DNA of 64,000 bases. Origin: an uncultured Sterolibacterium sp. (GTDB lineage: Bacteria; Pseudomonadota; Gammaproteobacteria; Burkholderiales; Rhodocyclaceae). A program made the translations under genes and the position numbers. The notes beneath the pieces were generated by a model, which had not been told where the DNA came from, did not search any database, and saw only the letters and a program-made list of their open reading frames with translations. This document shows, piece after piece, positions 1 to 64,000 of the stretch. The number at the start of each line of letters is the position of its first letter. Positions within the stretch are counted from its first letter, which is position 1. The DNA lies in NCBI GenBank assembly GCA_903904605.1, contig CAIVDC010000135.1, positions 7,173-71,172 of the forward strand. Reading direction: 5' to 3'.

Positions 1-356
1 GTCATGGTGCGGTTGCCTTCCATGACGTCCCGGTCGATCGTCGCCAGCTTTGCGGCTTCCGGCGGCGGGAAAAGCGCCGAGGCGTCCCGCCCCAGCACCT
101 CATGCAGCGGCTTGCCGACCCTGCGGCAGGCCTCGCGGTTGTATAGCAGATAACGGCCTGCCGCGTCCTTGACGAAGATGGCGTCGTCGGAGGCCTCGGC
201 CAGGGCGCCCAGCAGTTCCAGGGCGCGCAGCTTCTCGCTCTGGTCCTGCCGCACCCACCCGGCCCGTGCCTGGTGCCGGCGTCGGCGCATGACGAAGTGT
301 CCGAAGACAAGCAGACAGAGGATCAGGACACCGGCCAGGGCGATGGAGGAGGACAT
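1..356 (-). CDS. PAS-domain sensor protein, N-terminal part (3' end runs off the window)
   Basis: Not in the ORF track because there is no stop in the window. A reverse-strand ATG at 356 lies 1 nt after the stop (358-360) of the upstream regulator. It translates without stops to MSSSIALAGVLILCLLVFGHFVMRRRRHQARAGWVRQDQSEKLRALELLGALAEASDDAIFVKDAAGRYLLYNREACRRVGKPLHEVLGRDASALFPPPEAAKLATIDRDVMEGNRTM. That gives one TM helix followed by a PAS-like N-terminal signature. Confidence 0.6.
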   Translation of the reverse strand, partial: MSSSIALAGVLILCLLVFGHFVMRRRRHQARAGWVRQDQSEKLRALELLGALAEASDDAIFVKDAAGRYLLYNREACRRVGKPLHEVLGRDASALFPPPEAAKLATIDRDVMEGNRTM

Positions 357-357
357 G

Positions 358-1476
358 TCAGCGGCCGTCGTGATGCTGCACGGCGATCTCGGCGAATTCC
401 GCGAAGCCGGCGAGGAAGGCATCGCACACGTCCGGGTCGAACTGGCGACCGCACTCGGCCGCGATGCTCGCCCGGGCCCGTTCGAAATCCAGCGCCTCCT
501 TGTAGACCCGCCGCGAGATCAGCGCGTCGAAGACGTCCGCCACGGCCATGACCCTGGCGGAGAGCGGAATCGCTTCTCCGGCCAGGCCATCGGGGTAGCC
601 TAGTCCGTCCCAGCGCTCGTGATGCCAGCGGGCGATTTCCTTGGCGAGCAGCAGAAACTGCACCGGCTGGTCGATGTCCCGCTCGGCCAGTTCGATCGCC
701 TCGCTGCCCAGGCGCGAGTGGGTCTTCATGACTCGCCACTCGTCCTCGCTCAGTTTTCCCGTCTTGAGCAGGATGGAGTCCGGAATGCCGACCTTGCCGA
801 TATCGTGCAAGGGCGCCGAGCGGACCAGCATCTTGATGTAGGCCTCGTCGAGGGTCGCCGCGAAGCGCGGATGCCCGCGCAGGCGCTGGGCGAGAAGACG
901 CACATAGCCTTGCGTGCGCCGGATGTGGTTGCCGGTCTCGGGGTCGCGGGTCTCGGCCAGGTGCGCCAGCGCCCGGATGGCCACGGTCTGGATCTGTTCG
1001 TTCTCGTCCATGCGCCGCGCCACCTCCGCCTCCAGCGCCGCGTTCTGGTCATGGAGCCAGTCGCGCGCCAGCTTCGCCTGCAACTGGCTCTTCACCCGGG
1101 CCAGCACCACGTCGGGCTTGATCGGCTTGGCGATGTAGTCCGCGGCGCCGTGCTGGAAGCCCCGCTCCTCGTCGCGGGGCTGGTCCAGGGCGGTGAGGAG
1201 GATCACCGGGATGTCGCGGGTGGCCGGGTCCTGGCGCAATCGCCGCATCACTTCGTAGCCGTCCATCTCCGGCATCATCACGTCGAGCAGGATCAGCGCC
1301 GGGTGGGGTTCCTGGGCGGCATGATGGAGCGCGGCGCGGCCGGAATTGGCTGCCTTCACCTTGAAGCCCGCGCCGTGCAGGAGATCGCCCAGCACCGACA
1401 GGTTCACCGGCACGTCATCGACAATCAGGAGCAGCGCGCCCTTGCTTGCGTCAGAAGAATTTGTCATCGCACTCAT
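358..1476 (-). CDS. Response regulator with HD-GYP domain (putative c-di-GMP phosphodiesterase, RpfG-like)
   Basis: 372-aa ORF. The N-terminal receiver domain shows LLIVDDVPVNL and LLDVMMPEMDGY. The C-terminal HD-GYP domain shows HDIGKVGIPD and HHERWDGLGYPDGL. Confidence 0.9.
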   Translation of the reverse strand: MSAMTNSSDASKGALLLIVDDVPVNLSVLGDLLHGAGFKVKAANSGRAALHHAAQEPHPALILLDVMMPEMDGYEVMRRLRQDPATRDIPVILLTALDQPRDEERGFQHGAADYIAKPIKPDVVLARVKSQLQAKLARDWLHDQNAALEAEVARRMDENEQIQTVAIRALAHLAETRDPETGNHIRRTQGYVRLLAQRLRGHPRFAATLDEAYIKMLVRSAPLHDIGKVGIPDSILLKTGKLSEDEWRVMKTHSRLGSEAIELAERDIDQPVQFLLLAKEIARWHHERWDGLGYPDGLAGEAIPLSARVMAVADVFDALISRRVYKEALDFERARASIAAECGRQFDPDVCDAFLAGFAEFAEIAVQHHDGR

Positions 1477-1586
1477 GAAGATCCAGTTCGGCGGCGTTGC
1501 CGCATAAGCCGGCGCTAAGCTCGCGCCGGTGAGAGCGATACTCTCACCGGGACGGCGACATTGTTATCCGTGAATGACGCGAAAAA

Positions 1587-1875
1587 TTGCGGTAACTACG
1601 TAGTCGGGAGGCTGAAAGTTCATTACCGCGCCGCGCCATCCTTTGTCCCAAGGCTCCGGCCTCAACCAAATTGGGGCCTAATCCGAGCCAGCCGAATACG
1701 ATCCCTCAAGAATCAGGGAAACATGCCGATAAGCAATACATCCTTACTGGTCTCGTCGTCTCTGTCGCCCGCTTTCGGCTCTGAGCAAACCTGCCGCCAG
1801 TCGCCGCCTGAACCAATGCCCACGTCGGGAGCGCGCCGCCGGAGTTCAATCATGCGAACTACGTAGTTACCGCAA
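1587..1875. repeat. Pair of perfect 18-nt inverted repeats (TTGCGGTAACTACGTAGT / ACTACGTAGTTACCGCAA) flanking a 253-bp non-coding spacer
   Basis: Copy 1 is at 1587-1604 and copy 2 (the reverse complement) at 1858-1875. Each contains the palindromic core ACTACGTAGT. A degenerate third copy (GTGCGGCAACTACCGATG) follows immediately at about 1880-1897. The repeats lie in the lower-GC intergenic region between the HD-GYP regulator and cheY. Confidence 0.8.
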
Positions 1876-1998
1876 CGAGGTGCGGCAACTACCGATGAAC
1901 AAGACCGCGCCCCTTTGAGACAATCGCTCTCACTGAAACGAAGCTCCGTCGTCAGGCACGACGGCGAGATTTGATAGCAAGCTAAACAAGGGGCAACT

Positions 1999-2364
1999 AT
2001 GAGCACAATCATGTTGGTGGACGACTCGGCGACAATCCTGCTGAGCATCTCGAACATCCTGGGCAAATCCGGCTATGCGGTCGAAAAGGCCAGCAATGCC
2101 GCCGACGGCCTGGCCAAGTTCAAGGCCAACGTCAAGGTGGATCTGCTGATCACCGACCTCAACATGCCGGGCATGAACGGCATCGAGTTCATCAAGGAAG
2201 TGCGGAAGCTGCCGAACTACAAGTTCATGCCCATCCTCTTCCTGACCACCGAATCGCAACAGGCGAAGCGCGCCGAGGCCAAGGCGGCGGGCGCTTCCGG
2301 CTGGCTGGTGAAGCCGGCGACCGCGGACGAACTGCTCAACACCATCAAGCTCGTGCTGCGCTAG
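1999..2364 (+). CDS. cheY: CheY-like single-domain response regulator
   Basis: 121 aa. Receiver motifs are present: [19 protein letters not shown] and the conserved K in LVKP. It is the first gene of the che cluster. Confidence 0.9.
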
Positions 2365-2375
2365 GCCGCGAGGAT

Positions 2376-3656
2376 ATGGATCAAGACACGAGGTTCGGCC
2401 GCTCGGCGATGGTGTTTCTGGCCCTTGCCCTTTCCATCACGGGGATCGTCTATATGCTCGACGGCTGGTTCCACCGGGACCTGCTGCCCGCGCTCGGTCT
2501 TTCCCCGGCTTTCGGGGACGCGGTGGCGGGCCTTCTGATCGTCAGTCTCGCCCTGCTCGGCAATCGCCTGGTTTCGCGGGCCGTCTTCAAGGGCCTCAGT
2601 CTTGAGAGGAAGCTTGCCGCGGCTCAAGCCGGTCTTCGCCATGAAGCCCAGCGCAAGGCCGCGGACGAGGTCGGCGAAGAACTCAGGCAGATCCCGTCCT
2701 ATAACGACGTGGTGAGGAAGCAGCTCAACCTCGTCATCAGCGACACCGAGGCGGCCGCCTTCCAGATCACCGACAAGCTCAACACCATCGACGGCACTAT
2801 CTCCCAACTCGAGAAGTTCGTAAGCCGCTCGTCGAATGCCACGGCCGACCTGGCCGCCGGTTCGGAGGCCCGGATCAGCGGCAATCAGCAGTTGATCGAG
2901 ACCATGCGCCAGTACATCCACGATCGTATCGCGGAAGCGCAGCAGGACCAGCAGCGCGTCACCCAGGTCGTGAGCGAAGCCCATTCGCTCGAATCGCTGG
3001 TGCAGCTGATCAAGAACATCGCCAGCCAGACCAACCTCCTGGCCCTGAACGCGGCCATCGAGGCGGCGCGCGCCGGGGAAGCGGGACGGGGCTTCGCCGT
3101 GGTCGCCGACGAGGTGCGCAAGCTCTCGGGCGAGACCGCCAGCGTGGTGAGCAAGATCAATCAGGGCATCGTCGCCGTCGCCGAATCGATCGAGGGGCAG
3201 TTCAAGGACAAGCTGTCGCAGGCCAAGATCGAGCAGGAGCGCGCGGTGCTGGAACGATTCGCCGGGCAACTCGCCGGCCTGGGCCACAGCTACGCCGCAC
3301 TGGTTTCCAGCCAGCGCGAAGTCATGCAGACCATCGCCGGCAACAGCCAGCAACTGTCGCAGCTGTTCATGGACGCCATCGCCAGCGTGCAGTTCCAGGA
3401 CGTCACGCGGCAGCAGCTGGAACAGCTCGCGCATGCGCTGTCGCGACTCGACGAACATGCCTGTCTGATGGCCGAGCGGCTGCGTCGCTACGAGGACAGC
3501 GCCTTCGTCTTCGAGCCGCTGGCCACGCACCTGGACCAGCTCTATGCCGGTTACGTGATGGATTCTCAACGGCAGTCCCATCACGACGCCTTGGGCGGGG
3601 GCGGCAAGGCGGCCCGGGCGGCGGCCGCCAACGGCCCCAAGGTGGAATTGTTCTGA
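2376..3656 (+). CDS. Methyl-accepting chemotaxis protein (short, two N-terminal TM helices, no large periplasmic domain)
   Basis: 426 aa. It carries the highly conserved MCP signalling hairpin [37 protein letters not shown] and a C-terminal FQDVTRQQ motif. Confidence 0.9.
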
Positions 3657-3682
3657 CCCGACTCTCCTGACTGGAACTCACT

Positions 3683-4009
3683 ATGGAAATCACAGAAAAG
3701 TCCTCCGCCACGACACAGCGCCTGTGCATCGAAGAGGATCTGACCATCTACCACGCCGAAGCGCTGAAGGCGCAACTGCTGGAAGCGCTGGGCGCAGCCC
3801 CGGCGCTCGAACTCGACCTGTCGCGCGTCGCCGAGATCGACAGTGCGGGACTGCAGCTCCTGCTCCTGGCCAAGCGCGAATCGCTGCGCGAGGGCCGCCG
3901 GCTTTCCATCGTCGCGCACAGCCCCGCGGTGCAGGAGACGATGGACTTCCTCAACCTTGCAGGCTATTTCGGCGACCCCCTGGTGATCCAGGCGCGGCAG
4001 GCCGACTGA
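3683..4009 (+). CDS. STAS-domain protein (anti-sigma-factor-antagonist fold)
   Basis: 108 aa. The pattern LDLSRVAEIDSAGLQLLLLAKRE is typical of SpoIIAA/STAS proteins. The gene sits between an MCP and cheA. Confidence 0.75.
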   Translation: MEITEKSSATTQRLCIEEDLTIYHAEALKAQLLEALGAAPALELDLSRVAEIDSAGLQLLLLAKRESLREGRRLSIVAHSPAVQETMDFLNLAGYFGDPLVIQARQAD

Positions 4010-4022
4010 CGGAGAAACCCCC

Positions 4023-4850
4023 ATGGATGAGATACATATCGTCTTCGTTCAGGAAGCGCGCGAACAGATCGCCGCGCTGGAAGCCGGACTGATGGCGATC
4101 GAACAGGGCGACCGCGACCCCGAGACAATCAACGCCATCTTCCGCGCCGCGCACACCATCAAGGGCGGCGCCGGCGTCGTCGAACTGGGCTCGATCGAGA
4201 CTTTCACCCACTCGATGGAGAACGCGCTCGACCGCGTGAGAAACGGCGAACTCGAACTGACGCCGGCACTGATCCTGCTGTTGCTCTCCTGTTGCGATCA
4301 ACTCTCGGGCCTGCTCGATGCCATCGAAGGCGGCGGCAGCGGCGACGAACCGGCAATAGCGACGCGCAGCCAGGCGCTTACGGAGGAGCTCAAGGCCTAT
4401 CTCGGCGCCGGGGTCGCGCAGACCACCGCCGCCTTGGCCACGGAGTCGGCCGATAGCGTGGAAAGCTCCGGCGGCGGCAAGGTCGCCACCGATACCTGGC
4501 ACATCTCGGTGCGCTTCGGCCCGGGCGTGCTGAGGCAAGGCATGGACCCGCAGGCATTCCTGCGCCACCTCTTGACCCTGGGCGAGATCGCCCACATCAC
4601 CACGCTGTTCGATGCCATGCCGGCCGCGGCGGAGATGGATCCGGAGTCCTGCTATCTCGGCTTCGAGATCGGTTTCCGGAGCCATGCCGAGAAGACCGCC
4701 ATCGAGCGCGTCTTCGACTTCGTCAAGGACGACTGCGAGCTGCATATCCTGCCGCCGAACAGCAAACTGGACGACTACCTCAAGCTGATCGGGGACTGCC
4801 CGAGGAGAACATGCGCCTGGGCGAAATCCTGGTCAAGAGCGGCGCACTGA
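4023..4850 (+). CDS. cheA: CheA histidine kinase, N-terminal fragment (Hpt/P1 domain plus linker domain), ending in an out-of-frame tail
   Basis: The Hpt phosphorylation site is FRAAHTIKGGAG. The last 17 codons or so (CPRRTCAWAKSWSRAAH) look like frameshift read-through. The ORF overlaps the next ORF by 40 nt in another frame. Confidence 0.75.
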   Translation: MDEIHIVFVQEAREQIAALEAGLMAIEQGDRDPETINAIFRAAHTIKGGAGVVELGSIETFTHSMENALDRVRNGELELTPALILLLLSCCDQLSGLLDAIEGGGSGDEPAIATRSQALTEELKAYLGAGVAQTTAALATESADSVESSGGGKVATDTWHISVRFGPGVLRQGMDPQAFLRHLLTLGEIAHITTLFDAMPAAAEMDPESCYLGFEIGFRSHAEKTAIERVFDFVKDDCELHILPPNSKLDDYLKLIGDCPRRTCAWAKSWSRAAH

Positions 4851-6202
4851 CGCAGGAGGAACTCGAGCACGGCCTGCGCCGGCAGAAGGCGCTGGAAGCC
4901 GCGCCGCGCGCCGAGGGCACGGCCGCGCCTTTCCTGGGCGAAATACTGGTGGGCCAGCGGCAGGTGCAGCCCGAACTGGTCGAAGCCGCGGTGGTCAAGC
5001 AGAAACAGGTGAGCGAGCGGAAGGCGGCGGAATCGCGCCTGATCCGCGTCCAGTCGGACAAGCTCGACCAGTTGATCGACCTGGTCGGCGAACTGGTGAT
5101 CGCCGGCGCCAGCGCCAACCTGATCGCACAGAAGAGCGGACAGACCGCGCTGTTCGAGGCGACCTCGATCCTCACCCGGCTGGTCGAGGATATTCGCGAC
5201 TCGGCCCTGCAGCTGCGCATGGTGCAGATCGGCGAGACCTTCAACCGCTTCAACCGGGTGGTGCGCGACATCTCCAAGGAGATCGGCAAGGACATCGAAC
5301 TCGTCATCAGCGGCGGCGACAGCGAACTCGACAAGTCGGTGGTGGAAAAGATCGGCGACCCGCTGATGCACCTGGTCAGGAACGCCATCGATCACGGCAT
5401 AGAGCCGGCGGCGGCGCGCGCGGCCGCCGGCAAGCCGGCCAAGGGACGGGTGGAATTGAACGCCCATCACGACGCGGGCAGCATCGTCATCGAAGTCGCC
5501 GACGACGGCGGCGGTCTCAACCGCGACCGGATCCTCGCCAAGGCCGTCGAAAAAGGCATCGTCCAGGCCGGGCAGGCGCTCTCCGACCAGGAGATCATCA
5601 ACCTGATCTTCGAGGCCGGCTTCTCCACCGCCGACCAGGTCTCCAGCCTCTCCGGCCGGGGCGTGGGCATGGACGTGGTGAAGCGGAACATCCAGGCGCT
5701 GCGCGGCGTGGTCGAAGTCAGCACCGAGCCCGGCCGGGGCTCCCGCTTCACCATCCGCCTGCCGCTGACGCTCGCCATCATCGACGGCTTCCTGGTCGGC
5801 GTGGACGGCTCCTCCTTCGTCATCCCGCTCGACACTGTGGTCGAATGCCTCGAGCTGAAGGACGAGGCAGCGGATCGCCACTACCTCAACCTGCGCGGCG
5901 AAGTCCTGCCCTGCGTGCGCCTGCGCGAACTGTTCGAGGTGCCGGGAACCTTGCCGGCGCGCGAGAACGTCGTGGTCGTCAGGATGGGCGGGCAGAAGGC
6001 GGGCATCGTCGTCGATCAGCTGCTCGGCGAATTCCAGACGGTGATCAAGCCGCTCGCCAGCATCTTCCGCAACCTGCGCGGCATCGGCGGCTCGACCATC
6101 CTCGGCAGCGGCGAGGTGGCCCTGATCCTCGACGTCCTGGCGCTCACCGGCATCGCGGTCAGACGCGAGACCGAACATTTCACGGCCGGCGCGGCCCGCT
6201 GA
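4811..6202 (+). CDS. cheA: CheA histidine kinase core (MshEN-like motif pair, dimerisation, HATPase and CheW-like domains)
   Basis: 463 aa. It has the dimerisation/P3 stretch IRVQSDKLDQLIDLVGELV, the N-box HLVRNAIDHGIE, the G-boxes DDGGGL and GRGVGMDVV, and a C-terminal CheW-like domain. The ATG at 4811 is preceded by GAGGAG. Confidence 0.85.
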   Translation: MRLGEILVKSGALTQEELEHGLRRQKALEAAPRAEGTAAPFLGEILVGQRQVQPELVEAAVVKQKQVSERKAAESRLIRVQSDKLDQLIDLVGELVIAGASANLIAQKSGQTALFEATSILTRLVEDIRDSALQLRMVQIGETFNRFNRVVRDISKEIGKDIELVISGGDSELDKSVVEKIGDPLMHLVRNAIDHGIEPAAARAAAGKPAKGRVELNAHHDAGSIVIEVADDGGGLNRDRILAKAVEKGIVQAGQALSDQEIINLIFEAGFSTADQVSSLSGRGVGMDVVKRNIQALRGVVEVSTEPGRGSRFTIRLPLTLAIIDGFLVGVDGSSFVIPLDTVVECLELKDEAADRHYLNLRGEVLPCVRLRELFEVPGTLPARENVVVVRMGGQKAGIVVDQLLGEFQTVIKPLASIFRNLRGIGGSTILGSGEVALILDVLALTGIAVRRETEHFTAGAAR

Positions 6203-6268
6203 AGTTGAGACCGTATTCAACACTAATCGTCTTTCCACGCTAGAACTCTTATTACAGGAGATATTGAA

Positions 6269-7903
6269 ATGTTCAAGAACATGAGAATCGCCATGCGCCT
6301 GGGATTGGGCTTCGGCCTGGTCCTGGTTCTGTTATCCGTCATCGCCCTGGTCGGCATCACCCGGCTGGCCGCCTTGGATGCCAGCATCACCAAGGTGACC
6401 GAAGACCGCTATCCCAAGACGGTGACGGCCAATATCGTCCTGACGAACCTGAATCGCATCGCCCGCTCCATGAGAAACGTCCTCATCATGGACAAGAGCG
6501 AGGAAATCAGGAAGGAACTGGAGGGCATCGAGTCATCGCGAACTGCGATTAAGGATAATCTCGACAAGCTGGACAAAACCATCGTCAGCGCCAAGGGCAA
6601 GGAGTTACTCAAAGGAATTACCGAAGCGCGCGGTAAATACATCGGCAACCAGGAGAAGTTTCTGAAGTTGATCGCGGACAATAAGAAAGCCGAAGCGCGC
6701 GATCTCTTGATCGGTGAAATCCACTCTCAGCAACTGGCCTACTTCAATTCCCTAGACAAACTGATCGATTTCCAAGGCAGCCTGATGGAGGAAGCCAGCA
6801 AGGAGGCCGCGGATGAGTATCAAGCCGCGCGAAACCTGATGTTGATCCTGGCCGGCATCGCCATTCTCGCGGGCATGGCCATGGCCTTCCTGATCACGCG
6901 CAGCCTGATCAAGGCGCTGGGCGGCGAGCCCGGCGACGCGGCCGAGATCGCCCAGAAGATCGCCGCCGGAGACCTGACGGTCGAAGTGAATACCAGGAAG
7001 GGCGACACCACCAGCATGATGGCCTCGATGCAGGCCATGGTCGGCAAGCTCGCCCACATCATCGGCGAAGTGCGGACCTCGGCGGACTCCCTGTCCTCGG
7101 CCTCCGAGGAAGTCTCGGCGACGGCCCAGTCGCTGTCGCAAGGAGCCTCCGAACAGGCGGCGAGCGTCGAGGAGACGACGGCGAGCATGGAGCAGATGAC
7201 CGCCTCGATCGCGCAGAACACCGAGAACGCCAAGGTCACCGACGGCATGGCCGGCAAGGCCGCCCGGGAAGCCGAGGAAGGCGGCAAGGCGGTGAAGGAC
7301 ACTGTGGCCGCGATGAAGCAGATCGCGGGCAAGATCGGCATCATCGACGACATCGCCTACCAGACCAATCTGCTGGCGCTCAACGCGGCGATCGAGGCGG
7401 CCCGGGCCGGGGAGCACGGCAAGGGCTTCGCGGTGGTCGCGGCGGAAGTGAGGAAGCTCGCGGAGCGCTCGCAGGTGGCGGCGCAGGAGATCGGCCAACT
7501 GGCCGGCGGCAGTGTGGACATGGCGGAACAGGCCGGCAAACTGCTCGACGAGATGGTGCCCTCGATCCGCAAGACTTCGGATCTCGTGCAGGAAATCGCC
7601 TCGGCGAGCCAGGAACAGAGCAGCGGCGTCGGCCAGATCAACGACGCCATGACGCAGCTCAATCAGACCACACAGCAGGCGGCTTCCTCCTCCGAGGAAC
7701 TGGCCGCCACCGCCGAGGAAATGGGCGGCCAGGCCGAACAACTGCAGCAGCTCATGGAATTTTTCAAGGTCGATGAGGGCGGCGCAACGAAAAGTGCGGC
7801 GCGGCGCGCCAAGGAAGGCCAGCGGCCAGCGGCAAAGGTTCGCCCAGCTGGCGTAAAGAACGGGTCGGCCAGCCTGAATGCGCAGGATTTCGAGCGCTTC
7901 TGA
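6269..7903 (+). CDS. Methyl-accepting chemotaxis protein (4-helix-bundle sensor, HAMP, MA domain)
   Basis: 544 aa. It has an N-terminal TM helix, a periplasmic helical region, a second TM helix, a HAMP region and the signalling hairpin [37 protein letters not shown]. Confidence 0.9.
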
Positions 7904-7919
7904 GGCGGAGGCCACGATC

Positions 7920-8504
7920 ATGGGACAACAGCTAATGCAAACAGCGGCGGCGAAGACGCCGGCCGCCCAGGCTGCCGCCGCCGAGCTTCAGCAATACCTG
8001 ACCTTCCTGTCGGGCGGGGAGATGTACGGCCTGGCCATCCTGAACGTCAAGGAGATCATCGAGTACGGCAGTCTGACCGAGATCCCGATGATGCCGGCCT
8101 TCATCCGCGGCGTCATCAACCTGCGCGGCGCGGTGGTGCCGGTGGTGGACCTCCTGGCCCGCTTCGGCGGCAAGCAGACCGAGGTCGGCCGGCGCACCTG
8201 CATCGTCATCGTCGAGATGGAGAACGACGAGGGCCGCCAGGACATCGGCGTGGTGGTCGATGCGGTGAGCGAAGTGCTGGAGATCGCCGACGGCGATATC
8301 GAGCCGCCGCCGGCCTTCGGCGCGCGGATACGCACCGACTTCATCAACGGCATGGGCAAGGTCGCCGGCAAGTTCGTCATCCTGCTCAACATTCAGCGCG
8401 TCCTCTCGGCCGAGGAGATGGCCCTGCTGGCCCATGCCGGCGATGGCGGCCAGAGCGGCGAAAGCGCGGCGGCCCTGGAATCCGCGGCGCCGCAGCGCCC
8501 TTAA
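7920..8504 (+). CDS. cheW: CheW coupling protein
   Basis: CheW-like domain (QYLTFLSGGEMYGLAILNVKEIIEY, INLRGAVVPVVDL). The start was chosen at M15 of the track ORF (7878). It lies after the MCP stop and 8 nt downstream of GGAGG. Confidence 0.85.
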   Translation: MGQQLMQTAAAKTPAAQAAAAELQQYLTFLSGGEMYGLAILNVKEIIEYGSLTEIPMMPAFIRGVINLRGAVVPVVDLLARFGGKQTEVGRRTCIVIVEMENDEGRQDIGVVVDAVSEVLEIADGDIEPPPAFGARIRTDFINGMGKVAGKFVILLNIQRVLSAEEMALLAHAGDGGQSGESAAALESAAPQRP

Positions 8505-8521
8505 AGGCGCCGCGCTGCCCC

Positions 8522-9340
8522 ATGCCGTCCGCAACCGAGCCCAAGGTCAGCGATGCCGAGTTCGCCCAGTTCCAGGCGCTGATCTACCGGATCGCCGGCA
8601 TCAGCCTGTCGGACGCCAAGAAGCTCCTGCTCATGGGCCGCCTGGGGCGCCGCCTGCGGCACCATGGCCTGGCCAGCTACGGCGAGTACTTCCGGCTGGT
8701 CACCGGCGCCGCGGGCGCCGGCGAGCTGCAGATCATGGTGGATCTCTTGACCACCAACGAGACCTATTTCTTCCGCGAGGAAAAGCATTTCTCCTTCCTC
8801 TCCCAGCAGGTCCTGGCGCAGCATCCGCCCGGCCGCGGCTTCGACATCTGGAGCGCCGCCTGCTCCACCGGCGAGGAGGTCTACACCCTGGCCATGGTCC
8901 TGGCCGAGCGTTTCGGCCTGACGGCGACCTGGAGCGTCACCGGCTCCGACATCAGCACCCAGGTGCTGGCGGCGGCGGAACGCGGCCTCTATCCTATGGA
9001 GCGGGCGCGCGGCATGCCCAAGGAATACCTGCGAAAATACTGCCTGAAGGGCGTGCGCGAACACGAGGGCAGCTTCCTGATCGACCAGCCGCTGCGCCAG
9101 CATGTACGCTTCAGGCAGGTCAACCTGAACGAAGCGCTGTCCAACGCCGGTACCTATGATGTGATCTTCCTGCGCAACGTGATGATCTACTTCGACCTGG
9201 AAACCAAGCGCCAGGTGGTGGCCAGGCTGGCCAGCCAGCTCAGGCCGGGCGGCCACTTCATCGTCGGCCACTCGGAGTCCCTGAACGGCATCAACGAAAC
9301 CCTGCAACTGGTGCAGGCGACCGTCTACCGCAAGCCATGA
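8522..9340 (+). CDS. cheR: Chemotaxis protein methyltransferase CheR
   Basis: 272 aa. It shows [10 protein letters not shown], the SAM-binding stretch [17 protein letters not shown], and [11 protein letters not shown]. Confidence 0.9.
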
Positions 9341-9347
9341 GCCGCCC

Positions 9348-10454
9348 ATGAACAAGATAAAAGTCCTGATCGTCGACGACTCCGCGGTGGTGCGCCAGGT
9401 CGCCAAGGAAGTGCTCGATGCCGATCCGGGCATCGAGGTCATCGCCGTCGCCGCGGATCCGCTGATCGCCCTGGAACGCATGAAGCGGGGCTGGCCCGAC
9501 GTCATCGTGCTCGACATCGAAATGCCGCACATGGACGGCCTCACCTTCCTGCGCAAGATCATGGCCGAACACCCGACGCCGGTGGTGATCTGCTCGACCC
9601 TGACCGACCAGGGCGCCGAGACCACGCTGGAAGCCCTGTCCGCCGGCGCGGTGAACATCATCACCAAGCCGAAGCTGGGCCTGAAGCAGTTCCTCCAGGA
9701 CTCCTCCAACGACATCGTCGCCGCGGTGCGCGCGGCCTCTCACGCCAACATGCGCCGCCTGGCCGGAACGGCCGCGGCCAGTGCCGCCGCCGGCGCGCAC
9801 AAACCTGTGCCGAAGTTCACCGCCGACGCGGTGCTGGCCAGCGCCCCGCCTGTCCGCGCCATGGCCAGGACGACCGATGCGGTGGTGGCGATCGGCACCT
9901 CGACCGGCGGCACCCAGGCGCTGGAAGCGGTGCTCACGCAACTGCCGGCGGTGAGCACCGGCCTCGTCATCGTCCAGCACATGCCGGAAAAATTCACCGC
10001 CCTGTTCGCCCAGCGGCTGAACAGCATCTGCGCCATCGAGGTGCGCGAAGCGAAGAACGGCGACCGGGTCATTCCCGGCCTGGCCCTGATCGCCCCCGGC
10101 GGCCGCCACATGATGCTGAAGAGGAGCGGCGCCCAATACCAGGTCGAGGTCGTGGACGGCCCCCTGGTCAATCGCCACAAGCCTTCGGTCGACGTGCTCT
10201 TCCGCTCGGTGGCGCAGGCCGCCGGCCGCAACGCGCTGGGCATCATCATGACCGGCATGGGCGACGACGGCGCACGCGGCCTGCTCGAGATGCACGAGGC
10301 CGGCGCGACCACGCTCGCCGAGGACGAATCGACCTGCGTGGTGTTCGGCATGCCCAAGGAGGCGATCAAGCTCGGCGGCGCCGGCAAGGTGGTGCCGCTC
10401 AACCTGATTCCGCGCGAGATCATCGGTTTCGCGCCGGTCCCGACCTTGCGCTAA
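9348..10454 (+). CDS. cheB: Protein-glutamate methylesterase/deamidase CheB
   Basis: 368 aa. It combines a receiver domain ([20 protein letters not shown]) with an esterase domain ([18 protein letters not shown]). Confidence 0.9.
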
Positions 10455-10460
10455 GCAGCC

Positions 10461-11060
10461 ATGACATCCATAAATAGCGCCCGGCTGTCCGCCAGGGAAA
10501 TCGAAAACACAGCGCTCAACATCAATCCGGGCGGCTGGGCGGTGGAGCGCGAGCGGCCCATCGTCACCCTGCTCGGTTCCTGCGTCGCCGTCTGCCTGTT
10601 CGAAGCGACGCTGAAACTGGCAGGCATGAACCATTTCCTGCTGCCCAGCCGCGGCGAAGGCCGCCATGCCGATACCGACGTGGTGCTGGCCGGGGACTAC
10701 GCCATGGAAGTGCTGGTCAATGCCCTGCTCGGGCAGGGCGCCCGCAAGGAAAACCTGATCGCCAAGGCCTTCGGCGGCGGCACCATCGTCAGTGGCATCA
10801 AAATGGCGATCGGCGAGCGCAACGCCGAGTTCGCCGTCGAATGGCTGGCGCGGGAGGGGATTCCCCTGGTCGCCTCGGATTTCGGCGGGGCCTGGTCGCG
10901 CAAGGTGATCTGCGTCCCGGCCACGGGCGACGTCTATTGCCGCCGCATGCCGATCACGCAGTCGGTCGTCGATCGGGTAATCGAAGGCGAGGCAAACCAC
11001 CTGCAATCGCTGAGCAAGCCGAAGGAGACGAGACCGCAGTTGTTCATTCGTTCGGTTTGA
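10461..11060 (+). CDS. cheD: Chemoreceptor glutamine deamidase CheD
   Basis: 199 aa. CheD signatures LLGSCVAVCL and GMNHFLLP are present. It is the last gene of the che cluster. Confidence 0.85.
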   Translation: MTSINSARLSAREIENTALNINPGGWAVERERPIVTLLGSCVAVCLFEATLKLAGMNHFLLPSRGEGRHADTDVVLAGDYAMEVLVNALLGQGARKENLIAKAFGGGTIVSGIKMAIGERNAEFAVEWLAREGIPLVASDFGGAWSRKVICVPATGDVYCRRMPITQSVVDRVIEGEANHLQSLSKPKETRPQLFIRSV

Positions 11061-11117
11061 TCCGGCGGTCCGGGAACGAAAGGCCCGGTCGAGCCGCCGA
11101 CGCGGGGACGCTGCCGG

Positions 11118-11681
11118 CTACTTCTTGCCCTTTTCTTCGGCCGGGGGCTTGACGTTGGGGAACTGGAAGCCGGCGAGCAGGTTGCGCGTCTGGCCCTGGA
11201 GCTGTTCCTGCATCTGCTGGAACAGCGTCTGGCTCTGCTCCATGTAGGCGCTCATCATGTTCTGCATCGCCGGCCCCTGGAAATTGAGGAACTGCGCCCA
11301 GAGATCGTTGGAGGGCACCGCCTTGTCGCCATAGAGCGTGCGGGCCTGATCCTTGAGCTTGGCCTGCATGCCGCTGAAGGCCTTGATGTTGCCTTCCAGA
11401 TACTTGCCCATCATGCCCTGCATGGCATTGCCGTAGAAGCGGATCATCTGCGACAACAGGTCGCTGGTGAACATCGGCGAACCGCCCGCCTCTTCCTCGA
11501 GGATGATCTGCATCAGGATGCTGCGCGTCAGGTCCTCGCCGCTCTTGGCGTCTACGACCTGGAACTCCTCCTGGTCGAGGACCAGCCCCTTGACATCGAC
11601 CAGCGTGATGTAGGTACTGGTCCTGGTGTCGTAGAGACGGCGGTTCGGATATTTCTTGATCAGTCTCGACTTTTCGGCCAT
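11118..11681 (-). CDS. phaR: Polyhydroxyalkanoate synthesis repressor PhaR
   Basis: 187 aa. The N-terminus IKKYPNRRLYDTRTSTYITL is the hallmark of PhaR. The gene is adjacent to phaB and phaC. Confidence 0.9.
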   Translation of the reverse strand: MAEKSRLIKKYPNRRLYDTRTSTYITLVDVKGLVLDQEEFQVVDAKSGEDLTRSILMQIILEEEAGGSPMFTSDLLSQMIRFYGNAMQGMMGKYLEGNIKAFSGMQAKLKDQARTLYGDKAVPSNDLWAQFLNFQGPAMQNMMSAYMEQSQTLFQQMQEQLQGQTRNLLAGFQFPNVKPPAEEKGKK

Positions 11682-11741
11682 GCCTTTAACCCTCCTGACT
11701 AGCGGGTGATCCTACCACGTACCATGCAGGAACGAACGGAA

Positions 11742-12485
11742 TCAGCCCATGTGCAGGCCGCCGTTGATGTTGAGCGTCGCGCCGGTCATGAAGCCGGCCA
11801 GGTCCGAGGCCAGATAGCGCACCAGATGACCGATTTCCTCGGGCTTGCCGAGCCGCCCCATGGGGATGGTGGCGACGATCTGCTCGCGGACTTCGGGTTT
11901 GATCGCCATGACCATGTCGGTGCCGATGTAGCCGGGCGCGATGGCATTGACGGTGACGCCCTTGGTCGCCATTTCCTGGGCAATGGCCTTGGTGAAGCCG
12001 AGGATGCCGGCTTTGGCCGCGGAATAATTGGCCTGGCCGAACTGGCCCTTGACGCCGTTGACCGAGGACATGTTGATGACCCGCCCCCAGCCTCGCGTCG
12101 CCATGCCCTGGAGCACCTGATGGGTGACGTTGAACACCGAGTCGAGGTTGGTGGCCATCACCGCGTCCCAGTCGCCCTTGCCCATCTTGCGGAACATGCC
12201 GTCGCGGGTGATGCCGGCGTTGTTCACCAGCACATCGACCGGGCCGATCTCGGCCTCGATCTTCTGCACCATCGCGACGCAGGAGTCGAAATCCGACACG
12301 TCCCCTTCGGCGGCATGAAAACTGTAGCCCTCGGAGCGGGTCCTGGCCAGCCAGTCATCCATCTGCGGAAAACCGGGCAGACAGTTGGCCACCATGGTGA
12401 AGCCGTCCGCCGCCAAGGCCCGGCAAATTGCCGTGCCCAGCCCGCCCATGCCGCCGGTTACCAGCGCAATCTTCTTCGACATCAT
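11742..12485 (-). CDS. phaB: Acetoacetyl-CoA reductase (SDR)
   Basis: 247 aa. It has the cofactor-binding stretch ALVTGGMGGLG, NNAGIT and YSAAKAG. It lies in the pha cluster. Confidence 0.9.
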   Translation of the reverse strand: MMSKKIALVTGGMGGLGTAICRALAADGFTMVANCLPGFPQMDDWLARTRSEGYSFHAAEGDVSDFDSCVAMVQKIEAEIGPVDVLVNNAGITRDGMFRKMGKGDWDAVMATNLDSVFNVTHQVLQGMATRGWGRVINMSSVNGVKGQFGQANYSAAKAGILGFTKAIAQEMATKGVTVNAIAPGYIGTDMVMAIKPEVREQIVATIPMGRLGKPEEIGHLVRYLASDLAGFMTGATLNINGGLHMG

Positions 12486-12542
12486 TCACTTCCTCAGCTA
12501 GCAAAAAACCTTACCGGGCGGGCGGCATGCGATCAGAACCGA

Positions 12543-13283
12543 TCAGAACATGTGCTGCCCGCCGTTGATTGAAATATTGGCGCCGGTCACGAAGGCCGCT
12601 TCATCCGAGGAGAGGTAGGCCACCAGGCCCGCCACTTCCTCCGGCTTGCCCAGGCGCGTCATCGGGATCTGCGGCAGGATCTTGGATTCGAGCACTTCCT
12701 GGGGAATGGCCATGACCATCTTGGTGCCGATGTAGCCCGGGGAAATGGTGTTGACCGTCACGCCCTTCTTCGCCACTTCCAGGGCCAGCGACTTGGTGAA
12801 ACCATGCATGCCGGCCTTGGCCGCGGCGTAGTTGGTCTGGCCGAAGGCGCCCTTCTGGCCGTTGACCGACGAAATATTGATGACGCGGCCCCAGTTGCGC
12901 TCCATCATGCCGTCCATGACCTGCTTGGTCATGTTGAAGACCGAGTCGAGATTGGTCCTCATGACCACGTCCCAGTCGTTCTTGGACATCTTCTTGAAGG
13001 TCATGTCGCGGGTGATCCCGGCGTTATTGACCAGCACGTCGACCGCACCGACATCCTGGAAGATCTGGCCGATGCAGTCCTTGCAGGAATCGTAATCGCC
13101 GACGTCGCAGGGATAGCCCTTGAAGCCGAAACCCATGTTGTTCATCGTCTGCAGCCAGTCCTGCGCCTTGGTGTTGCTCGGACTGAAAGTCGTGACCACC
13201 TTGTAGCCCAGCGCGGCGAGTTTGATGCAGATCGCCTCGCCCAAGCCGCCCATGCCACCCGTTACCAGCGCCACTCGTTGCAT
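12543..13283 (-). CDS. phaB: Acetoacetyl-CoA reductase paralog (SDR)
   Basis: The start is taken at M48 of the track ORF (MQRVALVTGGMGGLG), which is preceded by AAGGAG. It carries the same SDR motifs (NNAGIT, YAAAKAG) as the neighbouring copy. Confidence 0.85.
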   Translation of the reverse strand: MQRVALVTGGMGGLGEAICIKLAALGYKVVTTFSPSNTKAQDWLQTMNNMGFGFKGYPCDVGDYDSCKDCIGQIFQDVGAVDVLVNNAGITRDMTFKKMSKNDWDVVMRTNLDSVFNMTKQVMDGMMERNWGRVINISSVNGQKGAFGQTNYAAAKAGMHGFTKSLALEVAKKGVTVNTISPGYIGTKMVMAIPQEVLESKILPQIPMTRLGKPEEVAGLVAYLSSDEAAFVTGANISINGGQHMF

Positions 13284-13323
13284 GCCAAGTCTCCTTTTAT
13301 TAGGGGGAAAGTCAGCCGTCATG

Positions 13324-14928
13324 TTACGCCGCTTTCTCTTTGACATAGCGCCCCGGCGCCGGCTCTGTCGGGGCATGGTGTTTGTTGCCGAGGCGGACGC
13401 GGGCGCCGCGGCGCTTGCCGGCAAAGCCCGCCAGCCACTCGCTCCAGAGCGGCCACCAGCTGCCGGGACGCTCGGTCGCCTGCGCCAGCCATTCCTCCGC
13501 CCCTGCGGCGGGGCTCTCGCCCAGCCAATGGCTGCGCTTGTTCTTGGCGGGCGGATTGATCACGCCGGCGATGTGTCCGCTGGCGCCGAGGACGAAGCGG
13601 CTCGGCCCCGCAAGCAGCCCCCGCGACAGATAGGAAGTCTTCCAGGGCACGATGTGATCCTCGCGCGAAGCATAGAGGAAGGCCGGCATGTCGAGACGGC
13701 CGAGATCCGCCTTGACCCCGCACATCTCGAGCCGGCCCGGGACGCGCAACTGGTTCTCGAGATACAGGCGGCGCAGATACCAGGCGGCGAAAGGCCCCGG
13801 CAGGTTGGTGGCGTCGGCGTTCCAGAAGAGCAGGTCGAAGGCCGGCGGCTTGCCGCCCTTGAGATAGTTGCCGACGACGTATTGCCAGATCAGGTCGTTG
13901 GCGCGCAGGCTGGAGAATACCGAGGCGAGCTCGCGGCCATGGAGCAGCCCGCCCTGTCCGATGGTGGCTTCGCGCTGCTGCACCGACCTCTCGTCGATGA
14001 AACAGCCGAGCTCGCCCGGCTCCGAGAAGTCGAGCAGCGTGGTGAGCAGGGTCAGGGAGGCCACCGGGTCCTGGCCGCGCGCCTTCGCCACGGCCAGCGC
14101 CGACGCCAGGATCGTGCCGCCGACGCAGAAGCCCAGCGCATTGACCTGTTGCACCGCGCAGATCTCGCTCGCCACCTCGAGCGCCGTGAGCGCGCCCCGT
14201 TCGATGTAGTCATCCCAGGTGAGGTGGCCGAGATCCGCCTTGGGATTGACCCAGGACACCATGAACACCGTGTTGCCCTGCTCCAGCGCATAGCGGACCA
14301 GGGAATTCTCCGGCTGCAGATCGAGGACGTAATACTTGTTGATGCACGGCGGCACCATCACCAGGGGCCGCTGCCCGACCTTGTCGGTGAGCGGCGAATA
14401 CTGGATCAGCTGGATCAGATCGTTCTCGAAGACCACGGCACCGGGCGTGGCCGCCAGGTTGCGGCCGACCTCGAAGGCAGCATCGTCCGACATCGAAATG
14501 CTGCCCTTCTCGATGTCGGCGATCAGATTCTGCAGGCCCTGGGTGATGCTCCTGCCTTCGGTCGCCACGGCGGTCCTGATGAATTCCGGGTTGGTCGCGG
14601 CGAAATTCGACGGCGCCATGGCATCGACGAGCTGCCGGGTGAGGAAGCGCAGGCGGTTCTTCGCCGCGGCATCGGCCGCGGGCAGGACTTCGGCCACCTT
14701 GCCGAAGAACTCGGCGTTGATCAGGTAGGCCTGGCGCAGGTAGTCGAAGACCGGACTCTCGGCCCATTCGGGCGCGGCAAAACGCCGGTCCGCAGGCCCG
14801 GGCAGCGCCACCGCCGGCGCCGGGCCACCGGGCGGCCGCTGCAACTCGGCCGCCCACAACTGCGCATGGCGCGCAGCGTATTCCTGCTGCAACCGGGCGA
14901 GTTCCGAGGGTTCGGGCGGTGCCGACAT
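13324..14928 (-). CDS. phaC: Poly(3-hydroxyalkanoate) synthase PhaC
   Basis: 534 aa. The lipase-box variant GFCVGG carries the catalytic Cys, within an alpha/beta-hydrolase core. It lies in the pha cluster. Confidence 0.9.
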   Translation of the reverse strand: MSAPPEPSELARLQQEYAARHAQLWAAELQRPPGGPAPAVALPGPADRRFAAPEWAESPVFDYLRQAYLINAEFFGKVAEVLPAADAAAKNRLRFLTRQLVDAMAPSNFAATNPEFIRTAVATEGRSITQGLQNLIADIEKGSISMSDDAAFEVGRNLAATPGAVVFENDLIQLIQYSPLTDKVGQRPLVMVPPCINKYYVLDLQPENSLVRYALEQGNTVFMVSWVNPKADLGHLTWDDYIERGALTALEVASEICAVQQVNALGFCVGGTILASALAVAKARGQDPVASLTLLTTLLDFSEPGELGCFIDERSVQQREATIGQGGLLHGRELASVFSSLRANDLIWQYVVGNYLKGGKPPAFDLLFWNADATNLPGPFAAWYLRRLYLENQLRVPGRLEMCGVKADLGRLDMPAFLYASREDHIVPWKTSYLSRGLLAGPSRFVLGASGHIAGVINPPAKNKRSHWLGESPAAGAEEWLAQATERPGSWWPLWSEWLAGFAGKRRGARVRLGNKHHAPTEPAPGRYVKEKAA

Positions 14929-14971
14929 CGGCTATACCTTTTGGCCAGCCCCAATGGGCAAAACGGGGTCG

Positions 14972-15000
14972 ATTTTGCACTGCACCATTGGCACTGTCAA
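14972..15000 (-). promoter_or_regulatory. Putative sigma70 promoter of phaC (TTGACA-N17-CAAAAT)
   Basis: On the reverse strand, TTGACA (15000-14995) is followed by a 17-nt spacer and CAAAAT (14977-14972), 44 nt upstream of the phaC ATG. Confidence 0.4.
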
Positions 15001-15021
15001 GGCGAACCGGCGCGCCTTCGC

Positions 15022-15750
15022 CTATTCGAGCCAGATCAGCGCGGCGATGCGCCCGGTGACCCCGTCGCGGCGATAGGAATAAAAGCGCCGGGGGTCGGCG
15101 ACGGTGCACAGGCCGCCGCCGAACACCCGCCTCACGCCGCAGGCCTCGAGCCGCTGCCGGGCGAGCGCGGCCAGGTCGCACGACCACTTGCCGCCGCCCC
15201 GGGCCAGGAAGGCCCCGGCCGCGAGAGGATCGCGACCGACGAAACTTTCGCGCACCTCGGCGCCGACCTCGAACGCGGGCTGGCCTATCGCCGGTCCGAG
15301 CCAGGCCATCAGGCGTCCCGGCGCCACCGCCAGCGCGGCCACCGTGTTCTCCAGCACGCCGGCGGCCAGGCCGCGCCAGCCGGCGTGCGCCGCGCCGACC
15401 ACCGTCCCGGCGTCATCGCAGAAGAGCACCGGCAGGCAGTCGGCGACCAGCACGGCGCAGACCTGGCCGGGGCTGCGCGCCACGCAGGCATCGGCCTCGG
15501 CAGCTTCCCCGACCTCCGCTGCGGCGAGCACCCTCGTGCCATGCACCTGGGTCAGCCACAGCGGCCCGGCCGGCAGCATCCGGGCCAGGGTCAGCCGGTT
15601 GGCCGCCACCGCCAGGGGATCGTCGCCGACATGCGTCGCGAGGTTGAGTCCGCGGTAGGGACCGCGGCTCACGCCGCCGGCCCGGGTGCTGGCCAGTGAG
15701 CGGACGCCGCGCGGCGCCGGCCACTCGGGCAGGAGCCAGTCCGGGTTCAT
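15022..15750 (-). CDS. pgeF: Peptidoglycan editing factor PgeF (YfiH/DUF152 laccase-domain protein)
   Basis: The start is at M87 of the track ORF (MNPDWLLPEW) and overlaps the rluD stop as ATGA. Conserved VLVADCLPVLF and GAAHAGWRG motifs are present. The rluD-pgeF order is classic. Confidence 0.85.
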   Translation of the reverse strand: MNPDWLLPEWPAPRGVRSLASTRAGGVSRGPYRGLNLATHVGDDPLAVAANRLTLARMLPAGPLWLTQVHGTRVLAAAEVGEAAEADACVARSPGQVCAVLVADCLPVLFCDDAGTVVGAAHAGWRGLAAGVLENTVAALAVAPGRLMAWLGPAIGQPAFEVGAEVRESFVGRDPLAAGAFLARGGGKWSCDLAALARQRLEACGVRRVFGGGLCTVADPRRFYSYRRDGVTGRIAALIWLE

Positions 15751-16718
15751 CGTGCCCTGAGGCCTTCCAGCAGTCGCAGGAAATCCGCCGGCGGCGGCGC
15801 CTCCCAGTCGAGCTCGGCGCGGCTGCCCGGGTGCAGCAGCGCCAGGCGCCAGGCGTGCAATGCCTGGCGCGGAAAAGCGGCGAGCAGCGGCGACGCCTTG
15901 GCATCGAAGGCGCCCCGCCTGCCGTAGGTCGGATCGCCGACCAGCGGATGAGCGATCGAGGCCATATGCACGCGGATCTGGTGGGTGCGCCCGGTTTCGA
16001 GCCGGCATTCGAGCAAAGTCGCGTGCGCGAAGAATTCGAGCGGAGAATAATGGGTGCGCGCTTCGCGCCCGGCGGCGACCACCGCCATCCGGACGCGCTG
16101 GGTCGGGTGACGGCCGATCGGCGCGTCGACGGTGCCGCCGCGGGGCACTTTGCCATGCACCAGGGCCAGGTAATGGCGCCTCACGCTGCGCGCCTGCAGC
16201 TGGCGCACCAGGTCGGTTTGCGCGGCCAGCGTCTTGGCGACCACCAGGAGGCCGCTGGTTTCCTTGTCGAGGCGATGCACGATGCCGGCACGGGGAATGG
16301 TCGCCAGCCGAGGTTCGTGATGGAGCAGCGCATTGAGCAAGGTGCCGGCCCGGTTGCCGCTGCCCGGATGGACCACCAGGCCGGCCGGCTTGTCGACGAC
16401 CAGAATCTCGTCGTCTTCATGGACGATGGCGAGCGCGATGTCCTCGGCCGCATCGGGCAGGGAATTGGGCTCGGCGGCCGCCTCGACCTCGATCCTTTCG
16501 CCGCCCCATACCTTGCGCTTGACGTCGAGCACGCTGACCCCTTCGACGCGCACGCGTCCTTCGCGCAGCCAGCCCTGCAGGCGGCTGCGCGAATGTTCGG
16601 GGAAGAGCCGCGCCAGCGCCTGGTCGAGGCGCAGGCCGGCGCACTCGGGCGGCGCCACGAAGCACAGCGGGGAGCTTGAGCTATAATCGCCCGGATTCGA
16701 TTGCGGGACATTCATCAT
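15747..16718 (-). CDS. rluD: 23S rRNA pseudouridine synthase RluD
   Basis: It has an S4-like N-terminus (RLDQALARLFPEHSRSRLQGWLREGRVRVEG) and the catalytic motif HRLDKETSGLLVVAK. The start is uncertain. The ATG at 16718 abuts the divergent bamD ATG (16717), so an internal GTG about 20 codons downstream is also possible. Confidence 0.85.
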   Translation of the reverse strand: MMNVPQSNPGDYSSSSPLCFVAPPECAGLRLDQALARLFPEHSRSRLQGWLREGRVRVEGVSVLDVKRKVWGGERIEVEAAAEPNSLPDAAEDIALAIVHEDDEILVVDKPAGLVVHPGSGNRAGTLLNALLHHEPRLATIPRAGIVHRLDKETSGLLVVAKTLAAQTDLVRQLQARSVRRHYLALVHGKVPRGGTVDAPIGRHPTQRVRMAVVAAGREARTHYSPLEFFAHATLLECRLETGRTHQIRVHMASIAHPLVGDPTYGRRGAFDAKASPLLAAFPRQALHAWRLALLHPGSRAELDWEAPPPADFLRLLEGLRAR

Positions 16719-17511
16719 GCGTAGTGTAGCGGTAATTTTCGCGCTCCTTCTGGCCACGCTGCTGACCGGCTGCGGGCTGCTGCCTGCGGAGATCGACGAA
16801 ACCGCCGGCTGGACCGCGGAAAAGCTCTATACCGAAGCCAAGGACGCGATGAAGGACGGCGCTTTCGACAAAGCCATCAAGCTCTACGAGAAGCTCGAGT
16901 CGCGCTACCCCTACGGCAGATACGCGCAGCAGGCCCAGCTCGAAATCGCTTATGCCAACTTCCGCCAACTGGAGTCCGCCGCGGCCATTGCCGCCTGCGA
17001 CCGCTTCATCCGCCTGCATCCGAACCACCCGAACGTCGATTACGCCTACTACCTCAAGGGGCTGGTCAATTTCAACGAGGATCTCGGCCTGCTCGGCAAT
17101 ATTAGCAATCAGGATTTGTCGGAACGCGATCCCAAGGCGGCCAAGGACTCCTTCGATACCTTCAAGGAACTGGTCACCAAGTTTCCCGAGAGCCGATATG
17201 CCGCCGACGCCACGGCGAGAATGAAATACCTGGTCAACGCCCTGGCTTCCCATGAAGTTCATGTGGCGCGCTACTACTACAACCGCCGCGCCTATATCGC
17301 GCCGGTCAATCGGGCCCAGGATGCGATCAAGAACTACCCCGAGGCGCCGGCCGGCGAGGAAGCGCTGTATCTCATGATCAAGTCCTACGACGCCCTGGGC
17401 TTGAACGATTTGCGCGACGACAGCGAACGCGTCATGCGCCTGAACTTCCCCGACAGCACCTACCTGAAATACGGCCTGGATCGCCCGGCGCCCTGGTGGA
17501 AGTTCTGGTAA
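16717..17511 (+). CDS. bamD: Outer membrane protein assembly factor BamD (lipoprotein, TPR)
   Basis: 264 aa. It has the lipobox LLTGC, TPR-like repeats and the BamD pattern YPYGRYAQQAQLEIAYANF. It is divergent from rluD, as in most proteobacteria. Confidence 0.9.
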   Translation: MRSVAVIFALLLATLLTGCGLLPAEIDETAGWTAEKLYTEAKDAMKDGAFDKAIKLYEKLESRYPYGRYAQQAQLEIAYANFRQLESAAAIAACDRFIRLHPNHPNVDYAYYLKGLVNFNEDLGLLGNISNQDLSERDPKAAKDSFDTFKELVTKFPESRYAADATARMKYLVNALASHEVHVARYYYNRRAYIAPVNRAQDAIKNYPEAPAGEEALYLMIKSYDALGLNDLRDDSERVMRLNFPDSTYLKYGLDRPAPWWKFW

Positions 17512-17589
17512 TCCTGTCAATCGCTTAGGTCGGGCTTCATTGACCATGTCGGCCTGAAGGCCGGCCTGCACCGCTTCAAAGGAATATTC

Positions 17590-19107
17590 ATGTCGATCGA
17601 TATCCAAACCCTCGCCATCGTCGGGACCGGCGCCATGGGCCGCGGCATCGCGCAGATCGCCGCCCAGGCCGGCATCACCGTGCTGCTCTACGACGCGCAG
17701 CCCGATGCCGCCGGCAACGCCCGCAAAAGCGTGATCACCACGCTGGCCAAACTGGCCGAGCGCGGCAAGATCACGGCGGAGGCCGCCGCCGCGGCCGGCG
17801 AACGGCTCGAAGTCGTCGCCGGCCTCGAACAGCTGGCGCGGGCGCAGGCGGTGATCGAGGCCATCGTCGAAAACCTCGAGGTCAAGCGCCAACTGTTCGC
17901 GCAACTCGAAGCCATCGTCGCGGCCGACTGCGTCCTCGCCACCAACACTTCCTCGCTCTCGGTCACGGTCATCGCCGCCGCCTGCAAGCATCCCGAGCGC
18001 GTCGGCGGCTTCCACTTCTTCAACCCGGTGCCCTTGATGAAAATCGTCGAGGTCATCGACGGACTGGTCACCGCGCCCTGGGTGGGCGATGCGTTGCTGG
18101 CCCTGGGCCGGCGCATGGGCCACACGGCGGTGCGCACCCTCGATACGCCGGGCTTCATCGTCAATCATGCCGGACGCGGCTTCGTCACCGAGGCGCTGCG
18201 CTGCCTCTCCGAAGGCGTCGCGGCCTTCCACGAGATCGACCAGATCATGCGCGAGGCCGCCGGCTTCCGCATGGGACCTTTCGAACTGATGGATCTGACC
18301 GGCATCGACGTATCGCAGCCGGTGATGGAGTCGATCTACCATCAGTATTATGAAGAGCCGCGCTACCGGCCCTCGCCCCTGGCAGCGCAACGGCTGGCCG
18401 GCGGCCTGCTCGGCCGCAAGACCGGCCGCGGCTTCTACCGCTACGTGGACAACCAGGCGCAGCCGATCGCCGCGCCCGAAGCGCCGGCGGCGCGCCCGGC
18501 CCGGGTCTGGGTCAGCCGGACGCTGCCCGACTGGGGCAATGCCGTCGGCGCACTGGTCGCCGCCGTCGGCGGCACCCTGGACACCGGCCCGCGGCCGGCC
18601 GAGGACGCGCTTTGCGTGGTCACCCCGCTCGGCCAGGACGCCACCACCCTTTGCCTTGCCCAGGGCCTCGATGCGGCGCGCACCGTGGCCATCGACTGCC
18701 TGTTCGGCATCGACAAGCGGCGCACCCTGATGACCACGCCGCTGACCACGAAGGCCTATCGCGACGCCGCCCACGGACTGTTCGCAGCCGACGGCGTGCC
18801 GGTCACGGTGATCAAGGACAGCGCCGGCCTGGTCAGCCAGCGCATTGTCGCCTGCATCGTCAACATCGCCTGCGACATCGCCCAGCAGGGCATCGCAGCG
18901 CCTGCCGACATCGACCGCGCGGTGGCGCTGGGCCTGGGCTATCCGAAGGGACCCCTGTCCTTCGGCGACGGCCTGGGCGCGAAGAACATCCTGGCGATAC
19001 TCGAAGCGATGCAGGACTTCTACGGCGACCCGCGCTACCGCCCGAGTCCCTGGCTGAAGCGCCGCGCCCTGCTGGATGTCTCGCTGCTGACCGAGGCCGA
19101 TGCCTGA
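17590..19107 (+). CDS. 3-hydroxyacyl-CoA dehydrogenase (long form with duplicated C-terminal domain)
   Basis: 505 aa. It has the Rossmann stretch IVGTGAMGRGIAQ, plus NTSSLSV, HFFNPVPLMKIVEV and TPGFIVN. Confidence 0.85.
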   Translation: MSIDIQTLAIVGTGAMGRGIAQIAAQAGITVLLYDAQPDAAGNARKSVITTLAKLAERGKITAEAAAAAGERLEVVAGLEQLARAQAVIEAIVENLEVKRQLFAQLEAIVAADCVLATNTSSLSVTVIAAACKHPERVGGFHFFNPVPLMKIVEVIDGLVTAPWVGDALLALGRRMGHTAVRTLDTPGFIVNHAGRGFVTEALRCLSEGVAAFHEIDQIMREAAGFRMGPFELMDLTGIDVSQPVMESIYHQYYEEPRYRPSPLAAQRLAGGLLGRKTGRGFYRYVDNQAQPIAAPEAPAARPARVWVSRTLPDWGNAVGALVAAVGGTLDTGPRPAEDALCVVTPLGQDATTLCLAQGLDAARTVAIDCLFGIDKRRTLMTTPLTTKAYRDAAHGLFAADGVPVTVIKDSAGLVSQRIVACIVNIACDIAQQGIAAPADIDRAVALGLGYPKGPLSFGDGLGAKNILAILEAMQDFYGDPRYRPSPWLKRRALLDVSLLTEADA

Positions 19108-19121
19108 GGCGGGAGGATAGA

Positions 19122-19958
19122 ATGAAACACCCTCGGACCATTCCATTCGAAAGGCGGACCATGTTGGCCACCACGATCAAGCTCTCCTGCCTGGCGGCCC
19201 TGGCCGCCTGCTCGCTGGGATCAGCGGCGCAGTCCGCATCGCCGGCCGCCCGGGAGCTGGCTCCGACGGGAACGCTGCGTGCCGCGATCAATTTCGGCAA
19301 TCCGATTCTGGCCGTCCGCAACGCCGCAGACGGGACTCCCCAGGGCGTCTCGGTCGACCTCGCGCGCGAACTCGCCCGGCGGCTGGAAGTGCCGCTTGAA
19401 CTGGTGACCTACAACGCGGCGGGCAAGGTGGTCGAGGGCCTGAGGAACAAGGAATGGGACGTGGCCTTCGTCGCCATCGATCCGGCGCGCGCGGTCGACA
19501 TGTCCTTCACCGCCGCCTACGTGGTGATCGAGGGCGCCTATCTGGTGAAGCAGGACTCGCCGATCAGGAGCAACGCGGAGGTCGACCGCCCGGGCGTGCG
19601 CGTCGTGGTCGGCAAGGGCAGCGCCTACGATCTGTATCTCGCGCGCGAACTCAAGAATGCCGAACTCGTTCGCGCGCCGACCTCGCCCGCAGTGTCGGAC
19701 ATGATGGTCGCGCAAGGACTCGAGGTCGCGGCGGGGGTGAAGCAGCAGCTCGAGGCTGATGCCAAGCGCATCCTTGGCCTGCGCCTGCTCGACGGCCGTT
19801 TCATGGTCATCAACCAGGCCATGGCGACGCCGATCGGACGCCCCGTCGGGTCGCGCTATCTCGGCGAATTCGTCGAGGAGTTGAAGGCTTCCGGTTTCGT
19901 CGCGCAGGCCCTGGCGCGGCACGGCATCGCCGGCGCCTCGATCGCGCCGCCGAAATGA
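19122..19958 (+). CDS. Periplasmic solute-binding protein (family 3, polar amino-acid type)
   Basis: The start is taken at MKHPRT, 5 nt after GGGAGG; MLATTIKLS at 19161 is an alternative. It has a signal peptide ending in AAQS, and the fold pattern LRAAINFGNPILA is typical of SBP_bac_3 proteins. Confidence 0.75.
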   Translation: MKHPRTIPFERRTMLATTIKLSCLAALAACSLGSAAQSASPAARELAPTGTLRAAINFGNPILAVRNAADGTPQGVSVDLARELARRLEVPLELVTYNAAGKVVEGLRNKEWDVAFVAIDPARAVDMSFTAAYVVIEGAYLVKQDSPIRSNAEVDRPGVRVVVGKGSAYDLYLARELKNAELVRAPTSPAVSDMMVAQGLEVAAGVKQQLEADAKRILGLRLLDGRFMVINQAMATPIGRPVGSRYLGEFVEELKASGFVAQALARHGIAGASIAPPK

Positions 19959-20485
19959 GCATGCCGCCGCGCGTGGTGCATGGGCTGCTCCGGCTGCTCG
20001 CCGGACTGTCGCTGGCGGGGCTGCCCGGCCTGGTTCCGGTACCGGCCCAAGCGGCCGACCTGAGCGCCGTCGTACCGGCCGCCCCCTTGCCGAAATCGGT
20101 TGATCGGCGCCTGCAGGCCCTGCTCGCCGCACAGGAGGGACAGGTCGTCGTGGTCAACTTCTGGGCATCGTGGTGCCCGCCGTGCCGGGCGGAAATGCCC
20201 TCGCTGCAGCGCCTGTCCGAGCGCTGGCGCGACCGGGGGGTGAGCGTGATCACCGTGGCGGTCGCCGACAACCCGAGCAACGTCGAGGACTACTTCTGGG
20301 AAATTTCCGCAGACTTGCCGGTCATCGACGATCACGAGCGCGTCATCAGCCGGGCATGGGCTGCCCGGGCGATCCCGACCACGGTGATCATCGACCGCCG
20401 GCAGCGCATTCGTCTGCGCGGCCAGGGGACGATCGACTGGGATGCCTCGGCGATCGACCGACAACTGCAAACCCTGCTCGAATAG
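19955..20485 (+). CDS. TlpA/ResA-family periplasmic thiol:disulfide oxidoreductase
   Basis: 176 aa. It has a signal peptide and the thioredoxin motif FWASWCPPCRAEMP. The start overlaps the previous stop as ATGA. Confidence 0.85.
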   Translation: MSMPPRVVHGLLRLLAGLSLAGLPGLVPVPAQAADLSAVVPAAPLPKSVDRRLQALLAAQEGQVVVVNFWASWCPPCRAEMPSLQRLSERWRDRGVSVITVAVADNPSNVEDYFWEISADLPVIDDHERVISRAWAARAIPTTVIIDRRQRIRLRGQGTIDWDASAIDRQLQTLLE

Positions 20486-20493
20486 ATCGGGCA

Positions 20494-20520
20494 GACGGCG
20501 CGGACGATCGCCGCGCCGTC
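20494..20520. terminator. GC-rich hairpin between convergent genes (possible bidirectional terminator)
   Basis: GACGGCGCGG-acgatcg-CCGCGCCGTC forms a 10-bp perfect stem. There is no clear U-tract, and the hairpin overlaps the stop of the acyl-CoA dehydrogenase. Confidence 0.35.
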
Positions 20521-21736
20521 AAAGATACTTGGCGAGTTCCAGCTTGCCGATCTGGTTTTGATGCACTTCGTCGGGACCGTCGGCCAGGCGCAGATAGCGC
20601 GCCAGGGAATAGGCATAAGCCAGGCCGAAGTCATCGCAAACGCCGCCGCCGCCATGGGCCTGGATCGCCCAGTCGATCACCTGGCAGGCCATGTTCGGCG
20701 CCGCCACCTTGATCATGGCGATCTCCTTCTTCGCCACCTTGTTGCCGACGCAGTCCATCATGTAGGCGGCATTCAGCGTGAGCAATCGCGCCTGGTCGAT
20801 CATGATCCGGGCGTTGGCGATGCGCTCGCGCGTCACTCCCTGGTCGGCGACCGGCCGGCCGAAGGCGACGCGCTTCAGGGTGCGCCGGCACATCTTCTCC
20901 AGGGCCCGTTCGGCCAGGCCGATCAGCCTCATGCAATGGTGGATGCGGCCGGGCCCCAGTCGCCCCTGGGCGATCTCGAAGCCGCGCCCCTCGCCCAGCA
21001 GGATGTTGCCGACCGGCACGCGGACGTCCTGGAAGGAAATCTCGGCATGGCCGTGCGGCGCATCGTCGTAGCCGAACACCGGCAGAGCGCGCAGCACCGT
21101 GACGCCCGGCGTGTCCATCGGCACCAGGATCATCGACTGCTGGGCGTGGCGGCTGGCGTTGTCCGGATCGGTCTTGCCCATGAAGATGAGGATCTTGCAG
21201 CGCGGATCGTTGGCGCCGGACGTCCACCACTTGCGGCCGTTGATGACGTAGTCGTCGCCGTCGCGAACGATGCGCGCCTGGATGTTGGTGGCGTCACTCG
21301 ATGCCACGCCCGGCTCGGTCATCGCGAAGCCGGAGCGGATCCGGCCCTCGAGCAGCGGCACCAGCCATTCGCGCTTCTGCGCCTCGTTGCCGTAGCGCTC
21401 TATGGTCTCCATGTTGCCGGTGTCCGGGGCGTTGCAGTTGAAGGCTTCCGGAGCGATCGGCGAGCGGCCCATGATCTCGCACAGCGGCGCATAGTCGAGG
21501 TTGCTGAGGCCGGCGCCGTGCTCCGAGTCGGGCAGGAAAAGATTCCACAGACCGGCGGCGCGGGCCTTCGCCTTCAACTCCTCCATGAGCACCGTGGGCA
21601 CCCAGGCGTTGCCCTTGCTCCGGTTATCGAGAACCTCGGCGAAGAACTTCGGCTCGTTCGGATAGATGTGCTCATCCATGAATGCCGTGAGCCGCTGCTG
21701 CAGTCCCTTGACCTTGTCGGAATAGGCGAAATCCAT
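20519..21736 (-). CDS. Acyl-CoA dehydrogenase
   Basis: The start is at M67 of the track ORF ([12 protein letters not shown]). ACAD motifs are present ([22 protein letters not shown], and a C-terminal helical domain). Confidence 0.9.
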
Positions 21737-21756
21737 GTGCTTCCCTTCCAGAAATA

Positions 21757-22824
21757 TTATGGCCTGGCCATGATCCGTTCGACCTGGCGCCACGCCTCCT
21801 CGGCGAGCGGCCGGGCGCGCCGGCCGGTCTCCCTGGCCTCCTCGCTGGAGGCGTTGCCCTGCAGGGCACGCGCCATGATTCCCTGCATGATGCCGGCGAG
21901 CCGGAACATGTTGAAGGCGATGTAGTACTCCCATTCCTTTTCGGCGATCGGCCCCCGGCCGGTGCGCCGGCAGTAGGCGGCGACATACTGGTCCTCGGCG
22001 GGGATGCCCAGTTCCGCCAGATCGACGCCGACCAGTCCGCGAAACTGGCCGGGGGAGAGCCGCCAGCTCATGGCGTGATAGGCGAAGTCCACGAGCGGGT
22101 GCCCCAGGGTCGACAATTCCCAGTCGATGACGGCGAGGATCCTGGGCTCGTCGGGATGGAAGATCACGTTGTCGAGGCGAAAGTCGCCGTGCACGATCCG
22201 GGTTTCGTCGCCGGGCGGAATATGCCCGGGCAGCCAGGCGATGAGCTTGTCCATGGCCTCGATCTTCTCGGTCTCCGAGGCCTGGTACTGCCTGCTCCAG
22301 CGCGCCACCTGGCGCTCCAGGTAATTGCCCTGCCGGCCGTAGTCGGACAGGCCCAGCGCCTGGTAATCGACGCGGTGCAAGGCGCTGATGACCCTGTTCA
22401 TTTCGTCGAAGATCGCGCCGCGTTCGGCGCGCTCCATGCCCGCCAGTGAGGGATCCCAGAAGATCCGGCCGGGGACGTAATCCATCAGGTAGAAGACCGC
22501 GCCGACCACCGACTCATCCTCGCACAGGGCATGGCTTCTGGCCACCGGCACCTCGCTCCCGGCCAGGGCGGTGATCAGGCGATATTCCCGATCGACGGCA
22601 TGGGCCGAGGGCAGGAGCTTGCCCGGCGGCTTGCGGCGCATGACATATTTCCTTCCCGGGGTATCGATCAGATAGGTCGGGTTCGACTGGCCGCCCTTGA
22701 ACTGTTCGATGGCGAGCGGCCCCCTGAAGCCGGGGACATGATCGGCCAGCCAGGCTTCCAGGCGCCCCGGGTCGAATGCGTCGCGACCGGCGGCCGGCCG
22801 GGTGCCGATGGAATCCGCGTCCAT
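21757..22824 (-). CDS. Phosphotransferase-family (APH-like) kinase, of the type commonly paired with acyl-CoA dehydrogenase
   Basis: 355 aa. It has the Brenner-type catalytic motif [13 protein letters not shown] and [10 protein letters not shown]. Confidence 0.8.
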
Positions 22825-22830
22825 GCCGAC

Positions 22831-23604
22831 TCAGGTGATGCAGGCTCCGCCGTCTATCGCCAGGGTCTGGCCGGTGATGTGGCGCGATGCCTCGGAGGCG
22901 AGGAACACCACCGCGCCCTTGAGATCCTCCTCACCGCCCAGGCGGTGCAGCGGCGTCATGGCGACCACCGATTCACCTATCGTTTCGAGCACGCCCTGCG
23001 ACATCCGCGACGGGAAGAAGCCCGGGCAGATGGCATTGACGTTGATATTGTACTTGCCCCACTCCGCGCCCAGCGCCCGGGTGAAATTGACCGCCGCACC
23101 CTTGCTGGTGTTGTAGGCGATGGTGCTCATGTCGGGCGGATTGCCGGACAGGCCGGCGATCGAGGCGAGATTGATGATCTTGCCCGACTTCCTGGGGATC
23201 ATGACGCGCTTGCCGACTTCCCGGCAGAGCAGGAACACGGCGTTGATGTTGAGGTTCATCACCTTGTTCCAGGCGTCGAGCGGATGGTCCTCGGCCGGCG
23301 CGCCCCAACTGGCGCCGGCGTTGTTCACCAGGATGTCGATGGTGCCGTACCTGGCCAGCACGGCGTCGACCAGGCCGGGGATGCCGTCGAACTTCGCCAG
23401 ATCGCAGGCGTAGGTCATCACTTCGATGCCGAGATTCTTCAGATGCGCTTCGGCCTCGTCGAGCTCGACCTGCTTCCTCGCCGTGATCGCCAGCTTGCAG
23501 CCCACCTCGCCCAGCGCTTCGGCCAGCTGCAGGCCGAGCCCGCGCGAGCCGCCGGTAATCACGGCAACCTTGCCGGAAATGTCGAACAGTTCTTTCACGC
23601 TCAT
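22831..23604 (-). CDS. SDR-family oxidoreductase
   Basis: 257 aa. It shows VITGGSRGLG, NNAGAS and YNTSKGA. Confidence 0.85.
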   Translation of the reverse strand: MSVKELFDISGKVAVITGGSRGLGLQLAEALGEVGCKLAITARKQVELDEAEAHLKNLGIEVMTYACDLAKFDGIPGLVDAVLARYGTIDILVNNAGASWGAPAEDHPLDAWNKVMNLNINAVFLLCREVGKRVMIPRKSGKIINLASIAGLSGNPPDMSTIAYNTSKGAAVNFTRALGAEWGKYNINVNAICPGFFPSRMSQGVLETIGESVVAMTPLHRLGGEEDLKGAVVFLASEASRHITGQTLAIDGGACIT

Positions 23605-23628
23605 ATCGATCCCCTTGGACGACTTCGT

Positions 23629-25512
23629 TCAGTTGAAAGTTTTTCCTTCGGCCGCCAGCCGGATCAGGAGCGGCGCCGGCTGCCAGAGCCCGGCCGCGGC
23701 TCCGGGTTCTCCGGCGTAGCCGGCCATGGCCTGCACCACCCGGTCGAGGCCGGTCGCGTCGGCATAGAGCAGCGGACCGCCGCGGTGGCGCGGGAAGCCG
23801 TAGCCGATCAGACAGAGCATGTCGATGTCGGAAGCGCGCTGGGCGATGCCTTCATCGAGCAGGCGGGCCGCCTCATTGACCAGGGCGAAGATGCAGCGCT
23901 CGACGATCTCGGCGTCGCCGATCCGGCTCGGCGCCTCGCGGCTGCCGGCGCCGCTGCCCAGAGGCCCGTTGGCCATGCCCCAGTCCTCCAGCGCCAGATC
24001 CACCTGTTGCCGGCTCGCGCCCTTCTCCACCACCATCTCTGCCGCCTTGCGGTATTGCCCGAACATGCGCTCGCCTATGAAGCCTTCGCAGACGCCCGAG
24101 ACCACCCCCGTCTTCCTGATCTTCTTGGCCAGTTGCATCACCGTGGCCAGGACATCCCTCGCCGTGGCGGCGCCGCGCACCACTTCGAGCAGCTTCGCGA
24201 CGTTGGCCGGACTGCGGAAGTGCATGCCGATCACGTCCTGCGGCCGGTTGGTGAATCCGGCGATCCTGTTCAAATCCGCGGTCGCGGTGGCGGAGGCGAG
24301 GATCGCGCCCGGCTTCATGACTTCGTCGAGTTGCCTGAACACGGTTTCCTTGGCGCCGATATCCTCGATCACCGCCTCGATCACCAGGTCGCAATCCTTG
24401 ATCTCCCGGTAGTTCAGGGTGGCGGAGAGCAGCGCCATGCGCGCGTCCATCTGCTCCCGCGGGAGCCTGCCCTTCAACACCGAATCCTGGTAATGCCTGC
24501 GGACGGCCGCGAGTCCGCGCTCGACGGCCTCCTGCCCGATCTCGAGCAGGGTCACGGGAATGCCGGCATCGAGCAGAGCCATGCCGATCCCGACGCCCGT
24601 GGCGCCGGCCCCGATCACCGCGACCCGTCCGATCTTGCGCGTCGGCGTGCCCTCGGGCAGGTCGGGAATCTTCGCGCAGGCGCGCTCGCCGAGGAAGGCA
24701 TGGCGCAGCGCGCGCGACTCCGGACTGGCCATCAGTTCGACGAAAAGCCCGCGCTCGAACTTCAAGCCCTCTTCGAACGGGAGCCCGACCGCCGCAGCCA
24801 CCGCCTCGACGCATTTCAGAGGCGCCGGGAAATGTTTCGCCTCTGCGCCAATCCGCTTGCGCGCCTGCTGGAAGAAAGCCTCATGATCGGGAGCGTCGAG
24901 GCTGATGTCGCGCACGCGCTTGAGTGCCGGCTTCTCGGCGATCAGCTTGGCGGCAAAGGAGAGCGCGCCGCCCAGCAGGTCGCCCTCGATGAATTGGTCG
25001 AACAGCGCCGTGCCGCTGAGCTTCTCGGAGGGTACCGGCGCGCCGGAGACGATCATGTCGAGTGCCGCCTCGACGCCGATCAGACGCGGCAGCCGCTGGG
25101 TTCCGCCGGCGCCGGGCAGAATGCCCAGCTTGACTTCCGGCAGCGCGATCTGGGCACCGCCGATGGCGACACGGAAGTGGCAGCCCAGCGCCAGTTCCAG
25201 GCCCCCGCCCATGCAGACGCCGCCGATCGCGGCGATCACCGGCTTGCGGCTGGCCTCGATGGTGCGGATCACGGTGTCCAGCCTGGGTTCGGCAGTCGAT
25301 TTCGGCGACCCGAACTCGCGGATGTCCGCCCCGCCCGAAAAGGCGCGGTCGCTGCCGATCAGGACGATGGCCTGGGCCCGGTCGTCGGACTGGGCGGACG
25401 TGACCCCGTCGACGATATGCCGGCGCAGGTCGTGGCCGAGGCCGTTGACCGGCGGATTATCCAGGGTGATGACGGCGACGGCACCGTGCAGTTGATAGGC
25501 GGTGTTGCTCAT
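23629..25512 (-). CDS. Bifunctional enoyl-CoA hydratase / 3-hydroxyacyl-CoA dehydrogenase (FadB-like)
   Basis: 627 aa. The N-terminal crotonase fold shows [11 protein letters not shown] and GGGLELAL. It is followed by an NAD-binding region ([13 protein letters not shown]) and HCDH domains. Confidence 0.85.
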
Positions 25513-25605
25513 GCTCGCTCCTGTTTGGCGAAATCGGTATTTCCCGCCTGCTCTGCGGAATCGGCTCTGGTGTGCGGCGAGGGCATGGCAGCTTCCGCCG
25601 CCGGG

Positions 25606-25634
25606 ATTATAACCAGCCCGGTCGAAGCCTCCAA
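25606..25634 (-). promoter_or_regulatory. Putative sigma70 promoter for the fadB-like gene (TTGGAG-N17-TATAAT)
   Basis: On the reverse strand there is a perfect TATAAT (25611-25606), a 17-nt spacer and TTGGAG (25634-25629). It lies in the 168-nt gap after the 100-aa gene and about 90 nt upstream of the ATG at 25512. Confidence 0.4.
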
Positions 25635-25680
25635 TCGAGGCGCGAAGCGGGGAAGTTCGGATTGCGCTGAACGCCGACGA

Positions 25681-25983
25681 TCAGGGGTCGAGACGACGCA
25701 CGTGTTCGCGGTGGATGAAGAAGACTTTTTCAGGTCCGCCCCGCCGCACCCGCAAGGCGAACCGCTGTCCCGGCGCCAGGCCCAGTTCACGGGCCAGTTC
25801 CTCGGGAAAATAGATCTGGATGCTCGGGTCTTCCGGCTTGACCATGGAGATGAAGCCTTCCACTGCGCGCGCCGCCGTCAGATCGAGGCTCACGAGTACG
25901 AATCCCGGCCGCTCATCCGGGGCCGCAACGGCCGCGACCCGGCCTTCGACATCGGCCCAGTTGGGGGCAATGGCCACCATCAT
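25681..25983 (-). CDS. Hypothetical 100-aa protein, last gene of the M6-protease/ATP-grasp operon
   Basis: The ORF has high GC3 and a purine-rich stretch (GGGAGAGAGAG) just upstream of the ATG. It starts 39 nt after the ATP-grasp stop. I recognise no family. Confidence 0.6.
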   Translation of the reverse strand: MMVAIAPNWADVEGRVAAVAAPDERPGFVLVSLDLTAARAVEGFISMVKPEDPSIQIYFPEELARELGLAPGQRFALRVRRGGPEKVFFIHREHVRRLDP

Positions 25984-26022
25984 GCTCTCTCTCCCAAAGT
26001 GTCGTCTCCGATTCGAATCCGG

Positions 26023-26967
26023 CTATGCCCGTGCCTGGAGCCCGGCCAGATAACGCACGATACCACCTGCAATGTCCTGTCCGGTATTTTCCTGAAAATA
26101 GCTGTAGCCGGGAGAAGGGTTGACCTCGAAGCAGGTGTGGAGGCCCTCCGGACTGCGCTTCAGATCGATGCCGCAGAGCGGCAACTGCAGCGCCCGGGAC
26201 AATTGAAAACACTGCTGCCGCACCGGTCCGGGCAGTTCGCAGGCTTGCATCGCCACCGCCTGGCCGTCCCTGCCGGCGTAACGGTAATCCACCGCGGCGG
26301 AATCGATTTCCGAGGCGAAGATTTCTTCTCCCGCGACATGCACCCGAATGTCGGTGCCGGTCAGCAGTCGCTGGAACTGCACGGGCAGCGCGCGAATGCG
26401 ATCGAGCTGGCCGAGCCGTGGCCCGGTCAGTTCCTGGACGATGGAGCGCACGGAACTGATCGACTTGAAGATCAGGCGGCGCTGGCTGTCGTGGAATTTG
26501 CGCACCGCCTCGGGGGAATTGCTGACGAGGGTCTCCGGGACGGACAGCCCGGACTCCACGATGCGTTGCATCTGATAAGGCTTGGACAGGTTGGAGGCCA
26601 TCGCCGCGGTGCGATTCATGACGCGCCAGGGGAGAACTTCGACGAGTTCGAAAAGGCTGGCATGAAACAGCAGCGAGCGGTCACGGGCTCCCGTTTCATC
26701 CGTGCCGGCACCGGCCAGTTGGCGGTTTTCCGGCAGCAGGACCGGTTCCATACAGCGCAGATAGAGGCCGTCGATTTCGGCAAAATCAAACCGGCGGCCA
26801 CGGATTTCCAGTTCCCCCTGAAGGGATTCGCCGTCGAAGGCAAAGCGCAAGCCGGCGTATCCGGTTTCCCGCTGGGAAAGCACGGCATAGGGCACTTCGA
26901 GCCGCTCGGCCGCTTCCGCCACGAGTTTCATCGGACTCTCCGACGGCACGCCCCAAAGCAGGATCAC
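26023..26967 (-). CDS. ATP-grasp peptide/protein ligase (MvdC/MvdD- or RimK-like)
   Basis: 314 aa. The C-terminal catalytic region PLCGIDLKRSPEGLHTCFEVNPSPGYSYFQENTGQDIAGGIVRYL carries the Asp and Glu-x-Asn metal ligands typical of ATP-grasp ligases. The start overlaps the upstream paralog by 4 nt. Confidence 0.75.
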   Translation of the reverse strand: MILLWGVPSESPMKLVAEAAERLEVPYAVLSQRETGYAGLRFAFDGESLQGELEIRGRRFDFAEIDGLYLRCMEPVLLPENRQLAGAGTDETGARDRSLLFHASLFELVEVLPWRVMNRTAAMASNLSKPYQMQRIVESGLSVPETLVSNSPEAVRKFHDSQRRLIFKSISSVRSIVQELTGPRLGQLDRIRALPVQFQRLLTGTDIRVHVAGEEIFASEIDSAAVDYRYAGRDGQAVAMQACELPGPVRQQCFQLSRALQLPLCGIDLKRSPEGLHTCFEVNPSPGYSYFQENTGQDIAGGIVRYLAGLQARA

Positions 26968-27803
26968 GGCCTTGCCGCCATGTCGGCCAAGTCGCCGAGA
27001 TAGTCGGCGACGACCCCGGCCGCTTGCCAGCCGGCGTGCTCCGGGAAGGTGCTGAAATGGCTCAACTTCCAGGCGCCATGCGGGTCGCGGGCGAGCCGCA
27101 ATTCCATCAGCGGATGGCCGCCGGCGGACTGAAGCCGGCCCAGCGCCTCGTCGCGCAGCTGCAGATCCGGCCGGGTACGATAGCGTCCGGCGACGGTGAT
27201 CGGGATTTCGTCGCCGAGGGCGCAGTCGGAATAGACCCTGGGCAGAGCACCGGCGACCGGCGAGCTATCCGCGGCGAGGTCGCCGCAGGGCATTCCCTGC
27301 GGCGAAACCAGCCGCCTCAGGCGGTACGCTCCGGGGCACGAATGGCGGCGCGGGTCCGTGCTGAAGCCGTAGTGCGCCACCTCCAGGCCGGCGCGGGCAG
27401 CCGCGTGGAGCGCCTCGATACGGCTGTACTGCCGTCCTGGAAGAGCCAGCGGCGAGGGCGGATTGATCACCCGTGGGCCCAGGCTGTGGAGCCAGCTCAG
27501 CAGCAGCGCGTGCATTTCCGAGCAGGCGTAGGCGCGATCGTAATCGTCGGCTGCAGCAAACCGGGGGACGACGACCTGTCGGATGCGGTTGAACATCAGG
27601 AAGGGCTCCGCGTCGCCCAGGACCAGCCCCGATGCCAGGCGCACGCTTGAACTCGCTACCCCATCGCGCAGGGCGTGATGCCATTCGCCGGCCGAGACCA
27701 GTTCCTCCACCGATACCAGCTGCCGGGAAGCGCCAGGGAAGCGCCGCCCGAGCAGGGCGTTGACGCGCGCCGCCAGCAGGTCGCCGGCGTGCGCGACGGT
27801 CAC
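26964..27803 (-). CDS. Degenerate ATP-grasp-like paralog (predicted catalytically inactive)
   Basis: 279 aa. Its C-terminal region PLMELRLARDPHGAWKLSHFSTFPEHAGW aligns with PLCGIDLKRSPEGLHTCFEVNPSPGYSYF of the neighbouring gene, but all three metal-ligand positions are replaced (D to R, E to H, N to S). Confidence 0.6.
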   Translation of the reverse strand: MTVAHAGDLLAARVNALLGRRFPGASRQLVSVEELVSAGEWHHALRDGVASSSVRLASGLVLGDAEPFLMFNRIRQVVVPRFAAADDYDRAYACSEMHALLLSWLHSLGPRVINPPSPLALPGRQYSRIEALHAAARAGLEVAHYGFSTDPRRHSCPGAYRLRRLVSPQGMPCGDLAADSSPVAGALPRVYSDCALGDEIPITVAGRYRTRPDLQLRDEALGRLQSAGGHPLMELRLARDPHGAWKLSHFSTFPEHAGWQAAGVVADYLGDLADMAARP

Positions 27804-27830
27804 GATAGGGATCAGGGCAAGCCTTTCCGC

Positions 27831-29672
27831 TCAGCCGGGGCCGGTGTCGTACAGACGCTTCGCCCCGGCCGCGGAACGAGGCAGTGCTTCCTGTGCGGAT
27901 TGCGCATCGTCCTCATTGCCGAGCGCACTGGCACTCAGGTCCGGTCTCAGGCTGGCATCGATGAACGGCCGGGCGGAGACGCCGGCCGCCGCTTCTAGCG
28001 CCGCGAGGCGGGCTTCCACCGCTCCCGCCCAGTCGCCGGCGCTGCCGAAGACACTGCCCGGGCCGCCGCCCGGCCGATCTGCGAGCTTGTGGTCGGCGAA
28101 CTTGTCGGCGCCCTTGTCCAGGGCCGCGGACTTGTCCGTCATCGGCTTTTCCACTTCCTTGCGGACGCTCTTCTCGATCTCCTTGACCGCTTCCTTCCCG
28201 ACCTCCTTCGAGCTTTCCTTCAGGACATTCTTGCGGTCGGTGATCTCCTTCACCTTGACGACGCATTTCACCGCAACGGTGGCGCTCATGACCGCCGCGG
28301 AAGCCGAGATGTTGGATACCGACACGCAGGTATTGACACGGCCATAGCTGAGCGAGTTCGGGGTCGAGGCACTGTCGAACTTGCCGTTGTTGCTCGTGCC
28401 GGGGAAAGGATCGCCGGCATCGCCGCGGTTGTGGCCGAGTTCCAGGTCGCGCTTGCCGTCGGCCTGGATCAGGGCGACCTTGGGATGGTTCTCGTCGCTG
28501 TTGGCGGCGATGGACTCGTCTATGTGCCAGACGAGCAGGCCATCACCGGGCAAGTCCGCGTCGTAGCCTTTGCGTTGCCTGTTTTCCATCAGGAAGTATT
28601 CGTTGCCGCCGGCACCGTCCTTCCAGAGACGATAGAGGGTATGGCTGTCCTTGACGTCGCCGATGGACAGGTTGCCGTTGGCCGTCAGGTTGACGGTGCT
28701 GGCCCAGCCCTGATTGGCCTTGCACCAGGCGGACGGGTGGGAAGGAATATCTCCGCCGCCGTTCCAGCTGCCACCCGACATCAGGCACCAGTTGCCGACA
28801 CCGGAACTGGAATAGTCGGTGTCGTAAAGATCGGGAAGGCCGAACAGCAGGTGCCCCAGTTCATGGCAGCAAACGCCGATGCGGGAGTCCTCGGGGACCG
28901 TCAGATAGCTGTAGATCTTGGTGCTGCCGTCGGCGGTGTAGGCGCCGCCCGGCAGGTTCCATTTGTGCGACCAGATGTCACCCGAACTGCCCGATACTTC
29001 GGCGCCGGTCCCGGCATGGATGACGATGAAGGCATCGACGAAGCCGTCATGGTCGTTGTCGTATTGGGAATAGTCCACCGTCGGATTGGACGCCACGGCC
29101 GCGTCATAGGCCATGGTGCGCGCATTGGGCAGCGCCCCGCCCATGCCGGATGCGCCGTGAGCGTATTCGCCGAGTGTCTTCGGCAGGGTGAACGGGCCGG
29201 TCACCTGGCCGACGATGTCCACCAGGCCGTGGGTCACGTCCCGGTAGTATTCCCTGACGCTGCCGTGAGGAAGCTTGCCGAGCGAGAAGAACAGATCTTC
29301 GAAATGTGCCTTGGTGTTGGCCATGGTCTTGTCGGAAAACTGCGCCAGAACGACCGCCACCTTGAGCGTGCCGGTGAGCGGCGAACGATCCGCCGCGGCG
29401 CTCCTGACCACCCGGGCGGAAGTCCCGAGCGGAAACATGTCGCCGGGATAGATCAGACCATCGTTCATGCCGGGGGACGCGGGCGCCCTGAGCTTCATCA
29501 GATGGGCGATTTCGGGTGCCGCCGCCTTCATGTTGTCCAGTTGCGCTTTCAACTGTTTCGCCAGGTCCGGGTGAGGGGCCACCATGCAACGGTGGCCATC
29601 GTGGGTTTCCCGCGCGGCCCGGTAGACCCGCGCCACGGCCTGCAGAACTTCCCGCTGGTGTTCGTGCGACAT
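27831..29672 (-). CDS. M6-family (InhA-like) zinc metalloprotease, no signal peptide, with a 141-aa low-complexity C-terminal tail
   Basis: The start is at M23 of the track ORF (MSHEHQ), downstream of AGGAGGAG. The zinc motif is CCHELGHLLFGLPDLYD (HELGH at 28851-28865). Further M6-type conserved blocks are present (DIWSHKW, GNWCLMS, DGLLVWHID). The N-terminus is hydrophilic. Confidence 0.8.
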   Translation of the reverse strand: MSHEHQREVLQAVARVYRAARETHDGHRCMVAPHPDLAKQLKAQLDNMKAAAPEIAHLMKLRAPASPGMNDGLIYPGDMFPLGTSARVVRSAAADRSPLTGTLKVAVVLAQFSDKTMANTKAHFEDLFFSLGKLPHGSVREYYRDVTHGLVDIVGQVTGPFTLPKTLGEYAHGASGMGGALPNARTMAYDAAVASNPTVDYSQYDNDHDGFVDAFIVIHAGTGAEVSGSSGDIWSHKWNLPGGAYTADGSTKIYSYLTVPEDSRIGVCCHELGHLLFGLPDLYDTDYSSSGVGNWCLMSGGSWNGGGDIPSHPSAWCKANQGWASTVNLTANGNLSIGDVKDSHTLYRLWKDGAGGNEYFLMENRQRKGYDADLPGDGLLVWHIDESIAANSDENHPKVALIQADGKRDLELGHNRGDAGDPFPGTSNNGKFDSASTPNSLSYGRVNTCVSVSNISASAAVMSATVAVKCVVKVKEITDRKNVLKESSKEVGKEAVKEIEKSVRKEVEKPMTDKSAALDKGADKFADHKLADRPGGGPGSVFGSAGDWAGAVEARLAALEAAAGVSARPFIDASLRPDLSASALGNEDDAQSAQEALPRSAAGAKRLYDTGPG

Positions 29673-29724
29673 GTTCTCCTCCTTTCGCAGTCTATGGAGT
29701 CTCCTCTTGCGGCGAGACGTCGTA

Positions 29725-29747
29725 AATGCATACAGCATGTATGCATT
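29725..29747. promoter_or_regulatory. AT-rich perfect palindrome AATGCATACA-gca-TGTATGCATT (putative operator)
   Basis: 10-bp perfect inverted arms are separated by 3 nt. The site lies in the 223-bp divergent intergenic region between the M6 protease and the aldehyde dehydrogenase. Confidence 0.5.
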
Positions 29748-29895
29748 CCGTCGGCATTATCCGGCAGGCATTTCCTGACGGTCAAGCCTCGGCTCGCATT
29801 TGCTCCCGAAACGTGCGGCGCATGGAAAGCCGGCACCATGCACGGTATGATGGCGACCGCGCCCCGGCAAGATCCCCAACTCAAGCGAGAAGCTC

Positions 29896-31332
29896 ATGGA
29901 AAACCGCGACAAGCTCTACATCAACGGCCGGTGGGCCATCCCGAACGGCAGGCAGACCATCGAGGTCATCAACCCCGCCACCGAGGCGGTGATCGGGCGC
30001 GTTCCCGAGGGTACGGAGACCGACGTCGCTGCGGCCGTCGCCGCGGCCCGGGCCGCCTTCCCCGAGTGGAGCCGGAGCACCCCGGAACAGCGCGCCGGAT
30101 TCCTGTCGAAGATCCAGGAAGGCCTGGCGGCCCGGACGGATGAGATCGCCCGCACCATCACCGCCGAGGTCGGCATGCCGCTCAAGCTCTCGACCCGGAT
30201 CCAGGCAGGTTCGCCCATCGCCATCTTCGGCCTCTACGCCAGGATGGCCGGTGAATTCAAGTTCGAGGAACAGGTCGGCCATTCGCGGGTTGTGCGTGAA
30301 CCCGTCGGCGTCGTCGCCCTGATCACGCCCTGGAACTACCCCCTGCACCAGATCGCCGCGAAAGTCGCGCCGGCCCTCGCTGCGGGCTGCACCATCGTGC
30401 TCAAGCCCTCGGAAGTGGCACCGCTCAATGCCTTCATCCTGGCCGAAGTGATCGCGGCGGCAGGCCTGCCCGACGGCGTCTTCAACCTAGTCACCGGTTT
30501 CGGCGCGGCGGTGGGCGAGGCGCTGGTGCGCCACCCCGAGGTGGACATGGTTTCCTTCACCGGTTCCACCCGCGCCGGAAAACGCGTCTCGGAACTGGCG
30601 GCGCAGACCGTCAAGCGCGTGGCGCTGGAACTGGGCGGCAAGTCGGCGGCCGTGATCCTCGACGACGCGGACTTCGCGACCGCCGTGAAGGCCACGGTCA
30701 ATGCCTGCTTCCTCAACAGCGGCCAGACCTGCACCGCCCACACGCGCATGCTGGTGCCCGAGTCCCGCTACGACGAAGCGGCGCAACTGGCCGTCGCAGC
30801 GGCGCAGGCGTTCACCCTCGGCGACCCCTTCGCCGACACCACCCGCCTGGGCCCCCTGGCCTCGGCGATGCAGCGGGACCGGGTGCGCGATTACATCAGG
30901 CAGGGCATCGGCGAAGGTGCCGTTCTGCTTTGCGGCGGACCGGAGGCGCCGGAGGCGCTGAGCCAGGGCTTTTACGTCAAACCGACGATCTTCGGCCGGG
31001 TCAGTCCCGGAAGCACGATCGCCCAGGAGGAGATCTTCGGCCCGGTGCTCGCCATCATCACCTACCGGGACGAGGACGATGCCGTGGCTATCGCCAACGG
31101 CACCCTCTACGGACTGGCCGGCGCGGTCTGGTCGGGCAGCGACGATCAGGCGCTGAAAGTGGCGCTGCGGCTGCGCACAGGCCAAATCGACATCAACGGC
31201 GGCGCGTTCAACCTGCAGGCGCCCTTCGGCGGCTACAAGCAGTCGGGCAACGGCCGCGAATTGGGCAAGTACGGCCTCGAGGAATTCCTCGAGTACAAGG
31301 CGCTGCAGATGAAGCCGGCGAAGGCCGGCTGA
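29896..31332 (+). CDS. NAD(P)+-dependent aldehyde dehydrogenase
   Basis: 478 aa. It has the catalytic Glu in [10 protein letters not shown] and the catalytic Cys in [10 protein letters not shown], plus EEIFGPV. Confidence 0.9.
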
Positions 31333-31625
31333 AACCAAGGGCTCGCCGCCTCGACCGGGATATTCAGCGCGGCGGCAAGTACCGACGCTCCTCTGCCCGG
31401 CTCTTTCGGTCCCCGGCTTTGCCGCCGCACTGATGGTCGGAGCAGCCGCGTGACGGCACGCCCAGGGCCGGGGTTCCGGAAAAACGCGGCATCGAAGCAC
31501 GGGGCAAACGGCCCACGTCTTCATCAGCTTGCCGCAGAAATGCAATTACAGTATTCTACATTCGCCTGCAAGCGCGCCCCGCTGCGGTCCCTCGACGATA
31601 GCCGCCCGGGCATGGCGGCGGAACG

Positions 31626-32414
31626 ATGCCAGACATGAGCGAACATATCCTGAGCGAAGTGACGGACGGCGTGCTTCAGATCGAGATCAGCCGCCGCAGC
31701 AAGAAGAATTCCCTGACCCAGTCGATGTATGCGGCGATGAGCGATGCGCTGCAGCAGGCCGATGCCGACGATGCCGTCCGCGTCGTCCTGCTGCGCGGAC
31801 AGGACGACCTGTTCACCGCCGGCAACGACCTGCAGGATTTCCTCTCGCGCAAGAGCAACGAACCCTCCGAAGCGATGCGCTTCATGCAGGTCATCGCCAC
31901 GTTCGGCAAGCCGCTGGTCGCCGCGGTTGCCGGCAACGCGATCGGTATCGGCACGACCATGCTGCTCCACTGCGATCTGGTCTACGCCGCCGACAATGCC
32001 CGTTTCCAGTTGCCTTTCGTACCGCTCGGATTGTGCCCCGAAGCCGGTTCCAGCCTTCTCCTGCCGCGGTTTGCCGGCCATCAACGCGCTGCCGAACTGC
32101 TTTTTTTCGGCGAGCCTTTCGATGCCGCGAAGGCCTGCGAGATCGGTCTGGTCAATGCAGTCCATCCGCATCCGGAACTGCTTGCCGCCGCAGGCGCGCG
32201 CGCGCGCAAGCTCGCGAGCCTGCCACAGGCGTCGCTCGCCGCGACCAAGTCGCTGATGAAACGCGCCACGGCAACTGTCGTCGCCGACACGATGCAGGCG
32301 GAACTGCTGCATTTCAGCGAACTGGTGGCCGCTCCCGTGGCCAAGGAAATCTTTGCCGCCTTCCTGGAAAAGCGCGCTCCCGATTTTTCAGGGATCGCGG
32401 CGCGCCGCCCATGA
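31626..32414 (+). CDS. Enoyl-CoA hydratase/isomerase family protein
   Basis: 262 aa. The crotonase fold shows FTAGNDLQDF and AVAGNAIGIGTTMLLHCD. MSEHIL at 31635 is an alternative start. Confidence 0.85.
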   Translation: MPDMSEHILSEVTDGVLQIEISRRSKKNSLTQSMYAAMSDALQQADADDAVRVVLLRGQDDLFTAGNDLQDFLSRKSNEPSEAMRFMQVIATFGKPLVAAVAGNAIGIGTTMLLHCDLVYAADNARFQLPFVPLGLCPEAGSSLLLPRFAGHQRAAELLFFGEPFDAAKACEIGLVNAVHPHPELLAAAGARARKLASLPQASLAATKSLMKRATATVVADTMQAELLHFSELVAAPVAKEIFAAFLEKRAPDFSGIAARRP

Positions 32415-32550
32415 GCGTTACGAACCGGCTCCCTGGGCAAAAACGATTCGAAGGCAGAAGCGGCCGACTGGCGGCCGCTTGAGACGCATCCGGTTGCGTG
32501 AAGCGCGTGACCGGATGAATGGCAATTCACCGGTGACTGGGAGATAGGCA

Positions 32551-32874
32551 ATGCGCTCGCCCCGATTCGGATTCTTCGGCATTTTCGTGCCGCTGCTGGT
32601 CTTGTCCCTTGCTGCAGGCGCTCAGGAACCGCAAGCCCCGCATCAGAATGCCGCCCCGCCCGATCCGGGGCGTGAACTGCTGTTGAGCAAATGCGGCCAG
32701 TGCCACACCGATTCGATCTGGCGCGACCAGCGTCAGGACGCGCGCGCCTGGGAAGCGACGCTCTATCGCATGCTGGCTCGCGGCGGCGTCTGGAGCAGTG
32801 AGGAGATCAAAACCATGAGCCAATACCTTGCGGCGAACTTCGGGCCCGATTCGCCCAGGACGCCGGCCCGTTGA
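32551..32874 (+). CDS. Small periplasmic monohaem c-type cytochrome
   Basis: 107 aa. It has a signal peptide (FGIFVPLLVLSLAAGAQE) and a single CGQCH haem-binding motif. Confidence 0.75.
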   Translation: MRSPRFGFFGIFVPLLVLSLAAGAQEPQAPHQNAAPPDPGRELLLSKCGQCHTDSIWRDQRQDARAWEATLYRMLARGGVWSSEEIKTMSQYLAANFGPDSPRTPAR

Positions 32875-32928
32875 CGCCAAGATCGGAAAGCCGCTGAAAT
32901 TTCCCGTGCGCCACCCTAGGAGCTATCG

Positions 32929-34860
32929 ATGAGAGATCTGGTCGAAAAATATCTGTCGAAGTCCATTTCGCGACGCGGCTTTCTGAACAACATGAAGAAG
33001 GTGGGCATCACGGTTGCATCGGCCAAAATGGTGCTGTCCTCGCTCTCCGATGCCGAGGCGCAGACCGCGACGGCCGGGACTTCGTCCGTCGCGGCGGCCT
33101 TGCCGGTCAAGCAGTTCCAGGGTACGGGCGGCGCCTGCCTGGCCGAGCAGCTCATGGCCTGTGGCGTCAGATATGTCTTCGGCAATTCGGCCAGCGAGGA
33201 CGCCGCATTCTATGACGCGCTGGTCGATCGGCCGCAGCTGAATTACATCCTGACCCCGCATGAAGGCCCCGGTGCCGCCATGGCCGCCGGCTATATCAAG
33301 GCCTCTCAGCAGCCGGCGATCGTCATGCAGGCGGGCGCCGTAGGTCTGATGAACGCCATGGGGCAACTGTTCAATGCCCACAAGGAGCAGACTCCGCTGG
33401 TGGTCTATTCCTATCGCACCGATCGGTCGCGCAACGCCGGGTGGGACGGTTTCGAGGAGATCGCCAACCAGGAACAGGTGGTGCAGCCGTTGACCAAATA
33501 TTCGTGGATGGCGCGCGGTTCATCGACGATTGCCGAAACGGTGCGCCATGCCTTCAAGACCTCATGGACGCCGCCTCACGGCCCTTCCTATCTGACCTGG
33601 CACTCCGACTATACCGGCGAGCGGACCCGTACCGAAATCGTGCAACAAAGCCATTTCGACCCGCGCATGCACGTGCGCCCCAACCCGGCTGAAATCGAGC
33701 GTGCGGCCAGGATGCTGGTGGCGGCCAGGATGCCGGTCCTGGTGGTGGGCGACGAGATATACAAGGCCAAGGCAGTCGCCAAGGCCGTGAAACTGGCCGA
33801 ACTGCTCGGCATGCCCGTCACCCAGATGCGCCAGCTGTGGGTCAACTTCCCGCAAGCTCATCCGCTGTGGGTCGGCAATGCGCCGGCGGGTCGCCTGGCG
33901 TCGATTACCTGGCCGAAGAACTTCGATGTCGCCATCAACGTCGGCAACAAGATGCAGCATTCGGGCGCCGCCCCCATCGTCGCGCACGAGATCAAATTCA
34001 TCGACATGCGCATCGACTTCAACAACATGGGCAAAGTCATGACGACCGATGTGCCCCTCGTCTGCGATGTCGGTCTCGGCCTGGACGATCTTATCGCCGC
34101 GGTCGAGCAGATCATGACGCCGAAGCTGCATCAGCTGGCGGCAGATCGTGCGTTGGAAGTGAAAAAGTATACGGACCATGCCCGGGTATTGCTGAAAGGG
34201 GTGGTCAATAATCCCGAGTGGGACAACGCGCCGCTCATCGCCGATCGCGTGACCTGGGAAGTCGCTCAATTCGCCGACCCCGATGCCATCATCGTCCATG
34301 AAGCGGGCTCGGTGGCCATGCACTCGTTCGGTTTCAATCCCGTCGGCGGACGGGAATTGTTCTACTACTACGGGGGCCATCTGGGCTCCGGCGTCGGCGC
34401 AGCCGCCGGCATCAAGCTCGCGCGCCCCAACCAGCAGGTCATCTGCATGGTCGGCGACGGCTCCTTCCTGTTCGGCCCGCAGGCTCTGTGGAACATGGCG
34501 CGCCTAGAGTTGCCGGTCATCGTCATCGTATACAACAACCACGCCTATGGCGGCCCGCATTCGCGCTCCATCGCCAATGTGCCATCCGGGCGCATGGTTG
34601 AAACCGGCCATTACATGGCCAGCTACCTCGGCAATCCGGACATGAACATGGCGTCGATCGCGGCCGGTTTCGGCGTCAAGGGCGAAGTCGTCAATGACCC
34701 CGTGCAACTGAAGGCGGCGCTCGCACGCGCCAGGAAGTCCAGCGTCGACGGAAGGCCCTATCTCATCGATGTTCAGGTCGTGCGGCGCGGCATCGGCTGG
34801 ACCGAGTCGCCCTGGACTCCGCCGGTCAAGGGAGCAGAGATGCGCTCCCGGAAAGTCTAG
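32929..34860 (+). CDS. Thiamine-diphosphate-dependent enzyme (acetolactate-synthase/benzoylformate-decarboxylase superfamily) with a twin-arginine export signal
   Basis: 643 aa. The Tat motif is SRRGFL (32968-32985), followed by a hydrophobic region and AEA. The PYR domain carries the catalytic Glu (TPHEGPGAAMAAGY). The ThDP-binding motif is GDGSFLF...VIVIVYNNHAYG. Confidence 0.8.
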   Translation: MRDLVEKYLSKSISRRGFLNNMKKVGITVASAKMVLSSLSDAEAQTATAGTSSVAAALPVKQFQGTGGACLAEQLMACGVRYVFGNSASEDAAFYDALVDRPQLNYILTPHEGPGAAMAAGYIKASQQPAIVMQAGAVGLMNAMGQLFNAHKEQTPLVVYSYRTDRSRNAGWDGFEEIANQEQVVQPLTKYSWMARGSSTIAETVRHAFKTSWTPPHGPSYLTWHSDYTGERTRTEIVQQSHFDPRMHVRPNPAEIERAARMLVAARMPVLVVGDEIYKAKAVAKAVKLAELLGMPVTQMRQLWVNFPQAHPLWVGNAPAGRLASITWPKNFDVAINVGNKMQHSGAAPIVAHEIKFIDMRIDFNNMGKVMTTDVPLVCDVGLGLDDLIAAVEQIMTPKLHQLAADRALEVKKYTDHARVLLKGVVNNPEWDNAPLIADRVTWEVAQFADPDAIIVHEAGSVAMHSFGFNPVGGRELFYYYGGHLGSGVGAAAGIKLARPNQQVICMVGDGSFLFGPQALWNMARLELPVIVIVYNNHAYGGPHSRSIANVPSGRMVETGHYMASYLGNPDMNMASIAAGFGVKGEVVNDPVQLKAALARARKSSVDGRPYLIDVQVVRRGIGWTESPWTPPVKGAEMRSRKV

Positions 34861-34861
34861 A

Positions 34862-35179
34862 ATGGCATCGACCCTGTGGCGGTACCGATGGCTGGTCGGG
34901 GTCGTTTTGTTCGCCGTCTATGGACTTTCCAGGGCCGGTGAAGCCGATGAGCTTGGACAGGGGCGCGAAATATATCGCGACGCCTGCGCCAGCTGCCATG
35001 GCAACGAGATGATGAATCCCGGTCTGGCGTTTGATCTGCGAAAATTCCCCAAGGGGGATCCCGAGCGTTTCCGGAATTCAGTCCTGAACGGCAAGGGGCA
35101 AGGGATGCCCGCCCTGAAGGGACAACTGTCTGCGGAAGACATCGAGGCCCTGTGGGCCTATGTGAAGAGCGGCGGTTGA
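34862..35179 (+). CDS. Small periplasmic monohaem c-type cytochrome
   Basis: The start is at M32 of the track ORF (MASTLWRY), 1 nt after the stop of the ThDP enzyme. It has a signal peptide and a CASCHG haem motif. Confidence 0.75.
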   Translation: MASTLWRYRWLVGVVLFAVYGLSRAGEADELGQGREIYRDACASCHGNEMMNPGLAFDLRKFPKGDPERFRNSVLNGKGQGMPALKGQLSAEDIEALWAYVKSGG

Positions 35180-35209
35180 GGTTCTCCTTTGTCGCGAAGG
35201 GCTGGATTC

Positions 35210-35238
35210 TTGACAAATTGGGGTGTTATAATTATCAA
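35210..35238 (+). promoter_or_regulatory. Putative promoter of the collagen-like lipoprotein gene (TTGACA-N17-TATCAA)
   Basis: A perfect -35 TTGACA lies at 35210-35215. The -10 candidate TATCAA lies at 35233-35238. A TATAAT at 35227-35232 is too close, at 11 nt spacing. Confidence 0.3.
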
Positions 35239-35318
35239 CTGGTTGGAATGAATCCCGGCCCACCTCGATTTTTTGTAGTTGTTTTGCCTCACTCCTTATC
35301 GATAAAGGGAAATATAAA

Positions 35319-35603
35319 ATGAAACAGTCTCTGCTCGTAGCTGCATTGGTTGCCCTGGCTGTTACAGCCTGCGGCAAGAAAGAAACCCCCCCGCCCGCCC
35401 CGGCTCCGGCTCCGGTTGAGGCTCCTGCTCCTGCCGCGGCCCCGGCCCCGGCCGCTGAAGCTCCGGCTGGTGCTACTGGTGCTACCGGTGCCACTGGCGC
35501 CTCCGGTGCTCCGGGTGCCACTGGTGCCACGGGCGCCACTGGTGCCACCGGCGCTGCCGGCGCTCCTGCTGCCGAGCCGAAGAAGGAAGAGCCCAAGAAG
35601 TAA
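35319..35603 (+). CDS. Small lipoprotein with a Pro/Ala-rich linker and collagen-like Gly-X-Y repeats
   Basis: 94 aa. It has the lipobox LAVTAC, the linker ETPPPAPAPAPVEAPAPAAAPAPAA, 11 consecutive G-X-Y triplets (GATGATGATGASGAPGATGATGATGATGAAGAP) and a KKEEPKK tail. A strong terminator follows. Confidence 0.8.
   Translation: MKQSLLVAALVALAVTACGKKETPPPAPAPAPVEAPAPAAAPAPAAEAPAGATGATGATGASGAPGATGATGATGATGAAGAPAAEPKKEEPKK
35469..35567 (+). repeat. In-frame 9-nt tandem repeat (GGTGCYACY)n encoding the collagen-like triplets
   Basis: The tandem periodicity is directly visible in the sequence and lies inside the lipoprotein CDS. Confidence 0.85.
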
Positions 35604-35618
35604 TCGGGTTCTCCTGCG

Positions 35619-35650
35619 AAAAAAAGCCGGCCCGAAGGCCGGCTTTTTTT
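35619..35650. terminator. Bidirectional rho-independent terminator
   Basis: AAAAAAA-GCCGGCC-cgaa-GGCCGGC-TTTTTTT lies between the convergent lipoprotein and MBL-hydrolase genes. Confidence 0.9.
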
Positions 35651-35659
35651 CGCCCGGTT

Positions 35660-36463
35660 TCAGCGCAGTTCGCACCAGGGGCTGCCCTCCTCCTGGCTGG
35701 CGATCACGATCCAGTCTTCCGCGCAAACGGCCGCCCCGGCCAGGGCGGCACGGGCCAGTTGCGGCGTGTTGTTCTGCTCGGAAAGATGGGCGGCGACCAG
35801 ATGCTGCAGGCGCGAGCGGTCCAGGGCGGCCAGCAGCCGTGCCGCCGCCTGGTTGTCGAGATGGCCGAAACGCCCCGCGATGCGTTGCTTGAGGTGCCGG
35901 GGGTAAGCGCCGCGGCTGAGCATTTCGCTGTCGTGGTTGCATTCGAGTACCAGCGCATCGCAGGCATCGAGCATGGCCAGGATGTGCGGCGTCACGCCGC
36001 CCGTGTCGGTGAGCACGCCGAGGCGGTGACGGCGGTCGCTGAAGACGAACTGCACCGGCTCGCGCGCATCGTGCGGCACTGGAAAAGGATGGATCTTCAG
36101 CGCGCCGATGGCAAATTCGGCGTGGCTGTCGATGATCCGCGTCGGCGGCGGCTCGCCTCGGCCGCGCGGCATGGCGGCCTGCGTGCCGTGGGTCAGGAAG
36201 ATCTCCAGTCGATGGCGGCGAGCGCATTTATATACGCCGGCGCTATGGTCGCTGTGCTCGTGCGTCACCAGGATCGCATCGAGATCATCCGGCGCCAGCC
36301 CCAGGCGCGCCAGGCGGAGCGCCAGTTCGCGCGGACCGAAGCCGCAGTCGAGAAGGACCCGGGTCCTGCCCCCGTTCCCGTCAGCCTCGACCACCAGGGC
36401 ATTGCCGCGGCTACCGCTGCCGAGCGAGGCAAAGCGCATAGGACTGGGGGATTCGATGGACAA
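35660..36463 (-). CDS. MBL-fold metallo-hydrolase
   Basis: 267 aa. It has the HxHxDH motif (VTHEHSDH). Confidence 0.85.
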   Translation of the reverse strand: MSIESPSPMRFASLGSGSRGNALVVEADGNGGRTRVLLDCGFGPRELALRLARLGLAPDDLDAILVTHEHSDHSAGVYKCARRHRLEIFLTHGTQAAMPRGRGEPPPTRIIDSHAEFAIGALKIHPFPVPHDAREPVQFVFSDRRHRLGVLTDTGGVTPHILAMLDACDALVLECNHDSEMLSRGAYPRHLKQRIAGRFGHLDNQAAARLLAALDRSRLQHLVAAHLSEQNNTPQLARAALAGAAVCAEDWIVIASQEEGSPWCELR

Positions 36464-36484
36464 GCGAGGCGATCACGACAAGGA

Positions 36485-38329
36485 TTACTCCAATCCAAAA
36501 GCAAGGAAGGCATTGCCCGGGATGATGCCGGAATGGTGAGAGTACCCTGAATTGGCAAACACCATTCCGTCGACGACGGCGACTCCGCCATCGCTGATGG
36601 AGCCGCCACGGGCTTTTACGCCGTTCACGGTGCTGAAAGCCTGGGCCGTATTGAACTCCCAGATGATCCTGCCGTCCACCGCCGAATAGACGCGCAGCCG
36701 GCCGTCCACCGAGCCGGAAAATACCACGCCGGGGATCGCGGTGACGGCGGCAGCTTGAACCTTGCCACACGGTTTCCTGCTGCCGCAATCGGGATGAGGG
36801 GTCTTCCAGAGCAGCTTGCCCGTCTTGATGTCGACGGCGGCCAGTCCCCCGCCCGAGTTCGGATCAATCACCCGTCCGACCCGCTTGGAATCCGAAAGGG
36901 CCGCATACACGCGCTCGCCATCCATCGCCGACCCCCACATGATGCCGCCGGAAGTGCCGCCGACGCCAACCCGCTGCTCCCAGAGGAGGTCACCCTTGCT
37001 ATCCGGATCAAGAGCGAAGAGTACGCCCGATTTCTGCCCGACGATGAGCATCGGCCGGCTGCCCAACTGCTCGACCAGGATCGGCGGAGAAGCGAAGTCA
37101 TAGTCGGGGGCCTCCTGATTGGCGCAGTTGGCATGGTCGCCGGCGGTCTCGGGACAACTCCCGTTCCAGGTATCGTTCGGCGTGATCTGACGGAACCAAA
37201 GTATCTTCCCCGATTTCAGATCCATCGCGACTATCGAATCGGACATCGGCGCCACCGGGGCCGAATAGGAGTTCCCCGTTCCGACATAGAGGGCGTTGCG
37301 CTTCTCGTCGATCGTGGGAGAGCTCCATACCGCGGCGCCGGACGGTCCCCAGGACTGAACCCCGGCGCTGCTCACTTGTGTCGGGTGGGCCTCATCGGAA
37401 ATCATGAAGGTCTTCCAGACCTGTTTTCCGGTGACTGCGTCAAGCGCGACCACGCTGCCCCGGAAACGGCAACAGGAATAGCGTGGATCGGCGGCCATCG
37501 ATTCCTCGCGCGACGACACGGGAACGTAGAGCAGTCCGCCGGATAGCTTGAGCGCTCCGCTGACGCGGGCCAACGGGTAGGGGTCGAGCTTGGTCTTCCA
37601 CAGGAGCTTCCCGCTCGACGCGTCCACGGCATAGGCGTTTGCAGCCAGATCGGAAAAGTAGGCGACCAAGCCGTTGCTTGCGCCTCGCCCGAGGGTGATT
37701 GCGCTGCGGATGCCCGCCTCGGTTTCCAGCCTCCAGTGAATGCACCCGGTCTTGGCGTCGAGCGAGAATACATCGCCTTCCCAACTGGAGATGTAGACCC
37801 GCCCACCGAGCACAACCGGTTGCGAACTGGCTGAGGTCGCACCGGGGAAGCCAAACGCCCATTTCAGCTTCAGGCGGGAAACAGCGTTCGCGCTGATGCC
37901 GGCGTCCCGGGCCGGCTGAAATCGCGTGTTTGCCTGAGTGACGCCCCAGCCGTTCCAGGCCGGGCCGGACAGGCTGCTCTCAAAGCCGCTGGCCGAACCG
38001 CGGCAGTAAGCGGACGGCGGGATAGCTGCCAGGGGCGCATCACCCAGACGCTTCCCGGAAAGGTATTCGGCCAGGGCGCGGCGCTCCGCCCGGCTGCGCT
38101 CGGCACCCACCTTGGCCATCGATCCCTTTTCGAGCGCCGAAAGGATCTGTTCCGGCGACATCAGTTTCAAGACGTCCCGCTCCGGAGCGCGGGATTCGCC
38201 GTCCGATTCGTGACAGGTCGCGCAAAAGGTCTTGAACAGAGCCGCCGCTTCCTGCGCCGAAGCAGGCACAGCCAAAACCAGGATGCCAAAGGCGAGGAGA
38301 ACTTGAAATCGAGTCATTGAAATACGCAT
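36485..38329 (-). CDS. PQQ-type quinohaemoprotein dehydrogenase with an N-terminal cytochrome c domain (polyvinyl-alcohol-dehydrogenase-like architecture)
   Basis: The start is at M42 of the track ORF (MRISMTRF), after AGGAGG. It has a signal peptide and a CATCHE haem motif. A beta-propeller region follows, with repeated G..W motifs as in PQQ enzymes. Confidence 0.75.
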   Translation of the reverse strand: MRISMTRFQVLLAFGILVLAVPASAQEAAALFKTFCATCHESDGESRAPERDVLKLMSPEQILSALEKGSMAKVGAERSRAERRALAEYLSGKRLGDAPLAAIPPSAYCRGSASGFESSLSGPAWNGWGVTQANTRFQPARDAGISANAVSRLKLKWAFGFPGATSASSQPVVLGGRVYISSWEGDVFSLDAKTGCIHWRLETEAGIRSAITLGRGASNGLVAYFSDLAANAYAVDASSGKLLWKTKLDPYPLARVSGALKLSGGLLYVPVSSREESMAADPRYSCCRFRGSVVALDAVTGKQVWKTFMISDEAHPTQVSSAGVQSWGPSGAAVWSSPTIDEKRNALYVGTGNSYSAPVAPMSDSIVAMDLKSGKILWFRQITPNDTWNGSCPETAGDHANCANQEAPDYDFASPPILVEQLGSRPMLIVGQKSGVLFALDPDSKGDLLWEQRVGVGGTSGGIMWGSAMDGERVYAALSDSKRVGRVIDPNSGGGLAAVDIKTGKLLWKTPHPDCGSRKPCGKVQAAAVTAIPGVVFSGSVDGRLRVYSAVDGRIIWEFNTAQAFSTVNGVKARGGSISDGGVAVVDGMVFANSGYSHHSGIIPGNAFLAFGLE

Positions 38330-38629
38330 GCTTCCTCCTGACGTTGGGCCCCGTTCATGTCGGCACTTCGCAGGCCATGTCCTGGTGCGTCTGCCGGCGA
38401 TAAAGATGGCAAACTCCGTTGCCCGGAAGCATGCCTCGAAATACCGGGTCACGGTCGGCCAGCAGCCAGTGTAAGGGATTTCACCGGTGGCGGTTCGGGA
38501 CGATGGCCTTCATCGCCGGGCGCCGCTGCAGAAGCGTCTCGACTTCAAAACACCGCCCGGCGCTTTCCGGAAAAAGGCTACACTCGCGGCACAGCGCCGT
38601 TGCAGTTCAGATTTGAATCCGCCCCATCA

Positions 38630-40384
38630 ATGACACAATGCGATTCTGATAATGACAAAAGCGAAGCCACGTCGATGAAAGCTCCGGCTCCTGAAGGCGA
38701 GGAGGCCATATACAAAATCAGATTCCTGTTCAGCGTATTTCTGCTGGCGGGAATCGTGGCCGGCGCAATGGGTTTCGTCCGCTGGCCGGCAAGCCACCTG
38801 CTGGGCTCGATCGACTTCGGCTTCGCGGCGCTCAGCCTTGTTCTGCTTTTCTATCTGGAAGGCCACAAGCAGCATGTCGAGGCGATCGGCACATTGGCGC
38901 TGCTTCTTTCCTACATCCTGTTCCTGGCCATCTACCTCCTGGCGCCCCACAACACGATGCGCTTGTCGCTGTTCTTCCTGCTCTCGGCATCGGGATTCTT
39001 CCTGAAGGGCCGACAGATCGGCCGGTTGTGGCTTGCCGGCGTCATCCTCACCATCGTTTCCGTTCATGTTTCCGGTCACTTCGCGACGGCCTACTCGAAT
39101 CTGGACATTTCCACGACGTGCATCTACCTGGTAGCCCTGTTCTTTATCTTCGAGAATTACGAGTCGTTCAAGGAACAGGTGCATCAGCGCCGATACGCCG
39201 AGGCCAATGCCTTGCGGGCCAAGGAAACTGCCGAAGCCGCCAACCTGGCCAAGAGCCGTTTCCTCGCCAACATGAGCCACGAGATCAGGACTCCGATGAA
39301 CGGCATCGTCGGGATGGCCAACATCCTGCGACGGGAAGGCGTCACGCCCAAGCAGGCGGAGCGTCTCGACACCATCGACAGATCCGCCCAACACCTGCTC
39401 GGCATCATCAACGACATACTCGACATATCGAAAATCGAGGCCGGCAAGTTCGTGCTGGAGGAAGCACCGGTCGAGGTCATCAAGCTGCTGGGCGATGTCA
39501 CCTCGATGGTGTCAGAACGCGCCAGGGCCGAAGGCAAGAGCATCCTCCTGCGGTACGAGACAGAGTCGATGCCGCCCGACCTGCTGGGCGATCCCACGCG
39601 AGTGCAACAGGCTCTGCTCAACTACGCCACCAATGCGATCAAATTTACCAAGAACGGCAGCGTGACCCTGCGCGCGCTGCCGCAGGAGGAAACCGCCGGG
39701 TCGGTGCTGGTACGATTCGAAGTGCAGGACAGCGGTATCGGCATCGCTCCCGAAACCATGGCCCGCCTCTTCAATGCCTTCGAGCAAGCCGACAATTCGA
39801 TGACGCGCAAGTACGGCGGCACCGGTCTTGGACTGGCGATTACCCGGCGCCTGGCCGAACTGATGGGCGGCGAAACTGGAGCGGAAAGCACCCCGGGCGT
39901 GGGCAGCACCTTCTGGTTTTCCGCGAAGCTGAAGAAGAACATGAGGGCAGTCGTCAAGCCGCAGGAGGCGAATGGCGACGCCGAGGCACTGATCAGGCAG
40001 CGCCATGCCGGGAAGAATATCCTGGTCGCGGACGACGAACCGATAAACCGGGAAGTGGCCCGGTTCCAACTGGAGGCGGTCGGGCTTTGCGTGGATATGG
40101 CGGAGGACGGCGCGGAGGCCGTCAAGCTGGCCGGGAGGAAGGACTATGCGGCCATTTTCATGGACATGCAGATGCCGAAGCTGAACGGACTGGACGCAAC
40201 GCGACGGATACGCGAAATGCCGGGCTACCGGCAGACATCCATTATCGCCATGACAGCCAATGCCTTCGTCGATGACAAGGCGCAATGCCTGGCGGCCGGT
40301 ATGAATGAGTTTCTGGTCAAGCCCTTCGATCCCGATATGCTGTTTGCCACCTTGCTGAGATCGCTCGAGCAGCGCCATGTCTAG
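38630..40384 (+). CDS. Hybrid sensor histidine kinase/response regulator with a multi-TM N-terminal sensor
   Basis: The start is at M92 of the track ORF; M107 at 38675 is an alternative. It has about 6 predicted TM helices, the H-box FLANMSHEIRTPMNGI, the HATPase G-boxes DSGIGI and GGTGLGLAI, and a receiver domain (ILVADDEPINR, DMQMPKLNG). Confidence 0.85.
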   Translation: MTQCDSDNDKSEATSMKAPAPEGEEAIYKIRFLFSVFLLAGIVAGAMGFVRWPASHLLGSIDFGFAALSLVLLFYLEGHKQHVEAIGTLALLLSYILFLAIYLLAPHNTMRLSLFFLLSASGFFLKGRQIGRLWLAGVILTIVSVHVSGHFATAYSNLDISTTCIYLVALFFIFENYESFKEQVHQRRYAEANALRAKETAEAANLAKSRFLANMSHEIRTPMNGIVGMANILRREGVTPKQAERLDTIDRSAQHLLGIINDILDISKIEAGKFVLEEAPVEVIKLLGDVTSMVSERARAEGKSILLRYETESMPPDLLGDPTRVQQALLNYATNAIKFTKNGSVTLRALPQEETAGSVLVRFEVQDSGIGIAPETMARLFNAFEQADNSMTRKYGGTGLGLAITRRLAELMGGETGAESTPGVGSTFWFSAKLKKNMRAVVKPQEANGDAEALIRQRHAGKNILVADDEPINREVARFQLEAVGLCVDMAEDGAEAVKLAGRKDYAAIFMDMQMPKLNGLDATRRIREMPGYRQTSIIAMTANAFVDDKAQCLAAGMNEFLVKPFDPDMLFATLLRSLEQRHV

Positions 40385-40573
40385 CGAACATCCCGGCTTC
40401 CCGTGACGGCAAGGCGGCCGAAGCGGTCAACAGCCATGGTTCGTCATGCGTCGGCCCGGGATCGGCAGCGTCCGCCGAGATGCGCAGGTTCGCCGGCTAT
40501 TTAGGGACTGTGGCGAATCAACGACGGGTCGCCAGCGGCATTCGGCGACCGCGCAACACACAAGAAACTTTCC

Positions 40574-40636
40574 TTGACTTCCTTTACCGCTAGTGATTGA
40601 ATTGGCATTAGGTTAGTCCATTGAAGGTTAGTCCAT
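40574..40636 (+). promoter_or_regulatory. Putative promoter (TTGACT-N17-TTGAAT) followed by two 11-nt direct repeats GGTTAGTCCAT (putative operator)
   Basis: The repeats lie at 40611-40621 and 40626-40636 (period 15 nt), directly upstream of the GntR-family gene in an AT-richer region. Confidence 0.35.
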
Positions 40637-40662
40637 AATGGATTACGCGAGATCAAATCCCG

Positions 40663-41445
40663 ATGGCAGACACGATGGATACGTCGACAAGAACCGACTC
40701 AGAAATTGTCATGATCAAGGAAACGCCTTTCAAGAGCCTGGGGCGAAGGAAGGCCTACGAGGAGGTGGCCGATCAGATCCGTTCACGGATCTTCTCCCAA
40801 CATCTGCGCCTGCTCGATCGCCTGCCCGCCGAGCGGGATCTTGCTGTGCAGTTCGGCGTAAGCCGCGTCGTCGTCAGGGAAGCGATCCGCACCCTGGAGT
40901 TAAGCGGGCTGCTGACGGTCAAGAAGGGTGCCAAAGGCGGCATTTTCGTCGCTCAGGACTACGACCGCCCGATTTCCGATTCGATCGTCAATCTGCTGGC
41001 CGGCGGCGAAGCGAGCCTGGAAGATCTGTTCGAAGTTCGTGAACTGATCGAGCCCTATGCAGCCTCACGGGCGGCGCTGCTGGGAACGGAAGAGGACTTC
41101 GCTCGGCTGGCCGCGACACTGGCCGAAGCGGAGTCGGAGCATGCCAAAGGGGGCAGTATCCGCTCCATGAACATCGAGTTTCACCGACTGGTCATCCGAA
41201 TGAGCCGCAATCCCATCCTCAGCGTAGTCGGGGAAACGGTCCTGACCCTGCTGACCGAGCGAATCAAGCACATTCCCAGCCGGGAAACCTCGAAAGTGGT
41301 CCTGGGCATGCACAAAAAGCTGCTGGCGGCGCTGCTGCAGCGGCAGCCGGAAAAGGCCCGGCTGGCCATGGCCAAGGATATCGGCGCCGTAGGCGTTCGC
41401 TTGGCCAGAATGAATGACCGGACGAGCATCAGGCGAGCGGAATAG
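40663..41445 (+). CDS. GntR/FadR-family transcriptional regulator (FCD effector domain)
   Basis: 260 aa. The winged HTH is LPAERDLAVQFGVSRVVVREAIRTLELSGLL, and the C-terminal all-helical domain contains EFHRLV. Confidence 0.85.
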   Translation: MADTMDTSTRTDSEIVMIKETPFKSLGRRKAYEEVADQIRSRIFSQHLRLLDRLPAERDLAVQFGVSRVVVREAIRTLELSGLLTVKKGAKGGIFVAQDYDRPISDSIVNLLAGGEASLEDLFEVRELIEPYAASRAALLGTEEDFARLAATLAEAESEHAKGGSIRSMNIEFHRLVIRMSRNPILSVVGETVLTLLTERIKHIPSRETSKVVLGMHKKLLAALLQRQPEKARLAMAKDIGAVGVRLARMNDRTSIRRAE

Positions 41446-41555
41446 GAGCAATTGACTTTTCGTAGAGGCAGTACAAGGGATGCTCGGCAACGCCGCTCAG
41501 GCAGGTGGTGAAAACCCGGGTAAGTTCATGGAAAAGACCAAAACAGGAGTACATC

Positions 41556-43082
41556 ATGGAAGACGGCAGGAGCGTAATGGAAGCCGGCACCGAACAGAGC
41601 ATCAAGAGCCTCGGTGATTGGCTGGAAAAGGTGGAGGCCATCGGCGAGGTGAAGCACATCTCCGCCGAGGTCGATCCTGACCTGGAAGCATCGACGGTCA
41701 CCTACATGAGCGGGAAAACAGTGGGTGGGCCGACCCTGCTGTTCGAGAATATCAAAGGGCACCCCGGTCACCGCCAATTATTTAATCCTTTCGGCAGCAG
41801 CCTGAACCGCGTGGCGATCACGATCAGGGAAGAACTCGGCAAGACGCCGATCGAATACGTGCGAATCCTGAGCAGAAAGATGAAGGAAAGGATGGCGCCG
41901 AAGACCGTCGATGCGAAGTCGGCGCCGGTCAATCAGAATATCGAGACCGGCGACCAGGTGGACGTGACCAAGTTTCCGGCACCCAAGATGTGGCCGCGGG
42001 ATGGCGGCAAGTACATCGGCACGGCGGACGCCGTCATCACCCAGGATCCCACCAACGATCGCGTCAATCTCGGCACCTTCAGGCAGATGGTACAGGGGCC
42101 GAAGCAGGTCGGTTTCTATGCCTCCCCCGGCAAGGACGCAGTACTCGACCGCGAAAGGTGGTGGGCCTTGGGCCAGCCGGCTCCGGTTGCAGCGGTCTAC
42201 GGCCTGGACCCGCTGCTGTTTCTTTGCGCGGCGACCTCGTTCCCGAAAGACGTCTCCGAATATGAATTCGCAGGCGGCATCAACGGCGCGCCGATCGAGG
42301 TGTTCAAGAGCGAAGTGACCGGACTGCTGCTGCCGGCCCACGCGGAAATCATCATCGAGGGCTTTTCATACCCGGACAAGACTGCCGAGGAAGGACCTTT
42401 CGGAGAATTCACCGGCTATTACGGACGGCCGGGCGGCGCTACCCCTTACATCGATATCAAGTGCATAAGGTATCGCAACAAACCGATCCTGACGAGCGCC
42501 TTGATGGCCGACTTTCCCTCCAACGAGTGCGGCACCATGTGGGCAATGGCCAAGGCCGCGAAGGTCTGGACCGATCTCGACGGGATGGGGGTTCCGGGCA
42601 TCAAGGGCGTCTGGTCGCCTCCGGAGGCGGCCGGCTGGGGCATGACCGTCGTCTCGATCGAGCAGCGCTACGCCGGCCACGCCGCGCAGGTGGGTGCGCT
42701 GGCGGCGCAATGCATGGGCGGCGCCTACTTCACCAAGTACATCGTGGTGGTGGACGACGACGTCGATCCAAGCAGCTTGCCGGAAGTCGTTTGGGCGATG
42801 GTGACCCGCTCGCGACCCGCCCAGTCGATCGAGATCCTGCGCGAGACCTGGAGTACCTACCTCGATCCCAGCCAGAACCCGCCTGAGATCAGGCCATTTG
42901 GATCGAAGTGCATCATCAACGCGTGCAAGGAATTCAAGCACCTCAAAGTGTTCTCGCCGCGCAATCTGCTCAAGAAGGAAATGTACGAATCGGTGTGCGC
43001 GCGCTGGAGCGAATTGGGCTTCGAAGGGGCACCTCCGGTGATCACGAACTTCGAACCGTTTGCCGGCCATCATATCGGCTAG
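41556..43082 (+). CDS. UbiD-family (prenylated-FMN-dependent) decarboxylase
   Basis: The start is at M18 of the track ORF, after AGGAG. UbiD-like blocks are present (GPTLLFENIKGHP, GKYIGT, GPFGEFTGYYG). Confidence 0.8.
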   Translation: MEDGRSVMEAGTEQSIKSLGDWLEKVEAIGEVKHISAEVDPDLEASTVTYMSGKTVGGPTLLFENIKGHPGHRQLFNPFGSSLNRVAITIREELGKTPIEYVRILSRKMKERMAPKTVDAKSAPVNQNIETGDQVDVTKFPAPKMWPRDGGKYIGTADAVITQDPTNDRVNLGTFRQMVQGPKQVGFYASPGKDAVLDRERWWALGQPAPVAAVYGLDPLLFLCAATSFPKDVSEYEFAGGINGAPIEVFKSEVTGLLLPAHAEIIIEGFSYPDKTAEEGPFGEFTGYYGRPGGATPYIDIKCIRYRNKPILTSALMADFPSNECGTMWAMAKAAKVWTDLDGMGVPGIKGVWSPPEAAGWGMTVVSIEQRYAGHAAQVGALAAQCMGGAYFTKYIVVVDDDVDPSSLPEVVWAMVTRSRPAQSIEILRETWSTYLDPSQNPPEIRPFGSKCIINACKEFKHLKVFSPRNLLKKEMYESVCARWSELGFEGAPPVITNFEPFAGHHIG

Positions 43083-43403
43083 GGGCTCGGGGCGCGATGG
43101 TCGCTCGGACTGTCGCGCCCTGTCTTGGTGACATGCGTGGAAAGGAAGGAGGTTCCCGCAGCATGGTCAAGCTATTCGCTCCCCCTGACCGTAATCGGCG
43201 GACGTCTTCAAGGTCATTGCGAACTTAATCAACGTGAAAATGACTCCTTCGTCGGGGCAACTCCCAAGCATCCCGGCCCCATATCGCGCGGTCAGCATTG
43301 ACGATAGCTGAGCTGGTCTCTGCGGCCATATCGGGCGCAGAGGAAAATTGTGTGTCACGCAGAAATATATCTGCGACCTTCACATCCAACTGAGGAGAGA
43401 CCC

Positions 43404-44582
43404 ATGAACAAGTTGCTGCATCGGCTGGCCGCCACGATGGCCGCGTTGTCTTTGGCTACGGCCATGCACCCTGCGAGCGCAGAGGAAGCCGTCAAGATAG
43501 GCGTGATCCTTCCCATGACCGGACCCTACGCCGACTATGGCGAGGAAATCGGCAACGGTCTGAGACTTTACATGAAGCAGAACGGCGACATGGTGGCCGG
43601 ACGGAAGATTGCAGTCATCATCCGCGACGACACGGGTATCGCCCCGGAAGTCTCCAAGCGGCTGGCGCAGGAATTACTGACACAGGACAAGGTGGATATT
43701 CTCGCCGGCTTCGGCCTTACCCCCGGCGCTTTGGCGGTAGCGCCCCTGGCCACCCAGGCCAGGAAGTTGATGGTGATCATGAACGCGGCGACTTCGGTGA
43801 TCACGAGCAAGTCCCCTTACATCGTGCGGCTCTCCCACACCACGCCGCAAATCGTCATGCCCTTGGCCAATTACGCGGCGCGCCAGGGGATCAAGAGGGT
43901 CTACACCCTGGTCGCCGATTACGGTCCGGGAATCGATTCCGAAATGGCATTCAAAAAGGCCTTCGAAGCTTCGGGCAACCAACTGGTCGGCTCGGTTCGA
44001 GTCCCGGTGACCAACCTGGACTTCGCCTCGTATATCCAGCGGATCAAGGATGCCTCGCCGGAGGCCGTCTTCGTGTTCCTGCCACCTGGCAGCGCCACCA
44101 TCGCATTCCTCAAGGCGTATAAGGAGCGCGGCCTGGACAAGGCCGGTATCGCCCTGCTCGCAACCGTCGCTTTTGCCGACGACAACCTGATGGACGCCCT
44201 AGGATCGTCGGTGCTCGGCGTGGTCACAACGGGAAATTACTCCGTGGCGCACGATTCGCCGATGAACAAGGCCTATGTCCAGGCCTATGCAGACGCATAC
44301 GGCACCAAGATGCGCCCGAATTACATGTCGGTTATCGGCTACGACGGCATGGCGGCGATTTACGCGGCGCTCAGAAAGACCGACGGCGATGCCTCCGGGG
44401 ACAAACTGCTCGCCGCCATGAAGGGCCTGCAGTTCGAAAGCCCCAGGGGAACCGTGATGATCGATCCGGAAACCAGGGAGGTCATCCAGACCGTCTATTT
44501 CCGCCGTGCAGAGGAACGCAACGGCAAGGTTTATAACATCGAGTTCGACCAGATCAGGGATGTGAAAGCTTCCGGCATGTAG
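43404..44582 (+). CDS. Periplasmic solute-binding protein (Leu/Ile/Val-binding-protein family)
   Basis: The start is at M19 of the track ORF, after GAGGAG. It has a signal peptide ending in ASA and the family pattern VKIGVILPMTGPYADYG. No permease or ATPase genes are adjacent. Confidence 0.8.
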   Translation: MNKLLHRLAATMAALSLATAMHPASAEEAVKIGVILPMTGPYADYGEEIGNGLRLYMKQNGDMVAGRKIAVIIRDDTGIAPEVSKRLAQELLTQDKVDILAGFGLTPGALAVAPLATQARKLMVIMNAATSVITSKSPYIVRLSHTTPQIVMPLANYAARQGIKRVYTLVADYGPGIDSEMAFKKAFEASGNQLVGSVRVPVTNLDFASYIQRIKDASPEAVFVFLPPGSATIAFLKAYKERGLDKAGIALLATVAFADDNLMDALGSSVLGVVTTGNYSVAHDSPMNKAYVQAYADAYGTKMRPNYMSVIGYDGMAAIYAALRKTDGDASGDKLLAAMKGLQFESPRGTVMIDPETREVIQTVYFRRAEERNGKVYNIEFDQIRDVKASGM

Positions 44583-44703
44583 CGCTCGGACGGACTGTCT
44601 GATTGCCAAGCCGCGATAGCATGGCCGCGATGCCGGTCCGAATGTCCGACGGTTTCTGCCGACCCGTGCAGCCGGGTATCCGGTGCAAGACGACATAAGA
44701 CAA

Positions 44704-44728
44704 GAAAGCCCGGACTTACCGGGCTTTC
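44704..44728 (-). terminator. Rho-independent-type terminator hairpin downstream of bamC
   Basis: GAAAGCCCGG-actta-CCGGGCTTTC forms a 10-bp stem. On the minus strand a T-rich stretch (CTTGTCTT) follows. It lies 37 nt after the bamC stop. Confidence 0.65.
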
Positions 44729-44765
44729 AGGCGGTCGATGAAACGACCTCAGACGACGCGGGATT

Positions 44766-45932
44766 TCACTTGAGCTGTTCGAAGAGCAAGCCGAGGATCT
44801 TCTTCGAGGTATCGGACTGGTCAATGCCGCCGGCGTGGCTGAGGACCTTCACCGTAGTGGCATCACCTTCGCCCTTGACCAAGATGCGGAACTGGGCGCT
44901 CTGGCTGGCGTCGGACTTGCTGCCCTTCCAGAACATCAGCTTGGCCAGGAAACCCTTATCTGCTTTTTTGGCGTCCGTCTCCGGATCGACATAGCGCACG
45001 AAGTAGAGGCCCTGGGCTCGGTCGCGGTCCTCCACGGTGAAACCGACGCGGTCCAGCACCAGGCCGACGCGGCGCCAGGCGCGATCGAACGGCTCACTCA
45101 ATTGCAGCGAGCCTGCGCCGGTCGAATCGAGCTTGGCTCGTTCCACCTTCTGCGGGGCCGCCGCCACCATCGCCTTGGCTTGCCCTTCATCGGCGCCCAG
45201 GGTCACCATCAGACGGCTCAACATTTCCGCCTCGAGGTCGGGATCGGCGGGACGCGGCTGCCATCGGGTGTCGCTCCTGCCTTCGTCGATATAAGTCTCG
45301 TACATGCCGCGATGGCTGATATAGACCTCGGTAGAGCCTGGCTCGACGCCTTTTTCCAGACGGGTGCGGAATTTGTCGCGCTCGGGGGTCGAGTACAGCG
45401 AACCTAGGACCTTGCCCAAAGTGCCGCGGATGAAGTCTTGCGAAATCTTCGCCCGGTTCTCGGCCCAATCGGTTTCCATGATGCCGGCCTCCGGCCTCTC
45501 TACGCTCACGGTGAAACCCAGCCCCTGCCAGAACGACTTGAGGTCGGGCCAAAGCTTCTCCGGCGGGATGCCGGAGACCACCAGCCAGCGCTGCGTACCC
45601 GAGCGCTCGATATGCATTCCTTTAACCTGAGGCAGCAGTGCGCCCGCCGTCGGCGCAACGCCGCCCGGCTGGGCATTGCGCTCGCCGGAATAGGCGGAGA
45701 AGGTTGCCGAACCCTTGGAGGCGATATCCGGGATGGCGTAACGCTCGTCGCGGCTGGGCGTGGTGAGGTCGGGCGGAACCTCGAGTTTCGGCAACTGCTG
45801 TTTGGCTGCGGACTGGTATTCGATCTTTTTCGACTCGAGCAAGCTACCGGTGCAACCGGCCAGCAGCAGCGCCGGCAGTAGCAGCGTGGACAACAGGTGG
45901 TTTCTTTTCATGCGCCCTCTCAGTCGGTTCAT
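44766..45932 (-). CDS. bamC: Outer membrane protein assembly factor BamC (NlpB lipoprotein)
   Basis: 388 aa. It has the lipobox LLAGC and lies immediately downstream of dapA, which is the conserved dapA-bamC order. MKRNHLL at 45911 is an alternative start. Confidence 0.8.
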
Positions 45933-46807
45933 ATCTGGATGCCGGCGTCACGCATGGCGATGCGCACCGGCTGGTGAAACTCGGGAGACAGCGGCGTCAA
46001 CGGCAGGCGCAGGCCGGACCCGATCAGTCCCATTTGCGCCAGTGCCCACTTGACCGGAATCGGGTTGGCTTCAAGGAACAGTTGCCGGTGCAGGCCCAGC
46101 AGGCGGAAATTGATTTCACGGGCGCGCCCGAGTTCGCCGGCGATCGCCGCCTTGCACATCTCGTGCATCAGGTGCGCCGCGACGTTGGCGGTGACCGAAA
46201 TCGTGCCCTGACCGCCCAGCAGCATCAGGCAAAGCGCCGTGGCGTCGTCGCCGCTATATACGGCGAAACCCGGCGGCGCGCGCTTGAGCAGATCGGCGCC
46301 GCGCTCAAGGTTGCCGGTAGCGTCCTTGATGCCGACGATGCTTGGCAAACGCGCCAGACGCAGCGTAGTGTCGTTGGCCAGATCCGCCACGGTGCGCCCC
46401 GGCACGTTGTAGACGATCATCGGCAGGTCGACCGCCGCGGCGATGGCCGCGAAGTGCCGGTAAAGCCCTTCCTGGGTCGGCTTGTTGTAGTAGGGCACCA
46501 CCGACAGATGGGCCGCGACCCCGGCCTGTTTCGCGAATGCCGCCAGTTCGATCGCCTCCGCGGTCGAATTGGCGCCGGTGCCGGCGATCACCGGAATGCG
46601 CCCGGCGGACTGCTCGACCGCGGTGCGAATCAACTCGCAGTGCTCATCGTAATTCACCGTCGGCGATTCGCCCGTCGTGCCGACCACGACGACGCCGTCC
46701 GTACCCTCGGCGACATGCCAATCGATGAGACGCCTCAAGCCCGGCAGATCGAGACTGCCGTCCTCGTGCATCGGCGTAACGATGGCCGGAATGGATCCTG
46801 TAATCAT
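45929..46807 (-). CDS. dapA: 4-hydroxy-tetrahydrodipicolinate synthase
   Basis: 292 aa. It shows [18 protein letters not shown] and the Schiff-base Lys context GIKDATG. Confidence 0.95.
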
Positions 46808-46849
46808 GGCTATTGGATGGCCGCAACAAAAGCGTCGATTTTACCCGAA

Positions 46850-47773
46850 CTACAGGTCGGACAGCACCTTGATGTGCGCAGCGACGCTGCGTGCCAGCGC
46901 AGACAGCGCGTAGCCGCCTTCGAGCATGGAGACAATGCGTCCCTGCGCGGATTCGGCCGCGACGGCCTTGATCTGCTGCGTCACCCAGGTGTAGTCGGCA
47001 TCCACCAGGCCGAGCGAGGCCATGTCGTCTTCGTAATGAGCGTCGAATCCGGCGGAAATGAAAATTATCTCCGGAGCAAAATTTCTCAGCCGCGGCAACC
47101 AGATGTCGCTCACGACCTGGCGGAAGCCATCGCCCCGCGTACCCGCCGGCAAGGGAATGTTGCACATGTTGGGCGCCGGGCTTTCGGTGCCGGAATAAGG
47201 GTAGAAGGGGTGCTGAAATGTGCCGACCATCAGCACTTTCTCGTTGCCGGCGAAAACATCTTCCGTGCCGTTGCCATGATGCACATCGAAGTCGATAACA
47301 GCGACGCGCGAAATTCCCCACGCCTCGATGGCATGCATGACCGCGACGGCAACGTTGTTGAAGAAGCAAAAACCCATCGCCCGGTTCCGCTCGGCGTGGT
47401 GGCCGGGCGGGCGGATGGCGCAGAAAGCGGTGCCGACCTCTCCCTTCATGACCAGATCGGTGGCCAGAACACCGGCCCCTGCGGAGCGCAGTATCGCCTG
47501 CCAACTGCCCGGGCTCATCGCCGTATCAGGATCGACATGGACGATGCCGTGCGTCGGCGCGGCCGCCTCGATCGCCTCGATATGGCTGCGGGTATGGACT
47601 CGCATGAGATGCTCCATCTGCACCAGTGGAGCATCGAGGTAGGACAGGTAAAGATCGAGGCCAGCGGCGATCAAACGGTCATTAATGGCGCCCAGGCGGT
47701 CCGGAGATTCCGGATGGTGGCTGCCCATATCATGATGCCAGCAGTCGCGATGAGTAATGAAGGCAGTCGTCAT
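46850..47773 (-). CDS. Histone-deacetylase-family (acetylpolyamine/protein deacetylase) enzyme
   Basis: 307 aa. It shows RPPGHHA, DFDVHHGNGT and a GGY context. Confidence 0.85.
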   Translation of the reverse strand: MTTAFITHRDCWHHDMGSHHPESPDRLGAINDRLIAAGLDLYLSYLDAPLVQMEHLMRVHTRSHIEAIEAAAPTHGIVHVDPDTAMSPGSWQAILRSAGAGVLATDLVMKGEVGTAFCAIRPPGHHAERNRAMGFCFFNNVAVAVMHAIEAWGISRVAVIDFDVHHGNGTEDVFAGNEKVLMVGTFQHPFYPYSGTESPAPNMCNIPLPAGTRGDGFRQVVSDIWLPRLRNFAPEIIFISAGFDAHYEDDMASLGLVDADYTWVTQQIKAVAAESAQGRIVSMLEGGYALSALARSVAAHIKVLSDL

Positions 47774-47850
47774 GTAGAACGGTAGGCATACAATCCAAGA
47801 GGAAGTTCAATTATCCTCTCATTCAGCCGCTTGCCGCAAACGCCGACACA

Positions 47851-48780
47851 ATGCCCTCATCCGACAACAATGCACCTCTCGCAGGGCTCATCCGCCAGGC
47901 CGGCGGCGTCATCCTCGGCAAGGAACGGCAGATCCGTCTCGCCCTGGCCTGCCTGGTGGCACGCGGCCACCTCCTGATCGAGGATCTGCCCGGCGTCGGC
48001 AAGACCACGCTGGCCCAGTTGCTCGCCCGCCTCCTCGGCCTGAGGTTCCAGCGAATCCAGTTCACCAGCGACATGCTGCCAGCGGACATCATCGGCGTCT
48101 CCGTTTTCGATCGCGCCAGCAGCCGCTTCGTCTTTCACCCGGGGCCGATCTTTTCCCAGTTGATCCTGGCCGACGAGGTCAATCGCGCCACGCCCAAGAC
48201 GCAAAGCGCGCTCCTCGAGGCGATGGAGGAAGGCCAGGTGACCACCGAGGGAATGACGCGGCCGCTGCCTTCCCCCTTCTTCGTCATCGCCACGCAAAAT
48301 CCATCGCACCAGATCGGCACCTTCCCCCTGCCGGAGTCGCAACTCGACCGCTTCCTGATGAAGATCGAACTCGGCTATCCCGACCGGGAGGCAGAACGAG
48401 AACTGCTGGGCGGCGCCGACCGGCGCACGATGATCGCCGGCCTCACCCCCGCTCTCACGCCCGACGAACTGGAGGCCTTGCAGCAGGCAGCCGTCCGGGT
48501 GCATGTGGCCGATGCGATAATCGACTATGTCCAGGCGCTGGTCGCGCATACGCGCAGCTCCTCCGACTACCAGTTTGGCCTCTCCCCGCGCGCGGCATTG
48601 GCGCTGCTGGCCGCGGCGCGCGCCTGGGCCCTGTTGGGCGGCCGCGGCCATGTACTGCCCGAGGATATCCAGGCGGTGCTGCCGGCGGTGGCGCCGCACC
48701 GCCTTCGCTGCTCCGGCCAGATCCGGCGGAGTGCCGGCCAGATCGCCGCAGCCCTGATCGAGGCTGTACCCTTGCCTTGA
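47851..48780 (+). CDS. MoxR-family AAA+ ATPase
   Basis: 309 aa. Walker A is GVGKT and Walker B is LILADEVNRATPKTQSALLEAMEE. Confidence 0.9.
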   Translation: MPSSDNNAPLAGLIRQAGGVILGKERQIRLALACLVARGHLLIEDLPGVGKTTLAQLLARLLGLRFQRIQFTSDMLPADIIGVSVFDRASSRFVFHPGPIFSQLILADEVNRATPKTQSALLEAMEEGQVTTEGMTRPLPSPFFVIATQNPSHQIGTFPLPESQLDRFLMKIELGYPDREAERELLGGADRRTMIAGLTPALTPDELEALQQAAVRVHVADAIIDYVQALVAHTRSSSDYQFGLSPRAALALLAAARAWALLGGRGHVLPEDIQAVLPAVAPHRLRCSGQIRRSAGQIAAALIEAVPLP

Positions 48781-49739
48781 GCCCCGCCGCCAGACTGCGA
48801 CAACGCTTCTTCAGCTGGGCCTTGCGCGGGCGGGCACCTGAAGCAGCACCGATCGTTCTCAACCAGCGCCGGGTGTTCGTGCTGCCGACGCGGTTCGGTT
48901 TCGCCTTCGCCGCCCTGCTCCTGGTGATGCTGATCGCCGCCGTCAATTACGAACTCAGCCTGGGCTACGCCCTGGTCTTCCTGCTCGCGGGTCTGGGCAT
49001 CATGGCGATCTTCCACAGCTTCCGCAATCTGGCCCGTCTGAGGATCTCGCCGGGACGTGCGGCGCCGACTTTCGCCGGCGAGACGGCCCGCTTCGGGCTG
49101 ATCCTGACCAACCCGGACAACCGGGAAAAGTACGCGATCCGCTTGCGGCTGCCGGGCCGGAATCCGGTGGAGGTCGATGTACCGGCAAAGAGCTGCAGTG
49201 AAGTGCAGCTCGAACTGCCGGCACAAGACCGCGGCTGGCTCGCCCTGCCGCCGATGACCCTGCAGACCACCTACCCCCTCGGCCTGATCCGCGCCTGGGC
49301 CTATGCCGCCCCGATGATGCGCTGCCTGGTCTACCCCGCTCCCTCGAAGGACGCGCTGCCGCTGCCGGCGCTGCCCTTTGATGATGCCGGAGATGCCGGC
49401 CTTAATGCCGGGATGGAGGATTTCTCCGCGCTGCGTGCTCACCAGATCACCGACCCGCTGGGCCACGTCGCCTGGAAAGCGGCGGCGAGGCTGGAACAGG
49501 GACCGCTGTTGACCAAGCTGTTTGCCGGTGCGATGGCACGGAGTCTGTGGCTCGACTGGGATGACCTGCCCGGTGAATTTGCCGTCGAGGCGCGGCTCTC
49601 GGTTCTCGCGCGCTGGATCTGCGAAGTCCATGAGGCGGGCATCCTCTGGGGCTTGCGCCTGCCCGGCACGACTTTATCGCCGGACAAAGGCGCAGCCCAT
49701 TTTCACGCCAGCCTCAAGGTGCTGGCCTTGTATGGCTAA
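48777..49739 (+). CDS. DUF58-domain protein (MoxR partner)
   Basis: 320 aa. It has two N-terminal TM helices. The start overlaps the moxR stop by 4 nt, giving the standard MoxR-DUF58 gene order. Confidence 0.7.
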   Translation: MSPAARLRQRFFSWALRGRAPEAAPIVLNQRRVFVLPTRFGFAFAALLLVMLIAAVNYELSLGYALVFLLAGLGIMAIFHSFRNLARLRISPGRAAPTFAGETARFGLILTNPDNREKYAIRLRLPGRNPVEVDVPAKSCSEVQLELPAQDRGWLALPPMTLQTTYPLGLIRAWAYAAPMMRCLVYPAPSKDALPLPALPFDDAGDAGLNAGMEDFSALRAHQITDPLGHVAWKAAARLEQGPLLTKLFAGAMARSLWLDWDDLPGEFAVEARLSVLARWICEVHEAGILWGLRLPGTTLSPDKGAAHFHASLKVLALYG

Positions 49740-51714
49740 GCCCGCCACGCTCGGCAGGCAGCAGCATCTGTGGCTGCTGGCAGCGGCGTCAGCGGTTCTC
49801 GCCCCGCTGACGGTCGATCTGCCGAAAGGCTTGGCGCTCGGCACCTCGCTGATCCTGCTCTGGCGCGCCGCTTCACTGTGGCGACCGGTTCCCGTGCCGG
49901 GGCATGGGCTGCTCACGCTGCTGGCGCTCGGCGGCGCAGTCGCCATCGCGGCCCATTACCGCACGCTGTTCGGTCGCGATCCGGGCGTGGCCCTGCTGCT
50001 GCTGCTCCTCGCCCTGAAGCTCATGGAAGCGAAGAGCGGCCGGGACGGCCATGCGGCGGTTTTGATCAGCTATTTTCTGATGCTCTGCCAGTTCCCCTAC
50101 GCCCAAAGCATCGCCAGCGCCGTCATGACGCTGATGGCCGTGGTACTCACCACCACGGCGCTGGTGCTCATCAATCATCCGCGTCGATCGGCGCCCGGCG
50201 CACTTCGCCTGTCTGCCCAGATGCTGGCCCAGGCCTCGCTCTTCATGCTGCTGTTGTTCATGCTGTTTCCGCGCATTCCGGGGCCGCTCTGGGGTCTGCC
50301 GGCCGACGCCTACGCCGGGCTCACGGGCCTGTCCGAAACCATGACGCCGGGATCGATCAGCCAGTTGAGCCGGTCCGATGCGATCGCCTTTCGCGTCGAA
50401 TTCTCGACCAAGCAACCGGCGCAAGACACCCTCTATTGGCGAGGCCCGGTGCTCACCGGCTTCGACGGCCGGACCTGGACGGCCGGCCGCGTCCCGGCCG
50501 GCAGCACCCTGCCGTATGCGACCGCCGGCACCGTCAGCGACTACACGGTGACGCTGGAGCCACACGACAAACTTTGGCTGTTCGCCCTGGAATTTCCCGG
50601 CGCCATCCCCTCCGACGGCTTGATGACCGCCGATTACCAACTGCTGGCCAAAGCACCGGTGCGAACCCGCCTGCGTTATGCCATGCGCTCTTACTCCGGC
50701 GTCATCGCCGGGAGAGATGAGTCGCCTGAGAGGCTCCGTCAGGCCAGGCAACTGCCTGCCGGCACGAATCCGCGGGGCCGGCTGCTGGCCCAGGCGTGGC
50801 GCGCCGAATTGGGCGGCGACGGGCCGGCGATCGTGCGCCGCATGCTCGACTACTACCGCAACGGTCATTTCAGCTACACCTTGGATCCTCCGCTGCTCGG
50901 CGCGAATTCCATGGATGAATTTCTCTTCGATAGCCGGCGCGGATTCTGCGAACATTTCGCCGCCAGCTTCGTCTTCATGATGCGCGCCGCGGGTCTGCCC
51001 GCCCGCGTCGTGACCGGCTATCAGGGCGGCGAAATCAATCCCGTCGACAAAACCCTGACCGTGCGCCAGTCCGACGCGCACGCCTGGGCCGAGGTCTGGT
51101 CCAAGGATCTCGGCTGGCGGCGAGTCGATCCCACCGCGGCGATCGCGCCGACACGCGTCGAGCGCAGCCTGGCCGCAGCCCTGCCCGAAGGCGAGCCGCT
51201 GCTGGCCCGGCCGGCATTTCTGTGGCTGCGCGAAATACGCTTTCGCTGGGACGCGCTGGCAAACGCCTGGAACCGGGGCGTACTCGGCTACAATCCGCAG
51301 CGCCAGCGCGATTTCCTGGCCGGACTGGGAATCGCGGACCAGGACTGGCAGCGCCAGGTCTCCGCCCTGGCTGTGCTCGGCGGCTTGTTGCTGAGCGCAT
51401 TCGCGGCTTGGGCGCTGCTGGAGAGAGGGCGAAACCGGGACCCGCTCCAGGACGCCTGGAGCCGCCTTTCGCGCAAACTCGCCGGGCGGAGCACCGTTCG
51501 CCCCGGTGGGCAAGGATCTGGCCTGGCAAGACGGCCCTGGGAAGGGCCGCACGATTACGCCCAACGCATCAGCGCGGCTTTGCCCAACATCGCAGGAGAA
51601 ATATCGATCATCGCCGAACTCTACGAAACCATGCGCTACGGACCGAAAACCACGATCGCCCGCACCCGGATGTTGCAGGAACTGAACGCGCGCATCGGGC
51701 GCCTTTCGCCATGA
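49732..51714 (+). CDS. Transglutaminase-like membrane protein (TgpA-like)
   Basis: The start is at M71 of the track ORF (MAKPATLG) and overlaps the DUF58 stop by 8 nt. It has a multi-TM N-terminus. The transglutaminase core carries the catalytic Cys in RRGFCEHFAASF and DAHAWAEVW. Confidence 0.8.
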   Translation: MAKPATLGRQQHLWLLAAASAVLAPLTVDLPKGLALGTSLILLWRAASLWRPVPVPGHGLLTLLALGGAVAIAAHYRTLFGRDPGVALLLLLLALKLMEAKSGRDGHAAVLISYFLMLCQFPYAQSIASAVMTLMAVVLTTTALVLINHPRRSAPGALRLSAQMLAQASLFMLLLFMLFPRIPGPLWGLPADAYAGLTGLSETMTPGSISQLSRSDAIAFRVEFSTKQPAQDTLYWRGPVLTGFDGRTWTAGRVPAGSTLPYATAGTVSDYTVTLEPHDKLWLFALEFPGAIPSDGLMTADYQLLAKAPVRTRLRYAMRSYSGVIAGRDESPERLRQARQLPAGTNPRGRLLAQAWRAELGGDGPAIVRRMLDYYRNGHFSYTLDPPLLGANSMDEFLFDSRRGFCEHFAASFVFMMRAAGLPARVVTGYQGGEINPVDKTLTVRQSDAHAWAEVWSKDLGWRRVDPTAAIAPTRVERSLAAALPEGEPLLARPAFLWLREIRFRWDALANAWNRGVLGYNPQRQRDFLAGLGIADQDWQRQVSALAVLGGLLLSAFAAWALLERGRNRDPLQDAWSRLSRKLAGRSTVRPGGQGSGLARRPWEGPHDYAQRISAALPNIAGEISIIAELYETMRYGPKTTIARTRMLQELNARIGRLSP

Positions 51715-52697
51715 ACCCGGTCCGCCTCGTCGCCCTGCTTCTTTGCCTCGCCGCTGCGCCCGCATCGGCGGCGAAACACGGCACCGGCTTTGCCGGAAAT
51801 CCCAAAGTACGCGCCTTCATCCGGGAGATGCATGACAAGCACGGCTTCGACAGCAGGCGGCTCGCGCAGCGCTTCGCCCTGACGAAACCGCTACCTGCGG
51901 TGATCAAGGCGATCCTGCCGCCGGTCGATCCGGGCATCCGCTCCTGGACCGCCTATCGCGCACGCTATGTCGACGCGAAGCGGATCGCCCTGGGCGCGGT
52001 CTTCTGGCAAGAGCAGCATGCGGCATTGGCCGACGCCAGCGAACGCTTCGGCGTGCCGGAGGAGATCATAGTCGCCATCATCGGCGTCGAGACCCTTTAC
52101 GGCCGCGTGCGCGGCCACTTCGGCACTTTCGCCGCACTGTCGACCCTGGCCTTCGGCTATCCGCCGCGCGCCGCCCTGTTCCGTCAGGAGTTGGAGGAGT
52201 TGCTGCTACTTGCCCGCGAGACGCATCGCGATCCGCTCTGGTTCAAGGGTTCCTACGCCGGCGCTCTCGGCCTGCCTCAGTTCCTGCCCAGCAGCGTGCG
52301 TCGCTATGCGGTCTCTGCCCGCCGGTACGGACCCATCGACCTGGCGGCCAACCCCGCCGACGCCATCAGCAGCGTCGCGAATTTCCTGGCCGTGCATGGC
52401 TGGGAGAAGGATGCTCCGGTGAGCGCTGCGGCGACCGTTTCCGGAGATAAGTTTGCTGAGCTGATCGACGAAGGTATCGCGCCGCAGAAAACACCGGGCG
52501 AAATGGCATCCTATGGCGTCGCGGCCGTCGACGCGCCGGAGTTGCCCGCTGCCCTGGTCGAACTCGCCACACCCCAGCAGGCCACCGAATACCGGATCGG
52601 CTACCGTAACTTCTATGTCCTGACCCGCTACAACCGCAGCAGCTTCTATGCCATGGCAGTCTATGATCTGGCGCAGGCCCTGCGCCAGACAAGATAG
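51711..52697 (+). CDS. mltB: Lytic murein transglycosylase B
   Basis: The start is at M164 of the track ORF (MNPVRLVALLL) and overlaps the previous stop as ATGA. It has a signal peptide and MltB blocks (GVETLYG, GALGLPQFLPSS). Confidence 0.85.
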   Translation: MNPVRLVALLLCLAAAPASAAKHGTGFAGNPKVRAFIREMHDKHGFDSRRLAQRFALTKPLPAVIKAILPPVDPGIRSWTAYRARYVDAKRIALGAVFWQEQHAALADASERFGVPEEIIVAIIGVETLYGRVRGHFGTFAALSTLAFGYPPRAALFRQELEELLLLARETHRDPLWFKGSYAGALGLPQFLPSSVRRYAVSARRYGPIDLAANPADAISSVANFLAVHGWEKDAPVSAAATVSGDKFAELIDEGIAPQKTPGEMASYGVAAVDAPELPAALVELATPQQATEYRIGYRNFYVLTRYNRSSFYAMAVYDLAQALRQTR

Positions 52698-52740
52698 CGC
52701 GGCCGAACCACGGCCGGGAGAATTGCCACTTTCGGCCGAG

Positions 52741-53679
52741 CTACAACAACTCGTCCTTGTCCAGACCTTCGCGCGACAGTTGTCGCCTGAGCTTCCCCAG
52801 TGCCTCGATCTGGATCTGGCGCACCCTTTCGCGGGTCAGGCCGAGGTCGACGGAGAGATGTTCCAGCGTAGCCACTTCGCAGCCGTTCAAACCATAGCGC
52901 CTTTCGATGACATAGCGCTGATTGATCGACAACTGCGCCACCCATTCGGCGACGCGAATCCCGACCTCGGCTTGCTGAAGCAGGCCTTCGGGGCCGGTCC
53001 TGCTGTCGTCGGCGATGGCATCGCCGACCGAGAGCTCGTTGTCGATCTCCAGGGGCGCATCGAGCGAAGTAGTATGTTCGTTCAATGCCAGGATCTCGCG
53101 CACCTCCTGCACCGGCTTGTCGATCAGACGCGCCACCTCCTCTGCGCCGGGATGCGGGCTGCGCTGGTCCGAAGACTCGAGCTGGCGCAGCGCGCGCAGG
53201 ACCAGATTCAACTCCTTCACCACGTGCACCGGCAGGCGAATGGTCCGCGACTGATTCATGATGGAACGCTCGATGTTCTGGCGGATCCACCAGGTCGCGT
53301 AGGTGGAAAAGCGGAAACCGCGTTCCGGATCGAACTTCTCCAGGGCGTGGATCAGGCCGAGATTGCCCTCCTCGATCAGGTCCGAGATGGGGATGCCGCG
53401 GTTCGGATAGCGCTTTGCGATGCTGACGACGAGGCGCAGGTTGGACTCGATCATCTTCTGCCGGGCGGCGAAATCCCCGATCTTGACGAGACGCGCCAGC
53501 GCCGTCTCTTCATCCGCCGAGAGCAGCGGATTGGCGCCGATATCGTTCAGGTAGAGCTGGGTGACGTCGTTCAGGAACTCGGTTTTCGCGCTGCCGGATG
53601 CCGCCTCCGCCGCCTCCGTGCCCTCCGCATCGGCGGCTTCCGGCGGAGCATCCTCGGTTGGGACGACGCCCTTGGGCAT
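52741..53679 (-). CDS. rpoS: RNA polymerase sigma factor RpoS
   Basis: 312 aa. Region 2 shows [44 protein letters not shown] and the region 4 HTH. The nlpD-rpoS synteny is present. Confidence 0.9.
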
Positions 53680-53680
53680 G

Positions 53681-54682
53681 TTAGCGGCTGGGCAACAGTT
53701 TCAGCGGATCAACCGGCTTGCCCTGACGCCGGATTTCGAAATGCAGCATGGGCTGATCGCTGTCGCTCGCGCCGGCCTCGGCGATCTTCTGCCCCTTTGC
53801 CACGCTCTGCCCTTCCTTGACCAGAATCAGGCTGTTGTGCGCATAGGCGGAGAGAAAGCTGAGGTTGTGCTTGACGATCACCAGCTTGCCATACCCGCGC
53901 AAGCCGCTGCCGGCGTAAACGACCTTGCCGGCGGCCGCTGCCAGCACCGGGTCGCCCGCCTCGGCTGCAAGGTCTATGCCTTTGTTGCTGCCTTCGACGA
54001 AGCCGGCGATCAGTTTTCCGTTCGCAGGCCACGCCCAATCCACGGCATCGCTGTCTGCGGTGGCCGGCTTGCTCTCGGCCAGCGCCGCCGGCTTCGCATC
54101 GGTCCCGGGTTGCGGAGCCGATGGCGGTGCCACGGGGGCATCGGCCTTCTGCAACTGCGCCAGTGCCTGCTCGGAATATGGCCACTTGCCGCCCTTCGGT
54201 TCGCGTTTCAGGGTCTCGGTATTGGCATAGGAAGCGGGACCCTGAGATCCCGTCGAGTCTGACTGACTCGAAGAACCCAGCGGGCGCCCTTCGACCGCAC
54301 CGGGCGCGGCGATGGGACGGGCCACCGCCACCGGGGCCGAGCCCTCCGGCGGCACCACGCGCAGTTGCTGTCCTACCTGGATCCTGTTCGGATCCTCGAG
54401 CGCATTCCAGGCCGCAATGTCGCGGTAGGAATGGCCGCTGTCGAGGGCGATGGAGTAGAGCGTATCGCCCTTCTTGACCGTGTAGTAGCCGGCGCCCTGG
54501 TCGCCCGCGACTGCGCCTGGGCCCGCCCCGATGGAGGTGGCGACGGGCGCGGAACCGGCGGCCGACCGCTCGACCACGGTGCTGGGCGCCGTGCGCTCGA
54601 CCACCGGCGCAGGGGGGCTACTGGCGCAACCCGCCAGCAACGCCAAGGCAAAGAGAAGCAGACATCGACCGAGCATATTCAT
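53681..54682 (-). CDS. nlpD: Murein hydrolase activator NlpD (LysM + M23 peptidase lipoprotein)
   Basis: 333 aa. It has the lipobox LLAGC, a LysM domain ([14 protein letters not shown]) and an M23 C-terminal domain ([14 protein letters not shown]). Confidence 0.9.
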
Positions 54683-55359
54683 TCCACCCCCGCCACCAAA
54701 GGTACGAAGCGCACCACATCGAAACGCGTCTCGGCGAAGCCGGCCGCCGTGCGTTCGATCAGGGACAGCGTCTGTTCGCCGTTCGCTGCACCGGCCAGCG
54801 GCAGGATCAGCCGCCCACCCGGCGCCAACTGATCGAGCAAGGCCTGCGGCGTTGCCGCCGCCGCCGCGGCAACGATAATGGTATCAAATGGCGCCGCTTC
54901 CGGCAGACCCCAGTGTCCGTCGGCATGCTTCAGTCTGACATGGGAGAGACGCAATTGCCCGAGGTGCTTCCTGGCCTTGGCCAGGAGAGGTTCTATGCGC
55001 TCGACCGCAAACAACTCCCGCGTCAGCATCGCCAGCACCGCTGCCTGGTAACCGCAGCCGGCGCCGACCTCGAGCGTCCTGCCCAGTTCATGCCCGGTGA
55101 GCAGGAGCTGGATCATCCGCGCCACGACATAGGGCTGCGAGATCGTCTGCTGAAAGCCAAGCGGCAATGCCGTGTCGTCGTATGCGCGCGAGGCCAGAGC
55201 CTCCTCGACGAAGATGTGCCGCGGCACGGCTGCCATCGCCGCGAGCACGCGCTCATCGACGATACCCTGCTCGCGCAGGCGCTCGATCATGCGCGCGCGG
55301 GTGCGCTGCGAAGTCATGCCGATGCCGCGCAGGGTCGGTGCGTTCATCGCACGAGCCAA
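54679..55359 (-). CDS. pcm: Protein-L-isoaspartate O-methyltransferase
   Basis: 226 aa. It shows [12 protein letters not shown] and the SAM motif [15 protein letters not shown]. The ATG at 55347 is an alternative start. Confidence 0.9.
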
Positions 55360-56087
55360 CGATTCAGGGCGGCGATCTGCGTGGTATGGGTGAGATCCAT
55401 CTGCAGCGGCGTGAGTGAGGCGTAATCATGCGCCACGGCATGGAAATCCGTGCCCTCGCCAGCATCCTGGGCGGCCCCCGCGGCACCGACCCAATAAACG
55501 GTTTCGTTCCTCGGCGTCTGTTGCTTCACCACCGGTTCCGCCTTGTGACGCTTGCCCAGCCGGGTGACCTGAAGACCCTTGAGGCTGTCGTACGGGATGT
55601 CGGGCACATTGACATTGAGCAGCAGCGACTCGCCGAAATCCCCATGTTGGAAACGTCCGACCAGATCTTTTGCCACGCGCGCCGCCGTCTCGAAATGCTC
55701 TCCCTTCTTGCTCGTCAGGGAAACCGCCAGAGCCGGGACGCCCAGCAGATAACCTTCGGTCGCCGCGGCGACGGTGCCCGAATAGATGGTGTCATCGCCC
55801 ATATTCGCGCCGAGGTTGATGCCCGAAACCACCATGTCGGGCAAGTGGTCGAGCATGCCGGTCACGGCGAGGTGCACACAGTCCGTCGGCGTGCCGTTAA
55901 CGTAGTAGAAGCCGCTGGCGGCTCGGCGCAGCGACAACGGCCGGTCGAGCGTCAAGGAATTGCTCGCGCCGCTGCGATCGCGCTCCGGAGCGACCACCGT
56001 CACGTCGGCGATCCCGGCCAGGACGGCAGCGAGAATTTCCAGCCCCGGCGCAAAGTATCCGTCGTCGTTGGAGAGCAGGATACGCAT
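55344..56087 (-). CDS. surE: 5'/3'-nucleotidase SurE
   Basis: 247 aa. The N-terminus [15 protein letters not shown] is the SurE hallmark. It belongs to the surE-pcm-nlpD-rpoS run. Confidence 0.95.
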
Positions 56088-56443
56088 GACGGGAACACCC
56101 AGAGAGATTGCTCGCTGATCGTGAGATATGGCAAAGGCGCGCAGGCCAATGCAGGGACATGCGATTATAACGCAGCCCGCAGGGAATCAACGGGCCCGCC
56201 GCGGCAAGAATCGCCCTGGCACGGTGGAACAGCGGTTTGCCGAGCATAGCGGCGGTGGTCGAATCGCCCGGCGACCACATCGCGTCGCCCCTCGACTTGG
56301 CGCCGGGCGCTTCGAGTCTATCGATAGTCCACCTCTGGCGCCGCTAAGCGCACGAGTCTTTGCGGCGGCGCTCCCGATCCGCCCGGGGCAACGCTATGTT
56401 ATGCCTTGCAGCGTGATCCCGCATGCGCTGCCGAGCGTTCGCT

Positions 56444-57337
56444 CTAAGCAGCCGCTACGCGCTCGCAGAACCGGGCGCGAAAGATCAGCCGCCGCCGCGC
56501 AGGGCTATCCGAAAAGGCGGTGCGCTCGTGCAGCACATTGTTGCAGACGAGGCCCATGCCGGCCTCCAGACGCCCCTGAAAGGTCCATGGCGTGCCTCGC
56601 TTGAGGATCTGCTCGAGACAGGCAAGAGCGGCTCGCGTCGCAGCATCCTCCTTCCACGCGATGCTTCTGCTGCGCGCCGTATATCGCATGTGCAGGAAAC
56701 CCTGGCGGTCGACCGAAAACACCGGGCCCGCCTGTTCGGGCCGGGCGACTTCGCCAACGCCTTCTGCCGCGCTGCGCGCCGGGATGGTCATGACATCCGG
56801 TTGCGAGAGCGCGCGGATGAATTCAGGATTCTCGTCGCGCAACAACAGATACGCCAGCTCGTGGTCTAGCAGCCGGGTCTCTCCTCCGCATTCTGCGCTC
56901 TCGACGCAATGGAGAATCATGCCGCGCACCGTCCGTTCCGGGGCATTGTAGTATCCGTCGCTATGCCAATTGATCGCGCGGTCGGTATAGGGTATGAATT
57001 CCCGACGCGTTCCGGCCCCAGACAGTGTCAATGCCGAGATGCCATCCTCGTCCGAGAGATAATTGCCATCCAGGGTCTTCAGACCCAGTTGCAGACCCAG
57101 CAGACGCGGAATTTCCTTGTCCTCTGCGTGATTGCCGCCGGCATAGATCGCCATGTTGGCGCAGGCGCAACGTTCCAGCAGGGCCAAGCGTTCCTTGTCG
57201 GTCAGCGCCTTCGGATCCTTGACTTCGACGATCAGATCGGCCAGGGAACCGGGTGCCGTGGCGAGCTTTATTTTTCGCCAGACGGCATAGGCGGCAGGAT
57301 TGTCGAGATCGAAGGGAGAATGGTCCGACATGCTCAA
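56444..57337 (-). CDS. TauD/TfdA-family Fe(II)/2-oxoglutarate dioxygenase-like protein
   Basis: 297 aa. It has an HxD iron motif in INWHSDGYY, a distal His in NNVLHER and a C-terminal Arg (RARF). Confidence 0.65.
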   Translation of the reverse strand: MSMSDHSPFDLDNPAAYAVWRKIKLATAPGSLADLIVEVKDPKALTDKERLALLERCACANMAIYAGGNHAEDKEIPRLLGLQLGLKTLDGNYLSDEDGISALTLSGAGTRREFIPYTDRAINWHSDGYYNAPERTVRGMILHCVESAECGGETRLLDHELAYLLLRDENPEFIRALSQPDVMTIPARSAAEGVGEVARPEQAGPVFSVDRQGFLHMRYTARSRSIAWKEDAATRAALACLEQILKRGTPWTFQGRLEAGMGLVCNNVLHERTAFSDSPARRRLIFRARFCERVAAA

Positions 57338-57948
57338 TCGCCAGTCACGGAAGCACGGGTCTTTCGTTGCGGAATGGCTTCGCCCTCCGCGGAAAAAAGT
57401 CCCGCCAGGGTCTTCTCGAGCGCCTTGACTCCTTCCGGCACCTCGATCTCCATGACCTGATCATAGACCCAGGTCTTGTCCTTTTCCGGCACGCCTTCCC
57501 GGATTCGGCTCGCGAAGCAGCGGCGAAAGCCGAAGTCCGGGCCCTCGGCGCCGTATTCGAAGCAGGCGTAGTCGGCTCCCGCGCGGTTGAACAGATCGAG
57601 GAAGTGCCGCTGGCAGGCTCCGGACGGTGAACTTACGATCAGCATGTCGGCATTGTCCTCGACCACCTCGGCCAAGCGCTTTGCCAGTGCCGCGGTGAAT
57701 TCCGCCCTCTGCTCCTCAGCCAGATCGCGGTAGGCGATGCGATCGGCTAGGTGGGCGAAAAAGGCGAGATACTCGCAGACGAAATCGAAATACGAGCGAC
57801 CGAGGTCAATGTCGAACTGGGCTTCGCGCATGCGCTTGATCGAATCTATCGCCAGCTTCCAGGCGAGCATGGCGACAACGCTGGCCAAGGCGGCCTGGCT
57901 GCGCGGCTTGCCCCGTGAATGGAAATTGCTCCTGATGCGTATCGCCAT
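57334..57948 (-). CDS. Hypothetical 204-aa protein, translationally coupled to the TauD-like gene
   Basis: The ORF has good GC3. Its stop overlaps the downstream start by 4 nt. I recognise no family. Confidence 0.6.
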   Translation of the reverse strand: MAIRIRSNFHSRGKPRSQAALASVVAMLAWKLAIDSIKRMREAQFDIDLGRSYFDFVCEYLAFFAHLADRIAYRDLAEEQRAEFTAALAKRLAEVVEDNADMLIVSSPSGACQRHFLDLFNRAGADYACFEYGAEGPDFGFRRCFASRIREGVPEKDKTWVYDQVMEIEVPEGVKALEKTLAGLFSAEGEAIPQRKTRASVTGD

Positions 57949-57971
57949 TTGTCAGATCCAAGTTTTAAGTT

Positions 57972-58148
57972 TCATTCACCACCGACGTCGCCAAGGAACG
58001 CCGAAATCAGCATGTTGCGAAAGTCGGCGGGGCCCTCTGCGACCCGGAATTGATCCGCCAGTTCGCGCCTGCCGACCGCTCCAGGGCCTTCCAGGTGCCC
58101 TCGCTCGACCGGCCGGTCCACCTCGAGAGGCGTGTCCGTCGGCGTCAC
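57972..58148 (-). CDS. Possible unannotated 58-codon ORF (below the ORF-track size cut-off)
   Basis: The GTG start at 58148 overlaps the stop of the upstream GGDEF gene (GGTGA). The ORF fills the 196-nt gap and has GC-rich third positions. It translates to MTPTDTPLEVDRPVERGHLEGPGAVGRRELADQFRVAEGPADFRNMLISAFLGDVGGE. Confidence 0.25.
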   Translation of the reverse strand: MTPTDTPLEVDRPVERGHLEGPGAVGRRELADQFRVAEGPADFRNMLISAFLGDVGGE

Positions 58149-60088
58149 CCGTCATAGAACCGAACCGAATTGTGCCCTTCCTTCCGCGCCTGAAACATCG
58201 CCGTGACCGCCCGGGTGAAGATGTCGTCCTGGCTGGCTTCGAGATCGCCGAACAGCGCCACACCAACGCTTGCCGTGCAGCGAAGCTCGACAGCAGTTCC
58301 CCCCGTTTCAGGAGACTGGACGGTCAACACATAGAGGCCGGACAACGCGCCGCGGATTTTTTCGGCAATGCTGCCGGCTTGTGCAAGCGACACGGACTTA
58401 TCCGCATCCAGTTCGCTGATCATCACTACGAATTCTCCACGGCCGAAGCGCGCCACGGTATCCATATCGCGTATGCAGGCTTTCAGTCGATCGGCGGTTT
58501 CGATCAAGAGCAGATCGACAACGGTATGCCCGTATAGGTCGCTTATCGCCTTGAACTGGTCGAGAACGAGAAACATGATGGCGCCGCGGCAGCCACTGCG
58601 CTTGCCGGCCGCAATGACCAGGCTAAATCGGTCGTTGAACAGACGACGTTTCGGCAAGTTGGTGAGCGCGTCGTAGAACAGCAGGTGACGCGCTTGTTCT
58701 GCCTTCTTCTTCCGCTCGGTGACATCTCGGAAAAGGATCGCGGCGCCGCTCGCCTCGCCCTCTCCCCTGATGGTCGCGACCCTGTATTCCACTTGAAAAG
58801 CCGTTCCGTCCTTGCGCCAGTAGACATCCTTGTTGAACTGGCGCTCCGTTCCATCGCTACCGGTCCCGGGACGGCTCAGGGTGCTGTGCAGCTTGCAGTC
58901 GGAAGCCGGATATCCGATGCCGTCGGCATGGAAGTGGTTCCGATGGGCGAGTATGTGGAAATTGGTACCGACAACCTCGTCTTCTCGCCACCCCAGTATC
59001 CGCTGCGCGGCTGGATTGATGAAATCCACGAGCCCCTCGGCGTCAACGCCGCAGATGCCTTCGCTGGCGGAATTGAGCAGCACTTCATATCGGTGTGCAT
59101 GCAGCTGCGACTCTGACCGCGCGGCTTCCAGGATCTTCTGCGTCCGCTGCTGCCTGAAATACAGCAAGCCGAGCATGACCACGAACACCAGAGTCATATT
59201 CCAGGCGATCAGGGTCTGGATGACCCAGGGACGAAGGTAGTCGTCGCGCGCCAAGCCGACCACCACCACCAACGGATAGTGCTGCGTGCGGCTGAAGGCG
59301 GTGGTCCGCGCCACGTTGTCGACGGAATAGACGAAGTCCATAACCCCGGACATTTCTCCGGAGAAAATGCGCGCGGCGAAAGCCGAACTGACTGGTCGGT
59401 TGATCATTCCTGCGATCTCCGGCCGGCGCAGCATCAGGCGGGCGGTATCGCTGCGGCGCAGCGAAATCACTCCTTTTGCGCCAATCTCGGGACCATCTAT
59501 CAAGCGTTGCATGTGCGAGAGATCCAGAACGGCATTGACCGCCCCGAGAAGATGCCCATCCGTCCCGCGGATCGGCACGGCGACGACAACGGTCCGCGCG
59601 GCCGGGCCGTTGCCGACAATGACTTCCGATATGGCGAGGGCCTTGGCGGGATCGTCTTTCAGCGAACGAAACCATTCGCGATCGCTGAAATTGAGCCTCG
59701 TTGCCTCAGCGTTTCCCGCGCCTAAAATGTAGTCGCCCCCGGCCGTGAACACCTGGTAGTTGGAAATCTCGGGGAAACGGGTCAGATGGGACGCCATGAG
59801 CGATTCGATCTCGTCATGCCTCTGCTTCGTCAGGCCGCCGGAGAAATCTCCTGATTTCAGCGAGCTCGAGACACCAAGCATGTAGCTCTCGGCCCGACCG
59901 ATCGTTTCTTCGACGGCCAGGCGAATGGCTTCGGCGAGATTGTCGGCGTTCGTTTCTGCTTCACGGTGAAAACGTTCGTAGCTCAGGGCAGATAAGCCGA
60001 CGTCCAGCAAGAGGAATGCCACCAAGCCCGCAACAAAAATAGTCGACTGCCAATGCGCTTTCCGTAATGCGGTGGGGGAAGATGGCAT
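58145..60088 (-). CDS. Membrane sensor with a periplasmic Cache-like domain, a PAS domain and a degenerate GGDEF domain
   Basis: 647 aa. It has two TM helices flanking a periplasmic region of about 270 aa, then a PAS region (LLNSASEGICGVD). The GGDEF domain has a GRGEF active-site motif instead of GG(D/E)EF, while an RxxD (RDMD) is retained 5 residues upstream. Confidence 0.85.
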   Translation of the reverse strand: MPSSPTALRKAHWQSTIFVAGLVAFLLLDVGLSALSYERFHREAETNADNLAEAIRLAVEETIGRAESYMLGVSSSLKSGDFSGGLTKQRHDEIESLMASHLTRFPEISNYQVFTAGGDYILGAGNAEATRLNFSDREWFRSLKDDPAKALAISEVIVGNGPAARTVVVAVPIRGTDGHLLGAVNAVLDLSHMQRLIDGPEIGAKGVISLRRSDTARLMLRRPEIAGMINRPVSSAFAARIFSGEMSGVMDFVYSVDNVARTTAFSRTQHYPLVVVVGLARDDYLRPWVIQTLIAWNMTLVFVVMLGLLYFRQQRTQKILEAARSESQLHAHRYEVLLNSASEGICGVDAEGLVDFINPAAQRILGWREDEVVGTNFHILAHRNHFHADGIGYPASDCKLHSTLSRPGTGSDGTERQFNKDVYWRKDGTAFQVEYRVATIRGEGEASGAAILFRDVTERKKKAEQARHLLFYDALTNLPKRRLFNDRFSLVIAAGKRSGCRGAIMFLVLDQFKAISDLYGHTVVDLLLIETADRLKACIRDMDTVARFGRGEFVVMISELDADKSVSLAQAGSIAEKIRGALSGLYVLTVQSPETGGTAVELRCTASVGVALFGDLEASQDDIFTRAVTAMFQARKEGHNSVRFYDG

Positions 60089-60256
60089 TCAAGCTGGGCA
60101 GGTTGGTCGGGTATCGCGGCATTGTAACGGAATAGCTTAGGCTTTAATGATAGTCATATCGATAACTGGAGCTGGGCGGTGCAAAGCTTCCGCCTTCAAC
60201 GCCCGCCGCTGCAAACCTTTGCCCTGATCATAAGGACAGACGCTTGACGGGACGAT

Positions 60257-60589
60257 TCAATAGCCGCCTTTGCCGTAGGGCTGCGGCAGACCGGCCACCT
60301 TGCAGCCCTGCTTGGCCGGGCCGATGGGAAACAAGTCGTAGAGCGTCTTGCTGTCGCAGCCCGGGATGACTTCCTCCCCCACCGCCTTCAGCATGGCGCG
60401 GAAATTCGGGGTATGGCCTTCATCGCGATACTTGTCGCGCAGGAAGCCCACGATCTTCCAATGATCGTCGGTGAGTTCAATTCCCTCCGCGGCGGCGATG
60501 ACCTGCACCGCCTCATCGCTGAAGTCCGGCTCCAGCAGATAACCGTCGGCGTCGGTTTCCTTCTCCACGCCATTGATGACATAGCTCAT
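60257..60589 (-). CDS. DsrC/TusE-family protein lacking the penultimate C-terminal cysteine
   Basis: 110 aa. It has the family pattern DHWKIVGFLRDKY...FPIGPAKQGCKVAGLP. The tail is PQPYGKGGY instead of the canonical PKPTGC(V/I) arm. Confidence 0.8.
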   Translation of the reverse strand: MSYVINGVEKETDADGYLLEPDFSDEAVQVIAAAEGIELTDDHWKIVGFLRDKYRDEGHTPNFRAMLKAVGEEVIPGCDSKTLYDLFPIGPAKQGCKVAGLPQPYGKGGY

Positions 60590-60602
60590 GGTTGTCCTCC
60601 CT

Positions 60603-61082
60603 TCAGGTTTTTATCAGATAAAACTCGTGAGTACCGCGTCCGGCCTCGACCGCTGCCTCCAGTTCGATGGAGCCGCCCTTGGCCCAGGCGCGGACGTCGG
60701 CGGGCGTGCCGGGACAGTTGCTGATGAGCAGCAATACCTCGCCCCCGTGCATCGCATCGAGCAGTTTTTTCGCCTCGACGATGGGACCGGGACAGGTGAC
60801 GCCGCGCATGTCCAGCGTGACATTGACATGACGTTTCTCGCCGCCGCCCTTGCGTATGGTGAATGCGGTCTTGCCTCCCTCCCGTTTCTCGGTCAGAAGA
60901 ACTTCGTTGCCGGTGACCCGAGCCCAGGCGGCAAGGTCATCGGGCGTGCCGGGACAGTCGGAGATGAGCACCAGGGTCTGTCCTGGCAGAAGGTCATCGA
61001 CCACGCGCTTGGCGCCGACCAGCGGCGCCGGGCAGGTCATGCCTGAGAAGTCGAGTGTCGCCACAACGGTTTCCATAGTCAT
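60603..61082 (-). CDS. Tandem two-domain TusA/SirA-like sulfur carrier
   Basis: 159 aa. It has two repeats, each with the TusA Cys motif: FSGMTCPAPLVGAKR and MRGVTCPGPIVEAKK. Confidence 0.8.
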   Translation of the reverse strand: MTMETVVATLDFSGMTCPAPLVGAKRVVDDLLPGQTLVLISDCPGTPDDLAAWARVTGNEVLLTEKREGGKTAFTIRKGGGEKRHVNVTLDMRGVTCPGPIVEAKKLLDAMHGGEVLLLISNCPGTPADVRAWAKGGSIELEAAVEAGRGTHEFYLIKT

Positions 61083-61092
61083 CCTCTATAGA

Positions 61093-61692
61093 TTAAGTCG
61101 AACCGACGGCGTTTGCCGTCCGGTGCGGAACAAAAATGCCACAGCCGAGTTTGCGCGCCTCGCCCAAGCCCAGTTGCTGAATGACGAGGGAATGCGCCGC
61201 CGTCAGACCATGCAGCATCAGCCTGAAGCCGCGGATCTCCCCGCCCTCAGCCGTCTTGACCTGGGCCCGCCCGCAGACCAGGCTGCAGTTGACGCCGATT
61301 TCGCCTAGGCGTGCGGTGCACAGGGCGAGGAACTCTTCCTCCCCGGCGCAGGCGAATACGACACAGGGGGAATACTGTGCCGATGAAGCAATAAGAGCGC
61401 GCTGACGCGCTTCGCCGATAGCGATGGCGCCGCCCAGATCCAGTTGCTGGCCACTCAAGGCAAGGGCTGCCGCGACCCGATGCTGCGGCAGGCGCAGCGT
61501 CAGCCGCGCACGGTGGCTCAGGTAGAGGGTGCCGTCGCCGGCACTGGTTCCGGCGATCGGCAGAATGCCGGCCGCGGGCTCATCCTCCAGCCACGGCAGC
61601 ATTGTCCGCAAGGACTGCCACAAGAGCGTCGCATAATCCGGCCTGACGGCACTGCCGGAGAGCGGGAAAACCAAGTCGATCGCATCTTTCAT
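61093..61692 (-). CDS. Cas6/Cmx6-like RAMP-family protein (orphan, no CRISPR or other cas genes in the window)
   Basis: The start is at M17 of the track ORF (MKDAIDLVFPLSG) and overlaps the upstream stop as ATGA. It is about 200 aa. The N-terminus resembles subtype MYXAN Cas6. The C-terminus carries a glycine-rich loop matching GhGxxxxxGhG (GLGEARKLGCG), followed by IFVP. Confidence 0.55.
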   Translation of the reverse strand: MKDAIDLVFPLSGSAVRPDYATLLWQSLRTMLPWLEDEPAAGILPIAGTSAGDGTLYLSHRARLTLRLPQHRVAAALALSGQQLDLGGAIAIGEARQRALIASSAQYSPCVVFACAGEEEFLALCTARLGEIGVNCSLVCGRAQVKTAEGGEIRGFRLMLHGLTAAHSLVIQQLGLGEARKLGCGIFVPHRTANAVGST

Positions 61693-61907
61693 GCCGGCTT
61701 CTCCTGTGTTTGCGACCACTCGACCATGGCCCGCCCCCAACGCTCGGCGCTGCCCGGATCGATGTCAAAGACGGTGAAGCGGCTGCCCTCGCGAATGCGC
61801 ACCCGCATGAGCGGCATGCCGCCGGATTCATAGATGATCTGCTGCAGTTCGATTCCTTGCTTGCCGATGGGCAAGATGAACTTGTCCAGGCTGATAATAT
61901 TATCCAC
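61689..61907 (-). CDS. Hypothetical 72-aa protein, first gene of the operon divergent from dsrA
   Basis: It is an ORF coupled by ATGA to the Cas6-like gene. I recognise no family. Confidence 0.5.
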   Translation of the reverse strand: MDNIISLDKFILPIGKQGIELQQIIYESGGMPLMRVRIREGSRFTVFDIDPGSAERWGRAMVEWSQTQEKPA

Positions 61908-62117
61908 TGAGTCTCCTTCTCCACGCTAGACTATCGCATCTTGGCCTCCCTGCCAGCCATCACCGCGTTGGCGTGCCAGGTCATACTCCATTCGGGTAGC
62001 TATGAGTACCCCCACAAGGGGGGACAGACTACCTTCCACGGGTATGGTTTGTGCACCGCACAGATCCTTAACATTCGACAAGCCTTATATACTTTCAAAA
62101 CAAAGGAGACAATTCCC

Positions 62118-63413
62118 ATGGCCAAGAAACCTCACGCCACGCCGAATCTTGACCAGCTCGAGAGCGGTCCCTGGCCCAGCTTCGTTACCGGCCTGAAGCG
62201 TCTGGCCGAAGACAAGGATTCTGTTGTCGATCTGCTCGGCCATCTCGAGCATTCCTACCAGACCCGCAAGGGTTACTGGAAGGGCGGCACGGTCGGCGTC
62301 ATCGGCTACGGCGGCGGCGTCATCCCGCGCTTCACCGAGATCAAGGACGAGCACAACAAGCCCGTGTTTCCCGATGCCGCCGAGTTCCATACCCTGCGCA
62401 TCATGCCGCCCGGCGGCATGCACTACGACACCAAGACTCTGCGCCAGTTCTGCGACATCTGGGAACGGCACGGCACCGGCCTGATCGCCTTTCACGGCCA
62501 GTCGGGCGACATCATGTTCCAGGGCGTCACCTCCGAGAACACCCAGAAGGCATTCGACGAAATCAACGAGATGGGTTTCGACATGGGCGGCGCCGGTCCT
62601 TCGGTGCGCACGTCAATGTCGTGCGTCGGCGCTGCGCGCTGCGAGCAGTCCTGCTTCGACGAAGCGCGGGCGCTGCGATCCATGGTCAATGCCAACCTCG
62701 ACGATCTGCACCGTCCGGCCCTGCCCTACAAGTTCAAGTTCAAGTTCTCCGGCTGCTCCAACGACTGCATGAATTCCATACAGCGCTCGGACATGGCGGT
62801 AATCGGCACCTGGCGCGACAACATGCGCACCGATGAGGTACTGGCGAAAAAGTGGTTCGCCAAGCATGGCATGAACGAAATGGTCAATGACGTCATTGCC
62901 CGCTGCCCGACCAAGGCTATCCAGTTGAAGGAGATCAAGGCGGTGAAGTCCGGCGCCAGCATTTCCAGCGTCGCGGTCAGCGACAGCCTGGCCCTGGAAA
63001 TCGACAACAAGGATTGCGTTCGCTGCATGCACTGCATCAATGTCATGACCGGAGCCCTGGCCTCCGGCACCGACAAGGGCGCGACCATCCTCGTCGGCGG
63101 CAAGCGGACGCTCAAGATCGGCGATCTGATGGGCACCGTGGCCGTTCCATTCTTCAGACTGCAGAACGATGAGGACTACGAACAGTTGGTCGAACTGGGG
63201 CAGAAGATCATCGAGTTCTTTGCCGAGAACGCCTTGGAACACGAGCGCACCGGCGAGATGATCGAGCGCATCGGTCTGGTCAACTTCCTCGAGGGCCTTG
63301 ATCTCGACATCGATGCCAACATGGTATCGGCGCCGCGCACCAATCCCTACGTGCGCATGGACGGCTGGGACGAAGAGGTTGCCAAGATCAACGCCAAGAA
63401 GGCCGCCGCGTAA
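62118..63413 (+). CDS. dsrA: Dissimilatory sulfite reductase alpha subunit
   Basis: The start is at M60 of the track ORF (MAKKPHATPNLDQLESGPWPSF), after AAAGGAG. DsrA blocks are present (YWKGGTVGVIGYGGG), along with sirohaem/FeS Cys clusters (CVGAARCEQSC, SGCSNDC) and a ferredoxin-like insert (CVRCMHC). Confidence 0.92.
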   Translation: MAKKPHATPNLDQLESGPWPSFVTGLKRLAEDKDSVVDLLGHLEHSYQTRKGYWKGGTVGVIGYGGGVIPRFTEIKDEHNKPVFPDAAEFHTLRIMPPGGMHYDTKTLRQFCDIWERHGTGLIAFHGQSGDIMFQGVTSENTQKAFDEINEMGFDMGGAGPSVRTSMSCVGAARCEQSCFDEARALRSMVNANLDDLHRPALPYKFKFKFSGCSNDCMNSIQRSDMAVIGTWRDNMRTDEVLAKKWFAKHGMNEMVNDVIARCPTKAIQLKEIKAVKSGASISSVAVSDSLALEIDNKDCVRCMHCINVMTGALASGTDKGATILVGGKRTLKIGDLMGTVAVPFFRLQNDEDYEQLVELGQKIIEFFAENALEHERTGEMIERIGLVNFLEGLDLDIDANMVSAPRTNPYVRMDGWDEEVAKINAKKAAA

Positions 63414-63446
63414 AGCGAGCCTCACCATTCACCGGAGACTACTGAC

Positions 63447-64000
63447 ATGGCTCAAGCTCAAATCCGTCGCGCGATCGAATCCGGCGTACCGGACCACATG
63501 CCCCTGCTGCACCCGAAGCTGGCGAAGAACTACGGCAACTGGAAGTACCATGACCGGCCCCGCCCCGGCGTCTTGCACCATGTATCGCATACGGGCGACG
63601 AGGTGTGGACGGTGCGCGCCGGCACGCAGCGGCAGATGGACGTATTCACCATTCGCACCCTGTGCGACATCGCCGACCAGTTTGCAGAAGGACACGTCCG
63701 CTTCACCATCCGATCCAACATCGAATTCATGGTCAGCAGCGAAGCCCAGGTCGCGCCGCTGATCGCTGCTCTGGGGAAGCACGGCTTCCCGGTCGGCGGC
63801 ACCGGCAATTCAATTTCGATGATCTCGCACACCCAGGGCTGGCTGCATTGCGACATTCCCGGCACCGACGCATCGGGCGTGGTCAAGTCGCTGATGGACG
63901 AACTGCATGAGGAGTTCATCCGCGAGGAGATGCCCAACCGCGTGCACATATCCACCTCCTGCTGCGAAATCAACTGCGGCGGCCAGGCCGACATCGCCAT
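63447..64000 (+). CDS. dsrB: Dissimilatory sulfite reductase beta subunit (N-terminal 184 codons; runs off the window)
   Basis: Not in the ORF track because there is no stop in the window. The ATG lies 33 nt after the dsrA stop. It translates to MAQAQIRRAIESGVPDHMPLLHPKLAKNYGNWKYH...HTQGWLHCDIPGTDASG...STSCCEINCGGQADIA, which are typical DsrB blocks. Confidence 0.88.
   Translation, partial: MAQAQIRRAIESGVPDHMPLLHPKLAKNYGNWKYHDRPRPGVLHHVSHTGDEVWTVRAGTQRQMDVFTIRTLCDIADQFAEGHVRFTIRSNIEFMVSSEAQVAPLIAALGKHGFPVGGTGNSISMISHTQGWLHCDIPGTDASGVVKSLMDELHEEFIREEMPNRVHISTSCCEINCGGQADIA

Follow-up and report, generated by a model that had tools for sequence, protein, structure and literature searches.

The window, a stretch of 64 kb, carries on its minus strand four tightly packed ORFs (Table 1) that follow one another in operon order with 27 nt, a 4-nt overlap and 39 nt between them; the ORF listing bears out the four co-directional genes and the gap sizes that a first-pass annotation had given. 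The protease encoded by the first gene begins MSHEHQ, with AAGGAGGA as the ribosome-binding site. For the ATP-grasp encoded by the third gene the public record gives 302 aa; a 314-aa form that starts at GTG is preferred because the conserved N-terminus MILxxGxPSExP supports it, and the length of 314 aa given in the first pass stands.

Upstream, a perfect palindrome, AATGCATACA-N3-TGTATGCATT, lies between the -10 hexamer and the protease start codon, just 3′ of a putative promoter. It had been noticed before and is real – its 10-nt arms are fully complementary – and may serve as an operator. A scan across 25400-30000 found no terminator-like sites and, in the gap that separates the operon from the gene that follows, no full promoter: of the TATAAT promoter previously assigned to that gene the hexamer is visible, but a -35 match is missing.

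The genes that flank the operon belong to acyl-CoA metabolism. The suggestion that the unit was inserted among them is not borne out, since there is no GC anomaly and the synteny of the flanks is retained in a Sterolibacterium MAG (78-84 % nucleotide identity). Its description as a discrete unit is sound: the operon is a portable module that occurs in unrelated genomic contexts.

Table 1. Features of the operon, with positions in the window and residue numbers of the protease
Feature	Position	Strand	Basis
Gene 1, M6 (InhA-like) zinc metalloprotease, 613 aa, C-terminal extension ~146 aa	27831..29672	-	ORF, ribosome-binding site, domain matches
M6 catalytic domain, residues 107-383	28524..29354	-	TIGR03296, model positions 1-286 of 286
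HELGH zinc-binding motif, residues 270-274	28851..28865	-	Translation, homolog alignment
Lys/Glu/Asp-rich tail region, residues 468-535, candidate modification site	28068..28271	-	22 % Lys, 21 % Asp+Glu
Conserved tail module, residues 545-595: amphipathic helix VEARLAALEAA, then docking-type motif	27888..28040	-	Tail HMM, E 7.9e-18
Invariant core PFIDASLRPDL, residues 569-579	27936..27968	-	Alignments across classes; translation verified
Gene 2, predicted degenerate ATP-grasp paralog ("partner"), 279 aa	26964..27803	-	ORF, hhalign, synteny
Gene 3, ATP-grasp of predicted graspetide-macrocyclase type, 314 aa, GTG start	26023..26967	-	TIGR04187, PDB profile search, invariant residues
Gene 4, beta-rich protein, 100 aa	25681..25983	-	Family HMM, AF2, homology to group-32 "precursor"
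Putative sigma-70-like promoter, TTGACC-18 nt-GATAAT, 5′ of protease gene	29756..29785	-	Consensus scan, 10/12 matches
Perfect palindrome, candidate operator	29725..29747	.	10-nt arms, 100 % complementary

The protease and its tail

The protease matches TIGR03296 with 234 bits (cutoff 110.8) and PF05547 at 1e-26. Each of the residues H270, E271, H274, D281 and Y283 is kept by 95 % or more of its homologs (n=36), and comparison shows the enzyme to be, as judged by its residues, catalytically intact. Neither the protease, whose N-terminus is hydrophilic, nor its homologs have a signal peptide, and the enzyme is predicted to be cytoplasmic. The HELGH motif of the M6/InhA type and the missing signal peptide, both reported at first reading, are confirmed.

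Its C-terminal extension comprises, in order, a Lys/Glu/Asp-rich (K/E) region, a Gly-rich linker, an amphipathic helix (pLDDT ~85 in the AF2 model) and the motif PFIxxxxRPDLxxxAL. An HMM of the tail matches the window once only, at this position. The consensus of the motif is [P/H]-F-I-x4-R-P-D-L-x3-A-L. In its core F, I, R, P and L are shared without exception, and D almost always, by all the classes described below (M6, S8, trypsin-like, stand-alone); near the motif no Ser, Thr or Lys is invariant. The tails run on past the motif for 8 to about 40 residues, with neither sequence nor length conserved.

All tail-bearing homologs have an equivalent of the K/E region; its median length is 75 aa and its composition 27 % K, 27 % D/E and 2 % R. 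Lysine makes up 22-27 % of K/E regions and arginine 2-4 %, whereas in the other operon proteins the values are 0.4-2 % and 9-11 %: a strong bias suggestive of a chemical role for lysine that goes beyond mere charge. Spacings from K to D/E are enriched at +1, +4 and -2, and not at the known KxxE spacing.

Comparison across loci

Within a comparative set of 83 related loci a partner-like ORF lies directly 5′ of the ATP-grasp in all 76 that were evaluable, across many phyla; of 77 evaluable sequences, all but one (76) have an ORF end with the tail motif just 5′ of the partner. One locus (L015) has partner, ligase and small protein with no tail-bearing gene upstream; elsewhere in ~1 Mb of six-frame sequence the motif appears only in a second, adjacent peptidase (L031 and L056). 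Co-occurrence of this kind is, on the genomes compared, far beyond chance. The first-pass annotation had treated all four genes as one set, and for tail carrier, partner and ligase this is upheld, but the 100-aa protein is linked to the M6 protease and not to the ligase pair.

The tail module is carried by three unrelated protease types – M6, S8 subtilase and trypsin/NAL1-like – or by stand-alone proteins of 130-300 aa that consist solely of a K/E-rich stretch and the motif; no peptidase is encoded in the 8 kb on either side of these. S8, trypsin-like and stand-alone loci are intermingled in a rough tree of the ATP-grasps, so the carrier domain has been swapped repeatedly and the tail kept. 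A profile search with the tail, run against 1.84 billion representatives, recovered 542 protein clusters, and the motif sits nearly always at the very C-terminus. FI is preceded by P in 42 of 44 loci of the M6 class and by H in 25 of the 28 loci outside it, a split that tracks the ligase/partner clade and is confounded by shared phylogeny. Comparison thus identifies the tail module, and neither the protease domain nor the 100-aa protein, as the apparent constant companion of the partner and ATP-grasp pair.

The ATP-grasp pair

The partner has no family match in Pfam or NCBIfam. Profile-profile comparison (hhalign) aligns it to the ATP-grasp family at 96.7 % (E 4e-10), and in this alignment the residues that ligate ATP and Mg are missing; as far as the alignment can tell, it is a degenerate, catalytically dead ATP-grasp paralog.

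The best NCBIfam match of the 314-aa ligase is the graspetide maturase TIGR04187 (4.9e-31), at 108 bits against 350, and for no graspetide maturase model does the ligase reach the curated cutoff; MvdD/MvdC models match at 1e-18, and a PDB profile search returned PsnB (1.4e-35, 126 bits), followed by CdnC, MdnC and MdnB. Residues K168, R208, D227-Y-R229, D268, E281 and N283 are invariant. The ligase keeps equivalents of PsnB Arg213 (R208), of the D(F/W)R loop (D227-Y-R229) and of the Mg ligands, and the pocket in which PsnB receives Phe15 of the leader (Y171, I193, L196, V201, F203) corresponds to F167, L188, I191, V196 and F198, of which L188 and F198 are invariant. Moreover, the PsnB leader motif LFIEDL resembles the tail motif of the operon, [P/H]FI[D/E/G]xx. 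By these likenesses the ligase is of the graspetide-macrocyclase type and catalytically intact. That the operon pairs one intact ATP-grasp of the peptide-ligase type with a degenerate paralog, as first proposed, is borne out by these matches, and the profile searches favour graspetide maturases over RimK and small-molecule ligases.

Discussion

The gene combination had been taken for a system not previously described, and this is incorrect. The operon fits by description branch 8 of Makarova et al. 2022, which has the same genes (PMC8939145), and sequence comparison places it in graspetide group 32 of Carter et al. 2026 (PMC13097080); both are bioinformatic entries, made without experiments.

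On balance we think it probable that the operon is a protein-tail-directed modification system of the graspetide type. The intact ATP-grasp and its dead paralog would form a heterodimer, whereas PsnB and MdnC are homodimers. Precedents for parts of such a system are graspetide synthetases that depend on a partner (PMC13097080), and (KxxE)n lactams produced by MyxF as well as obligate hetero-assemblies of ATP-grasp paralogs (PMC12848669). The heterodimer would dock on the tail helix and xFI motif much as graspetide synthetases bind leader motifs (LFIEDL, PFFARFL), with the difference that the recognition element is C-terminal to the likely target – a "follower" rather than a leader. More tentatively, and with somewhat less than even confidence, we suggest that the ligase transfers phosphate to Asp/Glu side chains and couples these to Lys epsilon-amines, or to Ser/Thr hydroxyls, of the tail; on the same tentative footing, the resulting isopeptide or ester cross-links might lie within or beside the Lys/Glu-rich region. 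Most speculative is the consequence: the modified tail might keep the cytoplasmic protease latent or protected, acting in cis as free graspetides act as inhibitors, or the protease might release the modified tail as a product.

For branches 7 and 8 it was proposed that the peptidase supplies the substrate of the ligase (PMC8939145): it would cut other cellular proteins, the ligase would modify the resulting peptides, and the tail would be a flexible tether with a docking peptide. The conserved catalytic residues and the docking-like C-terminal motif accord with this, as do AF2 predictions for the K/E region of the window, in which isolated charged helices (469-488 and 493-507) are followed by disorder, an arrangement also compatible with a passive single-alpha-helix spacer. 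However, the stand-alone proteins, with no peptidase in the locus, keep a long K/E region although no linker is needed there, the lysine bias suggests a chemical role, and no external substrate candidate is known. We consider this account unlikely.

The alternative that a glutamate or other amino acid is added to the tail C-terminus or to acidic side chains, in the manner of RimK or TTL, we regard as unlikely too. Protein tails, those of ribosomal protein S6 and tubulin, are the substrates of such ligation, and here too the substrate would be a protein tail. The ligase matches the RimK Pfam family (2e-8), TIGR00768 (6e-16), RimK structures (1e-10 to 1e-11) and the RimK-like PHROG family (2.6e-7). 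Yet RimK models reach 38-59 bits, far under their own cutoffs, and RimK structures about 44, against 108 and 126 bits for graspetide models and structures; the tail C-termini are not conserved, and the PsnB-type leader pocket is. Of the two logics first offered for the operon, graspetide and RimK-like, the former is thus the better supported.

No short precursor gene with a Thr/Ser/Lys-Asp/Glu pattern was seen, in keeping with the first reading. For group 32 the automated RODEO survey of Carter et al. 2026 gives, under "precursor peptide", a 98-aa homolog of the 100-aa protein (PMC13097080). Sequence comparison confirms the homology, the gene follows the ligase after 39 nt, and the family (signature IENW...VEGF...RVRRAG...FxHP) shows an almost invariant Glu-Asn close to its N-terminus; the ligase would cyclise this protein and the protease strip its leader. 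But the family HMM finds it in 45 of 45 M6 loci and in none of 26 S8, trypsin-like and stand-alone loci with the same ligase/partner pair. Most of its conserved positions hold a hydrophobic residue or Gly, its C-terminus varies, and a pattern of Thr/Ser/Lys plus Asp/Glu is not conserved; the survey authors themselves remark on its few conserved residues (PMC13097080). The copies in L003 and L005 are fusions with a DUF4160 domain. A low-confidence AF2 model of five strands resembles a folded beta domain more than leader plus core; a structure search with it gave no significant match, the top matches being OB-fold-like. We therefore hold a precursor role to be improbable; on the preferred reading the protein is an accessory specific to M6 loci, possibly an inhibitor or adaptor. 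Both it and the Lys/Glu-rich tail had been put forward as substrates, and comparison strongly favours the tail. A small-molecule ATP-grasp (of the D-Ala-D-Ala ligase, glutathione synthetase or LysX type) that just happens to lie beside a protease is very improbable: matches are weak (glutathione synthase 0.064, LysX 3.6e-7), the models score 12-30 bits against cutoffs >270, and a protein substrate is what the strict synteny of three components, one of them bearing a conserved protein tail, points to across phyla.

Tail-directed modification of the graspetide type remains the reading that we prefer. The family is already catalogued, and its real substrate is, as the comparative evidence has it, most likely the tail of the protease rather than the small 100-aa protein named by the survey.

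Organisation of the operon

The four tightly packed, co-directional minus-strand genes that the first-pass annotation had picked out were returned by the ORF listing at the same coordinates, with spacings, 5′ to 3′, of 27 nt, -4 nt and 39 nt; the palindrome it had placed in the upstream promoter region likewise stands. A scan of positions 25400-30000 gave no terminator-like site, and thus none between the four genes. To either side are genes for a short-chain dehydrogenase, a FadB-like enzyme, an aldehyde dehydrogenase and an enoyl-CoA hydratase, which bears out the acyl-CoA setting proposed for the unit. Its insertion there, claimed at the same time, is not demonstrated: the operon shows no compositional anomaly (GC or skew) and the whole of 25681-33987 is syntenic with a Sterolibacterium metagenome-assembled genome (MAG) at 78-84 % nucleotide identity, for which reasons horizontal insertion was dropped. 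The synteny also makes a related betaproteobacterium the probable source of the window.

Features of the operon and of the region upstream of it
Feature	Position	Strand	Source or location
Protein 1 gene, predicted M6 protease (613 aa)	27831-29672	-	ORF listing
Protein 2 gene, partner (279 aa)	26964-27803	-	ORF listing
Protein 3 gene, ATP-grasp ligase (314 aa)	26023-26967	-	ORF listing
Protein 4 gene, small protein (100 aa)	25681-25983	-	ORF listing
Ribosome-binding site AAGGAGGA, strong	before protein 1 ATG at 29672	-	sequence
Sigma-70-like promoter, TTGACC-18-GATAAT	29785-29756	-	upstream of protein 1 gene
Perfect palindrome, 10-nt arms	29725-29747		upstream of protein 1 gene

An anti-phage defence role was discarded because PADLOC matched none of the four proteins, and a phage origin because PHROGs yielded a single weak RimK-like match, to the ATP-grasp. 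The 64-kb window contains no Rfam family and no tRNA. A 1490-aa open frame on the plus strand (22531-27003) runs opposite to five real genes and is an artefact of high GC rather than a gene of its own.

The protease, the ligase, its partner and the small protein

Protein 1 scores 234 bits against the M6 model TIGR03296 (cutoff 110.8 bits), and HELGH together with the downstream D281 and Y283 is kept in at least 95 % of 36 M6 homologs; by this catalytic domain (HExxH...D..Y) it is predicted to belong to peptidase family M6 (InhA-like), as had been proposed. Characterised members of M6 are typically secreted with an N-terminal signal peptide, though this is not strictly defining. The N-termini of protein 1 and its M6 homologs are hydrophilic and, judged from the N-terminal sequence, carry no signal peptide, in keeping with the earlier reading; indeed, signal peptides are missing from all components of the operon. 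Near the N-terminus of M6-class proteases lies a conserved segment, HDGHRCMVAPSPEL (M6 residues ~25-31, window 29580-29600), ahead of the catalytic domain, whose mostly conserved Cys recalls the cysteine-switch propeptide of matrix metalloproteases; the Cys is missing in the archaeal locus L011.

The best family matches of the ligase are graspetide maturases (TIGR04187, 108 bits, 4.9e-31; MvdD and MvdC, ~1e-18), at scores below every curated maturase cutoff (350-475 bits) by a wide margin. When a profile of 17 ligase homologs was compared with the PDB, PsnB – which acts on PsnA2, a group 2 graspetide (PDB 7DRM) – came first at 1.4e-35, followed by CdnC, MdnC, AMdnB and MdnB; the range for PsnB, CdnC and MdnC was 1.4e-35 to 1e-22, with RimK far behind at 1e-10. 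The RimK models TIGR00768 and PRK10446 gave 58.6 bits (cutoff 143) and 37.7 bits (cutoff 331). Of the two logics suggested for the operon, graspetide-like and RimK-like, it is the former that these scores favour. The comparisons indicate that the ligase family is a distinct sister family of the graspetide maturases.

Residues K168, R208, D227-Y228-R229, D268, E281 and N283 are invariant in 17 diverse ligase homologs, and in sequence the ligands of ATP and Mg, the D(F/W)R loop and the Arg that recognises the acid all appear intact. Residues were mapped to PsnB by alignment with a chain offset of 20, which fits 7/7 named PsnB residues: Arg213 falls on the invariant R208, the D(F/W)R loop on D227-Y-R229, and the leader-Phe pocket (Y171, I193, L196, V201, F203) on F167, L188, I191, V196 and F198, of which L188 and F198 are invariant across the 17 homologs and the other three conservatively substituted. 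The public record of an identical ligase (P0001) is called at 302 aa, from an ATG at ~26931 (window 26931-26967); since the N-terminus MILxxGxPSExP, read from a GTG at 26967, is invariant in ligase homologs, the annotation probably begins 12 codons too late.

Protein 2, the partner, matches no family. It nonetheless aligns with the ligase family (hhalign 96.7 %, E 4e-10), and over nearly the whole ligase (residues 59-277 to 57-314); an iterated HMM built from it also draws in ligases, and it lacks the catalytic residues. The pairing of an intact ATP-grasp with a degenerate paralog, already recognised in the first-pass annotation, is what these alignments indicate. In Fibrella aquatilis (L032:5272-8001) the ORF encoding the M6 protease and its C-terminal tail runs in frame into the partner, giving a 910-aa ORF (...LDTKVPDTITLNNKHTHPMKKLLII...), and a stop codon occupies the fusion point in the related loci L038 and L042; the ORF is either a natural fusion of tail and partner, in which case it would support physical interaction, or an assembly error.

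Protein 4 also matches no family, and a single-sequence homolog search returned only two near-identical proteins. AF2 gave a low-confidence five-strand model (pLDDT 60.6), its confidence limited by an alignment of two rows, and a Foldseek search with this model found nothing significant (best E 0.096), the top matches being OB-fold-like barrels. An HMM of the small-protein family detected a member in 45/45 evaluable M6-class loci and in 0/26 loci of the other classes (S8, trypsin-like or stand-alone), from which it follows that the small protein tracks the M6 protease rather than the ligase pair. Conservation in it falls mainly on structural positions, and the C-terminus is variable. In two Caldilineaceae loci (L003:9182-9868 and L005) it is fused to a C-terminal DUF4160 in a protein of ~228 aa, which argues that it is a folded module and not a precursor peptide. 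We suggest that it may be an accessory specific to M6 proteases, acting as inhibitor or as adaptor.

Distribution and the shared C-terminal tail

The ligase family returned 2236 matches, at ~50 % identity across phyla, and a scan of one genome per species yielded 550 relatives. From these 550 we fetched 80 loci – spanning Proteobacteria, Acidobacteriota, Chloroflexota, Nitrospirota, Bacteroidota, Actinomycetota, Myxococcota, Gemmatimonadota, Verrucomicrobiota and methanogenic archaea – and compared them together with three others, 83 in all. Partner and ligase do co-occur across genomes: a partner-like ORF lies directly upstream of the ligase in 76/76 evaluable loci. What precedes the partner differs, being an M6 protease in 46 loci, an S8 subtilase in nine and a trypsin/NAL1-like protease in nine.

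Complete four-gene loci of the M6 type are present in Methanoregulaceae, Methanospirillum and related archaeal MAGs (L011, L019, L021, L026, L028, L030); the 48-50 % identity between their ligases and the betaproteobacterial one implies transfer between bacteria and methanogens. Two loci (L031:3268-7174 and L056:3559-7174) carry two tandem tail-bearing proteins upstream of a single pair of partner and ligase, an S8 subtilase first and then, next to the partner, a tail protein of another type – with a B_lectin-like N-terminus in L056 – both ending in the motif described below. In Nitrospira (L001:9622-11655) a gene for a 677-aa Peptidase_C1 (papain-like) protein with no tail motif follows the four-gene unit on the same strand.

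A tblastn comparison showed that only the last ~140 residues of the window protease match the upstream proteins of non-M6 loci. By inspection, this tail comprises a Lys/Glu/Asp-rich stretch (the K/E region), a Gly-rich linker, a helix LExRLxxLE, the motif [P/H]-F-I-x4-R-P-D-L-x3-A-L-x2-E-x-D and a variable end; in alignments the F, I, R, P and L of the motif are invariant across carrier classes. A tail HMM matched 76/77 evaluable sequences, each at the C-terminus of an ORF ending just before the partner, and found one match only in the 64-kb window. The sole evaluable locus lacking a tail-bearing gene belongs to an Anaerolineales MAG (L015:3711-7072), where an 815-aa SH3_3/META/Ig-like protein lies upstream of the partner and the small protein is still found downstream of the ligase.

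In eight loci the tail is borne by stand-alone proteins of 130-300 aa containing little else; no peptidase gene lies within ±8 kb of these, and no conserved fourth gene accompanies them beyond close relatives. Among 1.84 billion representative proteins the tail profile found 542 clusters, the motif being placed almost without exception at the very C-terminus, and the long proteins among them were again trypsin/NAL1-like or S8. Against a 5.8-billion-protein set the matches were short proteins only (33-100 aa). One of these, P0121, sits just upstream of a partner and a ligase, and through it a further stand-alone example was found; as P0121 appears to be a piece of a stand-alone tail gene that gene calling divided, we did not adopt the argument for very short precursors that such matches might invite. 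A rough neighbour-joining tree of ligases shows S8, trypsin-like and stand-alone classes interleaved in one clade, which indicates that the carrier has changed repeatedly and the tail has stayed. FI is preceded by Pro in 42/44 M6 loci and by His in 25/28 others, a split that follows the ligase/partner clade: it fits co-evolution of tail and ligase but is confounded by phylogeny.

Every tail contains a K/E region (median 75 aa; 27 % K, 27 % D/E, 2 % R). That of the window has 22 % K, against 0.4-2 % K and 9-11 % R in the partner, ligase and small protein, which indicates that Lys is selected against the genomic bias. The region could be a single-alpha-helix spacer; its retention in stand-alone tail proteins favours a role beyond this. 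Spacings from Lys to acid are enriched at +1, +4, +5, -2 and -5 and not at +3 (KxxE z = -0.5), so that a resemblance to MyxF substrates in KxxE spacing was rejected. The AF2 model of the window tail shows two charged helices, a disordered linker, the conserved helix, the motif in extended form and a C-terminal helix, with no compact fold (pTM 0.25). Many M6-class tails carry within the K/E region the submotif EKP(V/I/M)TDKSxxxDKG (window 28080-28150, M6 residues ~508-531), whose clustered Thr, Asp, Lys and Ser make it a candidate site of ring formation peculiar to the M6 class. Tail C-termini differ in length and sequence (e.g. ...DTGPG, ...EKLREG, ...DLGRKR), and no conserved acidic end of the kind suited to RimK-type extension was found in them.

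Discussion

The first-pass annotation did not recognise this gene combination as a described system. In this it was mistaken: the combination is catalogued, although uncharacterised, and can be matched by description to one published group and by sequence to another, both surveys covering this ligase family. The first, 'branch 8' (Makarova et al. 2022, Biol Direct, PMC8939145), is described as comprising an ATP-grasp, a second one that is inactive and truncated, and peptidases from several unrelated families, with no precursor predictable; the peptidases were proposed to cut other cellular proteins and so supply substrates. These four descriptive features all hold in the 83 loci. There are two differences: the authors report no conserved tail on the peptidases, such as we find, and call the paralog truncated, whereas here it is degenerate and aligned along nearly the whole ligase, not just two N-terminal domains.

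The second, graspetide group 32 (Carter, Ramesh, Saad, Mubarik & Mitchell 2026, ACS Chem Biol, PMC13097080), comprises 46 predicted and uncharacterised clusters with 'diverse families of neighbouring proteases', the M6 domain TIGR03296 being present in 21.7 % of them; the accompanying figure depicts a 98-aa 'precursor peptide', the representative being Spirosoma sp. KCTC 42546. This 'precursor' matches our small-protein family (hhalign 99.6 %, E 8e-24) and is 82 % identical to the small protein of L042, a locus whose ligase is 45 % identical to that of the window. The small-protein match and the shared protease neighbourhood assign the operon, as far as sequence can, to group 32. Where that survey takes the ~100-aa protein as precursor, it is the tail that is the conserved element here, and the accessible portion makes no mention of a dead ATP-grasp paralog or a shared C-terminal tail. 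As there described, group 32 admits only ligases accompanied by a RODEO-scored small ORF, and the S8, trypsin-like and stand-alone classes are consequently missed. Our literature search found no experimental characterisation of the family. Relative to the available literature, the identification of the protease-borne tail, rather than the published 'precursor', as the conserved element appears to be new.

The observation from which this work started is thus confirmed, and its interpretation supported in part. Of the two substrates it put forward, the tail is found in all but one evaluable locus, whereas the 100-aa protein is confined to the M6 class. Its failure to find a short precursor gene also stands: no graspetide precursor ORF (N-terminal leader, Thr/Ser/Lys and Asp/Glu core) adjoins the operon, the gaps within it being 27 and 39 nt. 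The sole conserved leader-like motif lies after the K/E stretch, in the C-terminal end of the 613-aa protease, and neither the operon nor its flanks contain export or leader-removal genes (C39 peptidase-ABC transporter, HlyD).

The best solved relative of the ligase, PsnB, offers the closest comparison. In PsnB the leader motif LFIEDL is bound chiefly by way of Phe15, which occupies a hydrophobic pocket; Arg213 recognises the ring-forming acid, the D(F/W)R loop binds ATP, and the enzyme is an asymmetric dimer that acts on a multi-repeat core (bioRxiv 10.1101/2021.03.09.434688). Arg213, the loop and the pocket are conserved in our ligase, and LFIEDL resembles the F-I of the tail, which has P or H before it and often D, E or G after it. 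There are also differences. PsnB is a homodimer, whereas here the second subunit is probably the dead paralog. The peptide that PsnB modifies is free and short, with its leader at the N-terminus and Thr-Glu ester hairpins; in our system the motif to be recognised sits at the C-terminal end of a protein of 130-870 aa, and the likely target is rich in Lys and Glu with few Ser or Thr.

Chemistry on such a target has a precedent in the myxomiditides, where MyxF/MyxD1/MyxD2 form Lys-Glu lactams on tandem K..E motifs, (KxxE)n (PMC12848669). Both the Myx system (PMC12848669) and rosaritide MirB-MirC (PMC13097080) provide ATP-grasps that are active only in complex with a paralog or partner. There the paralogs are catalytically competent or the partner is PPIase-like, and as precursors they have short peptides of the secreted type whose N-terminal leaders read PFFxRFx; here the paralog is dead and KxxE is not enriched. 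RimK, the ribosomal protein S6 glutamate ligase, belongs to the same superfamily, shares the DFR loop and Mg ligands, and modifies the C-terminal tail of a full-length cytoplasmic protein. Its similarity to our ligase is much weaker (44-48 bits, short of the model cutoffs), and the tails here lack a conserved Glu-rich C-terminus. Borosin precursors of the OphMA type combine, in one protein, an enzyme domain and the core peptide it acts on, the latter at the C-terminus. Borosins are thus a precedent for a RiPP-like core on a large enzyme, with the difference that the fused enzyme there is the modifying methyltransferase, whereas here it is a protease, and a gene of its own encodes the modifying enzyme.

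The comparisons establish the anatomy of the operon, the synteny of three components, the modularity of the tail, the restriction of the fourth gene to M6 loci, and the pairing of an intact ligase with a dead paralog. From there we put forward a tentative model, whose core, docking on the tail and its modification, we hold to be slightly more likely than not. Ligase and dead paralog would form a heterodimer, by analogy to the asymmetric dimer of PsnB, to obligate paralog assemblies and to partner-dependent synthetases. This heterodimer would dock on the tail helix and xFI motif, reading [P/H]FIxxxxRPDLxxxAL as a C-terminal 'follower', and would modify the tail, perhaps by isopeptide or ester cross-links, the chemistry we favour. 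The K/E region could be the target for Lys-acid cross-links, as for MyxF on (KxxE)n (PMC12848669). In its widest form, which we consider possible though rather unlikely, a protein modification spread over ~550 species-level genomes, methanogenic archaea included, would cross-link the Lys/Glu-rich tails of cytoplasmic proteases of three unrelated folds, or of stand-alone proteins. Its purpose, on which we can only speculate, might be cis-latency or protection of a cytoplasmic protease, or release of a product by the fused protease: the outcome would be an ATP-dependent covalent latch on intracellular proteases, or else protein-sized graspetides from self-sacrificing protease precursors. Either way the group 32 precursor assignment would be wrong.

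Two large surveys left these ATP-grasp loci without a convincing substrate, the one finding none and the other an automatically scored 100-aa protein (PMC8939145; PMC13097080). The comparative answer offered here is that the substrate, or at least the docking site, would be a tail module grafted onto metallo-, subtilisin-like and trypsin-like proteases, for which the stand-alone three-gene versions provide a minimal experimental system. If true, it would correct a precursor assignment that genome-mining tools would otherwise propagate and would bring into the logic of these ligases a motif recognised at the C-terminus and a subunit that is a pseudo-enzyme. It would, moreover, carry graspetide-type chemistry beyond short secreted peptides to cytoplasmic proteins of full length and suggest a new way to control intracellular proteases.

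Follow-up and report, generated by a model that had tools for sequence, protein, structure and literature searches.

A candidate periplasmic thiamine-diphosphate dehydrogenase system: an enzyme with a twin-arginine leader encoded between two c-type cytochromes

To our knowledge, enzymes that depend on thiamine diphosphate (ThDP) are cytoplasmic or organellar, the acceptors of their oxidative members are FAD, lipoamide or Fe–S clusters, and direct reduction of haem c is not known for any of them. The enzyme considered here shares with benzoylformate/4-hydroxybenzoylformate decarboxylase (BFDC, MdlC; 1bfd, 6qsi, 7orx) the PYR/TH3/PP fold (TMt 0.87, 24–25% identity), the catalytic glutamate, the GDG...NN motif and a catalytic serine (S26 of BFDC, which aligns with S89). 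However, BFDC lacks the leader, the cytochrome partners and the C-terminal extension; its H70 and H281 are replaced here by A135 and G346, and its hydrophobic L110 by an invariant glutamate. Pyruvate oxidase/PoxB (pyruvate:quinone oxidoreductase, formerly "pyruvate dehydrogenase (cytochrome)") belongs to the same superfamily, and its reaction is like the one proposed below, in that a 2-oxo acid is oxidatively decarboxylated to the free acid, acyl-ThDP is hydrolysed and the respiratory chain is fed. PoxB, though, is cytoplasmic and membrane-peripheral, with FAD as the carrier and quinone as the acceptor, whereas the enzyme described here has a haem c partner, a presumably periplasmic location and FAD-free nearest relatives.

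A precedent for the one-electron oxidation of a ThDP enamine by a nearby metal centre, through a hydroxyethyl-ThDP radical and without flavin, is provided by PFOR/OFOR, but PFOR is cytoplasmic and CoA-dependent, with an unrelated domain architecture and three [4Fe-4S] clusters. The genetic layout has its counterpart in the sulfite:cytochrome c oxidoreductase SorAB of Starkeya novella and in SorT/SorU, where a Tat-exported cofactor subunit is encoded next to a Sec-exported monohaem acceptor and electrons go onward to a soluble cytochrome c; the cofactor there is molybdopterin, and the similarity of our first cytochrome to SorB lies far under the family cutoff. Periplasmic oxidation of small alcohols or aldehydes with transfer to dedicated c-type cytochromes or the respiratory chain is also known from the PQQ dehydrogenases MxaFI-MxaG and PedE-PedF (with cytochrome cL/c550) and from PaoABC, which differ in having PQQ or Mo/FeS/FAD cofactors and unrelated folds.

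A Tat-exported ThDP enzyme with cytochrome c partners was found neither in the literature searched nor in curated family libraries. The locus described below, from an uncultured Sterolibacterium sp., encodes a protein with the ThDP fold and cofactor motifs, a conserved N-terminal leader and an obligate linkage to two exported c-type cytochromes, and it suggests that a respiratory enzyme not described so far acts outside the cytoplasm to oxidise a small carbonyl compound.

Gene arrangement and distribution

The window, that is, the whole stretch of DNA analysed, comprises 64,000 nucleotides. Three consecutive open reading frames on its forward strand, spanning 32551–35179, encode in this order a cytochrome (cytA), the ThDP enzyme and a second cytochrome (cytB) (Table 1). 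The ThDP frame is preceded by an AGGAG Shine–Dalgarno sequence 6 nt 5′ of its ATG, and it cannot start earlier because of an in-frame TAG four codons before the ATG; its stop codon TAG ends at 34860 and the cytB ATG is at 34862, leaving a gap of 1 nt. This layout is the one described in the initial annotation, and every feature named there was found in its place.

Table 1. Coordinates of the features of the locus within the window
Feature	Position	Strand	Description
cytA	32551–32874	+	107 aa; open reading frame and sequence; small monohaem c-type cytochrome
ThDP enzyme, whole ORF	32929–34860	+	643 aa, three-domain
ThDP enzyme leader, residues 1–44	32929–33060	+	n-region helix, SRRGFL, h-region, AEA
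ThDP enzyme linker, residues 45–59	33061–33105	+	variable, Ala/Thr/Ser/Pro-rich; precedes mature-enzyme start VKQFQGTGGA
ThDP enzyme catalytic body	33106–34860	+	PYR, middle and PP domains; C-terminal extension
cytB	34862–35179	+	105 aa; class I monohaem cytochrome c
PQQ quinohaemoprotein dehydrogenase	36485–38329 (probable start)	−	neighbour, outside the conserved unit; N-terminal cytochrome c domain

Conservation of the triad in other genomes, which the initial annotation had proposed to check, was surveyed twice: in genomes with the ThDP gene as the anchor (16 loci, 15 of them with upstream sequence) and in metagenomes with cytA as an independent anchor (80 loci, 77 informative). It is borne out by both surveys. 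In 15/15 genome loci, which come from Betaproteobacteria, Alphaproteobacteria and Acidobacteriota (counted here as three phyla), the gene immediately upstream of the ThDP gene is cytA, and a ThDP gene bearing the leader from residue 1 lies just downstream of cytA in 77/77 metagenome loci. cytB comes next in all 31 metagenome loci that have room for it, as well as in 11 genome loci. The recurrence of this arrangement is more than chance. Because one soil lineage has the triad among the housekeeping genes plsX, fabH, ihfA and merR, it behaves as a self-contained module. The operon is widespread in soil and freshwater bacteria, and metagenomes of soil and humic lakes commonly contain it.

Outside the core family, divergent RR-bearing ThDP relatives with 36–37% identity adjoin cytA-type cytochromes in four cases (L021, L027, L109 and L110), while in four other divergent clusters (L022, L024, L025 and L026) no cytochrome is adjacent, which counts against the reading preferred below.

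The ThDP enzyme and its active site

That the central gene encodes a genuine member of the ThDP superfamily, as had been proposed from the motifs, is confirmed. The Pfam domains TPP_enzyme_N (E 2.5e-24), TPP_enzyme_M (5.2e-19) and TPP_enzyme_C (1.6e-27) follow one another in that order, all above their gathering scores, and the AF2 model (mean pLDDT 92.7) matches the decarboxylase-type PYR-TH3-PP architecture. The catalytic glutamate E112 stands in PHEGPG of the PYR domain (33262–33264), and in the PP domain GDGS occupies residues 509–512 (34453–34464) and NN residues 536–537 (34534–34539), giving both the GDG-X(24-27)-NN Mg-ThDP motif and the cofactor-activating glutamate. E112, D510, G511, N536 and N537 are invariant in an alignment of 80 sequences, and E112, D510, G511 and N537 also in one of 168 sequences.

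None of the NCBIfam models reaches its own cutoff for this protein; the best scores are those of PRK08327 (239/456 bits) and of the BFDC model PRK07092 (238.6/493 bits). By sequence, the closest PDB entry is BFDC (E about 1e-36), and Foldseek gives TMt 0.87 to (4-hydroxy)benzoylformate decarboxylases and 0.81 to CDH. Identity as benzoylformate decarboxylase (EC 4.1.1.7) was nevertheless rejected, with both H70 and H281 missing and PRK07092 below its cutoff. The position of H70 is held by alanine in 111/119 core members and by serine in 8/119, and that of H281 is not a conserved histidine. In BFDC, acid–base catalysis is assigned to these histidines, including protonation of the enamine ahead of aldehyde release, so that their loss is in keeping with an enamine that is retained and oxidised. 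The pocket here is polar instead, with E176, R301, Q134 and D91 invariant in the core family.

If the enamine is oxidised, the first acceptor could be a flavin. According to this alternative, the protein would be a periplasmic flavo-ThDP enzyme like pyruvate oxidase/PoxB, in which FAD in the middle domain takes both electrons and then reduces cytA (ThDP–FAD–haem c). Its attraction lies in the precedent of POX and PoxB, since all non-Fe–S oxidative members of the fold known to us use FAD in TPP_enzyme_M; this domain is present and well modelled here, and the FAD-containing CDH is among the structural matches. We judge it unlikely, however, because in both sequence and structure the protein stands nearest to benzoylformate decarboxylases and benzaldehyde lyase, which contain no FAD (TMt 0.87, against 0.81 for CDH). 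Moreover, the first strand of the middle domain is followed by VVGDE, which resembles the LGPD of BFDC and the LGSE of BAL and not the GGG/GxG of proteins that bind FAD or ADP, a comparison that serves as a lead only. The four cysteine residues of the protein are not part of any cluster motif.

A C-terminal extension (residues 619–643, 34783–34857) with an invariant W629 (34813–34815) and a basic tail is restricted to the RR-bearing clade and co-occurs with the leader; it could serve as a docking surface or as an electron relay.

The N-terminal twin-arginine leader

The leader consists of a helix, MRDLVEKYLSKSI, the twin-arginine motif SRRGFL at residues 14–19 (S14-R15-R16-G-F18-L19; the RR codons at 32971–32976), an h-region, VGITVASAKMVLSSL, and AEA at residues 42–44, that is, at −3 to −1. 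A Tat motif of the [ST]-R-R-x-F-L-K type is thus located near the N terminus. The family pattern MRDLVxxYLxxxISRRGFL was found in 119/120 close homologues, and the leader also occurs in 25/25 selected representatives of the divergent clusters (about 25), with RR and F18 retained in 119/119 core and 25/25 divergent members. Relatives that lack the leader begin at about residue 66. A conserved start further downstream, which had been named as the finding that would remove the RR motif, is contradicted by this distribution and by the codons of the leader, which differ from those of the nearest relative (L001) by 14 synonymous and 4 non-synonymous changes.

The initial annotation had called this a textbook twin-arginine signal; SRRGFL and AEA are indeed present, but the signal is atypical. 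The h-region is interrupted by K33, so that its longest uncharged run is 8 residues, and the position concerned (+17 after RR) is glutamate in 76/119, glutamine in 30/119 and lysine in 11/119 core members. The generic Tat models TIGR01409 and PF10518 gave no match to the leader at E up to 10, although HMMER filters may drop such short matches, and the only hits were weak ones, to the N termini of YghX, PvdP and PsbQ. AF2 folds residues 1–44 into three helices with pLDDT 87–94, compared with only about 50 for the Sec signal of cytA, and the leader shows the same degree of conservation as the catalytic domain. The same N-terminal module occurs, in addition, on a bicupin family, some members of which have neither RR nor any hydrophobicity left but retain the third-helix motif, so the module may have, or also have, a non-targeting role.

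These features make it conceivable that the module does not serve export and is, as in NarG, the vestige of a Tat leader, present as a small domain that is folded or binds a chaperone. The enzyme would then be cytoplasmic, perhaps at the membrane, and its linkage to the cytochromes would reflect co-regulation within a pathway that spans both compartments. Apart from the charged or polar h-region residue, the silent models, the conservation and the helices, all of which count against export, genes of cytoplasmic type for a family III CoA-transferase and UbiD in related operons speak for such a location; related operons are also headed by a TonB-dependent outer-membrane receptor, which is counted for export. 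We nevertheless consider a cytoplasmic enzyme distinctly improbable. RR-x-F is invariant across the ThDP clade, and in 119/119 core members the module is followed by a small-x-small motif of the signal-peptidase type and a variable APST linker, which differs in length and composition among orthologues and has pLDDT below 50 at residues 45–55. A quarter of the core members (those with glutamine at +17) have a wholly uncharged h-region, as hydrophobic as known Tat signals, and paralogous bicupins with the same n-region helix bear canonical Tat signals. The best 12-residue Kyte–Doolittle mean of the window's leader is 1.72, inside the range of ten E. coli Tat signals (1.35–2.05). Finally, the only invariant partners of the enzyme are two obligately periplasmic cytochromes; since c-type cytochromes bearing Sec signals are periplasmic, they need a periplasmic partner. 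The leader is read here as an atypical Tat-type signal that would direct export. The cytoplasmic synthesis of ThDP is of the kind that classically explains why holo-proteins are exported by Tat.

The cytochromes and a proposed electron route

cytA begins with a Sec-type signal (residues 1–24, MRSPRFGFFGIFVPLLVLSLAAGA, followed by QE after cleavage) and has CGQCH at 32692–32706 and an invariant Met74 (32770–32772), which is the probable sixth haem ligand; C, C, H, W, M and G are invariant in the alignment of its domain. Beyond SorB and the haem domain of QHNDH it has no detectable relatives. The sequence matches are weak, to SorB (NCBIfam, E 1.1e-4; 22.2/93 bits), PF09098 (E 0.002; 18.2/25.2 bits) and QHNDH 1jmx (E 0.005), and being below the family cutoffs they indicate resemblance only. 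The best Foldseek matches of the AF2 core (pLDDT 78–89), SorB 2blf_B (E 0.43) followed by QHNDH 1jju_A, are weak as well. Both relatives are fixed acceptors within periplasmic dehydrogenases, and cytA is a candidate for a dedicated electron-accepting subunit.

cytB, with a signal at residues 1–25, CASCH at 34985–34999 and GMPA, is a class I c-type cytochrome by its CxxCH, its distal methionine and its scores above the Pfam thresholds (Cytochrome_CBB3, PF13442, E 1.1e-15 and 58.1 bits with a cutoff of 27; PF00034, 30 with a cutoff of 21.3). In the PDB its sequence matches the haem domains of CcoP and of ADH IIB as well as cytochrome c6. It also has weak hits to SorU and PedF/MoxG, and it is a candidate soluble shuttle to the respiratory chain. 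The loci carry either a monohaem cytA together with cytB or a dihaem cytA without cytB, and this haem count amounts to two one-electron acceptors for a two-electron donor.

The three genes would thus form one operon for a periplasmic ThDP-dependent dehydrogenase system. The enzyme would bind ThDP-Mg2+ and oligomerise in the cytoplasm, the site of cofactor synthesis, and would leave in the folded state via Tat by means of its 44-residue RR leader, to meet cytA, a Sec-exported, SorB-like monohaem cytochrome with His/Met ligation, as its dedicated acceptor. ThDP would add to a small carbonyl compound, which would be an aldehyde or else a 2-oxo acid that loses CO2, giving the C2-alpha carbanion/enamine. 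A decarboxylase would protonate this enamine and release an aldehyde; here, haem c would oxidise it in two one-electron steps to acyl-ThDP, which would be hydrolysed to the carboxylic acid, and the electrons would pass through cytB, or through the second haem of a dihaem cytA, to a terminal oxidase or reductase. We infer in this scheme the export, the direct transfer from ThDP to haem, the type of reaction and the substrate, and we regard the scheme as a whole, from the exported holo-enzyme through cytA and cytB to the respiratory chain, as moderately probable.

If true, it would give ThDP enzymes a new compartment and a new electron acceptor, haem c, which would imply radical, PFOR-like chemistry on a BFDC-like scaffold. 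It would also amount to an unrecognised route by which respiratory electrons are obtained without import from small carbonyls, candidates for which are 2-oxo acids or aldehydes, including those that light generates from dissolved organic matter. A bolder reading, which we put forward tentatively and hold to be somewhat short of probable, is that this is the first ThDP enzyme outside the cytoplasm and the first case of enamine-to-haem c transfer without flavin or Fe–S. It would then represent a new class of dehydrogenase in respiration, that of a 2-oxo-acid or aldehyde:cytochrome c oxidoreductase, with a wide distribution among Proteobacteria and Acidobacteriota of soil and fresh water. The unusually conserved three-helix RR leader, which periplasmic bicupins share, would mark a dedicated route of export and assembly, on which, for example, a specific chaperone binds the leader or partners with degenerate leaders are co-exported as hitchhikers. 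With only three genes, the system is tractable, and the shared leader offers a handle on a possibly new family of Tat leaders and chaperones.

The cytochromes might, alternatively, serve a separate dehydrogenase. The ThDP protein would in that case be a periplasmic non-redox decarboxylase, lyase or carboligase, for instance, one that cleaves acyloins or diketones or decarboxylates aryl-glyoxylates to aldehydes, and its product would be oxidised by another enzyme such as a PQQ dehydrogenase. The BFDC/BAL-like fold would suit such an activity, and a PQQ quinohaemoprotein is encoded 1.3 kb away in the window, with PQQ-like ORFs about 5 kb away in L011 and L015. We think this rather improbable, given that the catalytic histidines of BFDC are absent, that both cytochromes are kept throughout the metagenome loci that can show them, and that the triad has no dehydrogenase gene as a conserved neighbour, its flanks in one lineage being housekeeping genes. 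PQQ-like ORFs lie near the ThDP gene in only 2/16 genome loci and in 0/80 metagenome loci. The quinohaemoprotein to which the initial annotation had drawn attention is present nearby on the opposite strand, but it is not a part of the conserved unit. It is a PQQ beta-propeller protein (ORF 36485–38452, with the true start likely at 38329) with an N-terminal cytochrome c domain bearing CATCH; it matches the Pfam families PQQ (E 8.6e-34) and Cytochrome_CBB3 and, in the PDB, quinohaemoprotein alcohol dehydrogenases (E 9e-20).

The cytochrome-ThDP enzyme-cytochrome triad

Three ORFs, all running in the same direction, occupy positions 32551-35179 of the window: cytA, the gene for a thiamine diphosphate (ThDP) enzyme, and cytB. 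The ATG of the ThDP gene is preceded by an AGGAG Shine-Dalgarno sequence 6 nt upstream and by an in-frame TAG four codons upstream. Pfam recognizes all three ThDP-enzyme domains in the encoded protein; the protein has the catalytic Glu (E112, in PHEGPG), GDGS (509-512), and NN (536-537), with E112, D510, G511, N536, and N537 invariant across an 80-sequence alignment. cytB matches Cytochrome_CBB3/Cytochrom_C, and cytA matches PF09098 alone, below threshold. Thus, the initial annotation, which had placed a ThDP enzyme between two cytochromes c, described the region accurately. In an NCBIfam scan of the ThDP protein, no model reached its cutoff, the top ones being PRK08327 (about 239 vs 456 bits) and benzoylformate decarboxylase (about 239 vs 493). 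Since an Rfam scan of the whole window gave no match, the window bears no TPP riboswitch. A promoter and terminator scan of 32300-35400 returned nothing informative; a sigma-70-like TTGACA/TATAAT pair just 3′ of cytB, noticed by eye, was missed by the promoter scan.

Table. The triad, other genes near it in the window, and leader-bicupin genes at related loci
Feature	Position	Strand	Description
635-aa ORF	27831-29738	-	HELGH zinc-metalloprotease motif; long charged, low-complexity C-terminal tail
Aldehyde dehydrogenase and enoyl-CoA hydratase	29896-32414	+	478 aa and 262 aa; immediately upstream of cytA
cytA	32551-32874	+	107 aa; hydrophobic Sec-type signal; one CGQCH
ThDP enzyme	32929-34860	+	643 aa; 54-nt gap after cytA; stop ends at 34860
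cytB	ATG at 34862	+	105 aa; signal peptide; CASCH
Small predicted lipoprotein	35319-35603	+	MKQSLLVAALVALAVTAC...; almost all Ala/Pro and GAT/GAP collagen-like triplet repeats
PQQ beta-propeller dehydrogenase	36485-38452 (likely start 38329)	-	cytochrome c domain (CATCH) N-terminal, not C-terminal
Hybrid histidine kinase	38357-40384	+	multi-pass membrane protein; receiver domain; divergent from PQQ gene
Leader-bicupin genes	L027:2596-3879; L109:6001-7254; L111:6001-10064		related loci

The triad, whose conservation in other genomes had been left to be checked, recurs well beyond the window. The ThDP protein led to 16 genome loci, in metagenome-assembled genomes (MAGs) assigned to Sterolibacterium, Burkholderiales, Beijerinckiaceae, Xanthobacteraceae, other Alphaproteobacteria, and Acidobacteriota; wherever a source record names an organism, the locus comes from a MAG. 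cytA lies directly upstream of the ThDP gene in 15/15 genome loci with upstream sequence, and cytB directly downstream in 11 loci. An independent metagenome scan anchored on cytA alone returned 80 loci, a set biased towards the core family (close homologues of the ThDP enzyme with its leader) because the narrower alignment A3 served as the query. In 77 of these 80, a leader-bearing ThDP gene starting at residue 1 stands just downstream, the three exceptions having less than 140 nt of sequence past cytA, and cytB comes next in all 31 metagenome loci where the ThDP gene is complete and 330 nt or more lie beyond it. The triad is an obligate operon. No natural fusion of cytochrome and ThDP genes was found among 270 family proteins; the N-terminal extensions of two homologues, P0124 and P0181, were rejected as cytochrome fusions, being mis-called starts. 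The PLSDB plasmid collection holds no plasmid copy, only leaderless relatives with <31% identity.

ORF clustering of 52 loci revealed no universally conserved gene besides the triad. Its recurrent neighbours are lineage-specific: TctC-type solute-binding proteins are encoded at 22 loci, enoyl-CoA hydratase at 10 (on either strand, the window among them), and a Peripla_BP_6 binding protein at 3; about 12 loci of one soil lineage have the triad beside a plsX-fabH-ihfA-merR housekeeping block. The functional unit is, therefore, the three genes, and both the upstream aldehyde dehydrogenase-enoyl-CoA hydratase pair and the PQQ enzyme were rejected as members. The quinohaemoprotein to which the initial annotation had drawn attention is a real gene of the window but is not syntenic at other loci. 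The pair upstream of cytA is kept only in the closest Sterolibacterium MAG (L001). In the Beijerinckiaceae MAGs L004-L006 and L012, a gene for a TctC-like solute-binding protein (about 8300-9560, + strand) lies directly 5′ of cytA, and a dienelactone-hydrolase-family gene and DUF2269 are found near the triad; in L007 and L013, the Peripla_BP_6 binding protein is encoded 3′ of cytB. These neighbours point, weakly, to a carboxylate as the product or substrate.

Among the other genes of the window, the PQQ dehydrogenase combines an N-terminal cytochrome c with a PQQ propeller, as do polyvinyl-alcohol-dehydrogenase-type quinohaemoproteins. In the PDB it is matched best by type II quinohaemoprotein alcohol dehydrogenases, at only E ~1e-19. 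The divergently transcribed hybrid histidine kinase may be the regulator of the PQQ gene. The predicted lipoprotein has a sub-threshold Pfam Collagen match.

The ThDP enzyme and its haem partners

In a PDB sequence search, benzoylformate decarboxylases (BFDC) are closest to the ThDP enzyme (E ~1e-36). Its AF2 model (mean pLDDT 92.7) is matched best by 4-hydroxybenzoylformate and benzoylformate decarboxylases (TMt 0.87, 24-25% identity), followed by cyclohexane-1,2-dione hydrolase and benzaldehyde lyase. It is nevertheless not a BFDC: at the positions of BFDC H70 and H281 it has A135 and G346, and the family conserves neither His. In BFDC, these histidines are assigned acid-base roles, including protonation of the enamine before aldehyde release, and their loss would fit another fate of the enamine. 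BFDC S26 is retained as S89, and the hydrophobic L110 of BFDC is replaced by E176, which is invariant in the core family, as are Q134, D91, and R301; a pocket of this polarity would point to a small polar substrate. The RR clade (all leader-bearing ThDP enzymes, divergent ones included) has a C-terminal extension of about 25 residues with an invariant W629 and a basic tail, which BFDC and the leaderless relatives lack.

The C, C, H, W, M, and G residues invariant in the cytA domain are consistent with His/Met ligation of the haem. Just two relatives of cytA are detectable: SorB, the cytochrome subunit in the Tat-exported sulfite dehydrogenase SorAB, and the haem domain of quinohaemoprotein amine dehydrogenase. 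Each of them serves as a fixed acceptor within a periplasmic dehydrogenase. The sequence matches to them (NCBIfam E 1.1e-4, Pfam E 0.002, PDB E 0.005) all score under the family thresholds, so that they denote resemblance rather than membership; in Foldseek, the same two proteins rank first and second, weakly (best E 0.43). cytB has nothing unusual for a class I cytochrome c and resembles CcoP, cytochrome c6, and the haem domain of ADH IIB.

The association with cytochromes extends to divergent relatives. A cytA-like monohaem gene lies just downstream of the gene for P0131, a homologue with 37% identity. Directly upstream of the latter gene is a second ThDP-enzyme gene, partial at the contig end (L021:1-1635), suggesting tandem ThDP paralogues in this lineage. 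P0133 and its relatives are encoded in a fixed order, with overlapping stop and start codons: TonB-dependent receptor, bicupin, dihaem cytA-type cytochrome, RR-ThDP enzyme, family III CoA-transferase, and UbiD. This operon, with a leader-bearing bicupin, recurs in Acidobacteriota-type contigs (L027:2-8000, L109:2851-12356, L110:876-10381), and in L111 a UbiX-like flavoprotein is added; the operon resembles a pathway that handles an aromatic or dicarboxylic acid partly in the periplasm and partly in the cytoplasm. A dihaem cytA is also found in Acidobacteriota members of the core family, and cytB is absent from all dihaem-cytA loci. Thus, with a dihaem cytA standing without cytB and a monohaem cytA with it, two haems are always on offer, which would provide two one-electron acceptors for a two-electron donor. 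In three other divergent RR-ThDP clusters, mostly on short contigs, no adjoining CxxCH gene was found, and parts of the RR clade may lack the cytochrome link.

In the proposed mechanism, the ThDP holo-enzyme would be assembled in the cytoplasm and exported by Tat; ThDP would then add to a 2-oxo acid or aldehyde, and the resulting enamine would be oxidized by the haem c of cytA in two one-electron steps, with hydrolysis of acyl-ThDP to the acid; cytB, or else the second haem, would relay the electrons to the respiratory chain. Overall, the chemistry would be that of PoxB, the radical chemistry would resemble that of PFOR with haem in place of Fe-S, and the logic of the system would be that of SorAB or of MDH with cytochrome cL. 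The enzyme has no Fe-S site, since it contains only four Cys, none in a cluster motif. An FAD intermediary between ThDP and cytochrome is a rival route, to be weighed with the finding that the nearest neighbours of the enzyme are FAD-free. Alternatively, the enzyme might be a non-redox lyase and the cytochromes unrelated to it, an explanation that has the lyase among the structural matches on one side and the obligate operon on the other.

Source records give these proteins generic names only (“thiamine pyrophosphate-binding protein”, “benzoylformate decarboxylase”, “hypothetical protein”, “mono/diheme cytochrome c”). A full-text literature search for a ThDP enzyme that is periplasmic, exported by Tat, or linked to cytochrome c returned nothing relevant, the sole lead being an acetone-induced ThDP enzyme from Desulfococcus biacutus, for which no signal peptide is predicted. 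The triad would represent a known ThDP scaffold with a new partner, a predicted new compartment, and a probable new chemistry, and the chance that a new class of respiratory dehydrogenase is defined by it is substantial.

The leader and its relation to Tat signals

A homologue search over 5.8 billion proteins gave 1389 matches at E ≤ 1e-20, of which the best 120 share 69-100% identity and, in nearly all cases, cover the whole query. The start M-[RK]-[DE]-x-V-x-x-Y-L-x-x-x-I-S-R-R-G-F is found in 119 of these 120, the remaining one being a truncated ORF; hence, the conserved start is the RR-bearing one and not a downstream codon, the possibility that would have undone the export signal read by the initial annotation. 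Behind the leader follow a small-x-small motif (AEA, AHA, ANA, or ASA), an Ala/Pro/Ser/Thr linker of variable length, and a conserved VKxFxGTGGA. Between the window and L001, the nearest relative, the 44 leader codons differ by 14 synonymous and four non-synonymous changes, a pattern showing that the stretch is translated and subject to purifying selection. When the 50%-identity representatives were searched exhaustively, about 25 further leader-bearing clusters (28-45% identity, 606-659 aa) emerged; R15, R16, and F18 are kept in 119/119 core and 25/25 divergent members. The leaderless relatives among these representatives have about 550-565 aa, and their alignment begins at query residue ~66.

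Several features speak for a Tat signal: the invariant S-R-R-x-F motif, the cleavage-type motif with the variable linker, the obligately periplasmic partners, and an h-region that is fully uncharged in the quarter of members with Q at position +17 after the RR. The best 12-residue hydrophobicity of the leader is 1.72 in the window (family median 1.55), inside the range of 1.35-2.05 spanned by ten E. coli Tat signals. What argues against a simple Tat reading is that position +17 is occupied by E or K in most members (by K33 in the window) and that the leader matches the catalytic body in its degree of conservation. Neither of the generic Tat HMMs, TIGR01409 and PF10518, matched any of the three leaders scanned. 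AF2 folds residues 1-44 into three helices with pLDDT 87-94, compared with ~50 for the Sec signal of cytA. The latter observations are those that a rival explanation would draw upon, in which the ThDP enzyme is cytoplasmic and its N-terminal module non-targeting; the Tat-like features listed first weigh on the other side. Two other identities of the module, a BMC encapsulation peptide and a UBA-like domain, are not supported: shell genes are absent, and no family is matched.

The leader is best read as belonging to a genuine Tat leader family whose flanks carry a second conserved function. By analogy with TorA/TorD or the vestigial leader of NarG, this function could be the binding of a dedicated chaperone; alternatively, it could be pairing with a partner for hitchhiker export. 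The nature of the leader is the main uncertainty for the periplasmic location.

The same N-terminal module is carried by a large bicupin family (about 430 aa, 611 matches), in the form MRxLLAKLVxGxISRRxF...GFG..TVESILDxV. The proteins are named “ethanolamine ammonia lyase-activating protein” by PGAP and “quercetin dioxygenase-like” by JGI. The variants form a continuum. Some paralogues have a canonical Tat signal, with the same n-region helix, RR, and an uncharged h-region of 16-17 residues, followed in the second L111 paralogue by an AHA site and sometimes by a His-rich stretch. Other bicupins bear E within the h-region, and one subgroup has lost RR and all hydrophobicity, its module being fully polar with the third-helix motif kept. 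This RR-less subgroup shares an operon with the dihaem cytochrome and the RR-ThDP enzyme.

Follow-up and report, generated by a model that had tools for sequence, protein, structure and literature searches.

Cas6 is the enzyme that normally cuts CRISPR RNA. The Cmx6 type of Cas6 is found in the I-MYXAN operon of plasmid pSYLB in Synechocystis sp. PCC 6714, together with cas3, cmx8, cas7, cas5, cas4/1 and cas2, and the reference I-MYXAN locus carries an array of 12 repeats of 36 nt each. Known exaptations of CRISPR-Cas include CASTs, the Streptomyces I-E system with a STAND module, HRAMP and type IV systems (PMC8730458), and a lone Cas6 in a metabolism operon is not mentioned in the reviews of Cas exaptation consulted, PMC8730458 among them. 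Here we describe a Cas6-like gene without CRISPR context, carried by 80 or more sulfur-oxidising bacterial species and analysed within a 64-kb stretch of DNA (the whole of which is called the window; Table 1). Unlike the Synechocystis operon, the window has none of the six companion cas genes and the dsr-linked loci have no array, whereas the Synechocystis operon lacks DUF6967, a gene found in the dsr-linked loci. A sequence-only reading of the window had proposed that a Cas6/Cmx6 fold was co-opted into a sulfur-oxidation locus, and this proposal is supported by profile searches, structural comparison and synteny without cas genes across 80 genomes. Its suggestion that such an exaptation had not previously been characterised agrees with the searchable literature, where we found neither Cas6 or Cmx6 nor DUF6967 described from dsr or sulfur loci.

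Table 1. Positions in the window of the Cas6-like gene, its neighbours and the shared upstream motif
Feature	Positions	Strand	Basis or remark
TauD-family Fe(II)/2-oxoglutarate dioxygenase, last conserved module gene	56444..57337	-	PF02668, 66.5 bits
Conserved orphan, 204 aa	57334..57948	-	Homologue in other loci
dCache-PAS-GGDEF gene	58145..60088	-	Pfam GGDEF, PAS, dCache_1
DsrC-like protein, 110 aa, without penultimate catalytic cysteine	60257..60589	-	PF04358, 111 bits
Tandem TusA sulfur-carrier protein, two domains	60603..61082	-	PF01206, 121 bits, two stretches
Cas6-like protein, Cmx6/PF09559 family, 199 aa	61093..61692	-	PF09559, TIGR02807, AF2, Foldseek; not CRISPR-linked
DUF6967 small protein, 72 aa	61689..61907	-	PF22295, 93 bits; ATGA overlap with Cas6-like gene
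Composite cis-element, dsrA/DUF6967 intergenic	61957..62013	-	Core CTACCC-N4-GGNNTA at 61984-61999
dsrA, dissimilatory sulfite reductase alpha subunit	62118..63413	+	NIR_SIR and NIR_SIR_ferr domains; divergent from module
dsrB, 5' part, ended by window edge	63447..64000	+	tblastn

A Cas6-fold protein of the Cmx6 family

The Cas6-like product (N-terminus MKDAIDLVFPLSGSAV, C-terminus GLGEARKLGCGIFVPH) matched PF09559 in Pfam with 161.2 bits (E = 3.8e-47, cutoff 26.7) and TIGR02807 (cas6_cmx6) in NCBIfam with 135.7 bits against a cutoff of 98.85, and was also matched by six PADLOC Cas6 models. Its AF2 model (pLDDT 94.1, pTM 0.89) had two ferredoxin-like (RRM) domains arranged as in Cas6. Foldseek matched it to the Cas6 of a type I-B Cascade (8fcu_B; TM 0.88, E = 1.5e-17), and the matches ranked 1-38 were all Cas6, Cse3 or Cas6e. 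Both the profile and the structural comparison with Cas6 were strongly positive, bearing out the likeness to Cas6/Cmx6 that had been inferred from the letters alone, including a size of about 200 aa as in Cmx6. The reported match of the C-terminus to the glycine-rich loop pattern was indeed exact: G175-L-G-E-A-R-K-L-G183-C-G185 corresponds to GhGxxxxxGhG, with G175, G177, G183 and G185 conserved in 100% of 81 dsr-linked sequences. In a mechanical list of open reading frames, the frame reached a TTG at 61740 (215 aa); the alignments of homologues start at the ATG at 61692 on the minus strand and so support a length of 199 aa. We conclude that this is a genuine Cas6-fold member of the Cmx6 family, and one that has left CRISPR-Cas. 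No catalytic residue defined for the Cmx6 type was found in the literature.

Absence of a CRISPR context

No CRISPR array was found anywhere in the 64 kb by TRF, direct-repeat or k-mer chain scanning, the sole periodic repeat being a 9-nt coding repeat at ~35.4-35.6 kb. No other cas gene was found among the 51 ORFs covering the window, where PADLOC matched Cas6 only, by way of the Cas6-like protein. When the window and 80 related loci were searched by tblastn with seven Synechocystis I-MYXAN Cas proteins, cas6 was found in 81/81 and all the others in 0. The 80 related loci (1.3 Mb, scanned with up to 10 kb of flank on each side as the contig permitted) likewise contained no CRISPR arrays or cas genes. 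Periodic repeats in loci L051 and L056 were considered as arrays and rejected, as they were tandem duplications of whole 81-82-nt units without unique spacers. The earlier statement that the 64 kb held neither a direct-repeat array nor another cas gene thus withstood TRF, repeat scans, PADLOC and tblastn, and across 80 species-representative genomes the family tracked dsrAB, TusA and DsrC-like genes, never cas genes or arrays.

A conserved module beside dsrAB

Rechecking of the coordinates upheld the gene layout first read in the window: the ATG of the Cas6-like gene overlaps the TGA of the 72-aa ORF as ATGA, the tandem TusA gene begins 10 nt past the Cas6-like stop codon, the DsrC-like gene starts 13 nt after that, and dsrA is divergent. 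The extent of the operon had been drawn too narrowly, however, since the unit runs from DUF6967 through the Cas6-like gene, tandem TusA (in some loci) and the cysteine-less DsrC-like gene to the 204-aa orphan and the TauD-family dioxygenase. Its description as a sulfur-carrier operon also held only in part: TusA is nearby, but the closest partner of the Cas6-like gene is DUF6967, which lies directly upstream in 77/79 loci (overlapping or at most 30 nt away in 55/78), and not TusA, which lies downstream in 47/70 and is absent from the operon in about one third of loci.

The module operon diverges from dsrABEFHCMKLJOP, which was complete in three loci (L093, L094, L098); dsrA lay divergent within 4 kb of the module in 65/68 loci, and dsrB matches of 71-95% identity adjoined dsrA across loci in tblastn. 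A DsrC-like or TusA gene accompanied the Cas6-like gene in 70/70 loci, a homologue of the 204-aa orphan followed it on the same strand in 62/63, and the TauD-family gene was present in 60/63, staying with the Cas6-like gene even in a branch of shuffled gene order (L097). The dCache-PAS-GGDEF gene is a lineage-specific insertion in the module, outside the conserved set; in other loci the 204-aa ORF lay 0.1-2 kb beyond the Cas6-like gene, without this insertion in the interval. None of the module genes was recognisable as encoding a classical transcription factor. Synteny persisted down to 35% identity in several betaproteobacterial families, with carriers in Sulfuritalea, Sterolibacterium, Hydrogenophaga, Rhodoferax, Sideroxydans and Gallionellaceae, and the same context was also seen in metagenome contigs of divergent branches. 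We conclude that the Cas6-like protein is a fixed member of a conserved operon that is accessory to the oxidative Dsr system in Betaproteobacteria. As its gene has no CRISPR context and belongs to a fixed cluster at the side of dsrAB, it apparently has an unknown job in sulfur metabolism. At least two carriers are cultured (Hydrogenophaga aromaticivorans D2P1 and Hydrogenophaga sp. ZJX-1), and the role of the Cas6-like protein is therefore directly testable.

Both domains of the tandem TusA protein keep the CPxP cysteine (CPAP at residue 17, CPGP at residue 97). The DsrC-like protein matched PF04358 and TIGR03342 over its full length, a likeness it shares with the DsrC/TusE family, but it lacks the catalytic cysteines of that family. 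DsrC was defined here by a penultimate cysteine on the C-terminal arm and a second cysteine ~11 residues upstream, and TusE by the penultimate cysteine only. The C-terminus of the module protein is ...GCKVAGLPQPYGKGGY (...GKGGY), and module copies lacked the C-terminal cysteine in 70/70 loci and both cysteines in 50/70, whereas the genuine operon dsrC in the same loci had both in 61/61. Because the penultimate cysteine is absent throughout, the module protein cannot be a DsrAB substrate or a TusE-type relay; its assignment to the family in the sequence-only reading was right, but a sulfur-carrying DsrC is excluded. Cysteine-less DsrC-like proteins are classed as putative regulators. The 204-aa orphan had no sequence match in Pfam, NCBIfam or PDB.

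Comparison with CRISPR-linked Cmx6 proteins

Homology to the Cas6 of the type I-B CAST Cascade (8fcj/8fcu chain B) extended over the full length, with 110 bits to 8fcj_B. The two-RRM fold (TM 0.88) and the size of ~200 aa are common to the dsr-linked and CRISPR-linked proteins, as are the C-terminal signature GLGxxRxLGCGhFhP and the conserved R67, R180, Q172 and S168. Among the 81 dsr-linked sequences, R67 was conserved in 100% and R180 in 95%, and Q172 and S168 were kept. Positions conserved in the crRNA-binding relatives were equally conserved in the dsr-linked proteins, which suggests that the ancestral binding surface is still under selection. The two groups nevertheless differ in several respects, sharing only about 26-31% identity, with a net charge of ~+1 (pI 7.9) in the dsr-linked protein against +6 to +7 (pI 9.3-9.4) in its CRISPR-linked relatives. 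His190 and His161 are invariant in the dsr-linked clade, whereas CRISPR-linked proteins have Ala/Gly/Tyr and Ser/Asn at these positions. Both histidines are near the conserved Cys184 in sequence, but this cysteine is ancestral to the whole Cmx6 family and so is not an adaptation to sulfur chemistry.

In a neighbour-joining tree of 229 sequences, the cyanobacterial CRISPR-linked proteins fell outside the dsr-linked clade. Besides the dsr-linked sequences, the smallest clade that includes them all contained 136 representatives of unknown context, of which seven were sampled. Five of these (P0115, P0297, P0367, P0286 and P0264) carried the module wholly or partly; in P0335 a small ORF preceded the Cas6-like gene, with neither dsr nor cas surroundings, and the contig of P0311 was too short to judge. 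With 136 such members inside the clade and only seven sampled, the boundary of the non-CRISPR clade is not fixed.

The DUF6967 partner

The small protein encoded upstream of the Cas6-like gene has an invariant core, RVRIRE-G-RFTVFDID, and its AF2 model (pLDDT 93) had a ββββα topology by DSSP (E3-11, E18-25, E33-40, E43-49, H51-67). The PUR repeat of Pur-alpha (PURA) is a ββββα unit whose dimer domain binds single-stranded DNA or RNA. The best 14 Foldseek matches of DUF6967 were all PUR repeats, with TM 0.52-0.63 and probability 0.94-1.0 but weak E-values of 0.09-0.35. Topology and size are thus common to the PUR repeat and the predicted DUF6967 fold; there is, however, no sequence similarity (10-13% identity only, and Pfam gives DUF6967 alone). 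A place for DUF6967 among the PUR proteins is unproven, as is any binding of nucleic acid by it. On this weak match, DUF6967 may fold like a PUR repeat, a binder of single-stranded nucleic acid. When 59-aa and 62-aa ORFs upstream of the Cas6-like gene in distant branches were compared with DUF6967 by hhalign, E-values were 0.016 and 0.06 with probabilities below 3%.

A shared upstream motif

The composite element between dsrA and DUF6967 matched once in the window, against 0.01 matches expected. In 59/78 loci it was present and oriented as the operon is, in many of them ~90 nt ahead of the DUF6967 start, and in 14/20 Burkholderiales loci the same two-unit element preceded tusA-dsrE2 by 100-190 nt. 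Its first unit can be drawn as a short stem with a 4-nt loop, often GNRA, a shape like the hairpin of a genuine Cmx6-type CRISPR repeat. The second unit is a direct repeat ~23 nt away in which pairing potential is not kept, and this favours recognition as DNA. Covariation was tested for two mutually exclusive sets of hairpins on a 39-sequence alignment with 500 shuffles: helices of one set were not clearly above the shuffled controls (13/500 and 38/500), and in the other the strong stem was invariant and a single pair swapped clade-wide. From the alignment alone, a leader RNA structure at the motif is neither supported nor excluded, and whether the element is an operator or a leader RNA is unresolved. 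A known RNA family in the operon or intergenic region was rejected, as the Rfam search at E <=1 gave one chance-level match inside dsrA, and a sigma-70 promoter scan was uninformative (one match against 0.6 expected).

Possible roles of the Cas6-like protein

We favour, with a probability of roughly 0.45, a reading in which the Cas6-like protein and DUF6967 are a nucleic-acid-binding regulatory pair, an inference made without any demonstration of binding and with the function unknown. The two proteins would associate and as a complex bind a specific nucleic acid, most probably RNA. The glycine-rich loop and arginines kept from Cas6 and the arginine-rich sheet of the PUR-like DUF6967 would make the contacts, and the complex would control the expression of sulfur-trafficking operons. 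The TusA and cysteine-less DsrC-like proteins of the module may couple it to the sulfur status of the cell. Its best candidate target would be the oriented motif common to the module and the tusA-dsrE2 leaders, read as RNA or as DNA by a protein that remains open. The Cas6 identity and fold, the lack of CRISPR in 1.3 Mb, the fixed synteny, the retained residues, the linkage to DUF6967 with its PUR-like fold, the specific oriented motif and the lack of a classical transcription factor count for the regulatory pair; counting against it are the lack of RNA-binding or cleavage data and of covariation support, the lowered net charge, the weak PUR E-values and the uninformative Rfam and promoter scans. 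A CRISPR-independent ribonucleoprotein switch, in which a short stem-loop in the leader RNAs of the module and of tusA-dsrE2 would be recognised and perhaps cut by the Cas6-like protein and its PUR-like partner, with TusA and the cysteine-less DsrC-like protein gating this activity through their persulfide state, is a good deal more speculative and we regard it as doubtful. As the functionally annotated neighbours are all sulfur-transfer or redox proteins, a role without nucleic acid fits them equally well. The Cas6 fold might have lost its binding to nucleic acid and now serve sulfur trafficking or the maturation of DsrAB as a protein scaffold, a chaperone or a subunit that binds a ligand, the Cas6-like protein and DUF6967 docking TusA, the DsrC-like protein or DsrAB, or holding a metal, cofactor or sulfur species via His161, His190 and Cys184. 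Reuse of the double ferredoxin-like fold to bind ligands is widespread, and a near-neutral charge beside basic CRISPR-linked relatives, two invariant histidines found only in this clade and the lack of an RNA partner with covariation support would all suit such a subunit. We nevertheless hold it to be somewhat unlikely, given that the glycine-rich loop, R67 and R180 are as conserved as in crRNA-binding proteins, that Cys184 is older than the clade, that the fold of the partner is, on a weak match, one typical of proteins that bind nucleic acid, and that a small upstream ORF still accompanies the Cas6-like gene where no dsr genes were seen nearby.

The TusA-TusBCD-TusE-MnmA relay makes 2-thiouridine, and the module could by analogy be a pathway for modification of RNA such as tRNA, with the Cas6-like and PUR-like proteins selecting the RNA, TusA giving sulfur and TauD hydroxylating. 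An RNA-binding fold does occur together with TusA and a TusE/DsrC-family protein, with an active cysteine in both TusA domains and an Fe(II)/2-oxoglutarate dioxygenase in nearly all loci, but the relay cysteine is missing from every module DsrC/TusE-like protein, TusA itself is often absent, the module has no thiouridylase or other RNA-modifying enzyme, and its close association with dsrAB speaks for a part in energy metabolism, so that we consider RNA modification improbable. Some CRISPR systems use a Cas6 supplied in trans (PMC12669027), and the NCBI equivalog model names the protein type I-MYXAN Cas6/Cmx6. A displaced cas6 that processes crRNA for a CRISPR-Cas system elsewhere in the genome has not been excluded genome by genome. 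With synteny fixed down to 35% identity in several families, and the same dsr-linked context in 80 species, such a displacement is very hard to reconcile with the data; there is also no cas gene or array within ~10 kb on either side in any locus where the contig allows, the pairing with DUF6967 is constant in the module and absent from the genuine I-MYXAN operon, CRISPR-linked Cmx6 proteins lie outside the clade at only ~29% identity, and the clade has its own residue changes and charge loss. We give this last explanation hardly any credence.

Implications and relation to known exaptations

The module of five to six conserved genes beside dsrAB has at least three members without known function, and the cis-element that it has in common with tusA-dsrE2 links the two. 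We know of no well-characterised regulator of the oxidative dsr genes in these Betaproteobacteria, and the module is a concrete candidate for one. The pipeline name "type I-MYXAN CRISPR-associated protein Cas6/Cmx6" wrongly implies CRISPR and can inflate counts of CRISPR in MAG surveys. If a lone Cas6 has been domesticated on such a wide scale into the core metabolism of chemolithotrophs, then the RAMP fold can be recruited by itself. The ribonucleoprotein switch, if true, would be the first Cas6 endoribonuclease domesticated to regulate an energy-metabolism pathway. Like the known exaptations, the dsr-linked case involves a Cas-derived protein that acts outside adaptive immunity, without adaptation genes (PMC8730458). 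The known exaptations keep a multi-subunit effector (Cas5, Cas7, Cas8) and stay within defence or mobile elements (PMC8730458), whereas in the dsr-linked case a single Cas6 has been kept, in a chromosomal operon of energy metabolism.

Identity of the orphan gene and its setting

On all tests applied, the 199-aa product of the gene at 61093-61692 is Cas6. It matched Pfam PF09559 (161 bits, E 3.8e-47), six PADLOC Cas6 models and NCBIfam TIGR02807 (cas6_cmx6), where its 135.7 bits exceeded the equivalog cutoff of 98.85. The sole full-length solved relative was the Cas6 of a type I-B CAST Cascade (8fcj_B, 110 bits with a profile of 17 homologues). An AlphaFold2 model built from 77 sequences (pLDDT 94.1, pTM 0.89) had only Cas6-type proteins among its best 38 PDB matches, led by 8fcu_B and 8fcj_B (TM 0.88-0.89, rmsd ~2 Å). 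The sequence-only reading had proposed a Cas6/Cmx6-like protein from a C-terminal match to the GhGxxxxxGhG loop; profiles and structure bore this out, and the loop was indeed present and invariant. Its ORF placement, ATGA coupling, 10-nt gap to TusA, following DsrC-like gene and divergent dsrA likewise agreed with the ORF coordinates. An automatic ORF list placed the start upstream, at TTG 61740, but homologue alignments begin at the ATG, which we therefore prefer. In source databases they are listed under the name "type I-MYXAN CRISPR-associated protein Cas6/Cmx6".

Features of the locus in the window and, where counted, their frequency at related loci
Feature	Position	Strand	Description	Loci
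Cas6-like ORF	ATG at 61692, stop ends 61093	-	199 aa
DUF6967 ORF	61689-61907		72 aa; TGA overlaps Cas6-like ATG as ATGA; directly upstream	77/79
TusA gene	60603-61082		two domains; begins 10 nt past Cas6-like stop	47/70 (downstream)
DsrC-family gene	60257-60589		begins 13 nt past TusA gene	63/70 (DsrC-like, downstream)
dCache-PAS-GGDEF gene	58145-60088	-	diguanylate cyclase
204-aa orphan			same strand as Cas6-like gene	62/63
TauD-family dioxygenase			same strand as Cas6-like gene	60/63
Conserved element	61957-62013	-	~57 nt, nearly gapless; dsrA/DUF6967 intergenic region
dsrA	62118-63413	+	divergent from Cas6-like gene	65/68 (within 4 kb)
dsrB	63447 onward	+	divergent from Cas6-like gene
9-nt periodic repeat	35397-35573		GGTGCCACY-like units, ~9 or more copies; within 34861-35659, a stretch without ORF call

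Absence of CRISPR-Cas from the window and related loci

That the 64 kb hold no repeat array and no further cas genes also stood: no CRISPR array was found in the window, and among 51 ORFs spanning it PADLOC matched Cas6 as the only Cas family, through the Cas6-like protein alone. As positive reference we used the pSYLB locus of Synechocystis sp. PCC 6714, which has a 12-repeat array and a complete operon, cas6-cas3-cmx8-cas8/7-cas5-cas4/1-cas2, whose first gene is a Cmx6-type cas6. Its seven Cas proteins were searched against the window and 80 related loci (1.37 Mb); Cas6 matched 81/81 sequences, and the other six matched none.

At two related loci, units of 81-82 nt are repeated whole and in tandem (L056, 10965-11154, starting ~10 nt past the DsrC-like stop; L051, 4140-4765); these were rejected as CRISPR because the copies are not separated by any unique sequence. 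Two further PADLOC models, MzaA (E 1.4e-43) and mad2 (E 3.8e-21), each matched one of the 51 window ORFs. On Gloeobacter morelensis plasmid pGMOR1 (L087, 9971-10762), another Cas6/Cmx6 gene has no adjoining cas genes and lies among genes for PAPS-reductase-family proteins, a cupin and DNA methyltransferases; given this setting, solo Cmx6 may exist in a second form, independent of the dsr-linked one, and this copy perhaps belongs to an island for DNA modification or defence.

A conserved accessory operon

Relatives were sought with the family's conserved C-terminal peptide in one genome per species (GTDB), which yielded 106, of which 80 were kept. Nearly all carriers were Betaproteobacteria (Rhodocyclaceae, Sterolibacterium, Sulfuritalea, Burkholderiales, Hydrogenophaga, Rhodoferax, Polaromonas, Rubrivivax, Sideroxydans, Gallionellaceae), two of them cultured Hydrogenophaga strains. 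Neighbours were counted only at loci with sufficient flanking DNA, so denominators differ. On Pfam-annotated contigs from several branches, one strand carried dsrABEFHCMKLJOP and the other DUF6967, Cas6-like, TusA, DsrC-like (one or two copies), orphan and TauD genes. The DUF6967 stop and Cas6-like start overlapped or lay at most 30 nt apart in 55/78 loci, with the 4-nt overlap of the window in 16. The sequence-only reading had asked whether the family tracks dsrAB/tusA or CRISPR loci; it tracks dsrA (65/68) and a downstream DsrC-like or TusA gene (70/70), not cas genes, of which none besides cas6 occurred at the 80 loci. The Cas6-fold protein has left CRISPR-Cas and, with DUF6967, is a fixed part of a conserved operon accessory to the oxidative Dsr system.

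In the window, the diguanylate cyclase gene separates the DsrC-like gene from the orphan, an insertion without counterpart in the other loci examined, in which a 204-aa ORF lay 0.1-2 kb past the Cas6-like gene. Distant relatives keep only parts of the set, rearranged: Pyr_redox_2, DUF6967, Cas6-like, DsrC-like, orphan in one order; TauD, a 62-aa ORF, Cas6-like, DsrC-like in another (L097); and at L089 a 59-aa ORF overlapping the Cas6-like gene, with neither dsr nor cas genes around. The part of the set that is most deeply conserved is thus the Cas6-like protein together with a small protein. The unannotated 59-aa and 62-aa ORFs (L089, 1156-1335; L097, 2460-2648) are mutually alike (G-x-F-F-x-MDVRPPFPDTPExWE) and align weakly with the DUF6967 core (hhalign E 0.016 and 0.06).

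DUF6967 has an invariant core, RVRIRE-G-RFTVFDID, and is predicted to form four β-strands and one helix (pLDDT 93). Its best 14 PDB matches were all PUR repeats (TM ~0.62, probability 0.94-1.0, E only 0.09-0.35), a model-based resemblance that is a lead to single-stranded nucleic-acid binding, not an assignment. The module's DsrC-like copies end in GKGGY and lack the penultimate cysteine (70/70), both cysteines being absent in 50/70; genuine dsrC at these loci has both (61/61). Judged from sequence, the module protein does not function as a DsrC. Its gene is often followed by another, longer one of the DsrC family (L093, 11543-11908; L094, 11931-12299; several other loci), which encodes ~121 aa with 33-39% identity to the DsrC-like protein of the window and is itself absent from the window. 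TusA keeps the CPxP cysteine in both domains, the TauD-like protein is a generic Fe(II)/2-oxoglutarate dioxygenase, and no relatives of known function were detected for the 204-aa protein.

A shared upstream element

The core of the intergenic element, CTACCC-N4-GGNNTA, had a single match in the window, where 0.01 would be expected, and was present in the operon's orientation in 59/78 loci. It lay ~90 nt upstream of the DUF6967 start in many loci, its distance to dsrA being more variable. The same two-unit element, reading TACCC-N4-GGGyTA-N8-CACCC-N4-CGGnnATAGACG, was found 100-190 nt upstream of a separate tusA-dsrE2 pair, pointed at the gene, in 14/20 Burkholderiales loci. Since the same oriented motif precedes both operons, this suggests one regulon. 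Relative to the Cas6-like gene, the pair (gene content from L098, 14078-14811) lies ~6-8 kb downstream on the opposite strand; the loci with the motif are L045, L063, L077 and 11 others.

For the first unit, a 5-bp stem with one bulge and a 4-nt loop, often GNRA, can be drawn, similar in shape to the pSYLB Cmx6-type repeat hairpin (GAUGCC-GUAA-GGCGUU). However, the stem never varies, and formal covariation tests gave no support for an RNA structure; nor is pairing kept in the second unit, a direct repeat ~23 nt away. An RNA leader is no more likely than a DNA operator array. Neither Rfam nor promoter scans were of help in reading the element.

Possible roles

We infer, tentatively (probability about 0.45), that the Cas6-like/DUF6967 pair would bind a specific nucleic acid and regulate sulfur-trafficking operons, because residues conserved in crRNA-binding relatives are still under selection, the partner has the fold of a nucleic-acid binder (PUR-like, with weak E), the module has no classical transcription factor and a regulon-type motif is present. 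Alternatively, the Cas6-like protein might serve as a scaffold or bind a ligand, a somewhat less likely reading, supported by its lost charge (net +1 vs +6 to +7), new histidines and purely sulfur and redox neighbourhood. That the module thiolates or otherwise modifies RNA is unlikely, weakened by a DsrC/TusE-like protein without cysteine, and a displaced cas6 acting in trans is scarcely tenable, being contradicted by synteny.

Searches of the full-text literature, including the main Cas-family and CRISPR-exaptation reviews, turned up nothing that placed Cas6, Cmx6 or DUF6967 in dsr or sulfur loci; most subscription journals lie outside the searchable part, so a prior report of a dsr-linked Cas6 cannot be excluded. 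The protein family itself is known, and what appears to be new is its conserved non-CRISPR functional context.

Comparison with CRISPR-linked Cmx6

An exhaustive HMMER search of 1.84 billion representatives gave cluster counts of 1,071, 499 and 50 at or below E thresholds of 1e-3, 1e-10 and 1e-30, respectively, and the C-terminal signature GLGxxRxLGCGhFhPHK was family-wide. In a neighbour-joining tree, cyanobacterial CRISPR-linked members fell outside the clade containing all dsr-linked sequences; since this clade also takes in 136 representatives of unknown context, the boundary of the non-CRISPR clade is not fixed. Annotated CRISPR-linked Cmx6 proteins of cyanobacterial plasmids share 26-31% identity with the Cas6-like protein. 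Common to both groups are D6, F9, D19, L24, R67, G93, E118, F121, S168, Q172, G175, G177, R180, G183, C184, G185, F187 and P189. Only the dsr-linked clade has His190 (100%), His161 (93%), W34, R61 and G141, whereas at position 190 CRISPR-linked Cmx6 has Ala, Gly or Tyr, and at position 161 Ser or Asn. The median pI of the dsr-linked clade is 7.9 (net charge +1), compared to 9.3-9.4 (net +6 to +7) in the CRISPR-linked references.
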